Positions 1 through 64,000 of a stretch of DNA of 64,000 nucleotides are shown here, one piece after another. The stretch lies in the IMG/VR virus record IMGVR_UViG_3300033067_001807, positions 1 to 64,000 of that record; one strand, given 5' to 3'. A program made the position numbers and the translations under genes. The notes under the pieces were generated by a model that was given only the letters and a program-made list of their open reading frames with translations, made no database searches and was not told the origin of the DNA. The stretch is from a virus. Lineage: Duplodnaviria; Caudoviricetes. The stretch's first letter is position 1. Each line of letters opens with the position of its first letter.

Positions 1-1290
1 TTCGTTTACTGTAATACTTTTAAGAAGTTTTTGTCCAATTTTAGACAATGAAACTCCTTCTTCTGAAATTGTAAAGTAATGTGCATTGTTTTTAGTCCAT
101 CTTTTAGAATTATTAGAAAGACCTGCAACAAAATTTTCAAATGCCTCTTTGGTAATTTTACCATTTTTAATAAACTCTAATACTTTATTTCTAACAGCAG
201 CTGTTTTACCTACTGTTTTTGCTGGATTATTTTCAGTATATTGTCTTTTAAGAATAACATTGCGACCTTCAGTAATCACAGATTCTAATACATCTTCTAA
301 TTCCAAGTCATAGTTTGCAAGAACTTTATCTAATTTATCTGCTGGAACTTTGTCGCCATACGAAACAGAAAGATCTTGAATTGCAGATTTTGCGTCAATC
401 ACCCAATCACCTGCGTTATTTGCAATCTTAACTATTTCTTTGGTATTATAGAATTTTTTAGATTCGATAACGATAGATTCTGCGACATTAGTTTCCCACC
501 AATCTTGAAGTTTTTGGAATTCTTTACTTCCCATATTTGAAAGCATATAATCCATTATGTCATTATCGTAATCTTCAGCTTCATCTTTATAACCACCTGG
601 AGTATCGATGTAATCTTTACCCATGATTTTTTTGATTGCTGATTCTGGCATTCCATCAATTTCCTCTAAGAAATCTTCGAAATTTTCAGTATTTTTAAAT
701 TTGGCTGCTTCAGTAACTACTGATTCATTTGCAAATGCCTTTTTCATGTTTTTTGCAATTGTGTCAACTGTATCATTTTTCTTACCATATACTGGATTCG
801 AAGGTACTGCCATATTCATAACATTTCCGTTTTGATAGATATTATATGAACCTCCCTCAAATTCTTCTCCATCAACATCAAGGTCAAATGAATCCTCTTC
901 TAATGTTCTTTTATTAACAGTAACTTTACTACTGTCAATTTTTGACATTGCGTCTGCAAATTTTTGTGCAATTTTCAAAGTCTCTTCCTTTGTAAGACCC
1001 GCTGGTTTTCCATAAGCCTCATCAAGATTTTCATTAACAACCAATTGAACATCTTTATCTTTGCCTGCAACTGCGGCATCTAATTCTTTAACTAGGTCAT
1101 TTTTCTTTGAGGTTAATCCCTTTAATTCTGCAAGAATATTTGCCTTTTCATCTCCGGTTGCGGCAGCATATTCCTTTGCCATTGCCGCCATTTTATTTAC
1201 AACTTCAGTAAATTCAGTTTGAATTTTGTTAATCGATCTTTCGTTTAACACACTGTTCATTTCATTTACGTATTTTTCAAATGAGCTCAT
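1..1290 (-). CDS. Modular putative internal-head polyprotein; runs off the left edge (>=430 aa); not in ORF track
   Basis: Hand translation from ATG at 1290 gives 430 codons with no stop (MSSFEKYVNEMNSVLNERS...KSITVNE). N-terminal capsid-targeting-like tag; linkers ENLDE|A, ESVVTE|A, ESIVIE|S, ESVITE|G. Confidence 0.85.
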   Translation of the reverse strand, partial: MSSFEKYVNEMNSVLNERSINKIQTEFTEVVNKMAAMAKEYAAATGDEKANILAELKGLTSKKNDLVKELDAAVAGKDKDVQLVVNENLDEAYGKPAGLTKEETLKIAQKFADAMSKIDSSKVTVNKRTLEEDSFDLDVDGEEFEGGSYNIYQNGNVMNMAVPSNPVYGKKNDTVDTIAKNMKKAFANESVVTEAAKFKNTENFEDFLEEIDGMPESAIKKIMGKDYIDTPGGYKDEAEDYDNDIMDYMLSNMGSKEFQKLQDWWETNVAESIVIESKKFYNTKEIVKIANNAGDWVIDAKSAIQDLSVSYGDKVPADKLDKVLANYDLELEDVLESVITEGRNVILKRQYTENNPAKTVGKTAAVRNKVLEFIKNGKITKEAFENFVAGLSNNSKRWTKNNAHYFTISEEGVSLSKIGQKLLKSITVNE

Positions 1291-1326
1291 TTTTTGCTTT
1301 TTATTTTTATATTATAAGATTATATA

Positions 1327-3204
1327 TTAAAATTTATTTATGAATTGTTCAAATGTCATAATTTCAGCTGAAACGGTTTCGGCAACTACTCCCATTTTAT
1401 CTTCTAACTTTGACTTTAGTTCATTGTACATTGGGTGAATTGCCTTAGGTGTCATTGATTGAAATTCTTTCTCATTTCCATTTAACATTGCATTTCTAAC
1501 TTTAGTTGCCGAAATTTCATCATCAGTTCTTGGAATTTCAAATAACGCAAAATCAGCTCTTACATTTAATTGGTCTCTATATGAGTCATTGTTAACCATG
1601 TATCCATAAGCTTTCATTCTATCGCTTCCAGTTCCCCATAACACAGGCTCATATTTTGGTCTTACCTCATTAAACATTATATCTATGGCCGCGCTTGGCA
1701 CAACAAATATTTCCTTTAGAAAAGGATATTGTTTTTTAACCTTATTAAACATTTCGATTTGAGTGTTTTCCTCATAAGGTCTACTAAATTCATCACCTTT
1801 TTTAACTGTCTTTGATTTTACCAAAAATACAACTACAGGATATCCATTCGCTTTGTACATTGTTTCAAGTACCTTTGCATGTCCAAGTGTAAATGGTTGA
1901 AATCTACCAACAAACATATTTACGGGTTCTTTACCCTGTTCCATGTGTTTAACAGTTAAAGCTTCGTTTAAGTTCACAGATGCTTTAATCTTATTATGTA
2001 ACATAAAGTTGTTATAGTCATATACCGCATTTTCATCGGTATTTTCTACAAATATTTTTTGATTTATTTTATCAATAAAATCGTTCATTCTTGCAAGAGT
2101 GTCTTCGTCAATTAAATCAGTTGCCTTAGTTCTCTTTTTTCTAAATGAACTTAAAATCATTTTCAATAATTCTGACAATATCTCATTGTCAACATATTTT
2201 AGCGTCTTTTCATTTTTGATGTATTTTGAATTTAATCTAAAAGATTGTGCTGTAGAAAATTCTGCACTTTCAAAATTAACGCCAATATATTTTGATGAAT
2301 TTTTGTCAATATATCCATTAAATAGGACAGACATTATTTCTAAGTATCTATAATCAGCATGCTCCTCTTCGATTGTTACATCATCGAGGTCATACATTGT
2401 AACATATTCTAGAAAGTCTGTAACTGCAATCTGATATGTGTGACTTGAAGCTCGCATATCTCTTTTTTCTGCACCTGCTCTTAAAAAATCTTCAAGCTTA
2501 AAGGACTTCATTGTTTTTCCATCAATGAAATTAATAACTAATCCATCTATTTCACTGTCTAAATTCGAATTAAGTGCAGTGGCAGTTATGCTTGGATTAA
2601 AAATTTTAAATATTGCCTTGGTAAAACTTTCTTTGTCTGCTGTTTCAGTTAAATAGTCAAATGAATCAGCAAATTCTCTGTCTCCCATTGCCAATAATTC
2701 TAATAGGTTTTCTCTCTGTTCTTGTGAAAGATAACCATCGAATATTACTGGCGGTGTTTGCACATCCATGATTTTCGCCCATTTATTTAAAATAAGTGGA
2801 TCGTTTATAGTTTTTCTAACTTTGCCACCTTCGCTTAATTGGTGGATATGTGTTAAAATTAAATTATTTGTAGGTGTTATTTCATAGACAATATCAGATG
2901 CCTTTGTTTCAGGCAAGTATTCAAATCCAAACATCCAATCTACTGGAAATTGTGCCTTAGTATCTTTTGATAAACTTTGTAAATGATTAATGGCCATTTC
3001 ATATAACGAAATTATGGTTCTATCTATCATATTCAACCTTTCAGCCGTTGCAGATTTATAAAATTCAAATCCATTTATATTTCTTCTAAAAAGAAACGTG
3101 GGTGCTGCAACCTTTTCGGTTACTAGTACCCTATGTTTTAACATTTCAATAAAATTTTCTCTATTGGTCTCGTTAAAATATTCTCTTATTTTTTGTAATG
3201 CCAT
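1327..3204 (-). CDS. Degenerate ATP-dependent ligase-like domain fused to HIGH-family (cytidylyltransferase/NMNAT-like) nucleotidyltransferase
   Basis: C-terminal MFVGRFQPFTLGH, GTGSDR and ISATKVR motifs. N-terminal TEKVAA (motif I-like), FGFEY and IDGLVINF...FKL. Confidence 0.7.
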   Translation of the reverse strand: MALQKIREYFNETNRENFIEMLKHRVLVTEKVAAPTFLFRRNINGFEFYKSATAERLNMIDRTIISLYEMAINHLQSLSKDTKAQFPVDWMFGFEYLPETKASDIVYEITPTNNLILTHIHQLSEGGKVRKTINDPLILNKWAKIMDVQTPPVIFDGYLSQEQRENLLELLAMGDREFADSFDYLTETADKESFTKAIFKIFNPSITATALNSNLDSEIDGLVINFIDGKTMKSFKLEDFLRAGAEKRDMRASSHTYQIAVTDFLEYVTMYDLDDVTIEEEHADYRYLEIMSVLFNGYIDKNSSKYIGVNFESAEFSTAQSFRLNSKYIKNEKTLKYVDNEILSELLKMILSSFRKKRTKATDLIDEDTLARMNDFIDKINQKIFVENTDENAVYDYNNFMLHNKIKASVNLNEALTVKHMEQGKEPVNMFVGRFQPFTLGHAKVLETMYKANGYPVVVFLVKSKTVKKGDEFSRPYEENTQIEMFNKVKKQYPFLKEIFVVPSAAIDIMFNEVRPKYEPVLWGTGSDRMKAYGYMVNNDSYRDQLNVRADFALFEIPRTDDEISATKVRNAMLNGNEKEFQSMTPKAIHPMYNELKSKLEDKMGVVAETVSAEIMTFEQFINKF

Positions 3205-3229
3205 TTTTATATTTATAGAATTATTTTAT

Positions 3230-4516
3230 TTATCTGCCGTATTTAATAATACCTAGTAGTGAATTTATTGCGGCGAATGTTCCTGTAAGCTTCATTGTCT
3301 TTCCTTTATAAACAAAAACAATACCTTCAGTTGGAATAATTGAGTCTATTCCTCCGATTCTATCAAGTCTTTCAAGTTCTGAAATTACTTTATCGACTTG
3401 TGGGGCTTCTCCTCCTTTTTTAATTTTATCTGCCTCAGATCTAATTTGTGCATGCAATCTTTGCATCTCGACTGCAGGGTTTGCTGCCACAAAGTTACTT
3501 GCATTTTTTAAGATAATACTACCCAACTCCAGAAATAAATCTTCAAATGGTCTAATATTTTCTTTATATTTCTTTTTAACGTCTTCTTTGTCAAATTTCT
3601 TAATTAATTCAGCCTGATCTTTTCCAAGTTCTTTATCTAAACTTCTTAAGTTAAGTGTTTTCTTGTCATCGTATGCCCATCTAAGTAGTAGACCCTCTTT
3701 AAAGTTTTGTGATAACGCTGGGAAATTTTTGTCAATTTGCTCTCTCCACCACATTTCATGATATTTAGAAACTTCATCAGCATCTGTTAATTTATAACGA
3801 TTTTTAAGTTCCTCTACCTTTGCAATAAATTTACCTTTGTTTTCACTGAAATTTAAGTCCTTACCTATTTGAATAATTTGAGGAGGGATTACTGTAAATA
3901 CCTTTCCTATATGTGATTTAACGTCCTCTAGGGCCTTTGCAATTGAGCGTGCATATTTATCTTCAGATCCAATAATATTACCCTCACCGTCAGTTATTTT
4001 AATCCCATGGAACTGTATAACATCTCTATCATAATAGATTACATTTGGATTTTTAGAATAAATAAGCTCCATGTTCATGAAGTTTTTACCATTGTTAAAT
4101 GCCTCTAAATCATTTGGTGATAATTTAATAAGTAAGGTAGCTAAATCATCTGCTGCAAATTGAAATGTGTCCTGTACTAATTTACTAGGATGTCCTTCAA
4201 ATTTTTGTTTAAACGCAGAAAGATCCATTGGATTTTTTAGTTCGGTTTTATTTCTTGCAAATTTAACTTGACCATCCTGTACTGTAGCAAAAACGTTTTG
4301 ACCATCGGTTTTTTCAGTAGGTTCCTTTTCAAATGTTAAATTACCGGATAGCCCTGCCTCAATGATTTTTTTAAAATCCCCAAAAGTTAAATCATGTTCA
4401 TCAAATGGATGTGACATATGCCCTGCTGCTCCGCCTTCAAGTAAAAGTTGCTCATGTAATTTAACTTCGTATTTTTCAGTTAAAAACTGATTAAAATTAA
4501 GGATTCTTGTTTTCAT
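3230..4516 (-). CDS. ATP-dependent ligase/nucleotidyltransferase-fold protein (RNA ligase-like) with capsid-targeting-like N-terminus
   Basis: TEKTDG (KxDG motif I), NMELI, EGIVF...KLTG (motifs IV/V-like). Start moved to ATG 4516 (MKTRILNFNQFLTE) because the upstream extension overlaps a hairpin/promoter. Confidence 0.6.
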   Translation of the reverse strand: MKTRILNFNQFLTEKYEVKLHEQLLLEGGAAGHMSHPFDEHDLTFGDFKKIIEAGLSGNLTFEKEPTEKTDGQNVFATVQDGQVKFARNKTELKNPMDLSAFKQKFEGHPSKLVQDTFQFAADDLATLLIKLSPNDLEAFNNGKNFMNMELIYSKNPNVIYYDRDVIQFHGIKITDGEGNIIGSEDKYARSIAKALEDVKSHIGKVFTVIPPQIIQIGKDLNFSENKGKFIAKVEELKNRYKLTDADEVSKYHEMWWREQIDKNFPALSQNFKEGLLLRWAYDDKKTLNLRSLDKELGKDQAELIKKFDKEDVKKKYKENIRPFEDLFLELGSIILKNASNFVAANPAVEMQRLHAQIRSEADKIKKGGEAPQVDKVISELERLDRIGGIDSIIPTEGIVFVYKGKTMKLTGTFAAINSLLGIIKYGR

Positions 4517-4533
4517 ATTGTAAATATAATAAA

Positions 4534-4563
4534 AATACCTGACATAATAAAACATCAGGTATT
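4534..4563 (-). terminator. Hairpin AATACCTGA...TCAGGTATT plus T-run, followed by TATATTTAC promoter-like box
   Basis: 9-bp inverted repeat at 4534-4542 and 4555-4563 between two genes. Confidence 0.6.
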
Positions 4564-4579
4564 ATTTATTTAAATTATT

Positions 4580-6298
4580 TTAAGATTCTTGAGAGATTTC
4601 TTCGTTCGTATCTGATTCTCCTAAAGAACCTGTTAACATTCCAACGCATGCACCATAATCTCCATCACATTTTTTAAGAATTCCATCTGCAACTTCTCCA
4701 GCTTTAGCTTCGTCAAAGTCAGTACCGAACGCTTTTTTCAAAACACTCATTGCATATTCTTTAAATTCATCGTCAGATTTGATTTCTGCTTCATTGACTA
4801 GGGATTCAAATAAAGTTAATTCATAGCGATATGCATATGATTTATCAGCTGTACTTTTTGATAGCTTCTTAGTAGCAAATCCCATAGATTTTAATTTCTT
4901 TTCGATTTCATCTCTACGTTGTTTATCTTCACATCTAAAAATTAAACGATCACTATTTCCATGAGAACCTTTTTCAAGTTCAACACTATTTGCGCCAATT
5001 CCGTATGGGTTATTTTCATACTTATCTCTAATTTCTTCAAATGACATAGCTTCATTAACTAAAGATTCTTTGATTCCTAATTCTTGTAATTTTCTAACAG
5101 GTACACCTTTCTTTTCTTCATCATCCGGATTAGGATATGCTAATAAATTAGCAGCAATTAATCTTTTGTAGATTTCTGCTTTAACTAATCCAAAATCAAT
5201 TGAGTCACTTGAATTTTCCCAAGTATCTGCGACATGTTCTGGATCGATCCAACCATATCCTGACTTGATATTTTTAACCATGTCGTTAAAATCGGCGTCA
5301 AATCGCTTAACAGCGGCCTCTGAGATTACTGACTCATTTTTTTTTACTGAATCCTTTAACGCATCTAATTCTTTTTTCAATTCCTTAGGTAGACCTCTTT
5401 CGATTCCCCAATTAAAACTTGCGTTAACTAACATATATAATGGTAAGTTCTCATTTCTTTTGCCATAAGGCGAAGATTCAATCCATGATAAATAATGGTC
5501 AGCTAATTCCTTTGACATTTTAATACCTTCTGCCTCTGTTGAATCACCGTCAACGATTCCTTTAAGTAATTTTTTAGCCATACCATGTTTTCCTTCAGTA
5601 ATCACAGTTTCGAACATTTTAGCTAATTTACTTTTTTTAAGAGTCATTGTAATAAAATCTACAATTTCATCAAATTCAAACATTTCATCATATAAATCTT
5701 TGAAAATAATCTCGGCCGATTTTAGCAAGGCATCCATTGCCTTAGTATTATGAAGTCCGTCCATTCTATCAAATGCGCTTCTGCTAATTGCCTCATCTAA
5801 ATGTTCTTCAACTTTATAAGTTTCTCCTTCAAATTCAAATTCAGATTCTCCTGCCTCTTTTGCTTTTCTAACTGCATCTCCAAAAGCATTACCTTCTTCA
5901 ATGGATTCCTTAACGCCAGTATCTTTAATTGTTACTTTATAAGTTTTACCATTAAATTCGAATTCATCTTTACCTTCTGCTTTGGCCTTTCCAGCAGCAT
6001 ATACAAATGCATTACCTTCTTCTAATTTTTTAGGTTCTCCTAATTTATTGATTTCGTCTTCAATATCTTCTGCTTCATCTTCTGAAACATTACCGAACAT
6101 TTTACTAATTAGTGCCTGTTTTGTATCTTCTTCCAATTCAGTTAGAGAGGTTACTCCCATTTCATCAAGGATTTCTCCAATTTTACCAACAGTTTCCTGT
6201 CTTTTTGCGTTGTTTTCTTCTCGTAGTTTCATTGCAGTTTCCTGGTTTTTAACCTCAGTAAAACTTTTAAATGAAGAGATTTTGTTAACTTCTGCCAT
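4580..6298 (-). CDS. Modular putative internal-head polyprotein (572 aa)
   Basis: Seven protease-site-like linkers at E94, E135, E169, E235, E327, E416 and E503; duplicated EEGNAF module; late-promoter-like motif upstream. Confidence 0.75.
   Translation of the reverse strand: MAEVNKISSFKSFTEVKNQETAMKLREENNAKRQETVGKIGEILDEMGVTSLTELEEDTKQALISKMFGNVSEDEAEDIEDEINKLGEPKKLEEGNAFVYAAGKAKAEGKDEFEFNGKTYKVTIKDTGVKESIEEGNAFGDAVRKAKEAGESEFEFEGETYKVEEHLDEAISRSAFDRMDGLHNTKAMDALLKSAEIIFKDLYDEMFEFDEIVDFITMTLKKSKLAKMFETVITEGKHGMAKKLLKGIVDGDSTEAEGIKMSKELADHYLSWIESSPYGKRNENLPLYMLVNASFNWGIERGLPKELKKELDALKDSVKKNESVISEAAVKRFDADFNDMVKNIKSGYGWIDPEHVADTWENSSDSIDFGLVKAEIYKRLIAANLLAYPNPDDEEKKGVPVRKLQELGIKESLVNEAMSFEEIRDKYENNPYGIGANSVELEKGSHGNSDRLIFRCEDKQRRDEIEKKLKSMGFATKKLSKSTADKSYAYRYELTLFESLVNEAEIKSDDEFKEYAMSVLKKAFGTDFDEAKAGEVADGILKKCDGDYGACVGMLTGSLGESDTNEEISQES
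5810..6025 (-). repeat. Two tandem intragenic modules EEGNAF..A..KAK..G..EFEF.G.TYKV
   Basis: Residues about 92-123 and 133-163 of ORF 4580-6298. Confidence 0.85.
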
Positions 6299-6330
6299 TT
6301 TATTGTTATTTTTTTATTACGTTATTATGT

Positions 6331-7839
6331 TTATATATCTCCATCAAAATTGACTTTCTTAATAGTGTAATCAAACTTCTCCTGTTTATATATAGCCTGT
6401 CTTGCCTTGCCATGTTTATATAGGTAATTATCCCATTCAATTGTTCTAATATCGTCTACAAAATCTACGATTAGTACTTTATCCTTTGATTCATGTTGGC
6501 GTAATCCTCGACCAATTGATTGTCTAATAATTACCTCTGACTTGAAGGATTCTGTAAAAAATATATTGTGAATTTTTTTAATTGAGATTCCTGTTGAAAA
6601 AGTTCCATAACTTGCAACGATTACGATTTCCTCACCGGCTTCCATCTTCTTTTTATATTCTTCCCTAATATCGGAAGCGGTTCCTCCATCTACATAGAAA
6701 ACACGTTTATTTGTTTCCTGTCTTAGTTTTTCGTATAATCTCTGACCATGTTCAATTCGATGGAAAAGTACAAGTGAGTTTCTTGGAACTCTACCTATAA
6801 CACTTGATATAAAATCTAATCGTGCCGCATTATTAATCACAAAATTCTGTTCAAGTGAAAAAACATCCTTATTTTCATATTTATTTTGTGCTAATTCCAT
6901 TAGGGCAGTTTTCTGTTTATCGGTTGCATAGTCCATTTCAATAACTTTAACCGCACATTTTGCGATGTGACCTTCGTCCTGTAAAAAGCTTGCCTTAACC
7001 TCTGTGATTACAGGGCCAGTTTGACTCATCAGGGTTAATTTATCTAATGTACCATCCTTTGGAATTGTACCCGAAAGTCCAAATCTATATTTTGCATTTA
7101 TACATTTTTGTAAAATTGTCTTGATACTTGCTGATTTTGCCTTATGTGTTTCATCAACGATTACGGCATCAAATTCTGCAAAATAGTCTGCATCTTTTTT
7201 AATAAGAGATTGATATGTACCTATGATAATATTTTTATTGCCTTTAATTTTTTGACCTGCAAAAATCTGTTGAATTCTTAAGTCAATTCTATTTCTAAAG
7301 TTGTATTCATGAAAATCCTCATGTGCCTGTACAACCAGTGAAACATTAGGTACTATAAATAAAATCTTTTGGGCTTTATTTTTTTCTAACATATATGCAA
7401 TTGTTAGAAAACTGATTAGGGTCTTACCCGCTGATGTTGCAAGCTCTGCAAGGCATTTTCTAAATTTTAGAATATTGTATGCTGCCTCAACCTGATAGTC
7501 CCTAGGAGTTATCTTTGAACCCTCAAATAGGCCATATGCCCATGTTTCAAATCCTTCTGCTGAAATATCGGGGTCGATTAATCTTTTAATTCCATTTATT
7601 TTTAATTCAAAACGATAATCCTTACATACGCTCATTACATATCGCCATAGTCCTGCAGGAATCCATTTATCATCTTTAATATAAGATACATAACCATCCC
7701 ACACACCTCTTTTGACAAGTGGATTAAATCTCCACGAGTCAATTCGTTTAGTTAAAGAAATTCTAATTTGCTCTAACTCAAGCTCAGTTGATTCATCAAT
7801 TCTTAAAAATTGATTGTCTTCTGTTAATGTTAAAATCAA
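6331..7839 (-). CDS. uvsW: UvsW-like superfamily 2 DNA helicase
   Basis: PRDYQ, ATSAGKT, IVDETH, GLSGT and QSIGRGLR motifs; next to uvsY; TTG start (start uncertain). Confidence 0.9.
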   Translation of the reverse strand: MILTLTEDNQFLRIDESTELELEQIRISLTKRIDSWRFNPLVKRGVWDGYVSYIKDDKWIPAGLWRYVMSVCKDYRFELKINGIKRLIDPDISAEGFETWAYGLFEGSKITPRDYQVEAAYNILKFRKCLAELATSAGKTLISFLTIAYMLEKNKAQKILFIVPNVSLVVQAHEDFHEYNFRNRIDLRIQQIFAGQKIKGNKNIIIGTYQSLIKKDADYFAEFDAVIVDETHKAKSASIKTILQKCINAKYRFGLSGTIPKDGTLDKLTLMSQTGPVITEVKASFLQDEGHIAKCAVKVIEMDYATDKQKTALMELAQNKYENKDVFSLEQNFVINNAARLDFISSVIGRVPRNSLVLFHRIEHGQRLYEKLRQETNKRVFYVDGGTASDIREEYKKKMEAGEEIVIVASYGTFSTGISIKKIHNIFFTESFKSEVIIRQSIGRGLRQHESKDKVLIVDFVDDIRTIEWDNYLYKHGKARQAIYKQEKFDYTIKKVNFDGDI

Positions 7840-7856
7840 ATCCCATGCAATCTTTT

Positions 7857-8285
7857 TTACAATCTTGACATATCTAGGCGATTCTTTATTGCAAAGCCCA
7901 TGTTGTCAAGAGTTTTTACCGATCCCTCGATAAAGTTTTTTTGAGTTATTAATAACTCAAGAATCTGTGTATCATCTGAAATATCAGCCTCTACAAATTT
8001 TTCGCGCATCCTATCTGTCAACTTATAATCATAGTTAAAGTATTCGATCCATTTGTCTCTGTACCTTTTGTCTACTGTTGCCTTTTGTGATTTAATGCGG
8101 TTTCCCATGGTAGCAAGTTGTTCTACCAATATTTGACGATAACTTAAAGTATATGAACTAACTTCTTCAAGATTAATACCTATCTTTAATTGTTCCGCCA
8201 ATCCCTTTATTTTAGAAGTCCAATCAACTCTTTGTTTACTTAAATAATCATCAAGCTGTTGTATTTTATCTACTGTTTCTGACAT
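7857..8285 (-). CDS. uvsY: UvsY-like recombination mediator
   Basis: 142-aa helical protein with YFNYDYKLT...FVEAD and KTLDNMGFAIKN; adjacent to uvsW as in T4-like phages. Confidence 0.7.
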   Translation of the reverse strand: MSETVDKIQQLDDYLSKQRVDWTSKIKGLAEQLKIGINLEEVSSYTLSYRQILVEQLATMGNRIKSQKATVDKRYRDKWIEYFNYDYKLTDRMREKFVEADISDDTQILELLITQKNFIEGSVKTLDNMGFAIKNRLDMSRL

Positions 8286-8295
8286 ATTGTCTTTA

Positions 8296-8514
8296 TTAAA
8301 ATAATGAGTTTCCTTTTTTATTGTCCTTAATGTAAACTGAACTTTTAAACTTTGCTTTAAGTTTTGGTTTAGTCATTGTAAATTGCTTACCCTCGTGCGA
8401 AATAATGGTTGATGTGAAATCAATAATCAGCTTTAGGTTTTTTCTCCTATTTCTTTCGTCTTCAAAGTCCTCGAATTGTTCTTCGATCATTTGTAAAAAA
8501 TCTTTTTTTATCAT
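8296..8514 (-). CDS. Hypothetical protein
   Basis: ORF tightly packed in the operon; overlaps the primase stop. Confidence 0.6.
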   Translation of the reverse strand: MIKKDFLQMIEEQFEDFEDERNRRKNLKLIIDFTSTIISHEGKQFTMTKPKLKAKFKSSVYIKDNKKGNSLF

Positions 8515-9635
8515 AGGTGGTATGCATCAAGTTTTGAGTCCGTAAAATATTCAACCAACTTATTTAAACATTTATTTTTAGTAAGCCATGCTGCTATAAC
8601 TAAGTCGTTTAAATCACCTATTTGTTTAGGATATTTATCTCTATTAATTTTATCAATACTCGCGAGATAGGTTTCCCAATCCCTTTCAATAGAAGTTTCT
8701 TTTAAAAACTTTTCCCATATAAATATCTTCCTACCTCTTTTTAGCTTCTCCATCATTTTCTTTTTACCGGTCGTATCGTTGTCAAACATATAACGGATGG
8801 TTGGAATCTCATCAAATTCTTCAGTTGATCGACCTGCGGTTGCAAGTCCAATTGAATTTGGAATAAACATAGAATCAATGGGACCCTCGAACATCGTTAC
8901 TTCTCTTTCAAAATCAACCATCATAACGTTAAATAATGTCGAAACCTTCTTTGCACTTATAAGTTCTTCTTCAGATATTACAAGTTCTTTTTTTGCCTCT
9001 TCGTATATTTTTTCAATATCGTATGTCAGGTATCTTGAATTTGCCCTTTTAACAAGTGATCGAGTTTGAAATCCTATTATTTTTTCCTTTGGCGCTAAAT
9101 TTAAAACAACTATCCTTTTGTCCTTTGGAGAATACATAAATCGATCGAGCTTATTTGACAATAATCTATTTCTTAAATAAAAGAATGCTGGATCTCCTGG
9201 TTGAATTTCATGAAAATCAAACCATTCCTTAATTTCAGTTCGAGTCGGGGCTAAATCATGCACCAGCTTAAATACATCATGTTCTAAAACTTCAACATGA
9301 TTTGTTTCTAATTTATGTTCCTGTATGTAATCAATTACTTGAATAGAATCATCTGTACTTTGAAATTTTACATGATGTTCCTTAAGAAGTTGATATGCAT
9401 TAGAGTGGGTGCTGCAATTAAAACAGTGATACTGTAATGTGTCCCAGTATAAATTTCCACGTTTCTTTTTATGGTCAGTTGTAGAGTCACCACAAAATGG
9501 GCATGCCATAGTAAGTCTACCTGGCATTTCCTTAATCATTTGTTTAGAAGGCTCGCTATGTGCTTGTACAATAACTTGCTTTACTAAACTTCTGATTTTT
9601 GATTTTAATTCTTCTGTGATTTTTTGACCTGTCAT
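8511..9635 (-). CDS. gp61: T4 gp61-like DNA primase
   Basis: CPFCGD...HCFNC zinc finger; TOPRIM FEGPIDSMF and FDND. Start moved to ATG 9635. Confidence 0.88.
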   Translation of the reverse strand: MTGQKITEELKSKIRSLVKQVIVQAHSEPSKQMIKEMPGRLTMACPFCGDSTTDHKKKRGNLYWDTLQYHCFNCSTHSNAYQLLKEHHVKFQSTDDSIQVIDYIQEHKLETNHVEVLEHDVFKLVHDLAPTRTEIKEWFDFHEIQPGDPAFFYLRNRLLSNKLDRFMYSPKDKRIVVLNLAPKEKIIGFQTRSLVKRANSRYLTYDIEKIYEEAKKELVISEEELISAKKVSTLFNVMMVDFEREVTMFEGPIDSMFIPNSIGLATAGRSTEEFDEIPTIRYMFDNDTTGKKKMMEKLKRGRKIFIWEKFLKETSIERDWETYLASIDKINRDKYPKQIGDLNDLVIAAWLTKNKCLNKLVEYFTDSKLDAYHL

Positions 9636-9639
9636 ATAT

Positions 9640-9668
9640 ATTATATAGTAAAAAAGGGTCAAGTTTAC
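9640..9668 (-). promoter_or_regulatory. Class A promoter GTAAAC-N15-TATATAAT (primase)
   Basis: One of seven exact AAAC-N15-TATATAAT copies. Confidence 0.7.
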
Positions 9669-9680
9669 ACCTGACCCTTT
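9653..9680 (-). terminator. Intrinsic terminator after gp32; loop carries the AAAC box of the primase promoter
   Basis: AAAGGGTCA / TGACCCTTT 9-bp stem followed by a T-run on the minus strand. Confidence 0.7.
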
Positions 9681-9699
9681 AAATTTATATATGTTTCAA

Positions 9700-10620
9700 T
9701 TAAACTCCTAAATCGTTTAAGAAATCATCTAAATCGTCCGAGTCGCTTGCTCCCGATGGAGATGATACCATTTCACTTGGAAATTCAAAATCAGATGCAG
9801 ATTCAGTAACGCTTTCAGTTTTAGCCGCTGGTCTTTTAGTTGCTGGTTTTGAAATTACAGAATCCATAGAGTCTCCTGGATTTAAATAGTTTCTTAAGAT
9901 ACTATTCACAAAATCTCTAGTTTCTTCATCCCATGCCTTGTATTCATAAGGTTCTAAGCTTGGAGCTGAGTCTAACTCAGATTTAATAGAAGCCATAACT
10001 TCTTTGGTTCTCTCTGCTGGAGATCCACCCATGTCAATAGCGCTAGTTGAAGATGAGAATTTAGATTTATCGTAGTTATTAAAATCTCCTTGGCGAGTAA
10101 TAATTAACTCAAAGTTTTTACCTGCAAATAGGTCAAATACTTGAGTTGGTTCACCAAACGCCGGTTTTAATTCTTCATCAATTTTTTCTTTGATTTTATA
10201 ACCAAATTTAAAAATCTTATATTGTCCTTCTAAATCTGGGTTTTGAGGATCTTTGATAACTTTTACTAGAGCGAAGTATTGCTCACGTCTTTTAAGTTTA
10301 TCACTCATTTTACGGTCAACTGCTGAATCACTTTTACGTAATTTGAAAAATACATCTGCAATTGGGCATTTTTCACCAACAGTTGAAGGTGAGTCTACCA
10401 TTTTACCATCACCGTTTGCATTTGTCAACCAGTGTACGTATTTTTTTACTAAAGAGTTTCTTGGATTTGCTGGATTTGGAACGAATCTAATGATTGCTTT
10501 GTAAGTTCCATCTTTACCATCATCAGCGGTTGGTTTGTAAAGGTCACTTCCTGAAGAAGCTTGTGTTTCATGTGTGTCTACGTCTGCCACACCTAAGTTA
10601 AAAATGTCAAAATCTGCCAT
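9700..10620 (-). CDS. gp32: T4 gp32-like single-stranded DNA-binding protein
   Basis: YKAIIRFVP, CPI, FKFGYKI and YDKSKF motifs; acidic tail DDLDDFLNDL. Confidence 0.92.
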   Translation of the reverse strand: MADFDIFNLGVADVDTHETQASSGSDLYKPTADDGKDGTYKAIIRFVPNPANPRNSLVKKYVHWLTNANGDGKMVDSPSTVGEKCPIADVFFKLRKSDSAVDRKMSDKLKRREQYFALVKVIKDPQNPDLEGQYKIFKFGYKIKEKIDEELKPAFGEPTQVFDLFAGKNFELIITRQGDFNNYDKSKFSSSTSAIDMGGSPAERTKEVMASIKSELDSAPSLEPYEYKAWDEETRDFVNSILRNYLNPGDSMDSVISKPATKRPAAKTESVTESASDFEFPSEMVSSPSGASDSDDLDDFLNDLGV

Positions 10621-10670
10621 GTCTTAAATACTTTAATTTTTTGTTAATACTTTAAATTGTTTATCTGTTA

Positions 10671-10699
10671 ATTATATAATAATTCTTAAAAATGTTTCA
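10671..10699 (-). promoter_or_regulatory. Class A promoter TGAAAC-N15-TATATAAT (gp32)
   Basis: Exact motif and spacing upstream of gp32. Confidence 0.7.
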
Positions 10700-10700
10700 G

Positions 10701-10874
10701 TTACATTGTTAAAATAGCACCAGAATCATCTCTGTATGTGTTATCTTTAATCTTTGTAAGACCTGATTTTGCAAGTAGGAATTCCATTTCTTCTGTTGAA
10801 AGCTTTCCTAACTTTACTAATTTGTTTAAACTTCTGTGTAATTCAAAATGTTCTGTACTGTTAAAATAATCCAC
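10701..10874 (-). CDS. Small hypothetical protein (57 aa, GTG start); not in ORF track
   Basis: Open frame VDYFNSTEHFELHRSLNKLVKLGKLSTEEMEFLLAKSGLTKIKDNTYRDDSGAILTM, with its own class A promoter at 10902-10930. Confidence 0.55.
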   Translation of the reverse strand: MDYFNSTEHFELHRSLNKLVKLGKLSTEEMEFLLAKSGLTKIKDNTYRDDSGAILTM

Positions 10875-10901
10875 TTTAATACTTTTAATGTTACTATATT
10901 G

Positions 10902-10930
10902 ATTATATATCTCTATTTATTTTGGTTTCA
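10902..10930 (-). promoter_or_regulatory. Class A promoter TGAAAC-N15-TATATAAT
   Basis: Exact motif and spacing. Confidence 0.65.
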
Positions 10931-11030
10931 GAACTATTTTTAATTCTTTTTATAGGTACTTAGAAACTATTTTAATTTATTTTTAGTTTTTCTGAAACAA
11001 AACTTCACTAGTACAATATAACTTAAGTCT

Positions 11031-11687
11031 TTAAGCCTGAGGGTAAAATAAACTTCTTGCTAAATGATTTAAAAAATAAGCATCGACTAAATCATCCATT
11101 GGTTTAGGTATAGTTTTAACTACTCCAATGTTATCTTTACAGAATTTAAGAAGAGATGAGTTTTTAAGTTCTTCATCATTTAAAATGTTATCAAGAAATT
11201 TAACCCAAAGTTCATCTTTTTTCATGTTACCTTTTCCAGCATGTTTCTTAATAGTAGAAGGTGATATTGTCATCATTTCTAAGACTTCAAGTCTAGACAT
11301 CATTTCCATTTTTAAGATTGCTGCTCCAGCTGCCATGTCAATAATATTGTTAGTGCCTGCAGAAGAACCATAAGAAGAACCTTCAAACGCAATTACAAAA
11401 GGAGATTCATTACCTGTGATTTCTATAATCATATCGATAATGTCCTTCGCAGTTTGGGTATGTCTTTGGATTTTAATCATTTCACTTTTAGAATAAGCCT
11501 CATTGTTAGTCCAATCAGGTTGATGTGAAATTCTAGTGTCTTCAAGAAGATTAAGTTCTTCCTGTAAGATTTGTTCCTTTTTAGTTCCAGTCTTTGGTTT
11601 TAAATAACCTATAAAATTATATTTGTTATCTTTAAAAACGCAGATGCCTGGTGAGTTAAGTGAAAAGTCAATAGTTACAAAATTCAT
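11031..11687 (-). CDS. RuvC-like Holliday junction resolvase / RNase H-fold nuclease
   Basis: IDFSLNSPG, FEG, PSTIKKHAGKGN and DDLVDAY acidic triad. Start moved to MNFVT (11687). Confidence 0.8.
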   Translation of the reverse strand: MNFVTIDFSLNSPGICVFKDNKYNFIGYLKPKTGTKKEQILQEELNLLEDTRISHQPDWTNNEAYSKSEMIKIQRHTQTAKDIIDMIIEITGNESPFVIAFEGSSYGSSAGTNNIIDMAAGAAILKMEMMSRLEVLEMMTISPSTIKKHAGKGNMKKDELWVKFLDNILNDEELKNSSLLKFCKDNIGVVKTIPKPMDDLVDAYFLNHLARSLFYPQA

Positions 11688-11688
11688 A

Positions 11689-12057
11689 TTAGATTCTTTT
11701 ACCAAGAGCAGCACCTAAAGCAGCACCAACAAGTCTTGAGGTTAACATGTCATACATGATTCCATCTCTAATACCTAAAATATTTGCAACTGTCTTTCCA
11801 ACTGTCTTTCCAAGAGCAAATCCTGCAAGTCCACCGAATATACTTCCTAAAATACCTTCATTAGTTAATTCCTCATTGAAACGACTAACGTCATAAGATC
11901 CATCTTCCAATTGATATGTTGCAGTAAATTCATCAAGCGCAGCATTAACTTTAGCTTCAAGTTCATCGCTCCATTCGGTCTGTAGAGATTCATTTAATAT
12001 CTGTAACTCTGCTTCAGTAATATTTTGTTCGTTAATGTAATCTAAAAATGTTTTCAT
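11689..12057 (-). CDS. Small protein with capsid-targeting-like tag, acidic pro-region and C-terminal glycine-zipper helices
   Basis: MKTFLDYINE start; LTNE|GILGSIFGGLAGFALG...LVGAALGAALG; GATATATAA just upstream. Confidence 0.7.
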   Translation of the reverse strand: MKTFLDYINEQNITEAELQILNESLQTEWSDELEAKVNAALDEFTATYQLEDGSYDVSRFNEELTNEGILGSIFGGLAGFALGKTVGKTVANILGIRDGIMYDMLTSRLVGAALGAALGKRI

Positions 12058-12070
12058 AAGTTATATATCT

Positions 12071-12622
12071 TTAATCTATTTCTAATGCAATATTAAATTT
12101 ATTATAGTAGAAGTTTAAATCAAATGTTGTAAATTCAGCAATATTAGAACTCATATTAAGGTCAAGTTCTGAAATAGAATTTAAAATTGGTTTTTCAAAA
12201 ACTGCACTTATAATATGAATACCTTCTGCATCCATTATCTGTAATTTAATATCATCGATAAATGGTTTTCTAATCTGTTTTGAATAATAATACAGCAAAG
12301 TGTCTTGCATAATCCAATAATTGATGTAGCCATCTAAAAGTTGCATAGTAACTTTAAATTGTCTATCAATTGTATTTTGTATCGGAATAGAACCTCTGTG
12401 ATATGTGATAGTTCCATCATTTGGTGCTACCTCAATCGGATCAAACGTAATACCTGGTAAATTTACTCCCTGAATTGAATAGTTAATAAAATCAATTGGC
12501 TCAGTAATTAAATTGCCTGGCATTCTATTTAAATACTTACGGTATTTATCAGCAACCTCCTTAGGAATAAAAGTCCTTGGAAATTTAAAATTAAATAAGT
12601 TATTTCTGCTGTTTAAAATCAT
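12071..12622 (-). CDS. Tail-tube-fold protein (gp3 tail completion / gp19-like)
   Basis: SIQGVNLPGITF and terminal TTFDLNFYY resemble T4-like tube/terminator proteins. Confidence 0.55.
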   Translation of the reverse strand: MILNSRNNLFNFKFPRTFIPKEVADKYRKYLNRMPGNLITEPIDFINYSIQGVNLPGITFDPIEVAPNDGTITYHRGSIPIQNTIDRQFKVTMQLLDGYINYWIMQDTLLYYYSKQIRKPFIDDIKLQIMDAEGIHIISAVFEKPILNSISELDLNMSSNIAEFTTFDLNFYYNKFNIALEID

Positions 12623-14685
12623 TATATGATATTTACGTTTCCATAGTATAATAGCGATTCTGTACCACCATTTTTAATATTAATATAGAACTTGTCAGCA
12701 TATTGATTTGTATCTGATTGGTCAAATCTATTTGCAACGTCCTTTGTAACTTTAAAGAATATTTCGCCATTACCCATGTCAACACCTGGAAATGAAGGGT
12801 CATGTGAAATTCTTTGTTCTATTGTTCCACTTTTAATAATTAATACAAGGTCTTCAGAATTTACAAGACTAATTGCATTTAATACACCATCACCTGGTTT
12901 TGCAACTTTAAACTTAATAAAATTATCAGAAACCTTTGATAGTACAATAGTACCAACTCCTTCAACTTCATATTTAATATCGGCAGTCGCAGACACATCT
13001 ACTCCATCTACTGACATTTTTGTATTCGATGCAACAATTCCATAAGTGTCTAATGCAACTGGAACATATTTAGTTTCTCCTACCGTTGGTCTAATAGAAT
13101 TTACAAATTGATTTAATTCTCTATTAACCGATGTATTGGGTAATGTGTTATATACAATTGTTGGTGAAAAACTTGAATTTAAGTTTAACTTTAATAATTT
13201 TTTACCATATTTTTTAGGTTGACTATAGATTAATGAAGCAACCTTTAAAATCTGAGTATTATCTGTTTCATTGTAAATACGCATATTTACAGTTATTAAA
13301 AAGTTACTTGTTATTGAAGAATTCATAATAACTGGTCTAAACACTATTTCCTCATCAAACTGTGAAGTTTGCGTAAACGTATTTGTAAAAGTATTGACAT
13401 AATTAAGACCAATCTGTTCACTAACTTGTACTTCATAAAATATTGTTAAATCATCTCCAGAAGTTTGCATTTTTCCATTAATGTAACTTTCAAATTGAGA
13501 TTGGGAACCATCTTTAGTTCCATATATTTGAAAATAATCTCCATCGTCAGCATGCTTAATATTTACAGCTAAATCTACATATTCATCTTCCCGTGAAAGA
13601 ACAATTGATGTTCCTTCTGCTAAATTAATATAGTCATATCCATTTATAGTGATTACCTGACTTATTAATTTAAAATCAATCTCATAGTTTACTGAATTTA
13701 TAACAGCATCATTTGTATTTGCTTGGCCAAAGAAACTTTCTTGAAATTCAAGATTTTTAGTTGGTTCATACATATACACTAATGAAGGTACTTTAATTTC
13801 AATATATTTTGAATATGAAGTTTCTCCTAGTATAAATGGGTTTGGATTTTGAATTTCAAAGTTAGATGAATTTAAATAAACCAAAGAGTTAAAATAATTA
13901 TAAACACCTGATTTTCTTTTAACCTTTGTTTGAAATAAAAATCCATCATATCCTCTACCACTAAATGAATATCCTGTTCTTAGGTGTAATCGAATTGTGT
14001 CATACCAAACTGCATTTACCTCTTGGGTAGGCACAACTATTAAGTCATTGGACTTTGTTCCATTCCATTCAGTGGAATCTAAATAATTTAAAGAATTATT
14101 TAATAATGCCAGTGTGTTATCTATTTCAGTTGGAACTGCATAGTATCTTCCACTCTCACCAGGTGCTGTTTTTATGTCATTTCCTGTTTGAGCATGTGGT
14201 GTTGAAAATAATGAGCTTGCTCTATTTGAAACTTCGATCTGCCCTCCTATAAATTCCTTTCCAGCTAAATTTGTGTATTCATATCTGTAATTTCCATTAG
14301 TTGTAGGAGAATACACATATATTTGCCCGGTTATATATCCATTTCCTCCGGGAATATTAAAGCCATTAATATTATCGATACTTAGATCTGTTAAATCAAA
14401 CTTATATGTTTTACCATTTCTAAGTAATAATTGTCTACTTGCAAATCCATTTATAACAACGTATCCATTAGATATTGCAACCGTGAATTCAACAACATCA
14501 TCTCCAAGTTCATTAATTAAGAATCTGGAAGCACTATTATCTCCTTCAACTACATTTAAATATTTAAGTTGACTTCCATTGTTATCATTTTCAATCATTG
14601 CTTCATTTGCATTTGATTGGTCATGATAGATGAATTCCAATAATACATCTTCATCTATTCTTAAAAATCTTGATGATTTTGCCAT
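12622..14685 (-). CDS. Putative virion structural protein
   Basis: 687 aa, beta-rich, within the structural operon. Confidence 0.6.
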   Translation of the reverse strand: MAKSSRFLRIDEDVLLEFIYHDQSNANEAMIENDNNGSQLKYLNVVEGDNSASRFLINELGDDVVEFTVAISNGYVVINGFASRQLLLRNGKTYKFDLTDLSIDNINGFNIPGGNGYITGQIYVYSPTTNGNYRYEYTNLAGKEFIGGQIEVSNRASSLFSTPHAQTGNDIKTAPGESGRYYAVPTEIDNTLALLNNSLNYLDSTEWNGTKSNDLIVVPTQEVNAVWYDTIRLHLRTGYSFSGRGYDGFLFQTKVKRKSGVYNYFNSLVYLNSSNFEIQNPNPFILGETSYSKYIEIKVPSLVYMYEPTKNLEFQESFFGQANTNDAVINSVNYEIDFKLISQVITINGYDYINLAEGTSIVLSREDEYVDLAVNIKHADDGDYFQIYGTKDGSQSQFESYINGKMQTSGDDLTIFYEVQVSEQIGLNYVNTFTNTFTQTSQFDEEIVFRPVIMNSSITSNFLITVNMRIYNETDNTQILKVASLIYSQPKKYGKKLLKLNLNSSFSPTIVYNTLPNTSVNRELNQFVNSIRPTVGETKYVPVALDTYGIVASNTKMSVDGVDVSATADIKYEVEGVGTIVLSKVSDNFIKFKVAKPGDGVLNAISLVNSEDLVLIIKSGTIEQRISHDPSFPGVDMGNGEIFFKVTKDVANRFDQSDTNQYADKFYINIKNGGTESLLYYGNVNII

Positions 14686-14699
14686 TTCTTTATAATTTT

Positions 14700-15533
14700 T
14701 TAAAATCTAAGCCATTTTGGTGACCACATTAAACCGACGTTAATTGAAGGACCGAATCCTACAACTTGACCAGGTGTTAAATTAACTCCGTATCCTAATC
14801 CGATTCCAACAGACCAACCTGCTTTCTTTTCATTTTTTTGATTTAGTTTATCATTAACTAAATTAATATTTTCAATATTCGTAAATTCAATTCCAGGATA
14901 AGGCGATGTTATCTTTAAAGAATTAACTCCGTTTTCATTTAAAATTGCGGCTTTTAATTCAATACCTTGTTCAAAATCAAATCGACTGGAAGTAACTGAA
15001 AGACCATTTGTTTCTTTATTTCTTAAAACATCTAGGGTTCCATTAAATCTTCTCCAGTTATATTTATCCCAATTTTTATCATCATTAAATTTAATCGTTG
15101 ACGTAGAATCAGTTAATGTAACTACAGTACCCTTTGAATTAATAATTGAATCTTTAACTCTAATCTCAGTTCTTAATAGCGAATTTACATTTCTAATATC
15201 CTTTGCTAGATTAAGTGCTCTCTGATAATCTGCAATTGCTTTTTTATTATTTTCATTTAATGAATTAATGTCAAATTCATATGCTAATTTCTCAGCCACT
15301 AATTCACCATTTTTATTTTTTTCAAGTTCGATAGTATCTAAACTTGCTCTATAATTATTAAGTTCTCTATTAGCAACTATTTGGGTTTGTTTAATTTCTC
15401 TTTTTAAAGAAGCATTTGAATTACATTGTTGTAAAAACAATAAGATAAACACAATAAGACTGATGTAAAGAATATCAGTCTTAGTTAGTTTTAAATTTTT
15501 AATCCAATTTATTATTTTAGTGATGTATATCAT
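14700..15533 (-). CDS. Membrane-anchored coiled-coil protein with C-terminal amphipathic beta-hairpin (spanin-like candidate)
   Basis: N-terminal TM ILYISLIVFILLFL; coiled coil; GWSVGIGLGYGV...SINVGLMW; terminal Phe. Confidence 0.5.
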   Translation of the reverse strand: MIYITKIINWIKNLKLTKTDILYISLIVFILLFLQQCNSNASLKREIKQTQIVANRELNNYRASLDTIELEKNKNGELVAEKLAYEFDINSLNENNKKAIADYQRALNLAKDIRNVNSLLRTEIRVKDSIINSKGTVVTLTDSTSTIKFNDDKNWDKYNWRRFNGTLDVLRNKETNGLSVTSSRFDFEQGIELKAAILNENGVNSLKITSPYPGIEFTNIENINLVNDKLNQKNEKKAGWSVGIGLGYGVNLTPGQVVGFGPSINVGLMWSPKWLRF

Positions 15534-15554
15534 TTTATTTAATTATTGTGTCTA

Positions 15555-18029
15555 CTATTGAATTGCCTCTGGCGTTCCAGGTGGAGTTGGTGTAAATGGG
15601 TCTGGATTTGGGTTCAATGGACCTGTACCACCACTTCCGCCGCTTCCGCTAGGAGGTGTTATTATTGCTACTGGAGATACGTATGGTGTTGCTGCTGAAT
15701 TTTGAAAATTCATAACAAGATTTAACGTCATAGCATTCGTATCGATAAAGGCGCTTGGTTTAAATCCAATTGGATTTCCTTGTGTATAATTATAAATACC
15801 AGCAGCTAGCCACTCACTAGCTTGAACACCATTTAAATAGGCAGCATATGCACTAAGCATGTTAGGTATTGTATCATGCTGTATTTGATAATTTATAGTT
15901 GTACTATAAATACCTAATACTATATATTGACCAACAACTGGAGTTCCAGATACCGACCATGTTTGTGTTCTATCTATTTGTGTTCCACCTGTAAATACTA
16001 AAGGTATTGCAACCGCACCTGCTTTGATTTCAAAATTTATAGTTGAACTTCCACCCGGATTAAGTACACCTAAATTATTATCTTTAATAATATAATCTAA
16101 TACAGTACCATTTCCATTTACATCAGTTACTGAATATTCTGTAATATTAGCACCATTCGTAATATTTCGCAGCTCAATCATCCCAAGTCCAACAGTATCG
16201 AAATAATATCCAGCATTAGCAGCGACTCTATATTTTATGTATCTTATAGTTCCTGTATCAGCAGTAACTTGTAAATTTGTAGTTTGAGTACCTGCTGAAT
16301 TTGGATCTGTTCCTAAATCAAAGACAGTAACAACACTTCCATTAATAACATCATCAATTATCGGATATGACGTGGGTGTTGGGTATGTGACTGTTGAAAC
16401 TGGTATTGGTATTAAAATTCCTGCAAAATTTGCATTTAATGTTGCAATAGTTCCATTAACAGGTTGTGCATTTACTGGAACTGAAACGTTTATTACAGTA
16501 TATCTTGGGCCTGAACCACTGAATGAAGTACTTGGATTTCCTAAATATGAATTTCCTCCATTTCCTATAACCGGTAAGCTACTCCAGTAATATCCTGAAG
16601 GTGCTGTAATTTGGAATGAAGGAGAATATGAACCGCCTTGTGTATATACTCCATTTCCTAAAGTATAAGGATTTGGTGAAACAATACCCGCAGCATCTTG
16701 TATTTTAAAGGTAACTGTTGTATTTGGTGCCTGATCTACTCCCTTGTCTTTCCAATATAGGTTTGATTTTCCTAAGTAAATAATTTGAGGTAGCCTTTTA
16801 ATCTTATATGTTGTCCCTGATGTTGTATTAATGTCAACATCGTTTGATTGAACCGATGAACTAATATTATACACTCCACCTGAACTGTATGTAGCAGTCA
16901 TTGAAGCGTCTGCACCACCTATTAAGTTAATAACATTGTTGACAACTGTTCTACTTCCTTGACTATTAATATCTATGGAAGCTTGATTATCGTCAATTGT
17001 GTATGAAAAAGTATTTAAATCTGGAAGAGTATATTGTTGCCCCGTTACGTCATCAATCCATGTTTTACCATTACAAATATACCAACCCTCATAATCTCCA
17101 ATACCGGAACCTACTCTTATTTTTATAGGGTCATTAATAGTGTATGGCGGTTGATTTAAATTTATAACCTCGCTATTTAAAAATCTGTTTGAATCTGCAA
17201 AAACTCCAGGCAATATTGAGATAATAGTCCCATAAGGTACAGTACCTCCAAGTTCTTGAATACTCTTAAAAACAACTTGTCCACCTGCATCTAATGAAGT
17301 TGCTATTTTATTTAAACCAGCACCTGCATTTTCAATATACAGTTCTTGATTTATTTTTACGCGAGAGTTAAATTGAGATTCTCTATTAAATTGAATAAGA
17401 TTCGAACCTATTGAAATTATATTAGAACCAGTAATATTACTTTTAAAAATGTGATTTTCAGCACTCCATATAATTCTAGTTGGATTGTCTAGGCCTGATT
17501 CGGCAAACGTCATTCTAAACGTAGTCTTATTAGATGCCTGGTCATAGTTAATAATAAAGTCAAACCAGTTGTTTTGAACATTACTACTTCTAAACCTTAG
17601 ATTTGAATAAAAATGATTTTTTCTATTGATTATCCACTGATATGGTGCCTGTCCATTCGATATATTTTGGTGCACTCCATATTCTGGATCTGTTGATAAA
17701 AATCCAACAGCAATTACAGGTGGATTTAAAGAAAATGGTGATGGTTTTGGAAATAAAGTGTCAGTAGTTAATGAATTAATATTACCTATTACTCTTGTCC
17801 AAAATGATTCTATTTCTTCTGCGTCTGCACCAGTTGGACCTTGAGGACCTGTAACTCCTTGAAATCCACGAGGACCCATAACTCCCTGAAATCCAGTATC
17901 TCCCTTTGGACCAGTAGGTCCTTGTGGACCTCCACCGTTAACAACCAACTGATCAAAGTTATAGTTAACCTTGTCCAATTTTATATTATCGCCATCAGAA
18001 ATATTAATTTGTTTTAAATTAATTGCCAT
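15555..18029 (-). CDS. Tail fibre / baseplate fibre with short collagen segment and tail-collar-like domain
   Basis: N-terminal ...KVNYNFDQL; G-X-Y run; PYGTIISI...GWYICNG...LPDL. Confidence 0.65.
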   Translation of the reverse strand: MAINLKQINISDGDNIKLDKVNYNFDQLVVNGGGPQGPTGPKGDTGFQGVMGPRGFQGVTGPQGPTGADAEEIESFWTRVIGNINSLTTDTLFPKPSPFSLNPPVIAVGFLSTDPEYGVHQNISNGQAPYQWIINRKNHFYSNLRFRSSNVQNNWFDFIINYDQASNKTTFRMTFAESGLDNPTRIIWSAENHIFKSNITGSNIISIGSNLIQFNRESQFNSRVKINQELYIENAGAGLNKIATSLDAGGQVVFKSIQELGGTVPYGTIISILPGVFADSNRFLNSEVINLNQPPYTINDPIKIRVGSGIGDYEGWYICNGKTWIDDVTGQQYTLPDLNTFSYTIDDNQASIDINSQGSRTVVNNVINLIGGADASMTATYSSGGVYNISSSVQSNDVDINTTSGTTYKIKRLPQIIYLGKSNLYWKDKGVDQAPNTTVTFKIQDAAGIVSPNPYTLGNGVYTQGGSYSPSFQITAPSGYYWSSLPVIGNGGNSYLGNPSTSFSGSGPRYTVINVSVPVNAQPVNGTIATLNANFAGILIPIPVSTVTYPTPTSYPIIDDVINGSVVTVFDLGTDPNSAGTQTTNLQVTADTGTIRYIKYRVAANAGYYFDTVGLGMIELRNITNGANITEYSVTDVNGNGTVLDYIIKDNNLGVLNPGGSSTINFEIKAGAVAIPLVFTGGTQIDRTQTWSVSGTPVVGQYIVLGIYSTTINYQIQHDTIPNMLSAYAAYLNGVQASEWLAAGIYNYTQGNPIGFKPSAFIDTNAMTLNLVMNFQNSAATPYVSPVAIITPPSGSGGSGGTGPLNPNPDPFTPTPPGTPEAIQ

Positions 18030-18067
18030 TCTTTATATCTTAATTTATTTTATATATATTCATTTTA

Positions 18068-20245
18068 CTAACAGTACCCTGCTTCTACTAAAATACCAGT
18101 AGATTGGTCTATATCACCATATTGTTTTTCAATAACAATATCTCCTTCAAATACTCCTTGTGTAGTAATGGTGTATAATGTTCTAAATTTTGAAGTTGAA
18201 CTTGGTGCATTTTGACTAATAACATTCACTAATGGAATTGTTCCAAACGTACCTGTAGTCCAATTATTATGTACATATATTACAAATCCTTCAAATACAA
18301 AATCATATAATTCAAATCCGTTAATATCTGAATAATTTGTCTCTATATATGCTGGTCTAACTGTCGATGTTAAAGAACATCCTTGAACATACGATACTGT
18401 TGTAAAGGCAGATCTACCTATTTGATGTATGTAATTCTGTATAAATATAGCTCCAATAAATTCATTTCCATTCCAATATCTTCTAAATCCTGTTAGTGTA
18501 TCTCTGTACCATCCCATAGTTGCATTAGCACCGGTTGTTAAATCATAAATTGCAGTACATGTTCCAAAATCAAATGCATTAATTTCATAATTTACACCAG
18601 TAAACGATGATATTGGACCATTTAACCCAAACACATTAGAATTTGTTGCTAAGTTTGCTGTAACAACTGGTAATGAAATACATTGAACTGATTGAGTAAA
18701 TGCAGATCCATTCCAATATCGTGTAATTCCTGTCATATTTTTATACCATCCGGCTGGCGCGAAATTTGTGGTACCATTAAGATATAAATATCTTTGTGTT
18801 GTATTATGGTCAAATGTTCCCCATTCATCTTCACTAGTACCAGACCATGAAAACGTAATTATAGGTGGTCTTGAACATGCAATATCTGAAGATACTGCAG
18901 CACTTGTTAAGACAATATTAGTACTGACAGGTGGTGGTGGAGTAAATACAGTATTTGACCAATGTAAATTAGGATTTTCAAGATACACAATATGTATCAT
19001 TCTATTTACTTCACTATTTGTACCTGGATTCGCACCCCCTAAACTAATAGAGTCATCTGAATTGTTTGCACTTAAATTTACCTGATAACTTCCATTTCCA
19101 GAAGTAGCAGCTGACATTGATATATTACTTCCACCTATAAGAATTGGAGTATTATCACCATTTACAACTAAATTTTGCCCGTTTCCATTTGATGCAATAT
19201 CGTAGTTAAATGAACTTAAGTTGGGTGTTTGAAATTCGTTAATTCCGTTTTCTACTTTCCATTTTTCACCATGACATAAATACCATCCATCAAAATCAGT
19301 ATTTTCCTTACCTCTACCATATATAAGTCTAAGTTCCTGATATGGAGGGCCCGGTTGTGTAATAGATGTATTTAATTCAAAATTGGTTGAGTTAAAATAG
19401 TCGGGTGGTATAGATATAATAGAACCTATTGGAAAACTTCCAAAGACAGATTTTTTATCAACCCACTTTACCTTTCCGTCAGTTCCTTCAGAAATTAAAA
19501 CATAGTTTTGAATTGCACCTTGAGATATTTGCAAAGCACTCTTTGAAATAAATTTTTGGGTGTTTATCGTTGTACTTAAATTTCCTCCAAATGTAATTAA
19601 ATTTTCAACAATTTTTAAATAACTTGTACCTAATATTTCATAAACAACTTCACCGCTAACATTTAAGAAATCAAACCCTACGTCGGCAGTTACTATTCTA
19701 CCTATTTCCATGTCTAAAAAGTTGCCTGTTTTCTTTAATCTTAAATCAGCAACCTTTCCTTCATGTTGTAATCTTAATCCTATTTGATATTGTGTAGCGC
19801 CTTCTCCATTTAAAGGACCTGTATAAATTGTTTTTACAGCTCCTCTATAATCTTCTGCAGGTTCAACATTTGGATTTAAAAATCCAGTTTTCATTACGAT
19901 TGGAGTATACTCAACGTAAGGAGGAGATGGTGGAACAAGTGGAAATAAGACTGATGGATATACAATTCCATTTTCTGTCTTTTCCTTTACTTCTAACCAA
20001 TCAGAGGGTGCAGAAGCACCTTGAGCACCTTGATATCCTTGAGTTCCTGAATAACCTTGAAACCCCCTAGGTCCAATTTTTCCATAGTCACCATCAGGTC
20101 CTTTAAATCCATCTGGTCCAGGCATACCACCATTGATAAACTGATAAAAATTAAAATTTAATTTATCAATTTTGTCTTTAGACCACCATTGGGTGCTATT
20201 AGGGTCTAGGTCAGATTTAAATATTTCTTTTATATTTATATTCAT
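18068..20245 (-). CDS. Tail fibre paralogue (collagen segment plus tail-collar-like domain)
   Basis: ...KLNFNFYQF; G-X-Y run; PIGSIISI...GWYLCHG...TPNL. Confidence 0.65.
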   Translation of the reverse strand: MNINIKEIFKSDLDPNSTQWWSKDKIDKLNFNFYQFINGGMPGPDGFKGPDGDYGKIGPRGFQGYSGTQGYQGAQGASAPSDWLEVKEKTENGIVYPSVLFPLVPPSPPYVEYTPIVMKTGFLNPNVEPAEDYRGAVKTIYTGPLNGEGATQYQIGLRLQHEGKVADLRLKKTGNFLDMEIGRIVTADVGFDFLNVSGEVVYEILGTSYLKIVENLITFGGNLSTTINTQKFISKSALQISQGAIQNYVLISEGTDGKVKWVDKKSVFGSFPIGSIISIPPDYFNSTNFELNTSITQPGPPYQELRLIYGRGKENTDFDGWYLCHGEKWKVENGINEFQTPNLSSFNYDIASNGNGQNLVVNGDNTPILIGGSNISMSAATSGNGSYQVNLSANNSDDSISLGGANPGTNSEVNRMIHIVYLENPNLHWSNTVFTPPPPVSTNIVLTSAAVSSDIACSRPPIITFSWSGTSEDEWGTFDHNTTQRYLYLNGTTNFAPAGWYKNMTGITRYWNGSAFTQSVQCISLPVVTANLATNSNVFGLNGPISSFTGVNYEINAFDFGTCTAIYDLTTGANATMGWYRDTLTGFRRYWNGNEFIGAIFIQNYIHQIGRSAFTTVSYVQGCSLTSTVRPAYIETNYSDINGFELYDFVFEGFVIYVHNNWTTGTFGTIPLVNVISQNAPSSTSKFRTLYTITTQGVFEGDIVIEKQYGDIDQSTGILVEAGYC

Positions 20246-20248
20246 TAG

Positions 20249-23200
20249 TTAAGCCTGTATTTTAACATGTATTTTGAAGTTGTAAGAATATCCAAGTATC
20301 TTATTATATATTAGTCTAAAACTAAGTCCATCATTTTGATAACTTAAAATGTTATAGTTACTTAATTTTGTATAACTATTAAGAGTTAAATCTTCAACAT
20401 TATCTACCGAAACAAACCCAGTCGTTAAATCTTTACCTTGAATTCCATAGATGTCAATTGTGTCCAATATAAACCTAGGTGTTATATTGGTATTTGAATA
20501 TATGCTTAAATCATCTTGTATTGATTCTTTATCTCCAAATGAGAATTCACTTTTAATATATCTTTTAAATCTTGAAGTAATTCCGTCTTCTAATAATTCA
20601 TTAAGAATAGCACTTGGTAAATAAAAATCAGCAATCAATTGTGATTCATTTTCATACCAGTGTATTGAAGATTTATTAGATTGATTAAATCTAATTCTAT
20701 CCAACTCTTCTAAAGAATTTTCTTGAATATCGCTGAATCTTGTGATATCATAAGTGTCTTTAACCTTCATTATGGTCGAAACCATGAATGTTTTCTTTTC
20801 AACTGGACTTAAAGTACCATGTACTTCCTCCGAATTTCCACCGGCTAAAGCCTTAGAAAAGTATTTAGGTGAATATTTTGACATAAATAGGTTTAAATCC
20901 TTTTTATCAATTGCAATCTCTCCAATTGCAGGATATAATGGCAATTTATCAGAAGTTTGAGAAAGCTTTAAGATATTCTTTGAATCCTCGTCATTTACCT
21001 TATGATAAAAATAGTTTTTAATAATTCCATAGCTATTTGTATTTGTCTTAAATGATTCAAACGCAATTCCAAGCCCATTGAATTTATTATATACTAATCT
21101 TTCATAATCTGATATCTCATTATTTTCTGATAAAACCTTATATTGTGTATATAAATCAGTAAATGTTATAATGCTATTGAATGATGGATTATAATCTCCA
21201 TTCATTCTACGTAAAACAGTGATATAACCACCATCTGTTCTATTTGTAATTATTTTTCCAATTTCGCCAGAAACAAGTTGATATGCTTTAGGTCTGTCAG
21301 GATCTGCATCTGATTGTAACATCGATGGCTTAATTATATCAGTCCCTGATTCAATAGATAAAATATATTGATTGTTTAATATGGTACCATCTTCCTGTAC
21401 CGTAATATAATCAACATTATTTAATTTATTAAATGAGTTAGCAAAATTATATGCATTGATTTGATTTAACACCGAAGCAAATTGATTTTTACCACCTTGA
21501 TAATATTTAAATTCAGCATTTAATGGTACTAATCCAAACTGTGAAGGATCTAATCTAAGACTATTTGCAGAAATCGTACCAGTCGTTGTGTTAAATAAAT
21601 ATGGCCAACCACTAACAACTATACTCTCATCATTTATCACTCTAATAACCTTAACTGCCCATGTCTCTCCAATTGTATTAAAATAAATCCAACTAAAATT
21701 TCCTATTTCATCGGGAGTTACATACGTTCTAAATTTAGCGCTACCATCCTGTATAGCAAATTGAGAAGCATTTAATATTGCCTCTTCATTTGGATTAATT
21801 TGGCTAAATGAACTACCTGCAAAATCGATTTGAAATTTAATCAAAGTATCTATAACAATATTATTCTCCTTTACGTCGTTAAGTGTATATAATAAATTTC
21901 TATTTAAGTATTTTTCATCATTTTCAATAAGTTCTAACTCAATTAAAATACACATAAATTTAAATTTGTCATTCTTGATCGATGTAATTGTTGCAGCATC
22001 CTTATTTGAACCCTGTTTATATTTTAAAACAACTCCGAATTTAATGTCATTAGCCTCATTTGTTGGAATAAATTCAGTAGGATTTTGAGATATAGTTTCT
22101 TTTCTTTTTTGATAAACATATCTTAATCCTCTAAATACTGTCGATGCATTTTTTTCATTATTGCCAGCATCAAATTTAGTCCATAATGGTTTAAGGGTAT
22201 TATCATACCATATATTATCGATTGAATCATAATATCCATTCCAATTAAAGTATTGGTTAAAATAATCGAAAGAAGTGTCTTGTAATTTTGCAATTGTTAA
22301 TTCTTCATCTGCAAAGTTTACATAATTATTAAAATCCTTTCTTCCTCCTAGTAGAGTATTAGGTAGGTCATGTATATGAAAATGCTCCATATTCATTAAG
22401 TCAACGTTTCTCTTTGAATCTATTTCAATATTTGGTGATAGATTATCTTCACCAAATGATTCGTTTACGTTCAATGTATATGGTAAATTTCTTGCGTTTG
22501 TTGCGTTTTTTAATTCAAACTTACAAATATGAGGTGCTATTCTGCTTTTTATAGCTGTTTCCTTTAACTTATTTTCACCTAATCTATCATACTCTGATTT
22601 TAAATTAACTAATCCTTGATTTTCTTCAACCTTTTCGTTTTCTAAAATAGGATTCAATCCACTATAAAATGTAAATGCTTCATTATCTTCAAAGTCATAC
22701 GATAAATCTCCAAGTTCTGAGTTTTTAGTTGAATAAAAATCAAAGTCAAAATCTTTAAAATCATATGCAGCAAATCTTCCATGTGATATTTCGAAAATCT
22801 TATACGTTTCAAATACCATATCATTTGAAAGTTTTATTGGATTTTGTAATATTACTCTATATAAATCTTCGTTAAAAGGGTCTTTATCAAATTCTATAAT
22901 TTTAGAATATGATTCAGAGTCTTTTTCTTTAATCCACTCTGCACCAATTTCTATTGTTTTAATTTCAGAAGATTTTACTAAAAAGCCTTGTCCACCAGTA
23001 GAACCTCCAACCATTGTCCACATATTCCAATCTGAAAATATTGTGTTAGTTGTAGAAGGAACCAAAGAATTTACTAGCCCAATATTGCTTTCTTCTCCGT
23101 TCGATACTGTAATAAAGTTAACAGTGTTTGGCTTATAAATACCAAATACAGACATATATCTTCTATTACCATCTTGTGTATCTTCTATTATTATTGTGTT

Positions 23201-24652
23201 ATCTTTAACGTATGTTTTGTATGGCAATGCCTCGTTCGTTTTAATTGCATTAGATATTGCAATCGTAATTTGTTGAATAGATCCTTGATTTGAGAATCTA
23301 TTTGAGCTTGCTCTACCTGGAAGCATTGTTTCATCTGCTACCAATGTAAAATCGCCTAGATTATATCCGGCAATCTCAATTTCCATACGGTCTCCTATAA
23401 AAAATCTATCATTGTGATTTGGAACATCATTAACAGATAATCTAATAAATCCACGTGGATTCGGCGTTAATTTTTCTGCATTAATAATTTTACCTGTCTT
23501 TGAAAAACCTTCAAAATCAGAGTAGTTAGCTCCATTTAATGCAATTGGTAATTTTCCAAAAGAATAATTTGAACCATTTTTTATATTATGGAAATTTCCA
23601 TGTTTATCTTTAACATATTGCAATGATGGTATACTTAAATCAGATGCTTTAGGCAACATGTCAATATGTGACAAGGATGTGCCTGTGATGTCATACAAAC
23701 TTGTATATGAGTCCATATTAATACTTACTATTCCGTTTTTATTAATAGTATCAACCTTAAAATAACCCTCATCAATATCGTCTACATATAATCCGAAATA
23801 TCTGTATATTTTATAGTTCTCTGCTGTAGTATCATCAAATAAAAATTCAAGGTTAATTGTATTGGCTAAAATAATTCCATTTCTTTCAAATCCTTGTGTT
23901 ATAATTTCATTACTAAAAATTTCAGGATAGTCAACTTGCGTATAATATTTATCAAACTGTTCTGCTTTACTCACAAATCCACCATTAACTGTATCTATTC
24001 CATTATAAAAAGAGGAAGCACCCTCCTTAAAATTAACGCTTATTGCAGAATTTGGAAATTGTTTATCGTTGACATGCGTTGCTAAATATTTTCCAAGGGG
24101 TGCATTTATTCCAATATCAAATGTTTTAATAATAGTTGCCTTGCTTAATAACTCAACAATTCTTTGGTTTTGTCCAACTGTATCTTCATCATATTGTGAA
24201 ACATAGTCAACATCATCTACACGATATACTACAAATTTAGAAGGCAATTTCTTTTCAACCCATAATGGTGCAAATATTTTATACTGTTCATCATATAATT
24301 TTGTGGTATTATGAGAAGCTCCATACTGATATTGGTCTTCATATTGAATTGAATAATCGGAGTATAGAGTAACATCAGTATTTGTTCTTAATACTTGATA
24401 TTTTTCGCTATTAGGTAAATTTCTAAAGAATGTCGCAACATCAGACGAATATATGCCATCAGGTTTAATATCGAATTTTTGATACTCTACCTTTGCAAGT
24501 TCTTTGTTTGCTTTAAAAGCACTTAAAAATAAATTGGAATTTGAGTCAACAACTAATTTAAGATTACTTGTTAACTTAGGGTTGGTACGAAGCAATGCAA
24601 ATGATTTATTATCATTATCATTACGAACAACGCTTGTATTAATTATAGCCAT
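20249..24652 (-). CDS. Large putative baseplate/virion structural protein (1467 aa)
   Basis: Long ORF in the structural cluster; no enzyme motif recognised. Confidence 0.6.
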   Translation of the reverse strand: MAIINTSVVRNDNDNKSFALLRTNPKLTSNLKLVVDSNSNLFLSAFKANKELAKVEYQKFDIKPDGIYSSDVATFFRNLPNSEKYQVLRTNTDVTLYSDYSIQYEDQYQYGASHNTTKLYDEQYKIFAPLWVEKKLPSKFVVYRVDDVDYVSQYDEDTVGQNQRIVELLSKATIIKTFDIGINAPLGKYLATHVNDKQFPNSAISVNFKEGASSFYNGIDTVNGGFVSKAEQFDKYYTQVDYPEIFSNEIITQGFERNGIILANTINLEFLFDDTTAENYKIYRYFGLYVDDIDEGYFKVDTINKNGIVSINMDSYTSLYDITGTSLSHIDMLPKASDLSIPSLQYVKDKHGNFHNIKNGSNYSFGKLPIALNGANYSDFEGFSKTGKIINAEKLTPNPRGFIRLSVNDVPNHNDRFFIGDRMEIEIAGYNLGDFTLVADETMLPGRASSNRFSNQGSIQQITIAISNAIKTNEALPYKTYVKDNTIIIEDTQDGNRRYMSVFGIYKPNTVNFITVSNGEESNIGLVNSLVPSTTNTIFSDWNMWTMVGGSTGGQGFLVKSSEIKTIEIGAEWIKEKDSESYSKIIEFDKDPFNEDLYRVILQNPIKLSNDMVFETYKIFEISHGRFAAYDFKDFDFDFYSTKNSELGDLSYDFEDNEAFTFYSGLNPILENEKVEENQGLVNLKSEYDRLGENKLKETAIKSRIAPHICKFELKNATNARNLPYTLNVNESFGEDNLSPNIEIDSKRNVDLMNMEHFHIHDLPNTLLGGRKDFNNYVNFADEELTIAKLQDTSFDYFNQYFNWNGYYDSIDNIWYDNTLKPLWTKFDAGNNEKNASTVFRGLRYVYQKRKETISQNPTEFIPTNEANDIKFGVVLKYKQGSNKDAATITSIKNDKFKFMCILIELELIENDEKYLNRNLLYTLNDVKENNIVIDTLIKFQIDFAGSSFSQINPNEEAILNASQFAIQDGSAKFRTYVTPDEIGNFSWIYFNTIGETWAVKVIRVINDESIVVSGWPYLFNTTTGTISANSLRLDPSQFGLVPLNAEFKYYQGGKNQFASVLNQINAYNFANSFNKLNNVDYITVQEDGTILNNQYILSIESGTDIIKPSMLQSDADPDRPKAYQLVSGEIGKIITNRTDGGYITVLRRMNGDYNPSFNSIITFTDLYTQYKVLSENNEISDYERLVYNKFNGLGIAFESFKTNTNSYGIIKNYFYHKVNDEDSKNILKLSQTSDKLPLYPAIGEIAIDKKDLNLFMSKYSPKYFSKALAGGNSEEVHGTLSPVEKKTFMVSTIMKVKDTYDITRFSDIQENSLEELDRIRFNQSNKSSIHWYENESQLIADFYLPSAILNELLEDGITSRFKRYIKSEFSFGDKESIQDDLSIYSNTNITPRFILDTIDIYGIQGKDLTTGFVSVDNVEDLTLNSYTKLSNYNILSYQNDGLSFRLIYNKILGYSYNFKIHVKIQA

Positions 24653-24659
24653 GAAAATC

Positions 24660-24714
24660 GCCTCTTTTTATTTATAGTATATATCCTCGGAATTAAGGAC
24701 CAATAAAAAGAGGC
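24660..24714 (-). promoter_or_regulatory. 13-bp perfect inverted repeat enclosing a late-promoter-like motif; downstream arm covers the initiation region
   Basis: gcctctttttatt (24660-24672) pairs with aataaaaagaggc (24702-24714). Loop contains GGATATATAC; TATAAATA spans the loop/arm junction. Confidence 0.7.
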
Positions 24715-24723
24715 TATTCTATA

Positions 24724-27700
24724 TTAATACATATTAATTTCTGGATATGAATAATCGATTCTATCTTCTGCAAGGTATAATCTTCTACCTCCACCGCCTC
24801 CACCTGTTTGGAAGTTTGTATTATAATTAGACAACATTGAACTTGTAATATTGTTTATGTTTTTTCCTTGAGGTGAATATTTAGCGTAAACTTCAATGTC
24901 GAATTTAAATTCTTTTTTAGCAAAATCTAATATATCTAATCCTATTTTTTTAGAATAGGTTAAATTTGTTAGTGTATTATCTATAACTCCGCCTACTCTA
25001 CCTGTTCCGGCTGCTCCTTCTCCAAAATAATCTGTCATTCTGTATTGAAATACAAGATCGATAGTAATCGCATTTGCACTTCCACCAACTACAATTTTTT
25101 TACCATTTTTATTTGGTGCGTCAACGACTAATGAATCAACGTTTAATGGCGACAAATATAGGAAAGATCCACATGAACGTCCACCTAATAGATACTGATC
25201 TTCGGGATTAAATCCATTTTTAATAGTAGATCGTAACCCTCTGCTTCCCTGTTTATTAAGCGTTTTAATAATTCTAAATGGTGTTTGTTTTTTGCCATGT
25301 GCATCATCTGCTCTTCTTGGCGCCGTTTTTGGCATACCAACCAATCCATTTCCTACAATTTCTAAAATTGCGCTTGATGGTGAAGCCACTGAAGAATATC
25401 CGGATAACAATGGGTGATCCGTATGCATGTATATTCCATTTGAATAATCTGAATATGTTACCGCGCCTCCTAGCCCGGTTTTATTTGGAACACTTCCACT
25501 ATATGTACCTGCCCATATAAAATTTCCTGGATTGTTTTCGGTTGATAATGGAGTTGCAGTAGCACCTGTAAAATTCTTAGAACCATCAGAGTTCACTGTA
25601 ATTCCATTTATAACAAAATTTAATCCATATTCATATTTATCATATCCATTTACACTAGCAATATCGATGTCTCCATCAAATCCTCCATTACTATTTCTTT
25701 CATCTATTATATATAAATTATCATCAGCTGCAAGATTTTTAAATCTAGAGTATATGAATTGTCCTCGCAATTGAGTTGATTGCTCAGGTCCACTATTGAA
25801 ATAGTCGGTATTTAATCCTGTAACATTATCTATATTTTGATATACTACCGGAACTAAATCATATCTACCCTCATTTTTATAAAAATCATCATTAATATAT
25901 TCAGGTGAAGGTGTTCCCGTTCCTAATCCAAATCGAGTGTCAACCGTTGAAACATGTGCAGGTGTTCTTGTATCTCCAATGATTCTTGCAATTAATTCAA
26001 GGTCAGTTGCTTTAGTATTTGAAAGTTCAACTTTAAAGTTTTTAGTAACAATATATCCTTTACCTCCAGTGCTTGGAATTTCATTTACATAATAACCTGC
26101 AAATAATTGTACAGTACTGTTATTTGTGACTGGTGTAACGTTACCATCTTCATCAATAATTTTAACCATTAATTCACCAACAGTACCTTCAATAACAGCT
26201 CTTAATCTTAGAACTTCGTTTTGAAGACTTAATAATTTATCATATACTGATAAAGGATTATTTAGGTCAGATAAAAATCCAGATGCAATTGAACTTGCGT
26301 TGTGTGCATATATAGATTCTCCTGCAGTAAACGTTTCTGCAACGTGAGAATATACTCCGGCGGTTTCAAGGTCTTGTTGAATTTGAACGCGAACCGCATC
26401 TAATTCATTAGCCTTAACAACACTATCGATAACGTCTGTATTTACTTCACCTTGTGGAAATTCTATTCTTTGAATTTCTGACCATTCAGATTCAATTGGA
26501 TTTGCAGGAAATCCTGCTTCAGAAATAGATTTAACCATTACTTCAACAATTTCCCCTGGGTTAATTGAAATGTCTAGTGAGTTAAAGTTAATTGCGTTTG
26601 CATCCTCTTCACTCTCTAAAACCCATGCATATTTTCCATCTTCTCCTAACTGTCTTTTTCTAACAGGTCCCATAACTTCAACCCAGTTTGAAAACGCTGC
26701 GGTTTTTTCAGTTTGGTTAACACTGTCAGTAAATTTTATTTGGTCAACTTCGGATGTTTTACCGGATGTTGACACATATCTATATCTTATTTTAAATTGT
26801 ACAACTTCTTGTGAAACTTGATTTCCAATTGTCTTAGGTTCAGGTACTGACCAAAATCCACGTACTCTAAATTTAGGAGCAACTGTTTGTAAGTCGGCAC
26901 TTTCGGCAGAAGATTTAATATCTGTAATAATTGAAGAGAATAGTTTTGAACTTGATTCTCTCTGATTAATTAAAGAATTTAACTCATTATTTTGAGTATC
27001 TTTTTCAGCAGAAGATTTAAATTTTTTGGTGTTGATTAGGGATTTCTTTTGCTTAATTGCATCATCAAGTTTTTTAATCTCCTGCTCTACCGATGTTTTA
27101 TCAGCCTTTAATTGCTTAATTTTATCAGTAGTTGTATTATTTGTTAAATGTTTATTAATTTGAACAACTTTAAAATTAGCAGTATCAATTAAAGGTACAT
27201 TTGGTTTAATACCTACTGCTGCAGGCGGAATATAATCAACCTTTAATGATTTAATAAATTGCCCGAAATCTGAAACCTCATCTCTATAGTACTCTGCAAG
27301 AGTCATTTTGTTTCCTAATGAATTTACAATTTCTAATTCATTAGAATAAAATGCAACTCCAGGCGAATAGTTTTCAGCTGGAATCTTTGAGTTTGGATCT
27401 ATTGGTTTTATAAAAATAACCTGTCTTTCATTAAAACCAATTTTAATTTCTACGTCTAAATTAGTGTCAACATCTTTATAAACACCAAGTTGATTAGCAC
27501 CAATTTTTATTGCTTCAGAACCTTCCATTAATAAAAGTTCAAGTTGAGAAGTTGAATTATCAATCGAAACAATTTGATACCTTGTTCTATAATTTCCAGA
27601 ATTAACAATTAATGAATCTCCAACCTTTAAAGTCTCAGTGTCTTTAAGGTCTTTTGTAGAGTCGTTGTATGCTAATTTATTGACAGTATATAATTTAACT

Positions 27701-28407
27701 AGTTTTGTTTGAGTAACTCCGTCAATTACTTGTGATTTTTCAACATTATCTATTTTAGTTACATCAAATGTACCATTATATTGTATTAATCTCATTGGCA
27801 TATCTAATACCTCTGCATCAATATAATATTTATATGGATTGTCATTTAACTGAGTTTTGAATGTTGCATAATCAATTTCACTACCTCCTTTGTAAATTTC
27901 ATCAAACGCTGTTATTGTGGCAGCATCATCTGAATCAAACACAAATCTCTCAACATAAACCTTTTCTGTTTCAACTGGAATTTGTCCAGTAACATCAAGA
28001 TTGATAGTTAATAATGGATTTAGAAAGTCCTCAAAAAATTCATTTAATTTTGTTCCAAATGTAGTTGGAGATGCAAGAGAAGTAATAGACTTTGAAGGTC
28101 CTTTTAATCTTGCAGTATGTATTGTTCGATATGAACCATCCTTTAGCCTAACTGTTGCGTCAGAACCTTCAAGACCACTTATAGAATTAATGTTGTTATT
28201 TAACCTCTCAATTTCTCTTTTCAAATATCCAAACGCTGGAATTTGAATAGTTTCCATTTGATTGGTACTATTATTAAATAAGTCAATAACCACAGTTTCT
28301 TTGTTAGTGGTTATTGCTTCATTGATTCTATTAAATGTTTCTAGCGCGTTTGTGTTTAACTCTAGAAACTGTTCAAGTAATTGTGATATTGAATTGCTAG
28401 CGCTCAT
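24724..28407 (-). CDS. Large virion structural protein with coiled-coil segments
   Basis: 1227 aa; central coiled coil; structural context. Confidence 0.6.
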   Translation of the reverse strand: MSASNSISQLLEQFLELNTNALETFNRINEAITTNKETVVIDLFNNSTNQMETIQIPAFGYLKREIERLNNNINSISGLEGSDATVRLKDGSYRTIHTARLKGPSKSITSLASPTTFGTKLNEFFEDFLNPLLTINLDVTGQIPVETEKVYVERFVFDSDDAATITAFDEIYKGGSEIDYATFKTQLNDNPYKYYIDAEVLDMPMRLIQYNGTFDVTKIDNVEKSQVIDGVTQTKLVKLYTVNKLAYNDSTKDLKDTETLKVGDSLIVNSGNYRTRYQIVSIDNSTSQLELLLMEGSEAIKIGANQLGVYKDVDTNLDVEIKIGFNERQVIFIKPIDPNSKIPAENYSPGVAFYSNELEIVNSLGNKMTLAEYYRDEVSDFGQFIKSLKVDYIPPAAVGIKPNVPLIDTANFKVVQINKHLTNNTTTDKIKQLKADKTSVEQEIKKLDDAIKQKKSLINTKKFKSSAEKDTQNNELNSLINQRESSSKLFSSIITDIKSSAESADLQTVAPKFRVRGFWSVPEPKTIGNQVSQEVVQFKIRYRYVSTSGKTSEVDQIKFTDSVNQTEKTAAFSNWVEVMGPVRKRQLGEDGKYAWVLESEEDANAINFNSLDISINPGEIVEVMVKSISEAGFPANPIESEWSEIQRIEFPQGEVNTDVIDSVVKANELDAVRVQIQQDLETAGVYSHVAETFTAGESIYAHNASSIASGFLSDLNNPLSVYDKLLSLQNEVLRLRAVIEGTVGELMVKIIDEDGNVTPVTNNSTVQLFAGYYVNEIPSTGGKGYIVTKNFKVELSNTKATDLELIARIIGDTRTPAHVSTVDTRFGLGTGTPSPEYINDDFYKNEGRYDLVPVVYQNIDNVTGLNTDYFNSGPEQSTQLRGQFIYSRFKNLAADDNLYIIDERNSNGGFDGDIDIASVNGYDKYEYGLNFVINGITVNSDGSKNFTGATATPLSTENNPGNFIWAGTYSGSVPNKTGLGGAVTYSDYSNGIYMHTDHPLLSGYSSVASPSSAILEIVGNGLVGMPKTAPRRADDAHGKKQTPFRIIKTLNKQGSRGLRSTIKNGFNPEDQYLLGGRSCGSFLYLSPLNVDSLVVDAPNKNGKKIVVGGSANAITIDLVFQYRMTDYFGEGAAGTGRVGGVIDNTLTNLTYSKKIGLDILDFAKKEFKFDIEVYAKYSPQGKNINNITSSMLSNYNTNFQTGGGGGGRRLYLAEDRIDYSYPEINMY

Positions 28408-28408
28408 G

Positions 28409-30337
28409 TTATCTTATAATTTCAAGTTCAAATGCCTTGTTTATTTGGTCTACACAAATTAATTCAACGTAGGGTTTTTGACTTAATAAATTTGAAGTAT
28501 CTAATACTGCTTTTAAAATCCAACCGTTTTGTTTATCTGTATATATGTTAATCTTGTTTGTACCTAATGCAGGTAATACGTTTTTAAATGAAAATTTAAT
28601 TGTTTGTCCTTTTTTCCAAATATTAATACTGTCATCTAAGTATATATTCAAATCTCCAGTAAGTGCCACTGTATTTGTATTAATTCTTACAAGATTTTCA
28701 TAAGGTCTTACTCTTGTTAATAAACCAGAAGAAGCTGATAAAGACATGTTAAATAGATTTGCAGGATTAACTAAATTTCCGGTAGTCCCTGATATAAAGT
28801 CATATTCAAACACCTCATTAAGAGTATATCCATAATTACTACTAACAATCTTTATTTTATCAGGTGATGATCTGTCAATTGTAATACCATCTCCATTTGA
28901 TAATACGTCAGTATTATATTGTATTTCACTAGGTATTTGACCACTGATTACCTGGTTTAATCTGGTGTTAACAGACGTAATCATATCTAAAATAGATGTA
29001 GAATTAGCATAATTTAAAGCGGCATCCTCTAAGGATCTCTCAAGGTCCTGTACCCTTGCTATTAAATCAGTAGTTGAATTTGAAGTCATTAATAAATCTT
29101 CAACTGTTGCCAATCTATCAACAATACTAGCATATCTTGCATTTGCCTGAACCATTAATCTTGCTGCATTTTCAATTGCAGTAGTTGTGTCCAAGAAAAT
29201 GTCCATCGAAAATGTTGAATAATCATTTATATTTGATTCAACTCCAACGTTATCAAGAGATGAATTAAATTTAACATTTAATTTTAAAGCATATGCATTA
29301 CCATTTAGGCCAGTTACATCATTTGGCTTGTATTTAGTAAATTCCGGAATATACCATCCTGAAGTAGTAGGTTCATCTTTGAAATTATCTAAAATGATTA
29401 TACCATATAAGTTAGTTGATCTGTTTGCAACATTAGATTTTGAATATAAATCGTAGTAAACTAGAATTGCGTTGAATCTAAAATCTCCACCTCTCTTAGA
29501 ATATTCTAAGAAGTTGTTTAATTTAGGGTCATTAGCTATTTTAGCATACACTGATGGATTCCATTCAATTCCATAGTTATATGATGTTTGGTCTAAACTA
29601 ATAGTACCATTGGTATTATCAGATAATGAATCTAATGTGATATTAGAATCCGGATGTGTTTGTCCTGCTCTACCATTTATTTGAGTATCGGGTAAATATG
29701 AGGTTGCAGTTGTATTATAGTTTGAAGATTTAAATAAAATTTCAGGTGTAAATCCAACTGACGAAGGAACGTTAACGAAAATTTCGTTATAGGTATTTCC
29801 TTGATAGTTTTTATCATTAGAAACATCAATATTTCCAAGATATTTTACTACTCTACTATAATTATCTCCAGTATTGGTTGTGTCCTCTTTTTCAATTGCT
29901 CTAGAATATCCAGAAACTGTTTGTTGATTATTTGCAGTTTTAACCTCAAATGCACCTATGTGATGTAGCCATTTAAAGAAAATCTTTTCAGCGTCGGAAC
30001 TATATATTGTAGGATCGAAATCGTCATCGCTTAAAATGAAGTTTTCAAAATTTAATGCATAATTTTGTAAAGTTTCCGCAAAACTAACATTTGCGTCTGC
30101 ATTCGGAACATAAGATGCGGCGGGTGAACCTCCACCTTCAAATAAATTTTCGAATTGGATATAATTTTCACCATTAGAAGGGCTAGCAACTACCGGAATA
30201 TCTAAAAGAGCGAATTTTGAATATTCAAAATTAATATCTGGATTGTAATATGCTCTTGTTAAATCCCTTGCTGCACTAGAAAATGCATACATAGTTCCTC
30301 CCTGTTCCTGAGGTATTCTTATTAATGGTGTTGCCAT
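28409..30337 (-). CDS. Putative baseplate/structural protein
   Basis: 642 aa; coiled coil; FNAILVYYDLY; structural context. Confidence 0.55.
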   Translation of the reverse strand: MATPLIRIPQEQGGTMYAFSSAARDLTRAYYNPDINFEYSKFALLDIPVVASPSNGENYIQFENLFEGGGSPAASYVPNADANVSFAETLQNYALNFENFILSDDDFDPTIYSSDAEKIFFKWLHHIGAFEVKTANNQQTVSGYSRAIEKEDTTNTGDNYSRVVKYLGNIDVSNDKNYQGNTYNEIFVNVPSSVGFTPEILFKSSNYNTTATSYLPDTQINGRAGQTHPDSNITLDSLSDNTNGTISLDQTSYNYGIEWNPSVYAKIANDPKLNNFLEYSKRGGDFRFNAILVYYDLYSKSNVANRSTNLYGIIILDNFKDEPTTSGWYIPEFTKYKPNDVTGLNGNAYALKLNVKFNSSLDNVGVESNINDYSTFSMDIFLDTTTAIENAARLMVQANARYASIVDRLATVEDLLMTSNSTTDLIARVQDLERSLEDAALNYANSTSILDMITSVNTRLNQVISGQIPSEIQYNTDVLSNGDGITIDRSSPDKIKIVSSNYGYTLNEVFEYDFISGTTGNLVNPANLFNMSLSASSGLLTRVRPYENLVRINTNTVALTGDLNIYLDDSINIWKKGQTIKFSFKNVLPALGTNKINIYTDKQNGWILKAVLDTSNLLSQKPYVELICVDQINKAFELEIIR

Positions 30338-30359
30338 TTATGGTGTACTTTATATTTTA

Positions 30360-30929
30360 TTAATATGTAATATCAGCGTTCATTGCTGAAATTACATAAA
30401 ATTCTGAAGTTGTTCCAGAATATCTCAATGTAACAGATCCTCCTGCATTAATTATTACTCCAGTCGCTCCTGCAAAATTAGAAGTATCTAATGTAATAAT
30501 TCCTCCTTCTGCAATTAATACAATTTCTTGTCCATTTTCAGCAGCAGGTAATAAAATTGGTGCCGCAAATGCAGGTGTATTTGCATCTAAAATATATGTA
30601 GAAGCAGTATATCCATCTGTTGAAATAGAAGTAACTCCATCTTCAATATTAAGAATTAAAGCATTATTTAATTGTACTGCCTCATTAAATGCTGCTTCAA
30701 CATTTGCAACGATCGCAGTTTGAGATACTTGAAATGTATCAATAGTACCATTATTTGCTCTTAATGTACCACCTTTAATCTCACCTGTTAGAGATAAAGT
30801 TTGATTTGTTGTATTTAACAATGCTGCAATTGAACCAAGTTCATTATTCAATGCTGCGAAGTTATTGTTAATTACAATTCTTGAAGAAGAAACACTATCT
30901 GTTCCTAAGATTGTTGTTATACTTGCCAT
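30360..30929 (-). CDS. Short fibre/spike-like structural protein
   Basis: N-terminal ...RIVINNNFAALN resembles the N-termini of the two fibres; C-terminal ILLPAAENGQEIVL...GGSVTLRY fibre-tip pattern. Confidence 0.5.
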   Translation of the reverse strand: MASITTILGTDSVSSSRIVINNNFAALNNELGSIAALLNTTNQTLSLTGEIKGGTLRANNGTIDTFQVSQTAIVANVEAAFNEAVQLNNALILNIEDGVTSISTDGYTASTYILDANTPAFAAPILLPAAENGQEIVLIAEGGIITLDTSNFAGATGVIINAGGSVTLRYSGTTSEFYVISAMNADITY

Positions 30930-30930
30930 T

Positions 30931-33696
30931 TTAAATGATTTTTAATATATTTTTATTTATTTTGTTTTTATTTCCATTAACATCAGTTAACTCAAGTTCA
31001 ACTGTATAATCTCCCTTATGTTTAAATAGGTATGTTAACCATGTATTATTATAATATATATCATCTATATTCTGGCTATTATTTTTTAGCCTCCATTTTT
31101 GAGAAACTATACCAGGCATATTTGTAATATCATATGAAAATGTTACATGATTCAACATATTAACTTCCATATGTGTATCTACAATGCATAAATCATTGAA
31201 GTTTGGATTATAACTTACAAAATGTACTTCAGATCCAGGTACTATTATACCACCTGTTGGATTATTAAATCCAACTTCTGAATAGTCATGTGTTCTTGAA
31301 GGTTCTTCAGCAACTATTAACATATAATTGCAAATGTCTTCTGTTCCATTATTATCGGCATCGATTATGATTGGATTAAAATTAAACTTAGCAAACAACG
31401 GGTGTTCTACTGCATCTAGTGCTCTTAATTCTTCTGCAATTAAATTCCACGCAGTCAGGTCTGTATTGTTAATTGGATATGGACTCATAATTTCATATGA
31501 ATCTACCACTTCAACATTAGTTACAGGGTCAATTTGTTTTATAAATAATTTATGTCCATTCACATAACCTTCACTGTTTCTAAGATCTATTTTAAACGAT
31601 GAATTTATATCTGCACCAACTCTCATCATATTCCAGTTTACCTGAGGCCCATCATTCCATGTTTGAGTTCTAAGTTCTTTCCATTGATATGGTCCAGGAG
31701 TTTCATTATATCCGGTTGGTTGTGTACTATCTAAAAATCTTCTAACTGTTGAGAATTCAACCCCATCTTCACCATCATGCACATAATTTGCCCTGTCTAA
31801 TGTTAAATAATATGTTGCTATAATACTGTCGATTGTTGCAGTGTTTTCCCTAGACCAATCCCAATCACCTCCAGCATCATCATATTGATATGCATATTGA
31901 TTTAAATTTAATTTAGGAAGCATCCTTTGGAACAATCCATAAACTTCAACATTCTTATTTTTAACTTCAAAATAATCTTCTTCTCTCCAAGAACTTCTTA
32001 CATTATATAAATCATAAATTGCAAGTTCTACCGAATATGTTCCAGCATACGGCAAAACGACTGGAAACTGTTGGTACTCCGGATGAAATTCACCAAGGTT
32101 GTCAGTATATCCAACGCCACCTCTAAACGATTTTAAATATCCTTTAGGTCCGGAGATTGTCCATTCCATTTCATAAATACCTTGTTTCCACCAGTTATTC
32201 CATGTTAGCATGTGATTTCCTGTACTATCTGCATCCATAAATGTGAATTCAGCAGAATCCCATGAGTCTATAAATGATTCCGCATTTAATACAACTGGAC
32301 ATCCTATTGGAATTCCATCTAACGTATTAAAGGTTGACATGTCATTATTATAATAACCTTTGTAAAATTCTATAATTGATTGTGTAATTTCTTCTCTATC
32401 AGATTCACTTAATGCTTCAAAGTTTTGATTAATTCCTGTAAGTCTATAATCAACCTTTCTAAGATCTTCTATAAATAATTGTCTTTCACCTGGAATCCTA
32501 CTAAAAGATACCATTGAACCTGCGTTTTGTACTTTAATTGCATGTTGATTATTCCAAACGTTTTGATTAAATTGAGAAAAGTAATCTCCTTCCCCCGTAA
32601 TATCAACGATTTTTGCCTGTAATGGTAAGAATTCCTTTTGAAGTTTATTCTTAAGTCCATATAGTTTTATTAATACTTCATCTGGCGAGTAATCCAAAGA
32701 TTCCTGTACTGTTGGGATATCCCATTCGTCAACATTTCCTGTTGCATCATTTAGTCGATACACCAACGAGAATCTACTTGTCTTTTTTAAATTAGAACTT
32801 GGTAGTTCATTTCCATTATTTTTATCAGCTAAAAATCCAGTTACATCCTGATTAGGAACTGCAATTGCTTTTAACTTTCCGAAGTTTTCAGATTGTTCAT
32901 TGATGTTTAACCAATATTCCTTTAGCGTTATTTTATTATAGCCGAAAAAGTCAATTGCATTTAAAAGTGCTTTATACGTTCCAATAAACGGTTTGATTTG
33001 ACTTGCCTGTAAAAGTAATTCCTTTCTCTTTTGATTCATTAAAATCCAATCTGGTGAAAGTTCTTTAATATCAGAATCCTTAAGAATCACATAGTCTTCT
33101 GGCTTAAGAGTCATTCCCATATTGGATAATAAAACTGCTAATCTTTCATCTTCTTCCTCCGTCTCACCATATATTCTAATAGTTGCAATTAAAGTTTCAT
33201 TTCCTTCTTCGTCAATTTCACTAATATCTAGCAGTCGGGTATGGTAATTATCAACATGACTCATTAATGCAATGTTACATTTTAGTGGAGTCATTGCAAG
33301 ATTTGAATCTATAATTTTAAATCCATCTGAATTTATGCCATGTATTACATTTGAATTTAATAGGTCTAATATTACCTCATTCTTTTTTTGAATCTCAAGC
33401 CTCCCATCAACATTAACAGCGTCGTACATAAATATGTCTTCGCTTTGTTCATAATCACTAAAGAACTTAAACTTAAATTTGCTTACTCCTACATTTTCCG
33501 AAATTGGAGTTATAAATTTAGTATTTCCAAGTTTTCCTTGTACCTCTTCTAAAATATAAATAGTTAGCGTTTCATATAATCCTGTTGAAACCTTTGGCAA
33601 ATAGCAAATACCTTCCCATATTTCGTTATCTGAATTATATAGAAGGTTAAGGTCATTTGATTCACTATCAAAAAAACGTAGTTTATTATATGCCAT
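30931..33696 (-). CDS. Baseplate wedge protein (gp7-like candidate) with PKD/Ig-like repeats
   Basis: Follows the gp6-like gene; GTYKALLNAIDFFG; two G.Y.VEL...D Ig/PKD-like strands. Confidence 0.5.
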   Translation of the reverse strand: MAYNKLRFFDSESNDLNLLYNSDNEIWEGICYLPKVSTGLYETLTIYILEEVQGKLGNTKFITPISENVGVSKFKFKFFSDYEQSEDIFMYDAVNVDGRLEIQKKNEVILDLLNSNVIHGINSDGFKIIDSNLAMTPLKCNIALMSHVDNYHTRLLDISEIDEEGNETLIATIRIYGETEEEDERLAVLLSNMGMTLKPEDYVILKDSDIKELSPDWILMNQKRKELLLQASQIKPFIGTYKALLNAIDFFGYNKITLKEYWLNINEQSENFGKLKAIAVPNQDVTGFLADKNNGNELPSSNLKKTSRFSLVYRLNDATGNVDEWDIPTVQESLDYSPDEVLIKLYGLKNKLQKEFLPLQAKIVDITGEGDYFSQFNQNVWNNQHAIKVQNAGSMVSFSRIPGERQLFIEDLRKVDYRLTGINQNFEALSESDREEITQSIIEFYKGYYNNDMSTFNTLDGIPIGCPVVLNAESFIDSWDSAEFTFMDADSTGNHMLTWNNWWKQGIYEMEWTISGPKGYLKSFRGGVGYTDNLGEFHPEYQQFPVVLPYAGTYSVELAIYDLYNVRSSWREEDYFEVKNKNVEVYGLFQRMLPKLNLNQYAYQYDDAGGDWDWSRENTATIDSIIATYYLTLDRANYVHDGEDGVEFSTVRRFLDSTQPTGYNETPGPYQWKELRTQTWNDGPQVNWNMMRVGADINSSFKIDLRNSEGYVNGHKLFIKQIDPVTNVEVVDSYEIMSPYPINNTDLTAWNLIAEELRALDAVEHPLFAKFNFNPIIIDADNNGTEDICNYMLIVAEEPSRTHDYSEVGFNNPTGGIIVPGSEVHFVSYNPNFNDLCIVDTHMEVNMLNHVTFSYDITNMPGIVSQKWRLKNNSQNIDDIYYNNTWLTYLFKHKGDYTVELELTDVNGNKNKINKNILKII

Positions 33697-33698
33697 TA

Positions 33699-33968
33699 CT
33701 ATTTAACTTTTTTATCTCCTTTTTTAAGTGTAAAGGATTTATATGATTTTAAATATGACGCAGAATCTACCCAATCAGCAATAACATGCTGAATCATAAT
33801 GATAAAATCGTTCATTGTATCATTTCTTTGTATATATTCCGAAATAGAATTTGACAAAATATTAAGACGATAATTGTTTCCTACATGTTTTCTATTATCC
33901 ATTGCAGATAATTTAGTATCATATGATTTTAATTTTCGTACCTTAAATAAATTACTTAATATATCCAT
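33699..33968 (-). CDS. Hypothetical protein
   Basis: Translationally coupled between baseplate genes. Confidence 0.6.
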   Translation of the reverse strand: MDILSNLFKVRKLKSYDTKLSAMDNRKHVGNNYRLNILSNSISEYIQRNDTMNDFIIMIQHVIADWVDSASYLKSYKSFTLKKGDKKVK

Positions 33969-35788
33969 TAAATTGTTTTTCTATTTTGTGCCTGTATTCT
34001 ACTAAATACTGTGTTTGGTATTGCTGGCTCATCAAAATAAATCGATAATGCAGCCATTTCACCTATTCGAGCACCATCTTCCACGGTTGCTCCATCTCTA
34101 TCTTTCCATCCTCCTCTAAATAAAGCAACTTCTTCTTTTTCTAAAAGAATATCTCCAAAAGAATCTAAATTTATTACATTTTCTGGAAGAGCCGCACCTG
34201 GTTCAAAGTTTATTTGTTGTTCTGTTTCTGTTCTTTTAAAGAAAACATATTTTGATTTTCCATTACCAATGTCTTCGAGTACTGGCGTGCTTGGAGTTAC
34301 TGTAACGGTTTTTGAGATATAGTAACCATTTCTTCTGGCTGTCTCTTCTTTTTCAGAAACAAATCTAACATTTACAGAGTCTATACCTTCAATACCCTCT
34401 AAAAGAGCAATGATATCTGACTTTGGTAAACGATCTCTTCTTGTAATATTAATTAAGTAGTTTGAAATTTTTGAACGAATTTCATTATATAAATTATTTT
34501 TATCAAATCCTTCAAAATATCTTACTTTAACATCCATTCTAAAATATTGTACTTGTGGCTTAACGATTTTTACTTCGGTTGTAACCATTTGTTGTCCTGA
34601 CTTTTCAAGTACATTTAATATTGCATTAGTCTCGTCTTCTGAAAAAAAGAACTCTTCTTTATTAAGATTAAAATAGTCATTATTTTTTGAAAGCTTTCTG
34701 GCAGTATCTGGCAACATAAATATGTATATCACATTGTCATCGTCAATAAATCCATCCTCTGTCGTGTTATATGCATCTAAATATGAAAACATACCATACT
34801 TAGACAGAAACGCCTCATAGTTTTCTGGTTTTGCCAACACAAATGAATGACTCTGTAAAGGTGCAATTAATTTAGTTAATTCTATTGGCTCCGGATCTGA
34901 CCCCATTGATGGTGCAATAGTAAATGAAGATTCTAATAATTGGTTTAAATTGTAATTATTTCCTAAAGAATCGAATCCCTCTGTTGTAAATCTAAAATTA
35001 AGATCTTTAGAACCTGTTAAATTTCCTCTTGAACCTTCTGTAATTACGTACTCAACTCCAATAGATGCTCCTTCATTTGGAATCATACCAAAAGAACCAT
35101 TACCGAAATAAATGTCAAGTCCTCCAGTAATTCCGGTTTTTACCAAATAACCCTTTGTCCCGACCTTCATATCATATAATGAATCATACTTTGTCCAAGG
35201 TTCTCCATTAACACTTACCTTAACCGAATGATGATCTGTATTCCTTTTAACTATAACATTAAATGATTGTAATTTTTCACCAGTACCTGTCAACGTTTGC
35301 GATTCTATTTTTCCTTGAATAACAGGAATATAGATATATTCTGGATTGCTTTTTTCAATTCTAAATTGATCGTTATTTGTTTTTAACATATACTCCAACC
35401 CATTCTTAGTTGATGTAATTATTGTATTCGCTGGAATATTAATTGCATCTCCAGCAATATCATTAAATGCGCTTGTATTTAATCTAACCTTTATTTCACC
35501 TGTGGCAGAAGTTCCTCTGAATGGGTCATGGCCTGCAAGTCTCGCAAGTCCATATATAGATTCTTTATTTTGGGCAGTTAATATGTTTTGTTCTACCACA
35601 GCATCTTCAACATAGAAAAATACTAAATTAGTCAATTCAGTTAATACTTCTAGTATCTGTGAAAATGGTGATGCGGTTGTAAATAACTCACCAGTTCTAC
35701 CATATAATCTACTGATATATGTTCTAGTGTCGGTTAACATTTCGTTAGCCTTAATTCTAGCGGTCGATAAAAATTTTAATTCTGCCAT
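33968..35788 (-). CDS. gp6: Baseplate wedge protein, gp6/baseplate-J-like
   Basis: SIYGLARLAG; FGNGSFGMIP...IGVEYVITEGSRGN; next to gp25-like gene. Confidence 0.75.
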   Translation of the reverse strand: MAELKFLSTARIKANEMLTDTRTYISRLYGRTGELFTTASPFSQILEVLTELTNLVFFYVEDAVVEQNILTAQNKESIYGLARLAGHDPFRGTSATGEIKVRLNTSAFNDIAGDAINIPANTIITSTKNGLEYMLKTNNDQFRIEKSNPEYIYIPVIQGKIESQTLTGTGEKLQSFNVIVKRNTDHHSVKVSVNGEPWTKYDSLYDMKVGTKGYLVKTGITGGLDIYFGNGSFGMIPNEGASIGVEYVITEGSRGNLTGSKDLNFRFTTEGFDSLGNNYNLNQLLESSFTIAPSMGSDPEPIELTKLIAPLQSHSFVLAKPENYEAFLSKYGMFSYLDAYNTTEDGFIDDDNVIYIFMLPDTARKLSKNNDYFNLNKEEFFFSEDETNAILNVLEKSGQQMVTTEVKIVKPQVQYFRMDVKVRYFEGFDKNNLYNEIRSKISNYLINITRRDRLPKSDIIALLEGIEGIDSVNVRFVSEKEETARRNGYYISKTVTVTPSTPVLEDIGNGKSKYVFFKRTETEQQINFEPGAALPENVINLDSFGDILLEKEEVALFRGGWKDRDGATVEDGARIGEMAALSIYFDEPAIPNTVFSRIQAQNRKTI

Positions 35789-35800
35789 TTTATTTATATT

Positions 35801-36154
35801 TTATACGTATAATCCAATACCAAATCTATTATCGATTGTGATATCAATATACATTGCATTTCTTTCTGTTTCTGTCACGTAATCAACTTCAACATTAACG
35901 CGGTATTTAGTTGAAAGTGGAATATATTCGGAAATAGCGTTTGATACAACACCCTTTATCATGTCATTGTTATACATAAATGAATAAACATAATCTTCAA
36001 GATTTAAACCGAAGTCAGGGGCGCCCATAACAGATCCCTTTGCTGTAAAAAGAAGAGTTTCTATTTGAGTCAATATCAATTGAATATCCTCATCTACCTG
36101 CATTTGATCAGCTCTAAAATTAGGGTCTCCTATTGCCTTTATATATAGTTCCAT
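35801..36154 (-). CDS. gp25: gp25-like baseplate wedge / sheath initiator
   Basis: LLFTAKGSVMGAPDFGLNLEDYV signature. Confidence 0.8.
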   Translation of the reverse strand: MELYIKAIGDPNFRADQMQVDEDIQLILTQIETLLFTAKGSVMGAPDFGLNLEDYVYSFMYNNDMIKGVVSNAISEYIPLSTKYRVNVEVDYVTETERNAMYIDITIDNRFGIGLYV

Positions 36155-36170
36155 AGTATTATATATTTGT

Positions 36171-37001
36171 TTAAGAATGCATCATCCAGTCAGTGCCTTC
36201 ATCTGTTTTGATTTCTTCTATAACCTTTTCTAATTCCTCTTCACCAAGCCCCTTAATAGCGTCAGCATTTACTTCAATGTTTCCAGGAAGAGCAAATCCA
36301 AATATAGATAATTTTTGTCCTAATGAAATTTTAACCTTTGCTGCGCAATATCTAAAAAATGCTTCATCAGCAAATAATGCACATTCCGGAATAGTTTCAT
36401 ATATTTCTAAAATAATGTCTTTCTTTGGAGTCTCTCCGGTAAATCTCAATTCTTTTGTTAATTGATTGTAGTGATAACTAATTGGATTTTGAATAATTTG
36501 CCTTGCTAAATCATAGAAGCTTTCATTAATAACATATGCCTGTAGGTTTTCAGCCGCGGCTCCAGTATTCGAACCACCATACATTCCACCCATTAAAATA
36601 CGTTCCATTGAAAAATCTCCTTGTGTAAAGTTAATGTCCATTGAACCTCCCCATCTTGAACCTGTTTCGAAAACACCATATACAGAGTATACTTCATTTC
36701 CGCCAGTTGTTGGGTCCATTCCTGGTAGAGTAAAACTTCTCTTTCTTTTAAATTGTTCAGAAGAAAAAAGGTTAACTGGTAGAACCATGAAATTTTCTTT
36801 TACAGAATATTCATAATTTTTATAGAACCATTTCTTTGCGTTTTTAACAATGTTTTGAACCTCTTTTTTTGGAAGATTCATTGGAATCATACATGAACCA
36901 GTAACATCATCTGCCAATTCATTTACAAAATTATTAAAACAATCGTTTGACCATACCGGATCTTCTAAGTGGCTTTCATTACCTATAATAATATCACTCA
37001 T
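36171..37001 (-). CDS. Neck protein (gp13-like)
   Basis: YHYNQLTKELRF; RYCAAKVKISLGQKLSIFGFALPGNIEVNADAIKGLGEEELEK resembles the T4-like neck C-terminus. Confidence 0.65.
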   Translation of the reverse strand: MSDIIIGNESHLEDPVWSNDCFNNFVNELADDVTGSCMIPMNLPKKEVQNIVKNAKKWFYKNYEYSVKENFMVLPVNLFSSEQFKRKRSFTLPGMDPTTGGNEVYSVYGVFETGSRWGGSMDINFTQGDFSMERILMGGMYGGSNTGAAAENLQAYVINESFYDLARQIIQNPISYHYNQLTKELRFTGETPKKDIILEIYETIPECALFADEAFFRYCAAKVKISLGQKLSIFGFALPGNIEVNADAIKGLGEEELEKVIEEIKTDEGTDWMMHS

Positions 37002-37018
37002 TTTTATATTTTATATTT

Positions 37019-38311
37019 TTATATTAATTGATATTTAATAATTTCAACATCATTAAATTTTGCTAGCTTTTTGTCATAGCTTCCTTCTCTAAATATTCCA
37101 CCATACATTGTACCTTTGAAAACTCCTTTTCCATATACATAGCAATCACTAGTTGAACATGTTCCATGCACATACGATGAGTCTATTTTACTTGAAGTAA
37201 TTTGAGTACCTGAATAAAAATTACAGTAATGAATGTCGGAACCCTGTACATCACATCCATACATATCGCATGTTGTAAATTCTCCTCTTAAGAAACAACC
37301 GACGAATTCATAATCATGAAGATCCACACAATATTCAAGCCTTCCGTTTGAAACCTGTATTCTACCTGTATCAGAATCATAATTGATATGTCCTTTTGAA
37401 AGTTCACCGTGTGTAAATAGTCTCATTACTCTATCCCTAACACTTGGCCAATAGAGATCCACTACCTTTGGATTTTCCTTTAGGTCAACTGTAAATTTTA
37501 CGTTTTTCCAATTATCCGCAATGGTTTTCCAGTTTTTTCTGGCGTCAATTATTCTTTGATTTGCTGAGATAATTCTTTTAAGTTCAATTGCATTAAGTTC
37601 TGAAAATTCAGTGTTTTCAGTTGATTTCCATAATTGCATTAAAAAACTATCAACAAGATGCAGTATTTTTGTTGTCTTTTTTTCCCAATCTGCTCCACCC
37701 ACATATCTAAATTCTAAATAATTTTTGTGTCTTTTGTCAAAATTTATACCATAATATTTTGAGTCGGGAAAGATAAAGTTTTGTTGATTAATATATTTAC
37801 CATCAAAGAAATACGTGTCCTCTTTAGGTAGTACAAATTTTATTGATTTTGCGTATGCTGAATTTTCTCTCTTAGGAAACAATTTAAATACTTGCTCCTC
37901 ATTGAAATCTAGAATGAATTTAAGGGTATTCATCTTAGAGATTCTATATTTATTGTCAATCTTAGATTTATCAAATGAAAGATTCAGGTGAATCGAGGAA
38001 CGGTCATTTGTATATCCATTCTCTTCTATCCATTTACATACATTAATTATCATTAATCTTGCTGCAAAATACGGAAGAGCTCCAGTTACAAGCTCAAGTA
38101 GCTTTGCGCCACCTGACATATCTGGTTCTATTTTAAATTCATCTTGAGTTACTTCAAAATCACTGTGCGCTTTTGTCTCAACATGTATTTTTTTGCCTAA
38201 TAGTTTTGCAAGTTTATTAGCAGTTTCTGATGCACTGAAATTTGAATAAAATTCAAATTCAACACCTATTAAGGCGTTTTGTAAAATGCTTGCGTCATTA
38301 AGGTTATTCAT
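37019..38311 (-). CDS. Putative amidoligase (COOH-NH2 ligase fold) with C-terminal beta-helix-like repeats
   Basis: IGVEFEF, IEPDMSG..LELVT, SSIHLNLS, KYYGIN and LEFRY motifs; Cys/Ser/Gly-rich 5-residue periodicity at the C-terminus. Confidence 0.7.
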   Translation of the reverse strand: MNNLNDASILQNALIGVEFEFYSNFSASETANKLAKLLGKKIHVETKAHSDFEVTQDEFKIEPDMSGGAKLLELVTGALPYFAARLMIINVCKWIEENGYTNDRSSIHLNLSFDKSKIDNKYRISKMNTLKFILDFNEEQVFKLFPKRENSAYAKSIKFVLPKEDTYFFDGKYINQQNFIFPDSKYYGINFDKRHKNYLEFRYVGGADWEKKTTKILHLVDSFLMQLWKSTENTEFSELNAIELKRIISANQRIIDARKNWKTIADNWKNVKFTVDLKENPKVVDLYWPSVRDRVMRLFTHGELSKGHINYDSDTGRIQVSNGRLEYCVDLHDYEFVGCFLRGEFTTCDMYGCDVQGSDIHYCNFYSGTQITSSKIDSSYVHGTCSTSDCYVYGKGVFKGTMYGGIFREGSYDKKLAKFNDVEIIKYQLI

Positions 38312-38359
38312 TATTCTATAGATATATTACTTAGTTAAGTTATATATCTTAGTAAATAA

Positions 38360-39169
38360 TTATAGTAGGGAATCTAGTTTTGCTTGTAACTTTTTTAAGG
38401 TCTTTTGATAATCTACGATTGATTTTCTTTTCCATTCAATATTCATTTGTTTCCAAGAAGCAATTCTTTTAGCGATTCCATTATCACGCTCTGAATTATA
38501 GAATGACTCGTCATTGTTGTAGTTTTTAGCAGCATCTCTACTTACAATTTCTTTCCATGTTGGCCATTCATGCCAAGACTCTCTAGGATTATCTTTAATA
38601 GATTGAATGATTTCAGCATCAGTTAATTTAGAATTTGTTTCAGCATCTTCAGTTGCTCTTTTAATTCTAACTTCGTAGCTCTGAATTTCTTGGTTAAGTT
38701 TTTCAAGCTTAGACATTTTCTTAATCTTCTCAGAATATTCTTTTGAAATTTCACTGGCACCGGTTTTAGGGATATTTGTCTTAACAATATATCTATAGTG
38801 AAGTCTTTGGATGTTGTGACCACCTGCATAAATTGCTTCAGTTACAAAACTATATGTAGTTCCTTCTCTTTGGATTTGAGAAGATATTTCAATATTTCCT
38901 TTAGCACTTTTACTAACATTAAGAGAAAGTAACAAATCAGTGGGTTGTGTATATGCTTCAACTGCTTTAACCATATCAAAGATTAAATTTAATCTTGCCA
39001 TTTCTCTGTCATATTTAGTAAACTCCTGTTTAAATGTTTCAGTAAACCATTTTTCGGTAGCTGCTAACATTTCTACAATAGTAGGTTCCATCGAATCCAA
39101 AATAACATTTACAATATTATTTTGTTTGGATTCATTAACGAATTGATTATATGTTTTAAATTTACTCAT
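38360..39169 (-). CDS. Hypothetical protein with capsid-targeting-like N-terminus
   Basis: MSKFKTYNQFVNE|S; C-terminal coiled coil. Confidence 0.65.
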   Translation of the reverse strand: MSKFKTYNQFVNESKQNNIVNVILDSMEPTIVEMLAATEKWFTETFKQEFTKYDREMARLNLIFDMVKAVEAYTQPTDLLLSLNVSKSAKGNIEISSQIQREGTTYSFVTEAIYAGGHNIQRLHYRYIVKTNIPKTGASEISKEYSEKIKKMSKLEKLNQEIQSYEVRIKRATEDAETNSKLTDAEIIQSIKDNPRESWHEWPTWKEIVSRDAAKNYNNDESFYNSERDNGIAKRIASWKQMNIEWKRKSIVDYQKTLKKLQAKLDSLL

Positions 39170-39186
39170 AATATATTTATCTGTTT

Positions 39187-39260
39187 AATTATAGTGTAAA
39201 TATAAACAAAAAACCCGAGACTAAAAAATCTCGGGTAAATTATTTCAAAAAGTTATTAAC
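39187..39260 (-). promoter_or_regulatory. Conserved intergenic element, copy 1: GTTAATAAC / hairpin / T-run / TATATTTACACTATAATTA
   Basis: Hairpin ACCCGAGA..TCTCGGGT; flanks near-identical to 53477-53551 and 57389-57465. Confidence 0.8.
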
Positions 39261-39262
39261 GC

Positions 39263-40453
39263 CTATAGTTTCAAGAAAACTTTTCTAGTGTCAACATCTA
39301 TTCTTGTGATTTGAACGGTAATTGGGCTGTTTTTTGTAAGTGAATCTAATTCTATTCCTTCAGGTAATTCTGAGATATGCAATAATCCTACAATTCCATC
39401 CCCAATGTCAACAAATACTCCATAATCTTTAACAGATTTAATTGTACCTGTAACTTCTACTGGAAAAGATTTATACTTTCCTGCAACTTCTTTCCATGGA
39501 TCTATGGTTTCAGTATATTCGATTTGCGTTAATGTAATTTTAGTATCACTAATAATCTCTTTAACTTTAAATTCAATTACATCACCTGGATTAATTTCTC
39601 TCGCTTTGTGTTTTTTAGCCATTTCAGGAGATAAATCGTTGGCATGAATCATACCAGTTAAACATCCATCAAACTCAACAAATACACCATATTTGGCAGA
39701 ACCTGTAACATTTCCAGTTTTTGTTTCTCCAATACTATTTTTAAGCTCTTCAACTTTACTTGGAATCATCGCCTGTAAATATTTTCTATGCGATACAATG
39801 ACGGTTCCTCTTTCCGGTGAGTAACTCATAGGCACAACATACATTTGTGTATTTAAAATAGATTCAAACTCTGCAAGTTTATTAATTCCTGCAAGTGAAC
39901 CTGGCATGAAACAATCGATACCTTGTACATTTACAAAATAACCTCCATTTGGAATCATTCCAGTCACGGTTCCAATATATGCAGTATTTTGATTTTCAGC
40001 AGATGCTAATATTTCTTTAAGTATTGCAGCTTTAATTCCAGCTTCAACCGAACCTAAAATAAATCCTTTATTGTTTCTACCTGTTGTAATTTCAACATCT
40101 ACCCTTTGGCCTGGTATTAATTTAGCCTTTGAAATAACTGACTCTCTTGACATATTTACATATATCATTTCTTTGTGTCCAATATCGATTGAAGCCCATT
40201 CTTGGTCAACTGAATATACAGTTCCATTATGCGTTTCTCCGGCATTTACAGAATATACTAAGTTTGCATCTGTTAATACGTTTTCCATTAGGTCATAAAG
40301 TTCTTGAGCATACGGCTCTCTTGAATATACTTTATGTCCACCCTTTGTTTTTACGTGTGGATTCGATTTTCTACTTATTGATGGGCAATCAGATACATAA
40401 GCATCCCAATCAAATTTTGGATTTCCATCAATTGTAATTGTGTTTTTTGACAT
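39263..40453 (-). CDS. rpsA: Ribosomal protein bS1 homologue (four S1 domains, Bacteroidota-type N-terminus)
   Basis: FDWDAY N-terminal motif; four S1 repeats (VQGIDCFMPGS, KYGVFVEF..GMIH..DL, DPW..V, DYGVFVDI..GLLHISEL). Confidence 0.85.
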   Translation of the reverse strand: MSKNTITIDGNPKFDWDAYVSDCPSISRKSNPHVKTKGGHKVYSREPYAQELYDLMENVLTDANLVYSVNAGETHNGTVYSVDQEWASIDIGHKEMIYVNMSRESVISKAKLIPGQRVDVEITTGRNNKGFILGSVEAGIKAAILKEILASAENQNTAYIGTVTGMIPNGGYFVNVQGIDCFMPGSLAGINKLAEFESILNTQMYVVPMSYSPERGTVIVSHRKYLQAMIPSKVEELKNSIGETKTGNVTGSAKYGVFVEFDGCLTGMIHANDLSPEMAKKHKAREINPGDVIEFKVKEIISDTKITLTQIEYTETIDPWKEVAGKYKSFPVEVTGTIKSVKDYGVFVDIGDGIVGLLHISELPEGIELDSLTKNSPITVQITRIDVDTRKVFLKL

Positions 40454-40501
40454 TTTTTTTTAGTTTAAGTGTTAATATTAATAGTTTATATATACGTTTT
40501 A

Positions 40502-42163
40502 TTAGAATGTAGTTGGACTTATACCTACCATTGGAATTGGAGGTCCAGTTGGAACAATAAATCCACCTAGATATAAAAATTTAACCGAAAGTAGATGTTT
40601 TGCACACGATACTGAAACTGCAGAAGCGACTGCCTTTGACGCAACTGGGGTAAGCGGTTGTCTTTTAAATTTTTTACCTGTGTTCCATGCTCTTCTTAAA
40701 TCGTTTGCTAATGATTTTTTATTTCCATACGATATTGGAGTATATTTACCGCCTAGCGGAGGTATTGAAGTGCATGGTGATATTGGAGGTCCCGGTTTAA
40801 ATGGTTGTATAGAACAACTTTTCCAATAATCAATAATGGCTTGAGCCATTACGTCATATCCATCGCCACTGTATGATTCCTCTTCAGTATTTCCAGTCAT
40901 CGAATTACCCCATTTTCGTAAAAGGTCATACCATTTATTTTTTTCTTTAAGGTACTCATCAATTTTTCTTTTGTTTCTTTTCACTTCCTCCTTTTCAAAT
41001 CTCTTTGGATCGAGCTTTGATAAAATAGATTGTATTGAAACTTTGCTGTCTCCATATCCGTCCATTTTTTTATCAATAGACTTAAAATATACAAACTTGC
41101 AAATATCTGCGGCTGTTAACCATTCAGGTATTTTTGCCTTATCATCGATGTGTTCCTCTTGAAATATGTAATTATTAATTGGATTAATCTGACCAGCTGG
41201 AAGTGCTTTTATTTTTTTATAATCTCCGTCCTTTACTCCAAGTAATTCAAACACCCTTGTTTGAACCTTTTTACCAAATCCTTTTTCATATCCAATGTCA
41301 AGTCTATCAACCCATTCTCTGTATGAATCCGATCCGTCATTTTGATAAACAACTCGCATCGCTATATTGTTTATTCTTTCCTCTTCTGTCATTCTAGGTA
41401 TTGAAACTCTTTGCTCTTTCGAGGTGAAAGGATCCTTGATTTCATCAATTACCTCAACTCCACTTGACTTTATTTCTAGGGTTATCGATTTGTTTATCTC
41501 TTTTAATAAAATATCATCAGGTCCGTAAACCGCTTTAAAATTATAAATATATGTGCCTTCGGTAATAGGTGCAAGTACGTTTAAAACATCATCTGATGCA
41601 ATCTGGATAGGCTGGTCTTCACCATTAATAGAATATAAGAATTTATAATCGATTCCCTCAGTAAATCCCGAGATACTCATGGTAATGTATTTTTCAGGTT
41701 CTCCTGGTTTAGAAGTCTCTTCTAATAAATTAAAATCAATTTCGCCATTTAAAGTAGATGGCTCTTCAATCGGGCATGTTGATTGAAAGAATGGGTAAAA
41801 TATAAACTTTTCAAGATTATCTTTATTTTTTTCAGTCCATTTTTCAAGTTCACAATAAGTATCGAAGTTGATGTTTGGGGCTGGTGCCTTTTCGAATAGG
41901 TCTGCGTATTTTGAATCTGAAAATTTACTTTCAAATTCTATACTCTCTTCATTATAAATTTTATTGAATGCCTTTTTAAAACCTTCTTCAAGAACTGATT
42001 TTTGTCCAGGCTGATGAATATTGCCAAATATAGTTTGTGAAGTTTTTACACTATTAAAATACTCATTAGCTAAAAATACAGCAAATTCGTCTATGCTAGA
42101 TGCACTCAAGCTTGACAATTTTGTAGATACTTTATTAATGAATATTGGCCACTGTGCCGGCAT
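40502..42163 (-). CDS. Hypothetical baseplate-associated protein
   Basis: Follows the gp5-like gene; Pro-rich C-terminus. Confidence 0.55.
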   Translation of the reverse strand: MPAQWPIFINKVSTKLSSLSASSIDEFAVFLANEYFNSVKTSQTIFGNIHQPGQKSVLEEGFKKAFNKIYNEESIEFESKFSDSKYADLFEKAPAPNINFDTYCELEKWTEKNKDNLEKFIFYPFFQSTCPIEEPSTLNGEIDFNLLEETSKPGEPEKYITMSISGFTEGIDYKFLYSINGEDQPIQIASDDVLNVLAPITEGTYIYNFKAVYGPDDILLKEINKSITLEIKSSGVEVIDEIKDPFTSKEQRVSIPRMTEEERINNIAMRVVYQNDGSDSYREWVDRLDIGYEKGFGKKVQTRVFELLGVKDGDYKKIKALPAGQINPINNYIFQEEHIDDKAKIPEWLTAADICKFVYFKSIDKKMDGYGDSKVSIQSILSKLDPKRFEKEEVKRNKRKIDEYLKEKNKWYDLLRKWGNSMTGNTEEESYSGDGYDVMAQAIIDYWKSCSIQPFKPGPPISPCTSIPPLGGKYTPISYGNKKSLANDLRRAWNTGKKFKRQPLTPVASKAVASAVSVSCAKHLLSVKFLYLGGFIVPTGPPIPMVGISPTTF

Positions 42164-42189
42164 AATACGTGTTTTAGAAATTATATATC

Positions 42190-42909
42190 CTATTTACCTT
42201 TTTGCTGATAATCTTTATGAGATGATTTTAGACTGCTAACAGTTGAAGGTGTTGCTGCAGCAGGAGGCCCTGAAGGTCCAACTCCAGTTGGATGAAAATG
42301 GTTTTTATAATCATCAAGCAATTTATTCAACCATTTTTCTAATGATACTCCACGAACAGCTGGTTCCGATTCATCTTCACTACCCTCTCCAGTGTTACTT
42401 AAAAATATGTTTCCTGAATCAAGGAATATCTTTTCATTACTGGATATTTTAATAAATCCAGCTTCATCAATTTGAATTAAAGGTCTTTCCTTTGCTCCAC
42501 TTCCTCTTGTAATTACAAGTCCGTCCTCCGGTGAGTGATAGATTCTAATGTTTCTTACCTCATCATATACCAGTGAAACAACATCATGTGCTGCGCCTGA
42601 TGCTTCTAAAATGTCCTGTTTTAATGATTTACTTTGATTAATCTGAAACCAATACTCCGGGTGGTATATGTTACCGTTATCAAAACGTACCGCCACGATT
42701 GTACCGATATTTGGGGTGTGATGTGCACCTACAAAATCTCGATTCATTGGAGTTGCCCATGGAATAGCATCATTTGGTAATTTATCAAATTTACCAAAAA
42801 CTTTAATGCGGCATCTTCCAAGAAATTTAGGGTCGGCATTATCCACAACCTCACCGATCCAGTGGGTTTCCCTAATATTATCTTTGTCTAATTCTTTATC
42901 TGTTGCCAT
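42190..42909 (-). CDS. gp5: Baseplate central spike, gp5 OB-fold / gpV-like, without lysozyme
   Basis: GEVVDNADPKFLGRCRIKVFG...IPWATP; C-terminal HFHPTGVGPSGPP (HxH tip). Confidence 0.8.
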   Translation of the reverse strand: MATDKELDKDNIRETHWIGEVVDNADPKFLGRCRIKVFGKFDKLPNDAIPWATPMNRDFVGAHHTPNIGTIVAVRFDNGNIYHPEYWFQINQSKSLKQDILEASGAAHDVVSLVYDEVRNIRIYHSPEDGLVITRGSGAKERPLIQIDEAGFIKISSNEKIFLDSGNIFLSNTGEGSEDESEPAVRGVSLEKWLNKLLDDYKNHFHPTGVGPSGPPAAATPSTVSSLKSSHKDYQQKGK

Positions 42910-44114
42910 TAACTATATGCGTTTCCTAGGTTTCTTACTCCATTTTCTGCTGCAGTATTTAGTCCATTTACTATTGAAGAGCCTGCAAAATTACCATGTA
43001 CATTTGCCTGTATATTATTACCAATATTTCTACGTTGTTGCGTTATGTCAGTTGCATTATCAACATTTCTTACGAAATTTGAAAATACATTCTCGAATGA
43101 TGGAATTCTATTAACAGTCTGTGTTCTAAGCTCTTGTGCCAACTCTCTTTTTTTGTCTTCTGCAAGTCCCTTTAAGGCAGTTTTTCCTCTTTCCTGTGCT
43201 TCAGTTAATCTACCATTTAATTTATCTTTAGCAAATTCCAATGGAGTTTTGATTGATGCATCAAATGATTCCGAATCAGGTGCAGGTGCTAAATAATTTT
43301 TAGTATGTTCCAATTCTTCAATTATTCCATTAAGTACTCTAGCCTCTATTTTTACAAAACTTTGATAGTTAATTGTAATATTATTTGTTGCAGCGCTTTC
43401 TGGATTTTTTGAAAGGTCGCTAAATATCGCAGTACCTGTCATCATATCAAATTCACAGTGCTTAATTCCAACCATAAAATAAGGCCTTCCATCTTCTCCC
43501 ATGATTGCAGCATTTTTATTTTTAGTATCGATAGTTGGTTTAAAGTTGTCTGGAAATTTTGTAAATGCATCTCTATCAATTCCGTTTACCTTTGTTTCAG
43601 TTTCTACTTGTATACTTCTAACCTCAGTGACATAAACATACATTGCAAATTTTCTTAAATTTGTTGGTAATATGTAACCCCATCTTCTACTATCAAATAC
43701 TCCTTCTCTATATAAGTGCATAAGACCAGCGATTGGTAGGTTTAATGATTCTAATGTTTCAATTTCTATTTTGGCGTCATCACCTCCAAAGAACGGTTCT
43801 GCCGGATCTCTTTGAAAAAGACGTTCAAGTCCTTTCAATGATTGCCAGTACCATGGCATTTCATTGTTAATCGTTAGCAAAGCATTTTTAAATGCAACAA
43901 AGCTTACATAGGCATCTTTGTAAAATGTATCTTTACTGTTAGGTGAGTCTGCTAATTTTTTTAAATATTCTTCAGCGGGACCCGCAAGTAAAGGGGAAAG
44001 TTCTGGATTAAATACGTCAAATAATATTGCAAAGGACAAGTATGTAGGATCCTGATATGGATATTTTTTAATTGAGCCTTTACGGAAATCCGATATGTTT
44101 TTAAAATCTGACAT
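42909..44114 (-). CDS. Putative baseplate/tube-related structural protein
   Basis: Position between hub and spike genes; no decisive motif. Confidence 0.45.
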   Translation of the reverse strand: MSDFKNISDFRKGSIKKYPYQDPTYLSFAILFDVFNPELSPLLAGPAEEYLKKLADSPNSKDTFYKDAYVSFVAFKNALLTINNEMPWYWQSLKGLERLFQRDPAEPFFGGDDAKIEIETLESLNLPIAGLMHLYREGVFDSRRWGYILPTNLRKFAMYVYVTEVRSIQVETETKVNGIDRDAFTKFPDNFKPTIDTKNKNAAIMGEDGRPYFMVGIKHCEFDMMTGTAIFSDLSKNPESAATNNITINYQSFVKIEARVLNGIIEELEHTKNYLAPAPDSESFDASIKTPLEFAKDKLNGRLTEAQERGKTALKGLAEDKKRELAQELRTQTVNRIPSFENVFSNFVRNVDNATDITQQRRNIGNNIQANVHGNFAGSSIVNGLNTAAENGVRNLGNAYS

Positions 44115-44126
44115 ATATTATATATA

Positions 44127-45629
44127 TTATTTATTAGAAGAACCAACAGTATCTTCATCTATGTTATTGACTCTACTTGGCCACTCTCTTCTAAGTAAAT
44201 TTAATTTTTGGCCAACACTGTCGTCACCTGCCTTATACGTATATTGAATTCCCCCAACAACGTAATAACCTGTTAAAAATTCATCAACAGCGTATACTGA
44301 AGGATCTGACAGATATGAATCTTCTATTTTCTCAGCTTCAAACCCATCCTTAGTCTTTTTATCTTTAAGAATTTGATCTGCTTTCATTATATCTCTATTA
44401 TTAGTATAAATAACAATAGGAATTTTATGGTATCTATGGATTGCAGGATTAAATGTCAGTAGTTCAATATCAAGTGACATCTTTTTTACCTCGTCAATAT
44501 TTTGTGAATTTGCAATTGCAGCATACTCATAATTTAAATGTGTATTAGAAGTTTCAGGGTCGCCTGATTTTCTACCTACATATTTATATTTTATTTCATT
44601 TTTGTATCTATCCTCATCTCTTCTACCCTTTAAAGGTTCTTCAATGTCTTTCATTTTTTTACTTGCTAGCGGTTCAATATCGTGTGAAACCAACCCTTCA
44701 TCAGAATCATTTTCATAGTATTGTAAAACACGCTTATATCCATTCTTTTTATTTGAAGCTCCTGCCTTATTCTTTAATGATTGTGAAACAATAAATCTAT
44801 TTGTTCCATTATCTCTTTTATGATTTGAAAGAACTAATGGAAGTTCTGCCTGATTTGGGGAATCTCCGACCTTGGCAGAAGGCATGTCTGTTAAATCCAT
44901 ACCAAATGCAAGTTTGGCGTCCTCTAATGTTTCTTCAGAGTCAAGCAACTTATTTAAATTTACATAATTTAAATAATAATATGGGTCAATACTAAAGGTT
45001 TGAAAACTGTCATCATCTATATATGAATGTCTCACAAGATCCTCTAATGTATCGTACATTGAATTAAATGGCACTACCAGATTCATTGAATCATCAGTTG
45101 AATCTATGTTTGTTGCCACTCCCAATTTCAGGTCATTTGCTATTTTTTCAATATGGTCTAATGAGGTACCTACTCCATATGATTTACAATCTTCTGAGTA
45201 TAATCCTGGAATTTTAACCCTTCCCATCAATACATATTTTCCTCCTTTGATTGAAGATCTTTGATTAGGAGTTTCTACATATATAATATCGAAATCCATT
45301 CTTATTTCCTTATATGACGTTTTATCAAGAGTACCCATTCTTAAATTAATAACGTCTCCATCCCTTGGAAATGTATCAACACTAAATTGCCCTCTAGTAT
45401 CAATAAGAGTAAGTTCAATAATCGGAAGAGTTCCAGTGCAATCTAAATTCATTTTAGCAATGTCATCCATTGAAAATTCATATCGATTTATCATTACAAC
45501 AAGAAGCATACCTTTACTTTGAATTGCCTTGTCATTTCCTTCATTTTCGCCAAACGATTCAAATACCAATTTATCTGTCTTGATAGTTGGCTCAGTTATT
45601 GTAAGTATGTGGTTATTTATTGATGCCAT
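44127..45629 (-). CDS. Baseplate hub protein (gp27-like candidate)
   Basis: LPIIELTLIDT...FPRDGDVINL; FSIDPYYYLNYVNL; FLTGYYVVGGIQY; located upstream of gp5. Confidence 0.55.
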   Translation of the reverse strand: MASINNHILTITEPTIKTDKLVFESFGENEGNDKAIQSKGMLLVVMINRYEFSMDDIAKMNLDCTGTLPIIELTLIDTRGQFSVDTFPRDGDVINLRMGTLDKTSYKEIRMDFDIIYVETPNQRSSIKGGKYVLMGRVKIPGLYSEDCKSYGVGTSLDHIEKIANDLKLGVATNIDSTDDSMNLVVPFNSMYDTLEDLVRHSYIDDDSFQTFSIDPYYYLNYVNLNKLLDSEETLEDAKLAFGMDLTDMPSAKVGDSPNQAELPLVLSNHKRDNGTNRFIVSQSLKNKAGASNKKNGYKRVLQYYENDSDEGLVSHDIEPLASKKMKDIEEPLKGRRDEDRYKNEIKYKYVGRKSGDPETSNTHLNYEYAAIANSQNIDEVKKMSLDIELLTFNPAIHRYHKIPIVIYTNNRDIMKADQILKDKKTKDGFEAEKIEDSYLSDPSVYAVDEFLTGYYVVGGIQYTYKAGDDSVGQKLNLLRREWPSRVNNIDEDTVGSSNK

Positions 45630-45637
45630 GTATTTTA

Positions 45638-46138
45638 TTAAATAGTAATTGTACCGTTTCCTATTGCAATGTGATTTTCACCCTCCTTAAGAACATTAGG
45701 CGGCAATATTTGTCTTGAACCATTCGCCTTCTGTGCTGCCTTTCTTTGTAAATATTCAATTCTTTTGGCGTCCTTAACTGGAAGTCTTTTAGTGTCAATA
45801 AATTGATCCCTAATTGAAGGTTCATTAATCGAACGTTCAACAAATTTAATAGGTTTGACAATATTAAGAACTGACATATTCTGAGGAATAAGCAAAACAT
45901 CTCCAACATTTATTGAAAATGGATTTGATATATTATTCCATTTTAATATGTAGTCACAATAGTTTGCATCACTATAATATTTTAATGAAATTAAATCTAT
46001 TCTGCCTATCTCGTATTCGGTCACAATATGTTCAGCGACAGTTTCCGTTAATGTAGAAAATACTACAGTAGGTTCTGTCATAATAACTTTAGTATTATCA
46101 GTTGAAAGTTTCTTTTTTTCTAATGTTGTAAATTTCAT
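45638..46138 (-). CDS. gp53/LysM-like baseplate wedge protein
   Basis: GRIDLISLKYYSDANYCDYILKWNNISNPFSINVGDVLLIP. Confidence 0.75.
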   Translation of the reverse strand: MKFTTLEKKKLSTDNTKVIMTEPTVVFSTLTETVAEHIVTEYEIGRIDLISLKYYSDANYCDYILKWNNISNPFSINVGDVLLIPQNMSVLNIVKPIKFVERSINEPSIRDQFIDTKRLPVKDAKRIEYLQRKAAQKANGSRQILPPNVLKEGENHIAIGNGTITI

Positions 46139-47961
46139 TATCCGTTACTTAATTTTCTAAATACATTGACAAATGAATCCTTAGTAGGTTTTCCAACGTC
46201 TTTATTTCCATATGCGCTTACATCAACTGTTTTGTTAATGTCTGCGACATCATCAGGCTGTACATAAAATCTTCCTCTACCTGTATTAAACATTGATTCG
46301 ATTTCTGCTTTATCTCTAGGTCTACCTGGTTTTAATTTAATAACCGCGACCATTCTTTCTGGAAAGTCATGTATTGTATTTGCTCCTTCAAATGTAATCT
46401 CACAATCTTCCATTACAAGATTTCCAATTACGGCAATAGGATTTAATGGATTTCCAACCGTTAGATGCCATTGCCCAGTAGGGTCTCCTGTTAATAAAGA
46501 CTGAACTGCCTGTCCTCCCTGTGGAGTATTAAATAGGTCCATTAACTGTCCACCTATTAAGTTATTTAAAAATTTATTATTTGCAAGATTTTTATAATTT
46601 GCAGGATCTAAAATACCTTTAAACGCATTTCCCATATCACTCACAATAGAACCTAAAAATCCCCCATAATCACCTGCCCTAAGTTTTCCAAGATCTCCTA
46701 ATGGTTTAGCAACAGATCCATCACTAATATATCGAACGCTTCCTCCCCAAAATGGAGCATTATTGTATGTAAGCGCTAATAAATTTGCAAGCTGGTCTAG
46801 CATCATTATCTTTGGATTTACTCCTTCAAAGCTTTTAAGTTCATATTCAAATTTCAAAGTAAATGCTTGCTCAAATTTAAGCCCAGAGTCTCGAACTACC
46901 ATGTCTTTTATCACATTCAATGGTCCAAATACATGATTTGGATATGTATTTGAGAATGAGTCATAATCTGCATTTTGTTTATTTGCGTTTGCTGAGACTG
47001 CATCTCTACCTGATGCAGCATTCGCGGCTGCAGAAAGAAACATATTACCTTCAACAATACTACCAAATTTTCCACTAGCAGCACCTTGTTTAGATTGTAA
47101 GGTTTGAACCTCTGCGCTGGCGTCTTTATAATTAAATCCATGTGAAAATTTTAAAATTTCAGTAAGTGGATTTCCAGGACTTTCTCCTAACCAAGTAACT
47201 GCTCTTGCAATATCAGGCTGTTGGATTGGGACCATTGTAGTACCGGCTTTATCTAATCCAGTAGGTGTTATAATATCATCAGTACATGGATACGCGAATC
47301 GCCTTAACGTAATTAACATGCTATTTGGAATCTTTCCAAAAAAACGCGTTAGGGCAAAATCAGAATACTGATATCTATACGCATAATTATTTTCAATCCC
47401 TCCTGTTATTTCAATAATTTGAGAAGCAGTTGGATTAATTAAACTGTTTGGATCTATTTTTCTATATCTTTCATTTGCGCGCGAATTTTCCCCTGCGCCA
47501 GAAGATTCAAATCCATTTTTATTAATATCTAATGGATTTCCTCTATAATTAATTAATGAGTATTTATTAAATGCAGAGTATGGTCGAGGACCAACACTAA
47601 TTTTCTTTCCTTTATTTACACCAGCTTGTGTGGAAGTATACGTTTCGGAATCAAATGCATTAACATAATACTTTGAATTTTCAGTATCAATAATAGAAAA
47701 AGATGAATCTGTTACCATAGATCTTGCCTTAGTCTGATCTGGTGCATTTAAGGATTTTAATCCTTTATCTTTAGTTTTTCTTTTACCCGGAGTATTAGTT
47801 GGATCCTCTCCATCCACATTATATCCAGTAACACTTTTTACTGCGCTAATAAATCCTTTGCCTAATCCTGTGGTTTTTGCATATTCAAAGCCTGATCTGG
47901 TTTTTGCAGCAGTAGATTCTGCTAGTTTTTCAAAATAACCCTTTTCGGTACTATCCGCCAT
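46138..47961 (-). CDS. Baseplate tail-tube initiator/cap candidate (gp48/gp54-like)
   Basis: FTLKFEYEL and WHLTVGNPLNPIAVIGNLVMEDCEITF..FPERM tube-like strands; first gene of the baseplate operon. Confidence 0.45.
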   Translation of the reverse strand: MADSTEKGYFEKLAESTAAKTRSGFEYAKTTGLGKGFISAVKSVTGYNVDGEDPTNTPGKRKTKDKGLKSLNAPDQTKARSMVTDSSFSIIDTENSKYYVNAFDSETYTSTQAGVNKGKKISVGPRPYSAFNKYSLINYRGNPLDINKNGFESSGAGENSRANERYRKIDPNSLINPTASQIIEITGGIENNYAYRYQYSDFALTRFFGKIPNSMLITLRRFAYPCTDDIITPTGLDKAGTTMVPIQQPDIARAVTWLGESPGNPLTEILKFSHGFNYKDASAEVQTLQSKQGAASGKFGSIVEGNMFLSAAANAASGRDAVSANANKQNADYDSFSNTYPNHVFGPLNVIKDMVVRDSGLKFEQAFTLKFEYELKSFEGVNPKIMMLDQLANLLALTYNNAPFWGGSVRYISDGSVAKPLGDLGKLRAGDYGGFLGSIVSDMGNAFKGILDPANYKNLANNKFLNNLIGGQLMDLFNTPQGGQAVQSLLTGDPTGQWHLTVGNPLNPIAVIGNLVMEDCEITFEGANTIHDFPERMVAVIKLKPGRPRDKAEIESMFNTGRGRFYVQPDDVADINKTVDVSAYGNKDVGKPTKDSFVNVFRKLSNG

Positions 47962-48008
47962 TCCTATTTTAGATATATTTGTTTTGTTATATATCTAAGT
48001 CTTTGATT

Positions 48009-48596
48009 TTACGTTAAACGATCAAGTTCAATCGATTTAGGTCTAAATAGTAGTTTGTCAAAATAGTCAGGTGAAGTGCCTGCCCTATCACCAAGAAACT
48101 TCTTGATGTGCGCCTGAAACACCCCTTTACTTCCATAGTAGTAACTACCCTTAGAATATGTGTTTCGTGTGGTTAATTCATATAAATCCTTGATAGTCTT
48201 TTCAATAAAAAAATCTTGTATATTATTATATAATTCGATTACTTCTCCATACGTTCTAACACACATCACAGAATCAACAACAACCATATAAGTTTCCCAT
48301 TTAGATTCTATATAATTTTGAAATTCTTTAACAGTTGCAAATTTTTGCCTAGATATTTTAAAAGTAGTAAGAGCTCCTTCAAAATTTCTATCAAATTTCA
48401 TATCGAACATATATCTTTTTAAAAAGTCAATATCATCATAAAACCTGGTAATACGAATTTGATATCTTGGCATTTTGTCATTAAACTCAACATCATGAAT
48501 AATGGCGCGAACCGGAAAAACAATATTGTTATACCGATTGTTTGCGATCAATACATGGATATGTTCTCCTTTTGAAAATAATTTATGTCTAATCAT
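48009..48596 (-). CDS. Hypothetical protein
   Basis: ORF, coupled to its neighbours. Confidence 0.65.
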   Translation of the reverse strand: MIRHKLFSKGEHIHVLIANNRYNNIVFPVRAIIHDVEFNDKMPRYQIRITRFYDDIDFLKRYMFDMKFDRNFEGALTTFKISRQKFATVKEFQNYIESKWETYMVVVDSVMCVRTYGEVIELYNNIQDFFIEKTIKDLYELTTRNTYSKGSYYYGSKGVFQAHIKKFLGDRAGTSPDYFDKLLFRPKSIELDRLT

Positions 48597-48997
48597 TTTT
48601 TAATAATATTAACATGTTCAAATAAATTTGCGATTCTCGCATCTACATTTACATTATTATGTATTATCGTTAATATGATTACTTGCTCTCTAGTGGATTG
48701 AGAGTCTATTAATCTTTTAAAATTTGTTACAACTTCAAATTCAAGATTTTTAAATAGATAAATTACACGACTAACATCTGTATTATCTATATGAAGCTGT
48801 CGTGTAATTTCAGATACTATTGTTAATCCAACAACTGAATCACTTGGCTCTTGGCCATAGGGATCTGCCTTAATAAGTTTATTTTTTATTGAAGCATGGT
48901 CAATCACTTTAGTTGACACTTTATCAATATCTTTTATAAACTTATTAAATTCTCGTCTCGATGGACACCATACACATTCAATTGTTAAGTTATTCAT
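48593..48997 (-). CDS. Hypothetical protein
   Basis: ORF, coupled to its neighbours. Confidence 0.6.
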   Translation of the reverse strand: MNNLTIECVWCPSRREFNKFIKDIDKVSTKVIDHASIKNKLIKADPYGQEPSDSVVGLTIVSEITRQLHIDNTDVSRVIYLFKNLEFEVVTNFKRLIDSQSTREQVIILTIIHNNVNVDARIANLFEHVNIIKK

Positions 48998-49312
48998 TTA
49001 TTGTTTTATAGAAGCCTTTAACAATTTTAATTGTTTTTCAAGCTTCTCTATTTTTTCCAATTTCTCTTTATCGCTTGGAATGTAATCAACACCCCAGTCT
49101 TCGATAATTTGTATTTGGCGTTTATTTTTTGAATTACCAAATGTTAATCCAATATCAACACATAATTCGGTAATAAATTTAATTTTGTTAGATTGAATTT
49201 CAAAATCATAAACTGTTGTTGATTCAAAACCCTCTCCAGCAGAATTAATATTATCATCTATTACAGTTTTAATAACGCCATTGTCGGCTAATGTTATTTT
49301 AACTGTTTGCAT
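48998..49312 (-). CDS. Hypothetical protein
   Basis: ORF, coupled to its neighbours. Confidence 0.6.
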   Translation of the reverse strand: MQTVKITLADNGVIKTVIDDNINSAGEGFESTTVYDFEIQSNKIKFITELCVDIGLTFGNSKNKRQIQIIEDWGVDYIPSDKEKLEKIEKLEKQLKLLKASIKQ

Positions 49313-49691
49313 TTAACCTTGCATTTAAAGATTCTCTTGCCTGTTTTTGAAGATCAGCTGATTTTTTCTTATCTTCCTTGTATGTTAGTTTATTTTTAAT
49401 ATTAACAAGAATCCATGCCTCTTCTAACATTTTTATTTCAGCATCATTATATCCTTGTTCTTTCCAAGATTCTTTTAATCCATTTACCTTAATTTGTAAT
49501 TGATTTTCAATATCATCTTGTACTCTATTTAAAAAAGCCTCATGCGCCTGATTTCCATCATTTCGGGTTTTATCATACCATGCTTCACCTGGTCCATTTA
49601 GAGGGCTATACATATTTTTAATTTTTAAGTAACCCATTGCTGCCAATTGCGATCTGCGTTGTCTTCTAGACGGTGTTGTTCCTTTACTCAT
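49299..49691 (-). CDS. Hypothetical protein
   Basis: ORF with basic N-terminus SRRQRR. Confidence 0.65.
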   Translation of the reverse strand: MSKGTTPSRRQRRSQLAAMGYLKIKNMYSPLNGPGEAWYDKTRNDGNQAHEAFLNRVQDDIENQLQIKVNGLKESWKEQGYNDAEIKMLEEAWILVNIKNKLTYKEDKKKSADLQKQARESLNARLNANS

Positions 49692-50325
49692 TGTAGTATT
49701 TATTTATAAACGTTATTACTTCTTCTTTTAAATATTCTTGTAGTTTATTTATCTCTATTTGTGAAACAGCAACTTGTGCAATTGTCTTTATAAGATTTTC
49801 TTTGTCCTCATCCGCATTTTCAATCAACATATTAAATATCTGTCTATTTGGTATGTTTAAGTTTATGGTTACAAGTAAAGGCTCTATATTTTTTTTAGAA
49901 AGCTTAGCAACCAACTCTTCCAATGGAGAAATTTCAGCAGGTTTGTTGATATGCCGTGTGGCATGTTGAATTGAATCACTGGAGTCAATATTAATTTCCT
50001 TTGTTGATTTTTCACCCATCGCTATTAAATTCAATGAATCTGCCCCTGGAAATGGTAATTTTCCATCAACTACTTCTTCCATAAATTCACCTAACACCTC
50101 ATTAAAAATTTGAGAACCGTCTGTAAAGTATGTAAATTTAGCATCGCTATTTTTTACTTCTACAACCTTTCCGAAGTTTTCACCCTTTTTCCATTGGTAT
50201 GTTTTAACAGTATCTTTCACTAATTCCATTATTTGTATATTTTCATGTTTATATTCATTTTTAGAAAAATGTTTCTTAATCCAATTGATTGAACTCTTCA
50301 TCATTTTCATGGTATTTAATTTCAA
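49684..50325 (-). CDS. Hypothetical protein (start uncertain; 50301 or 50229 possible)
   Basis: ORF with several in-frame ATGs. Confidence 0.6.
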   Translation of the reverse strand: MKLNTMKMMKSSINWIKKHFSKNEYKHENIQIMELVKDTVKTYQWKKGENFGKVVEVKNSDAKFTYFTDGSQIFNEVLGEFMEEVVDGKLPFPGADSLNLIAMGEKSTKEINIDSSDSIQHATRHINKPAEISPLEELVAKLSKKNIEPLLVTINLNIPNRQIFNMLIENADEDKENLIKTIAQVAVSQIEINKLQEYLKEEVITFINKYYNE

Positions 50326-50473
50326 ATCTTTCTATAAAATCTATTCCACAATCATCTCCAATTAATACATCTACATTTCTAACGTATTTATAATAGAATG
50401 CTTTACTGCCATTTTCATTAAGAAATTTCGCAAGTGTCTCAGCACTTGGAACTATTATTTTATTAATACTCAT
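50276..50473 (-). CDS. Small hypothetical protein
   Basis: 65-aa ORF overlapping the deaminase stop. Confidence 0.45.
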   Translation of the reverse strand: MSINKIIVPSAETLAKFLNENGSKAFYYKYVRNVDVLIGDDCGIDFIERFEIKYHENDEEFNQLD

Positions 50474-50975
50474 TCCAAACGTTTACTTGATTTACTTTTA
50501 TATTTGCAGTTTTTAATAATTCAACACCACTCATATCTCTATAATCTTCACTATAGTATACTTCATTTACCCCTGATTGTATGATTAATTTTGCACAATC
50601 AAAACATGGACATGTTGTTGTATATAGAGTTGCTCCTTCGCAACTCATTGTAGATTTCGCAACTTTCATAATTGCGTTTGATTCCGCATGCAAAACTTCA
50701 CGCTTTGTCACACTTCGATGTGCACATCCATCTTCATCAGATAATGTCCATCCATTTTCATCAAGAAGTTTCGCCTGTTCAGGAAAATCCCAACCGGTTC
50801 TTTCAACACACTCACATTCATTTTCAAATCCATGTGGAGTACCATTGTACCCAAATGAAATTACTTGTTTGTCTTTAACAATAACACATCCAACCTTTCT
50901 TCGGTTTGCATAACTAAGTTTTGCAAACTGATAGGCTACTTGCATGTATATGTGTTCGATCGGAATTTTAGGCAT
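50463..50975 (-). CDS. cd: dCMP deaminase
   Basis: KVGCVIV, GYNGTP, LHAESNA and PCFDCAKLIIQSG zinc-deaminase motifs. Confidence 0.92.
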   Translation of the reverse strand: MPKIPIEHIYMQVAYQFAKLSYANRRKVGCVIVKDKQVISFGYNGTPHGFENECECVERTGWDFPEQAKLLDENGWTLSDEDGCAHRSVTKREVLHAESNAIMKVAKSTMSCEGATLYTTTCPCFDCAKLIIQSGVNEVYYSEDYRDMSGVELLKTANIKVNQVNVWNEY

Positions 50976-50977
50976 AA

Positions 50978-51026
50978 AAAAAGTCTATATGTTTATTATT
51001 ATATATAGACTTTTTATTTAGTTTAT
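50978..51026 (-). promoter_or_regulatory. Class A promoter (50998-51026) overlapped by a 13-bp inverted repeat (50978-50990 / 51003-51015)
   Basis: ATAAAC-N15-TATATAAT; aaaaagtctatat pairs with atatagacttttt. Confidence 0.65.
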
Positions 51027-51033
51027 TTGTGGA

Positions 51034-51510
51034 TTATTCTACATCCTCAGCATCAACTGCATCTTTTACCTGCTTAGACTCATTGATTTTTTTAGAGTAT
51101 GCTTCGGCCATTTTATTTAAACATGCTTCAAATGCTTCGGTTTCCATGTCACCTTTCATTTCGTTAAGTGCATTAACTCCCATTTTTGCAACTAATGCAG
51201 CATTTTCAGCCATATAAGTTTCTACGGTATGGTCATCATGTGCATCTTCGTCCCATGCCTGTGCCTCTTCCATTACTCTCTCGTAACATTTTTCTAGCAT
51301 TTCTGAAACGGGAATAGTTGGATTAATTCCATCTCCTTTTCCTTGAATTGGAGTTACTTTTTCTTCAGATTCTTGTACCTCTTCAGCTTCTTCTTCAGCC
51401 TCTTCAAAATCCTTGTCATCAGGTTCTGCCATTGAAGTTAATTTAGTTTCTATCTCCTCTGCTCTGTCCATTTCAGAAATAAAGGTTTCAAATGATTTAA
51501 TACTTGCCAT
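51034..51510 (-). CDS. Very acidic protein with capsid-targeting-like N-terminus
   Basis: MASIKSFETFISE; about 45 D/E versus 15 K/R in 158 aa (hand count); GATATATAA upstream. Confidence 0.75.
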   Translation of the reverse strand: MASIKSFETFISEMDRAEEIETKLTSMAEPDDKDFEEAEEEAEEVQESEEKVTPIQGKGDGINPTIPVSEMLEKCYERVMEEAQAWDEDAHDDHTVETYMAENAALVAKMGVNALNEMKGDMETEAFEACLNKMAEAYSKKINESKQVKDAVDAEDVE

Positions 51511-51543
51511 AGTTTTTAATTTTTTTATTATTAGTATATGAAT

Positions 51544-51870
51544 TTATATATCTTTATCTTTTGACAGGTATTCAAAACTAGAAGGAAGGACGTGTTTTTG
51601 AATTTTTAAGGCCTTAATTATTATTGCAACTATAACACCGCCTGGCATTAATGCAATAGTAGTAAGACCTATTGTTTTTAAAACATCTTTGAATTGGTTT
51701 CCAACCCATTCTCTTTGAAGTTCATCCATTTTTATATCGTATATGATATGATTGTACAACATCGTGAATGCGTCTTGCGTTTCTTTACCTTCAAGCTTTA
51801 ATGCACTAATAAATTTCTTAGAGTTTGTCTTAAAATCATTAATATGATTTGACAATATGCTTGTTTTCAC
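51544..51870 (-). CDS. Small membrane protein
   Basis: Hydrophobic IGLTTIALMPGGVIVAIII followed by LPSSF. Confidence 0.6.
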   Translation of the reverse strand: MKTSILSNHINDFKTNSKKFISALKLEGKETQDAFTMLYNHIIYDIKMDELQREWVGNQFKDVLKTIGLTTIALMPGGVIVAIIIKALKIQKHVLPSSFEYLSKDKDI

Positions 51871-51879
51871 CTAACGCAG

Positions 51880-52221
51880 TTAATCTTCTGATTTATATGG
51901 TAGTTTTTTATCATGTCCACCATCTCTAACTTCTTTAGCTAAATCGGCATCAGCCTTGCCCCATGTTCCTGCACCTTTTTCTAGAAATGCGTTTACTCTT
52001 GCATGTCCCCAAGCCTCTTGACTCATTCCTTCATAGTGACTTGAATTCCATGCTCCCATTCCTCTTCGCATAACTGCATTTAAAATTCCAATCGGTACAC
52101 CAGATTCTTTACTCTTTTTAGCAAGAGATTTATTTAAATCCGGATTTTCTAACTTTGCTCTAGAAGTTTCTTTGTCATCTTTTTCTGTCAAAAATTCTTC
52201 AAATAACATAAAATGTTTCAT
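51880..52221 (-). CDS. Conserved phage protein (DUF5824-like) with capsid-targeting-like tag
   Basis: MKHFMLFEEFLTE; KKSKESGVPIGILNAVMRRGMGAW..H....QEAWGHARVNAF pattern. Confidence 0.65.
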   Translation of the reverse strand: MKHFMLFEEFLTEKDDKETSRAKLENPDLNKSLAKKSKESGVPIGILNAVMRRGMGAWNSSHYEGMSQEAWGHARVNAFLEKGAGTWGKADADLAKEVRDGGHDKKLPYKSED

Positions 52222-52239
52222 ATTAATACATATATTTAT

Positions 52240-53160
52240 TTAGCTATATATCATTGAAAAGTCTTTATGATATTTTTGTAATGCTAATTCCTTTGCTTTT
52301 GCCTCTATTTCTATGTCGAGTTCCATACCGTATGTTTCAATAAATTCATACAAATAATCGGCATGGGCTCTTAGTATAACTGAACTATCTTCATGTAATT
52401 TTTTGGAAGATGAATAGTGGCATAATTGTCTAATACCCTTTGGCCATGTGGTTGCGCATAATTCTAATGCATCTTTTTCTGAAATAGAATCCTCATAACA
52501 AAAATGGTGGAAGAAATCAAATGTGATTGGAGTACCACATAACTTATAAATTTCATAAAGATCCGTTACACCATATTGGCTTGGTTTATCGTCATTTTCT
52601 AAAACAAGACGAGAACTTGCACATTCTGGTAATAGTTTAAAATTTTCTGCAAATCTTTTAATTGCAGCATCTTTGTCACCATAGGTTCCACCTACATGGA
52701 TATTCATCGCAGCGTAATGATTTCTAGGTAAACCCATTAAATCCATAACCTTACCATGCTGGGTTAATTCCCATATTGCATCTTTTACTACCTTTGGATT
52801 TGGACTTGCAAGAATATTAAATGGACCTGGATGGAATGTAAGACGTTGACCTACTTTAGTTGCATAATCACCGGCTGTTTTTAATAAAGATTTGATTGAG
52901 TTATAATTAGGTAACTCTTCAATATCGTATTCAGAATTCCATGGGAACATGCTAGAGGACATACGGTACATTGTAATTCCATTTGCATTATTCCATTTAA
53001 GAATTTCAATCATGTCCCTGAGGTTAGCTTCTGCCAACTCACCTGCGTATTTAATACCTTTCGCCTGAAAGGTTTTCTTAATCATGCTTCTACCTATCTT
53101 AATTCCTTTTTGTTTATCCAATGTTAAGTTGATACAACAGTACCCGTAATTTGCAGCCAT
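52240..53160 (-). CDS. uvsE: UV damage endonuclease UvsE/UvdE
   Basis: GYCCIN, YRMSSSMFP, RLTFHPGPF, LENDDK, TPITFDFFHH, H-A-D and EAKAKE motifs. Confidence 0.92.
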   Translation of the reverse strand: MAANYGYCCINLTLDKQKGIKIGRSMIKKTFQAKGIKYAGELAEANLRDMIEILKWNNANGITMYRMSSSMFPWNSEYDIEELPNYNSIKSLLKTAGDYATKVGQRLTFHPGPFNILASPNPKVVKDAIWELTQHGKVMDLMGLPRNHYAAMNIHVGGTYGDKDAAIKRFAENFKLLPECASSRLVLENDDKPSQYGVTDLYEIYKLCGTPITFDFFHHFCYEDSISEKDALELCATTWPKGIRQLCHYSSSKKLHEDSSVILRAHADYLYEFIETYGMELDIEIEAKAKELALQKYHKDFSMIYS

Positions 53161-53172
53161 ATATTTTTAAAA

Positions 53173-53451
53173 TTAGTTATATAAAAATGGGATTGTTTTT
53201 GGATATTTATTACAAATATCATAAATTCTTGTAACCTTTGACGCTAATTCAGTAGGTAACTCTAATGCATACATTTGAAGATTTTCGTATAGATATCCAT
53301 CAAATAATCCATACAGCATATTTTCTAAATTGAATAGTGTCGAACTATCAATATCTGCGTCACTGAATCTAACTTCTTTAATAAGACCTAATATTTCAAA
53401 TCTAGTGTCTTCGTCCATGTTTGCGTGTCTATCAAAATGTGTGTAACTCAT
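53173..53451 (-). CDS. Hypothetical protein
   Basis: ORF directly downstream of intergenic element copy 2. Confidence 0.6.
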   Translation of the reverse strand: MSYTHFDRHANMDEDTRFEILGLIKEVRFSDADIDSSTLFNLENMLYGLFDGYLYENLQMYALELPTELASKVTRIYDICNKYPKTIPFLYN

Positions 53452-53476
53452 GGTGTTTGTTTTAAATTGATGTTTT

Positions 53477-53551
53477 AATTATAGTGTAAATATAAACAAA
53501 AAAAGCCAAACAAAAAATGTTTGGCTAATTATTTTCTAAAAAGTTATTAAC
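53477..53551 (-). promoter_or_regulatory. Conserved intergenic element, copy 2
   Basis: Hairpin AGCCAAACA..TGTTTGGCT with the same flanks as 39187-39260. Confidence 0.8.
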
Positions 53552-53554
53552 AAT

Positions 53555-53899
53555 TTATTTCCAAAATAACTGAACATATATTAATAATACTGAGAGTGAT
53601 AATGATATTATTGTTTTTTGATTTAATGGTTCATCCATTATAAAATATGTTAATAATCCAAATGAAACCATACCCATTGCAAATCCAATAAACCTGCCTG
53701 GCCACAGTTGACCATCATAATACTCTGCAATGTACCTGGTCGCAATTATAAACATATAAGATATAGTAGATCCTCCAATTAAAGCAACTATTATTGGATT
53801 TCTTTTAAACCAAGGCCAAACAAATTGTCCATTGGTTTGAAACCATATCATAGATTGACCTAATAGAAATAATAAAATTCCATATATTAAATTTCTCAA
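53555..53899 (-). CDS. Small multi-pass membrane protein (SMR/DMT-like size)
   Basis: About four hydrophobic helices in 114 aa. Confidence 0.65.
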   Translation of the reverse strand: MRNLIYGILLFLLGQSMIWFQTNGQFVWPWFKRNPIIVALIGGSTISYMFIIATRYIAEYYDGQLWPGRFIGFAMGMVSFGLLTYFIMDEPLNQKTIISLSLSVLLIYVQLFWK

Positions 53900-54528
53900 A
53901 ATAATTGCCCTGTTGATGTTAGTAGATGAGATATAAAACTAGGGCGGTGTATTTTGTTTGGTCCAAGTTCTTTGATTGCATTAATATGTGCACTTGTTCC
54001 ATACCCTTTATTAGAATTCCAACCATATCCTGGATTTTCAATATCTAACTCTTTCATCATCGCATCTCTTTCAGTTTTTGCCAAAATACTTGCTGCGGCT
54101 ATTGAAACATATTTATTGTCACCTCCTACTATTGTTTCAAATGGAATCCCATCAAATCCATGAAATTGATCCCCATCTACCAATATAAAGTCAAAATTTT
54201 GATTTTTTCTAACTTCAGTTAGGCATTGATTCATTCCCTGTAAAGTTGCTCGTAAGATGTTAGTTGATTCAATTTGTTCTGGATAGATATGAACAATACT
54301 ATATGCGATAGCATTATCTAGTACAATTCTTCTGGCGTCCTTTCGCTGTTGTTCATTTAAAAGTTTTGAATCTTTAATGAGTGGATGTTCAAATCCAAAT
54401 GGCATAATGCATGCTGATACTGTAACTGGTCCGGCGAGTGCTCCTCTACCTGCCTCATCTACTCCTATTTCAATGGTTTGTTCAGATCCAGTATAGCTTG
54501 ATTTGAGTAATATTTGTCTAGTTTCCAT
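53896..54528 (-). CDS. rnhB: Ribonuclease HII
   Basis: GVDEAGRGALAGPV, DSKLL, LVDG, GDNKYVSIAAASILAK and NKGYGT motifs. Confidence 0.95.
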   Translation of the reverse strand: METRQILLKSSYTGSEQTIEIGVDEAGRGALAGPVTVSACIMPFGFEHPLIKDSKLLNEQQRKDARRIVLDNAIAYSIVHIYPEQIESTNILRATLQGMNQCLTEVRKNQNFDFILVDGDQFHGFDGIPFETIVGGDNKYVSIAAASILAKTERDAMMKELDIENPGYGWNSNKGYGTSAHINAIKELGPNKIHRPSFISHLLTSTGQLF

Positions 54529-54546
54529 CTATATATTTTTATACAT

Positions 54547-54575
54547 ATTATATAGATGGATTCTGGATTGTTTCA
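54547..54575 (-). promoter_or_regulatory. Class A promoter TGAAAC-N15-TATATAAT (rnhB)
   Basis: Exact motif and spacing. Confidence 0.7.
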
Positions 54576-55286
54576 TTACTTATTTGGATTTTCAATCATC
54601 CATTTGTCATATCGGTCCACGACATCTTGCAATATTTTAGCTCTTACAATATCGGAATTTGAAAATGTATGGTGTCCTACTCCTTTAATACCTCGCATTA
54701 ATTCAATAAATCCAGTTAAACCTGCCATTGCCTTAGGAATATCATATTGACTAATATCCCCGGTGACCAAAACTTTTGAATTTTTGCCCATTCTAGTTGT
54801 AAATAACATAAGTTGCTTAAACGTCGAATTTTGTGCCTCGTCTAAAATCATAAATGCATCATCAAATGTATCTCCTCGCATAAATGCTAAGGGTTTAAAT
54901 TCAATTATTCCATGATGTATAAGACTTTCAGTTAATTCATTTCCAACTATTTTTTTAAAGTTAGAAATATACGATTGCATATAGGGATCTATTTTGTCTG
55001 CGATATCGCCTGGAAGGAATCCAAGTTTTTCACCGGATTCCTGTATTGGCTTACATAAGATTATTTTCTTTACCTTTTTTTCAGCAAGTAAATGTAGTGA
55101 TGTATAACATGCTGTAAATGTTTTTGAAGTTCCGGCTGGTCCTGAACAAAACGTTATATCATTCTTTAGTATTTGATTGACGTATTCTCTTTGATTATTT
55201 TTTAAATTAACGTGTTTAATGTCATCTTCCTTGACTGCCATTTTTTTAATGTTTGGCGAATGCTCTGAACTCGTTTTCTTTTGCAT
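54576..55286 (-). CDS. phoH: PhoH-like ATPase
   Basis: GPAGTSKT, LGFLPGD, FMRGDTF, LDEAQN and GDISQ motifs. Confidence 0.92.
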   Translation of the reverse strand: MQKKTSSEHSPNIKKMAVKEDDIKHVNLKNNQREYVNQILKNDITFCSGPAGTSKTFTACYTSLHLLAEKKVKKIILCKPIQESGEKLGFLPGDIADKIDPYMQSYISNFKKIVGNELTESLIHHGIIEFKPLAFMRGDTFDDAFMILDEAQNSTFKQLMLFTTRMGKNSKVLVTGDISQYDIPKAMAGLTGFIELMRGIKGVGHHTFSNSDIVRAKILQDVVDRYDKWMIENPNK

Positions 55287-55300
55287 ATAATTAAGTATAT

Positions 55301-55558
55301 TTAGTCGCCTGCCATTATCACAAGCTCCTTTAACTTTTTAAGAGTTTCACACTTTTCATATTCCTCTAGTTCTACGAAATATTCTATAAGAAGATCTATA
55401 AATCCACTTCGTTGTCCTATTCCATGTGGAATATCGATTGTGTTTTTACTATCTTGGTATACGATAAATCTATTAACCGTTTTTGTAAAATTTCGAGTTA
55501 TTATATAGTAGCTGGACCTCATTAAAGAGTCTCTCTCCTCTTTAGTAATATCTTCCAT
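55301..55558 (-). CDS. Small UVR-motif (UvrB/UvrC coiled-coil) protein
   Basis: YFVELEEYEKCETLKKL. Confidence 0.7.
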   Translation of the reverse strand: MEDITKEERDSLMRSSYYIITRNFTKTVNRFIVYQDSKNTIDIPHGIGQRSGFIDLLIEYFVELEEYEKCETLKKLKELVIMAGD

Positions 55559-55656
55559 CTGTTAATTTTATTTTTATTACGTCTAATTTGACTGATTAGA
55601 TTATATATTTAGATGGACTTCCGAGAATATGTCATGTTGACAAAAAGGTTAGTATA

Positions 55657-55836
55657 TTATAAATCTCTCGATTGTTTATATCTTGCCTTTATAATCTTTT
55701 TTCTTTTTGATATTGATGGTTTTTCATAAGACGTATTGTCGCGTAATTCAGATAGCTGTTTAGTTGCAATTACCTTTTGCTTCAATTGTTTTAGTGCCCT
55801 TTCTATGTTTCCTTTTTCTACATTTATAATTAACAT
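55657..55836 (-). CDS. rpsU: Ribosomal protein bS21, Bacteroidota-type; not in ORF track
   Basis: Hand translation: MLIINVEKGNIERALKQLKQKVIATKQLSELRDNTSYEKPSISKRKKIIKARYKQSRDL (59 aa), with bS21 hallmarks MLII.V, I.RALK and Y.KPS..R. Confidence 0.9.
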   Translation of the reverse strand: MLIINVEKGNIERALKQLKQKVIATKQLSELRDNTSYEKPSISKRKKIIKARYKQSRDL

Positions 55837-56081
55837 GATAGTTTATCAATTATTTTTTTAAGTTCTGTACATTTTTCATACTCTTCTCTATCTTTAAAAA
55901 AATCAAGTACGATTTGAACACCTTCTATTTTAACGGAGGCTGGGGCATCATGATTCAGTGCTCCCATACTTTTCTCAATAATTGATTTATAAATAATTTC
56001 CATCATGTCTTCCTTGGAAGCATTCTGTAATTTTTTTATAAAGTCTGTTTCCTTGTTGTCGTATTCATCTAAATCATCCAT
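55830..56081 (-). CDS. Small UVR-motif protein
   Basis: FFKDREEYEKCTELKKI; start moved to MDDLDE, which overlaps the dnaJ stop. Confidence 0.7.
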   Translation of the reverse strand: MDDLDEYDNKETDFIKKLQNASKEDMMEIIYKSIIEKSMGALNHDAPASVKIEGVQIVLDFFKDREEYEKCTELKKIIDKLSC

Positions 56082-56868
56082 TAGAGTCTTTAATCTTTTT
56101 AAGTAATTCAATTTGATTTTCTGTTAAACTAATAGGCAACGTTCTAAGCTTTACCATAAGATTACCATATCCATTTGAGTTATATATTGGCATTCCTTTG
56201 CCAACTACTCTAAGTATTTTTGAATCATGTGAACCTTCGGGCACCTTAATTTTTACAGCATGCACCTTTGTTTTAACTTCAAACTCTCCCCCTAGTAACA
56301 TATCAATCCAACTAAGTGAAAGATCTACATAAATATCTGCACCATTTACTATAAGGTCGATGTCTTGTATAACATTTATAGTTAATATTATGTCGCCTGG
56401 TCTGGCACTTTTGTTGATTGGATGGGGTTGGCCTTTTTCTTTGATTTTAAGTTTCGTGCCATTCGGAATTCCCTTAGGTATATTAATATTAAATCCACCA
56501 GTGCCGATATCGAGGTATCTTCTCGTTCCTTCATAACTTTCTTCTATTGTTATATTTATTGCCACTCGTACGTCAAATCCTCTAACTTCCTCATTAAATG
56601 ATTGGTCAAATGCTGTTGCAAAATCATATCTATTAAATATGTCTTTCCACGCATCGTCAATGTTAAATGATCGATTTCCACTAGTGTCGTGTTTCCTTCT
56701 ACGTTCAGGGTCTCCTAAAACCTCATATGCTTCTACTACCTTTTTAAATTGGGTTTCGTCTCCTCCTGTTTTATCAGGGTGGTATTGTTTTGCAAGTTGC
56801 CTATATGATTTTTTAATTTCGTCCTGTGTCGCATTTCTAGAAACGTTTAAGGTTTCATAATAATTCAT
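56074..56868 (-). CDS. dnaJ: DnaJ/CbpA-type co-chaperone (no zinc finger)
   Basis: J domain with YHPDK; C-terminal INIPKG, GKGMP and GNLMV. Confidence 0.9.
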   Translation of the reverse strand: MNYYETLNVSRNATQDEIKKSYRQLAKQYHPDKTGGDETQFKKVVEAYEVLGDPERRRKHDTSGNRSFNIDDAWKDIFNRYDFATAFDQSFNEEVRGFDVRVAINITIEESYEGTRRYLDIGTGGFNINIPKGIPNGTKLKIKEKGQPHPINKSARPGDIILTINVIQDIDLIVNGADIYVDLSLSWIDMLLGGEFEVKTKVHAVKIKVPEGSHDSKILRVVGKGMPIYNSNGYGNLMVKLRTLPISLTENQIELLKKIKDSNG

Positions 56869-56872
56869 TAGA

Positions 56873-57073
56873 CTATTTTGAAGAAACTGTTTTTACTCTG
56901 ATTGTTTGCTTTCTTTCAGGAATAGGCCTAGTACGAACCTGTTTAACAGCGGCCTCTTTTTTCTCAGCGATTTGAGATCTTTTATGGATATTAATTTCTC
57001 TAATCTGTTGATTTTCCATACAAATTGCGATACGTTCTAAACTATCTGCAATTTTCTTTAAAGTTTCTTCCAT
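56873..57073 (-). CDS. Small hypothetical protein
   Basis: 66-aa ORF with basic tail. Confidence 0.55.
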   Translation of the reverse strand: MEETLKKIADSLERIAICMENQQIREINIHKRSQIAEKKEAAVKQVRTRPIPERKQTIRVKTVSSK

Positions 57074-57090
57074 ATTATTATATTAATATA

Positions 57091-57375
57091 TTATATTTGT
57101 TCTAAAATATCTCTAATTCTAGCACATTTTTCATACTCTTCTACTTCAACAAATATTTCTAACATTTGATTAAGAGTTTTTGAAAGAGATTCAATATCAA
57201 ACCCATTGCGCTTCATTGTTTTAATATCTATTCCGTTTTCTACAATCATGTCATAGTTTTCATTCGCTAACTTCATTTTTAGCTCATACATCATTTCTTC
57301 CATTAAAGCTTCTCTTTTCATAGTTGTAATTTCGTCATCTTCCTCAAAAAGGTCATTAAAATTAAATTCGTCCAT
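57091..57375 (-). CDS. Small UVR-motif protein
   Basis: IFVEVEEYEKCARIRDIL; start moved to MDEFNF, downstream of element copy 3. Confidence 0.7.
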   Translation of the reverse strand: MDEFNFNDLFEEDDEITTMKREALMEEMMYELKMKLANENYDMIVENGIDIKTMKRNGFDIESLSKTLNQMLEIFVEVEEYEKCARIRDILEQI

Positions 57376-57388
57376 GTTGTATATTTTA

Positions 57389-57465
57389 TAATTATAGTGT
57401 AAATATAAATAAAAAATGCCAAACAAAAAAATATTTGGCAATTTATTTACAAAAAAGTTATTAAT
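57389..57465 (-). promoter_or_regulatory. Conserved intergenic element, copy 3
   Basis: Hairpin TGCCAAA..TTTGGCA with the same flanks. Confidence 0.75.
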
Positions 57466-58288
57466 AATTTACTCTAATTGATTTATCTATAAGAATATCA
57501 ATCTCCCATTCAATGTTTTTACCCTGCAGTGCCGTATCGTAATGATTGGCAAGTCCTGCATTTTTATTTTGTTCACTATTTCTTTGTGAATATTGTGTAT
57601 ATTTAGATCTGACGTAATCAGCTCCCATATATTTGTAATGTAATAATTTTATTGGAAAATTATTAAAAGTTTCTAATACTTCAAATTGCATTTTCCACCT
57701 GCCCCATGGATGTCCATTCCATTCACCAACTGGTCTAATTTCTTTGGGAACTGGGTGTAAGATTTCTCCTTCAAATTCAGAGTTTAATTCAATCTCATGA
57801 CAGCCTTCAATCCATTTCATCGATTTAATTTTATTTGGATTAATTAGAATAGGTTTTGAGTACCATGGATCTGGAACACCATGATTTATTTGTTCATATA
57901 TCTGAATATCTTCTTCTGGAAAGTGATGTGAAACCATTTGAAAACCGGCTGGAAATATCACTGAAGAATCATTTGTTTGTAAGAATTCTATAATATTGGG
58001 ATGGCATATAAATTCGTCACAATCACTTACTATAATATAATCTGCATTTCCTTTAGCATTTTCAATACATTGATGCTTTAAATCAAGGTGAACATAATCA
58101 TTGAAAGTTTCGCCTGTATTATATTGTATCACTTCAACCTTTGGATGTTTCTCACATATCCTTAGAGTGTTGTCTGTTGATTGATTATCTAAGACTATTA
58201 TTCTTTCACAAAACTGAGAATAGTGTCTTAGATAGTAAGGAAGCATCTTCTCCTCATTCCAAACAGTAACGTATGCCCATACTTTCAT
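57461..58288 (-). CDS. GT-A fold glycosyltransferase (GT2-like)
   Basis: WNEEKMLPYYLRHY, DNQSTDNT, DCDEF (DxD) and LLHYKY. Confidence 0.8.
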   Translation of the reverse strand: MKVWAYVTVWNEEKMLPYYLRHYSQFCERIIVLDNQSTDNTLRICEKHPKVEVIQYNTGETFNDYVHLDLKHQCIENAKGNADYIIVSDCDEFICHPNIIEFLQTNDSSVIFPAGFQMVSHHFPEEDIQIYEQINHGVPDPWYSKPILINPNKIKSMKWIEGCHEIELNSEFEGEILHPVPKEIRPVGEWNGHPWGRWKMQFEVLETFNNFPIKLLHYKYMGADYVRSKYTQYSQRNSEQNKNAGLANHYDTALQGKNIEWEIDILIDKSIRVNY

Positions 58289-58292
58289 AATA

Positions 58293-59015
58293 CTAAAGTA
58301 TTGGAAGATATGAGAGCCTTAACATAACATTCATTGTGGATTTTACGTCAGCCTCACAATATTCTTTTATTTTTTCAAGATTTCCATTCCAATATTCTTC
58401 AGTAGTTTCATTGCCTTTCATAATGGATTTCGGAGATGGAATGTTTAATGTATCACATATTAAATCTAATGAAGCGCTATTCCAACCCGCAAACTTCCAA
58501 ACCTCATACGTATCTAATAGACAGTTTTCCCAAGGTTTTTTATTTTGTAAGTGAAATTGTGAAGGGGTTTGAATACCATATACAAGGGCTCTCTTAATTA
58601 AAAACGGAAAATCAAAGTTTTTAATATTATGTCCTGCAAATTGAACATTTGGATTTTTTTTGAAAATTGCCTGAGCAGTTCCCATAAACTCCCTTAAGAA
58701 TTCTGCCTCATCGTCTCCGTAAAATGATCTGATTTTTTCTGCAATTGGATTTCCATTTTCATCAAATTGAATTTGACCTATTGAGACTGTAATAATTTTT
58801 GCAAATTCAGGATGTAACGCTGCATTTTTTAAATATAGATCAGCATCACTTAATTCTGCCAAATCAACCTCGGTTCTTCTATAATTATCTGCTTTTTTTA
58901 TCCAATGAATTACAGCACCAGGCCTTTGCTCGCAAAATTCACTATAGTATTTAAATTCTGAAACTGTCTCAATGTCAATAAATAACATTGATTTTAAATT
59001 GGATACGCTATACAT
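58293..59015 (-). CDS. PolB-related 3'-5' exonuclease (DEDD)
   Basis: FIDIET, GHNIKNFDFPFL, LDT and YCEADV. Start moved to MYSV. Confidence 0.85.
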   Translation of the reverse strand: MYSVSNLKSMLFIDIETVSEFKYYSEFCEQRPGAVIHWIKKADNYRRTEVDLAELSDADLYLKNAALHPEFAKIITVSIGQIQFDENGNPIAEKIRSFYGDDEAEFLREFMGTAQAIFKKNPNVQFAGHNIKNFDFPFLIKRALVYGIQTPSQFHLQNKKPWENCLLDTYEVWKFAGWNSASLDLICDTLNIPSPKSIMKGNETTEEYWNGNLEKIKEYCEADVKSTMNVMLRLSYLPIL

Positions 59016-59244
59016 CTTTTTCGTTATTAGAAATGTTATAAATTGATATTGGATATTTACTAGATTTTCTGCCTTCTCTCTCGTTAATAAACCAGAAATA
59101 TGGATGTCCATGTATTTTTGCTAATGAATTACATTTTTCAATAATAGGACCATACATAAGAGAACCTGCAAATCTAAAAAAGTATTTTTCACCGATCTTT
59201 GGATTTTTAACTTTAATCTCTTGGATTTTTTTATCTTTTGCCAT
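59008..59244 (-). CDS. Hypothetical protein
   Basis: ORF with class A promoter upstream. Confidence 0.6.
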   Translation of the reverse strand: MAKDKKIQEIKVKNPKIGEKYFFRFAGSLMYGPIIEKCNSLAKIHGHPYFWFINEREGRKSSKYPISIYNISNNEKDV

Positions 59245-59249
59245 ATAGT

Positions 59250-59278
59250 ATTATATACAAAGAATAAAAATTGTTTAA
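59250..59278 (-). promoter_or_regulatory. Class A promoter TTAAAC-N15-TATATAAT
   Basis: Exact spacing. Confidence 0.6.
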
Positions 59279-59496
59279 ATTTGATTTGAAATGCACGATG
59301 TGTCAGTACATTGTCTAAGTTTTAAGTATCTTTCAAATGTAATTGATAATTCAATCCAACCCCCTGTAATTGATTCAGGTATATTTGAATTATCGGTAAA
59401 GTAGTGTGGCGCGTTTTCAATACGGTCTAAAAGGAAGTCAACCATGCGATCAACTTCCATATTATGAACCCATATTTTTACAAACGTATTATTCAT
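59275..59496 (-). CDS. Hypothetical protein
   Basis: ORF; start moved to MNNTF. Confidence 0.55.
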   Translation of the reverse strand: MNNTFVKIWVHNMEVDRMVDFLLDRIENAPHYFTDNSNIPESITGGWIELSITFERYLKLRQCTDTSCISNQI

Positions 59497-61339
59497 TTTC
59501 GTTATATACAATGTTTGCTGCCATTTCTTCTTCTCCAAATCTTGGCATAACGTCTAATGGATTATTTGGATTTTCCTCATACGCCCAATCCTTTAATCCA
59601 AGTTCTTCAAATCTTTCTTTGATTTTTTCATTATAATATCCTCCAATAGTTCTTACTCTTCTTTGGATATCAGCTCTTGCTAAATCATGTGTGTTTTGTC
59701 CAGTTGCATTATTATATAAAAATTGAATATAACCAAGTTTCGGAATTTTACATGTTACTGTTTTTAGGAAAGTTCTTACAATTAATTCATAATCATCTGC
59801 AATGGCAAGATTTCTATTGTGTCCTCCAATTTCAAAATAAGTAGAACGTCTCCATGCTCTTACGTGATTTGGAACACCCACAATATGTCTAATTGTTTTT
59901 GGATTAAGATTATGTTGAGTTGCAACTTTCATCATTTGCCCATTATACATCTCATCTCTGTATTTTCCATATGCAAATGCAAATCCATCAGGATATGTTT
60001 GACACTCCCAATTTTCATTAACCTCTAATGTGTCATTGAAAAAGAAGCCAGCTTCAGGATGTTTCTTTGCTGCCTTGTATAAATCTTCAGTACACCATGG
60101 AACCAATAAATCATCATGGTCTAATTCTGCAAGAATAAATCCCTTTGCCATACAATTTGCTCTCCATTTTACTTCACCTATGTTTCCTCCACTCTTCTCT
60201 CTAAAGTCATATACTTTAACACGAGGATCTCTTGCAGCAATATCTTCTGCTATCTTTAATGTTTTACCTCCATCTGTAGAGTCATTCACAAGCACCCATT
60301 CCCAATTAGAATATGTTTGCTGTTTTAATGATTCGTATGTATTATATAATTTCTCCTTTGTATTATATATTGGAGTGGTATATGAAATTAAATTTGAATC
60401 TTCAATGGAATCATTATCAAGCATAGTATACATCGAAGAAACATATGCACGGTCCCCTACTTCCGCATCCAATATATCCAATGGAATGTTTATCCATTTT
60501 CTACGAAATTGTAGAGACATATTCGCCATATTTGGAAATTCTTGCCAAGACTCTCCTCTTGTTATTATGATGTCTGGTTTAAATATAGATAAAATGGATT
60601 CTATGTTTTCATCACTCTTTAAATATTTTACATTTAGGTTATCTGCCTCATACCATAAATATTTGATTGATTTTAAATCGGGTTCGTCTAATCCAATATA
60701 TAAAACTTTAGGTACATTTGCTGATGCCTTTTTTTCTAAATAATTATAATGAGAATATATTGTAGGTGTAAACGTAAATGATTCTGGCATTTTTTTAAAT
60801 ACATCACTTATAAGAATTCCATCAGCACAATAATCCGGTTTGAATTTATATCCATGTTTGTTATAGACATCAACATGTGAGATATATTGGGCAAGATCTA
60901 TGCCACCTTTTTTCATATTATGTGCAACCGCTAATCTGTAATCTAATCCAGTAAAGTCCTTTCCGGCAACATTCTGTGAAACAACATGAACAAGTTTTTC
61001 AGGAAATATATTTGACATTTCCAGTACATATTCATAAAATCCATCGTGTACTATGTTATCATCATCAACAAAATAAACCCAACCCTCTTTAAATTTTGAA
61101 ATTATATTAGAACATTGTGGATATAACATTCCTACTTTATCTCCCTTTTCAAAATAATATTGTGTAGAATCGTCCTTTAAATCAGATAGTAATTCAGCAT
61201 CAATATCCTTCAATGACGATGTATCGAAGACAACGTGCCATTTAATATCGATTCCGATTGGAATACTGTTAAATACAGATTCTTTAACTATTTTTAAATT
61301 TTGAAGTCTTGTACTTCTTGTAATTATATTGATTATCAT
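59489..61339 (-). CDS. Tandem double glycosyltransferase (two GT-A/GT2-like domains)
   Basis: Domain 1: FVDDDN. Domain 2: TTPIYN, LVNDSTD, ELDHDD and ADDYEL. Confidence 0.85.
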   Translation of the reverse strand: MIINIITRSTRLQNLKIVKESVFNSIPIGIDIKWHVVFDTSSLKDIDAELLSDLKDDSTQYYFEKGDKVGMLYPQCSNIISKFKEGWVYFVDDDNIVHDGFYEYVLEMSNIFPEKLVHVVSQNVAGKDFTGLDYRLAVAHNMKKGGIDLAQYISHVDVYNKHGYKFKPDYCADGILISDVFKKMPESFTFTPTIYSHYNYLEKKASANVPKVLYIGLDEPDLKSIKYLWYEADNLNVKYLKSDENIESILSIFKPDIIITRGESWQEFPNMANMSLQFRRKWINIPLDILDAEVGDRAYVSSMYTMLDNDSIEDSNLISYTTPIYNTKEKLYNTYESLKQQTYSNWEWVLVNDSTDGGKTLKIAEDIAARDPRVKVYDFREKSGGNIGEVKWRANCMAKGFILAELDHDDLLVPWCTEDLYKAAKKHPEAGFFFNDTLEVNENWECQTYPDGFAFAYGKYRDEMYNGQMMKVATQHNLNPKTIRHIVGVPNHVRAWRRSTYFEIGGHNRNLAIADDYELIVRTFLKTVTCKIPKLGYIQFLYNNATGQNTHDLARADIQRRVRTIGGYYNEKIKERFEELGLKDWAYEENPNNPLDVMPRFGEEEMAANIVYNENE

Positions 61340-61356
61340 ATTATATTATTAAGTTA

Positions 61357-62289
61357 TTATACGTCAAAGAAAAACATATGGAAAAATCTAGCGTTATCAA
61401 TTGCATCTCCAAAATATTGAGTTGCAGCATGGATATTTTTAGCATCAAATAAAACTAATCTATTATAGACATTTCCAACCTCATCTATTTTTTCAAAATG
61501 AGTTCCATCATAAAAATTCATTTCAGCATTTTTACCTTGAAAGGCTCTTACGTAGTTTATTGTACTTCTTTTTTCATCATCAAATTTATAATCTCCAGTA
61601 ACTTTACTTCTATAAAATGCGGTACCCGTTGATGGAGGTGCATTAGGCGTTAAAAATACCATACCAGCGTATGTTTGGTTATCGACATGGTATACTATTG
61701 GTTGATCTGCTGTACAAAATTGAAATATTCCATTTGCGTATGAATCATGGTTCCAATTATAAATAGGTTTTCCGATAATAGACTCGAGTTTTTCTTTCAT
61801 GCCAATTATTGAAAATCGACTAGTTGCTCTTTCTCCTTTATGATAATTAGATGGAGAGAATTTAATTTCCTTAATTGCCCATTCTCTAATAAAGTCAGGG
61901 TCATTATAAAAATTATCTACAACAATGATACCTTTGTCTTGATTTGCAAAACCAGTATAATATGCTAGCCACTTTGCAAGTGATTCGATTACAATTTCCT
62001 TTTCAACAAAATTACCCATGGATATAACAATAGGTTCGAATAGTTCACTACCATCGATTGTTATACTAAATCCTATTTGAGTACTTTCAATGTTAGGATA
62101 AAATTGCTTTACATCTTTCCTTTCTGAAAATTTGTTAAACCTTTTTTTACCTACCTTTATCATAGATATTTCTCCTTTTTCTGAAAAAATCCAACCATTA
62201 AAGGTATAGCTATTTTGATTTTGCTCTAATGAATCAACATACATTCGTATGTTATCATGTTTTGTAAAATGTGATATGATGTCTGCCAT
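61357..62289 (-). CDS. 2OG-Fe(II) oxygenase-like protein (DUF6445-like) with extra N-terminal domain
   Basis: IVVDNFY..PD; HVD (HxD); AGMVFLTP; GTAFY; YNRLVLFD..IHAA; RFFHMFF. Confidence 0.7.
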   Translation of the reverse strand: MADIISHFTKHDNIRMYVDSLEQNQNSYTFNGWIFSEKGEISMIKVGKKRFNKFSERKDVKQFYPNIESTQIGFSITIDGSELFEPIVISMGNFVEKEIVIESLAKWLAYYTGFANQDKGIIVVDNFYNDPDFIREWAIKEIKFSPSNYHKGERATSRFSIIGMKEKLESIIGKPIYNWNHDSYANGIFQFCTADQPIVYHVDNQTYAGMVFLTPNAPPSTGTAFYRSKVTGDYKFDDEKRSTINYVRAFQGKNAEMNFYDGTHFEKIDEVGNVYNRLVLFDAKNIHAATQYFGDAIDNARFFHMFFFDV

Positions 62290-62293
62290 AATT

Positions 62294-62322
62294 ATTATAT
62301 AGATGAATCTAGATTAGTTTAT
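62294..62322 (-). promoter_or_regulatory. Class A promoter ATAAAC-N15-TATATAAT
   Basis: Exact spacing. Confidence 0.65.
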
Positions 62323-62353
62323 TATTATATTATATGATTATATATCAATAAAA

Positions 62354-62376
62354 AAGGGGACCGATTAGGTCCCCTT
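62354..62376 (-). terminator. Intrinsic terminator after the fibre gene
   Basis: AAGGGGACC / GGTCCCCTT 9-bp GC-rich stem, 5-nt loop, T-run on the minus strand. Confidence 0.85.
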
Positions 62377-62396
62377 AGTTTTAATGTGAAATTAGA

Positions 62397-64000
62397 TTAT
62401 TTTTTAAGTAAATCAATTTCTGCCTTTAATTCATTAATTGCTTGAATTAATAATGGTACAATTTTTTCATATTGTACAGTGATATAGTTTTCACCAGTTT
62501 TAGAATTTCCATTCTCATCCATATCAAATGGTGCTGGTTTAATAACTTCAGGTAATACTTCTTGAAGTTCCTGTGCGATAACTCCAACCTGTTGTCTATA
62601 ATCATTATATCCATACTCTTCAGCTAATTTGTTTTGAGTATAAGATACACCTCTTATTTTTCCAACCTTTTCAAGAGCGTTTTCAATAGGCTTAATATTA
62701 TCCTTAAGTCTTCTATCTGAATAGAATGCGATAATATCGTTTGTTGCTACTATTTGTCCTCCAGTTCCAGTTGGTCCAACACCAACCCCTAAAGAGTTAA
62801 AATGCCAGTTGGATCCCCAACCACCACCACCGGCAGGACCGGTTGCTCCGGTTGCTCCAGTTGCTCCAGTAGGACCAGTCGGACCTTGTGGACCAGTTGC
62901 ACCCGTACCTCCAGTTGCTCCAGTAAATCCTTGGAAACCTCTAGCACCCTGTGCTCCAGTTGTTCCAATACCTCCAGTAGGACCAGTAGGACCAGTAGGA
63001 CCCTGAACACCTTGTGCTCCAGTACCTCCAGTTGCTCCAGTAGGACCAGTAAATCCTTGTGCTCCAGTAGGACCAGTTGCTCCAGTAGGACCAGTAAATC
63101 CTTGTGCTCCAGTTGCTCCTTGTGCACCATTTGTTCCATTAGTTCCAGCAGCACCTTGGAATCCTTGGTCTCCTTTTGCCCCAGTTGCTCCAACAGCACC
63201 TTGTGTACCAGTTGCACCAGCAACTCCTTGGAATCCCTGTGCACCATTAGTTCCATTAGTTCCAGCAACACCCTGTGCTCCAGTTGCTCCTTGTGCACCA
63301 TTTGTTCCAGCAGCACCTTGGAATCCTTGGTCTCCTTTTGCTCCAACGGCACCCTGTGCTCCAGTTGCTCCTTGTGCACCATTAGTTCCAGCAGCACCTT
63401 GGAATCCTTGGTCTCCTTTTGCTCCAACATCACCTTGTGCTCCAGTAATACCTTGAATACCTTGATCTCCTTTAGCACCTTGTGCTCCAGTAAATCCCTG
63501 GTCTCCTTTAGGACCAACCACATTTTGGTTAGATACTGGCGTTTGACCATTATCTAATGATATTGTTAATAAACCATTGTTTAATGATACATTGTTTACA
63601 GAAACTCCATTAAATCCTTGGTCTCCTTTAGCACCTTGTGCTCCAGTTTCTCCAGTAAATCCTTGATCTCCTTTGATACCCTGAATACCTTGTTCTCCTT
63701 GGTCTCCCTTGAATCCTTGATCTCCTTTAAGACCCTGTTCTCCTTGAATACCCTGAATACCTTGAATACCTTGTTCTCCTTGGTCTCCTTTGGCACCTTG
63801 TGCTCCAGTTTCTCCAGTAAATCCTTGATCTCCTTTGATACCTTGAATACCTTGTTCTCCTTGGTCTCCTTTAGCACCTTGTGCTCCAGTTTCTCCAGTA
63901 AATCCTTGGTCTCCTTTAAGACCCTGTTCTCCTTGAATACCCTGAATACCTTGTTCTCCTTGGTCTCCTTTGGCACCTTGTGCTCCAGTTTCTCCAGTAA
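62397..64000 (-). CDS. Collagen-like tail fibre with C-terminal peptidase S74 intramolecular chaperone; 5' end lies beyond the window
   Basis: G-X-Y repeats. The frame stays open through a ~35-aa non-collagen spacer to the right edge (first full codon at 63998), so the track start at 63521 is not the real start. [10 protein letters not shown] and [16 protein letters not shown]74 motifs. Confidence 0.9.
62840..64000 (-). repeat. Collagen-coding tandem repeats, including near-identical longer units
   Basis: Units such as [25 protein letters not shown] and [26 protein letters not shown] recur nearly identically at DNA level. Confidence 0.9.

Follow-up and report, generated by a model that had tools for sequence, protein, structure and literature searches.

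A ribosomal protein bS21 gene lacking a Shine-Dalgarno sequence in a fragment of an uncultured T4-like jumbo phage

Of all ribosomal proteins, bS21 is the one most commonly encoded by viruses. Phage-encoded bS21 has been published previously (Mizuno 2019), one phage bS21 is able to enter Escherichia coli ribosomes (PMC6375957), and viral genomes with several ribosomal proteins have also been described (PMC13157829). The closest described systems come from two surveys. In the freshwater myoviruses of Bacteroidetes hosts reported by Chen et al. 2022 (PMC9723584), the phage bS21 retains Tyr54, is expressed late, and diverges at the positions corresponding to R21, F23, D25, and T28 of the Flavobacterium johnsoniae protein. 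In the huge phages of Al-Shayeb et al. 2020 (PMC7162821), rpS1 and rpS21 are both reported; one model presented there has the two proteins redirecting initiation, and rpS1-bearing phages rarely have Shine-Dalgarno (SD) sequences. On the cellular side, the rpsU gene of Flavobacteriia is autoregulated via an extended SD, and ribosomes that lack bS21, or that carry a C-terminally truncated bS21, initiate faster on rpsU mRNA and more slowly on SD-less mRNAs (McNutt et al. 2023, PMC9976891, who also speculated that phages encoding bS21 might turn a protease on the host bS21). In the F. johnsoniae ribosome, Tyr54 is stacked against A1534 and contributes to holding the anti-SD tail in place, Ile55 makes a contact, and a low-charge C-terminal tail of bS21 is typical of the Bacteroidota phylum (Jha 2021, PMC7797042; structure 7JIL). 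An earlier sequence-only reading of the DNA considered here had invoked these three lines of work (Jha 2021, McNutt 2023, and Chen 2022), and what it attributed to them is what the papers say.

Phage bS21 with the C-terminal tyrosine is known from Bacteroidota phages (Chen 2022), and the present gene is a further example. It shares with the Chen-type phages the phage bS21 clade, an aromatic residue at the Tyr54 site, a diverged first helix, and a large genome that encodes Clp protease and chaperones. It differs from them in being shorter (59 aa), with a truncated and very basic tail, and in its setting: here bS21 is codirectional with its neighbors in a block that runs dnaJ, 83-aa gene, bS21, 85-aa gene, phoH, and rnhB, whereas contigs with bS21 proteins about 50% identical to ours (L011-L019) have the layout of Chen et al., namely, terminase, portal, reversed bS21, prohead protease, and major capsid. 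The present lineage also has a bS1-like gene, of which PMC9723584 makes no mention. Many of the rpS21 proteins of Al-Shayeb et al. have an N-terminal extension that this bS21 lacks, and the bS1 proteins of LR745206.1 and LR756502.1 are just 36 to 43% identical to the bS1-like protein described below. With cellular rpsU of Flavobacteriia the phage gene has in common its family, the A1534-stacking Tyr, the KPS motif, and its length class; it differs in the lack of an extended SD, in a Lys in place of Ile55, in a tail charge of +7 versus about +2, and in a deletion next to Gly9.

The bS21 gene and its neighborhood

The window (the entire 64,000-nucleotide stretch analyzed) opens an IMG/VR virus record that is 81.5 kb long and has a CheckV completeness of 27%, which puts the whole genome at about 300 kb. 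Its G+C content is 32%, and the minus strand carries 77 of its 82 ORFs. Tail fiber and baseplate genes are found in the rest of the window, and a ClpP gene lies beyond it, at contig positions 72456-72983. The contig is a fragment of a T4-like, SD-less jumbo phage of about 300 kb, uncultured and of marine origin. The Flavobacteriaceae or their close relatives are the most likely hosts, as indicated by the neighbors of its bS21 in phylogenetic trees together with the SD-less, low-GC genome.

The 59-aa ORF that the sequence-only reading had taken for bS21 is, on profile and alignment evidence, clearly a member of that family with the Bacteroidia-type tyrosine. It matches Pfam PF01165 (Ribosomal_S21; E of 2.5e-13, 49.9 bits against a cutoff of 27, profile positions 2-54 of 55), the NCBIfam equivalog model TIGR00030 (43.1 bits against a cutoff of 28.95), and PHROG 21469, “ribosomal protein S21” (E of 1.5e-6). 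The best solved relatives are chains 9i5v_9 (E of 9e-10) and 7jil_z of F. johnsoniae (E of 9e-8); in both alignments, Tyr53 of the phage motif KARY faces Tyr54 (KAIY and KAAY), which confirms that the C-terminal tyrosine is kept. The KPS motif (residues 39-41) is also as in cellular bS21, and among the marks of the Bacteroidia type it is the tyrosine that is present, the low-charge tail with Ile55 and the extended SD being absent. An AF2 model built with 12 phage sequences consists of two long helices (residues 11-34 and 40-58; mean pLDDT of 85.7). When Foldseek compared this model with the PDB, no structure matched at an E of 0.001 or better, an isolated two-helix model being uninformative in this respect; the weak rows returned are mitoribosome small-subunit chains.

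The gene had been described as unannotated, which holds for the ORF track then at hand but not for public gene callers, which predict bS21, with a PF01165 tag, on contigs nearly identical to this one. Searching the 59-aa protein by tblastn against 50,697 GenBank phage records yielded nothing at an E of 1e-3, and the protein has no close cultured relative. A word-indexed protein search returned just two near-identical proteins, and relatives are encoded on 15 IMG/VR contigs.

Overlapping cistrons lead from dnaJ through the 83-aa gene to bS21, which closes the series (Table 1); a 94-aa and a 66-aa gene lie upstream of dnaJ. The start of the 83-aa gene, for which an alternative 93-aa reading from the TTG at 56111 is possible, overlaps dnaJ by 8 nt. 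The overlap of the bS21 start with the upstream stop, also seen in the earlier reading, is exact: the ATG (55836-55834) and the TAA (55832-55830) form ATGTTAA, which gives a 7-nt overlap between the two ORFs. Gene order and gene calls are unchanged in near-identical contigs recovered from seven independent sequencing runs, and relatives share both the order and the ATGnTAA overlap.

Table 1. Coordinates of the features at and around the bS21 gene (window positions)
Feature	Position	Strand	Basis or remark
bS21 gene, 59 aa, ATG start	55657..55836	-	Pfam, TIGR00030, PHROG, structure alignments
83-aa gene; TAA overlaps bS21 codons 2-3	55830..56081	-	Near-identical contigs have the 83-aa call
DnaJ-family cochaperone gene (dnaJ)	56074..56868	-	PF00226 and PF01556
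Copy of ATATATAA inside dnaJ	56180..56187	-	Candidate late-type promoter internal to dnaJ, 354 nt upstream of bS21
Intergenic region after bS21	55559..55656	-	ATATATAA at 55601-55608, 42 nt before next gene
85-aa gene, UVR-like C-terminal motif	55301..55558	-	Downstream of bS21; followed by phoH and rnhB (RNase HII)
Hairpin and T-run terminator (putative), then repeat TATATTTACACTATAATTA	57376..57460	-	Head of the 94aa-66aa-dnaJ-83aa-bS21 block
bS1-like gene, 396 aa, three or more S1 domains	39263..40453	-	Pfam S1, 98.9 bits; rpsA models

Two kinds of DNA elements bear on how this block may be transcribed. The segment at 57376-57460 is a probable boundary and promoter heading the 94aa-66aa-dnaJ-83aa-bS21 block. 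Its repeat, TATATTTACACTATAATTA, occurs in three exact copies in the window (39186-39204, 53476-53494, and 57389-57407), each of which follows a hairpin and T-run, the other two lying in the intergenic regions 39170-39262 and 53452-53554; the combination looks like a terminator-promoter unit dividing gene blocks. The second element, ATATATAA, is probably the core of a late-type promoter of the phage, as judged from its placement: 15 of its 23 minus-strand copies in the window lie 3 to 58 nt upstream of a start codon, against an expected 7.7% (p of ~6e-12). Example copies are found at 40486-40493, 55601-55608, and 18050-18057, and the starts that they precede include those of tail fiber genes and the bS1-like gene. 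The only copy upstream of bS21 is the one within dnaJ, where it is inseparable from conserved dnaJ codons (MPIYN). A scan for the sigma-70 consensus found sites no more frequently than in shuffled sequence and is uninformative on promoters.

Three small minus-strand genes (55301-55558, 55830-56081, and 57091-57375) encode proteins that end in a similar motif, EEYEKC..[LI][KR]K, which is weakly UVR-like (Pfam E of 0.083 for one of the three proteins). These proteins are independent of bS21, since they persist in sister phages that lack it.

Shine-Dalgarno absence and a proposed role on the host ribosome

We expressed SD strength as the energy of the duplex between the 3' tail of 16S rRNA and the 25 nt that precede a start codon. 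For the phage bS21 gene this predicted duplex reaches just -2.3 kcal/mol, in line with the absence of an SD from the 15 nt before the ATG, which the sequence-only reading had quoted correctly. The same is true of the genome as a whole, in that an SD-like 4-mer precedes only 6 of the 82 ORFs in the window, leaders being A-rich; because nearly all genes of this phage are without an SD, its absence from bS21 is the genomic default and no special adaptation.

The contrast with the host gene is nonetheless all or none. Cellular Bacteroidota rpsU genes (n = 34) have a median of -13.2 kcal/mol, with 23 of the 34 at -12 kcal/mol or stronger, and these measurements reproduce the extended SD that McNutt et al. 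2023 described, whereas every one of 42 phage bS21 genes (24 of them distinct) is at -4.3 kcal/mol or weaker. As judged from their leaders, the phage copies thus stand uniformly outside the SD-based autoregulation loop. The proposal that the phage gene escapes autoregulation fits this contrast between strong-SD rpsU and 42 of 42 SD-less phage copies, but such an escape would come with a trait that the phage shows genome-wide. A limited literature search, which is weak evidence, found no publication contrasting the SD of host rpsU with that of phage copies.

We consider it reasonably probable, from these sequence comparisons, that the gene encodes a functional bS21 of Bacteroidia type on an SD-less jumbo phage of about 300 kb, and that the protein fills the bS21 site of the host 30S subunit while the anti-SD tail stays sequestered. 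Under this proposal, the phage protein would be made without a need for anti-SD pairing, would enter the loosely held bS21 site of the host 30S, and would keep the anti-SD tail sequestered, such that all ribosomes stay replete with bS21 and initiate best on SD-less mRNAs, those of the phage among them. Since rpsU is translated well only by bS21-free ribosomes, a phage protein filling the site would also shut off the host's bS21 feedback, and the phage copy would progressively replace the host copy; the very basic C-terminal tail may strengthen rRNA binding. The host, the incorporation into ribosomes, and the timing of expression are all inferences. Any benefit of the phage gene would be conditional, because sister phages with the same gene neighborhood do without it.

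An SD-less bS21 is not confined to phages. Many Flavobacteriaceae have a second bS21 copy, and these second copies are the cellular sequences nearest the phage bS21 clade. In a sample of 101 Flavobacteriaceae genomes, about 40 hold two to three bS21 genes, and in 10 of 10 two-copy genomes examined, one copy has an extended SD (about -13.2 kcal/mol), whereas the other is SD-less and keeps Tyr54. The SD-less paralog is of the type KRKHRN[VI]K.., and its chromosomal surroundings (clpX, GH3, and DUF2797) are conserved. It resembles the phage bS21 in lacking an SD, in keeping the Tyr, and in sharing a branch of the tree, and differs in being chromosomal and 64 aa long, with the usual acidic tail; the two proteins share only about 44% identity. 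The lineages that McNutt 2023 (PMC9976891) lists as having additional bS21 copies do not include Bacteroidota by name, and a limited literature search, again weak evidence, found no publication that describes this paralog.

In a maximum-likelihood tree, the 23 distinct phage bS21 sequences form one group with support of 100/98. The grouping of the phage clade with the SD-less paralog, to the exclusion of 42 canonical sequences, has support of 98/94 (SH-aLRT of 92 in a second tree); we treat this link as a lead rather than a result, because the alignment has 64 columns and no outgroup from other phyla. It would be consistent with a speculative scheme, which we regard as possible but rather unlikely, in which the phage clade and the Flavobacteriaceae paralog are one bS21 lineage outside SD autoregulation, the phage gene having been captured from the paralog; both would override the feedback set by bS21 occupancy, and the presence or absence of bS21 in sister phages would mark hosts with or without the paralog. 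If true, paralog and phage bS21 would let host and phage alter ribosome composition at will.

Phage-type SD-less bS21 genes also occur on two contigs of metagenome-assembled genomes, one assigned to Flavobacteriaceae (L031, 24 kb) and one to Bacteroides (L045, 2.8 kb). We rejected them as host genes, since a canonical rpsU is also present in both genomes and neither phage-like copy has an SD. The two contigs probably belong to phages and were binned together with host sequence, which would be a weak clue to host identity.

Divergence of the phage protein

Sequence identity of the phage bS21 is 44 to 52% to the cellular protein of Flavobacteriia and at most 52% to cellular Bacteroidota copies, and the differences include charge and the first helix. 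The tail following KPS has a net charge of +7 in 18 residues; mean tail charges are +5.3 for the 23 distinct phage sequences and +2.5 for 42 canonical cellular Bacteroidota sequences. The N-terminal part of the present protein is less basic (+3 versus about +8), and one residue is deleted after Gly9 relative to cellular references. The aromatic position at the Tyr54 site is occupied in all 23 distinct phage sequences (Y in 18, H in 4, and F in 1), and the residue after the tyrosine, Lys54, replaces Ile55. As read from the alignments, then, the phage bS21 retains the hallmark tyrosine of the anti-SD pocket and not the low-charge tail typical of the phylum, and sequestration of the anti-SD tail could differ because Ile55 is lost and the C-terminal tail is far more basic.

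These features invite a second reading, in which the phage bS21 replaces the host protein and its diverged first helix and basic tail favor phage mRNAs, such that the protein acts as a specificity switch. The substitutions Q20, V22, I23/A24, and Q27 fall at the very positions (F. johnsoniae R21, F23, D25, and T28) noted as divergent by Chen et al., and the deletion after Gly9, the redistribution of basic charge from the N-terminal part to the tail, and a fast amino acid turnover among close strains all point in this direction. Against it, we found no phage-specific leader motif beyond A-richness. We judge a switch of this kind to be unlikely, while noting that it is compatible with site filling by a phage bS21, the two not being mutually exclusive.

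The turnover among close strains is itself ambiguous. Across many related phages bS21 is under purifying selection, with a dN/dS of ~0.10 in the comparison with a 71%-identical copy (L005). Among near-identical strains (L245-L251), however, bS21 has four to five amino acid changes versus zero to one in 432 flanking codons, and dN/dS is elevated; the contrast with the flanks gives a Fisher p of ~2e-4, in a post hoc test on small counts. The changes among these strains are Q17K, T35R, S36A, and R52K, with S43L in one, and they make bS21 a local hot spot of protein change. Such fast change may reflect relaxed constraint as much as adaptation.

Pairing with a bS1-like gene and absence of bS21 from sister phages

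The sequence-only reading had also credited the phage with a bS1, and 15 kb from bS21, in a separate transcription unit, lies a gene for a 396-aa bS1-like protein. The protein is collinear with domains 1-4 of rpsA, its top models being all rpsA (positions 14-341 of 516), and its score against the rpsA equivalog models, below their cutoffs (140 bits against 368 to 918), is as expected of a four-domain form. The ATATATAA copy at 40486-40493 precedes its start by 32 nt.

We found 117 relatives of the bS1-like gene in IMG/VR. Among the 48 contigs with such a relative and a length of 35 kb or more, 26 also have bS21, and in subgroups A and C, bS21 is present in every contig that reaches the expected slot. 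Two published genomes of 635 to 642 kb (LR745206.1 and LR756502.1) likewise have a related S1 protein and bS21, about 19 to 24 kb apart, and the spacing in these and in the paired contigs spans 15 to 24 kb. Co-occurrence of the two proteins had been put forward as the notable part of the locus; the survey and the published huge phages do not support this. The paper of Al-Shayeb et al. does not single out the co-occurrence of rpS1 and rpS21 (PMC7162821), and those of its supplements that we examined contain no table of it.

The pairing is also not obligatory. In a third subgroup, whose bS1-like proteins are 72 to 74% identical to ours, bS21 is not found even at an E of 10, and this includes contigs of 200 to 236 kb that are 74 to 87% complete. 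The bS21-less sisters keep the exonuclease, 94-aa, 66-aa, dnaJ, 83-aa, 85-aa, phoH, and rnhB genes at 55 to 84% identity, and where bS21 would be expected, the alignment has a gap of exactly 177 nt between conserved flanks (L255:13890-14050 and L257, from G026 and G025, compared with window positions 55540-55870). The indel ends exactly at the conserved start of the intergenic region (TATAATATACTAACCTTTTT). In a tree of bS1 proteins built from tblastn-anchored ORFs and rooted on the S1 protein of LR756500.1, two bS21-less lineages are nested among bS21-bearing ones, which makes loss of bS21 the simpler reading. The suggestion that the two proteins form an obligate pair is not supported by these sister lineages, which on this reading lost bS21 alone and kept bS1 and the flanking genes.

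This evidence bears directly on the idea that bS21 and bS1 together, as one module, rebuild the 30S platform and the site of mRNA entry for SD-less phage mRNAs. The presence of both genes on the contig, the conserved pairing with similar spacing, the occupancy of every slot reached in subclades A and C, and the single model for both proteins in Al-Shayeb 2020, with its observation on SDs in rpS1 phages, all speak for such a module. What makes it doubtful, in our estimate still less likely than a specificity switch, is that two nested lineages have bS1 next to a precisely empty bS21 slot (among them the contigs that are 74 to 87% complete), that LR756500.1 and Lak-A2 have an S1 protein alone without bS21, that no S1 protein was found on the 66- to 123-kb contigs of Chen-type phages, whose bS21 is related, and that the two genes here are 15 kb apart in separate transcription units. 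We conclude that the pairing of bS1 and bS21 is real, old (ancestral), and widespread in this phage group, though neither unique nor obligatory, and that the lineage has retained the bS1-like gene independently, as a translation gene in its own right and not as an obligate partner of bS21.

Two further readings fare worse. A role off the ribosome, whether in regulation through RNA binding or in blocking the assembly of host ribosomes, would suit the unusual charge distribution, the position of the gene among chaperone and PhoH genes and away from translation genes, and the nonribosomal bS21 partners reported in other bacteria (PMC12054373), but the full-length profile match and the kept KPS and Tyr point to the ribosomal site, and one phage bS21 has been shown to enter ribosomes (PMC6375957), making such a role very improbable. 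That bS21 is a mere passenger, a recently captured host gene without a role in the phage, is scarcely credible: its loss without visible consequence in sister lineages and its elevated dN/dS among near-identical strains would fit, but the phage clade is old, comprises 23 distinct sequences from several phage lineages in two genomic contexts, has a long-range dN/dS of ~0.1, and is at most 52% identical to any cellular copy.

The bS21 locus falls within an already described class of phage host-takeover genes, of which it is an ordinary representative. The natural existence of bS21-less relatives weakens the reading of bS21 and bS1 as a two-protein module: the two genes are inherited together yet separable. 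The all-or-none SD contrast between cellular rpsU and phage bS21 predicts silencing of rpsU by the phage protein via the feedback loop of the host itself, and sister phages that differ by a 177-nt bS21 cassette within a syntenic block constitute natural knockout controls. Together, the SD contrast, the sister phages, and the separability of the two genes make the role of phage bS21 more testable.
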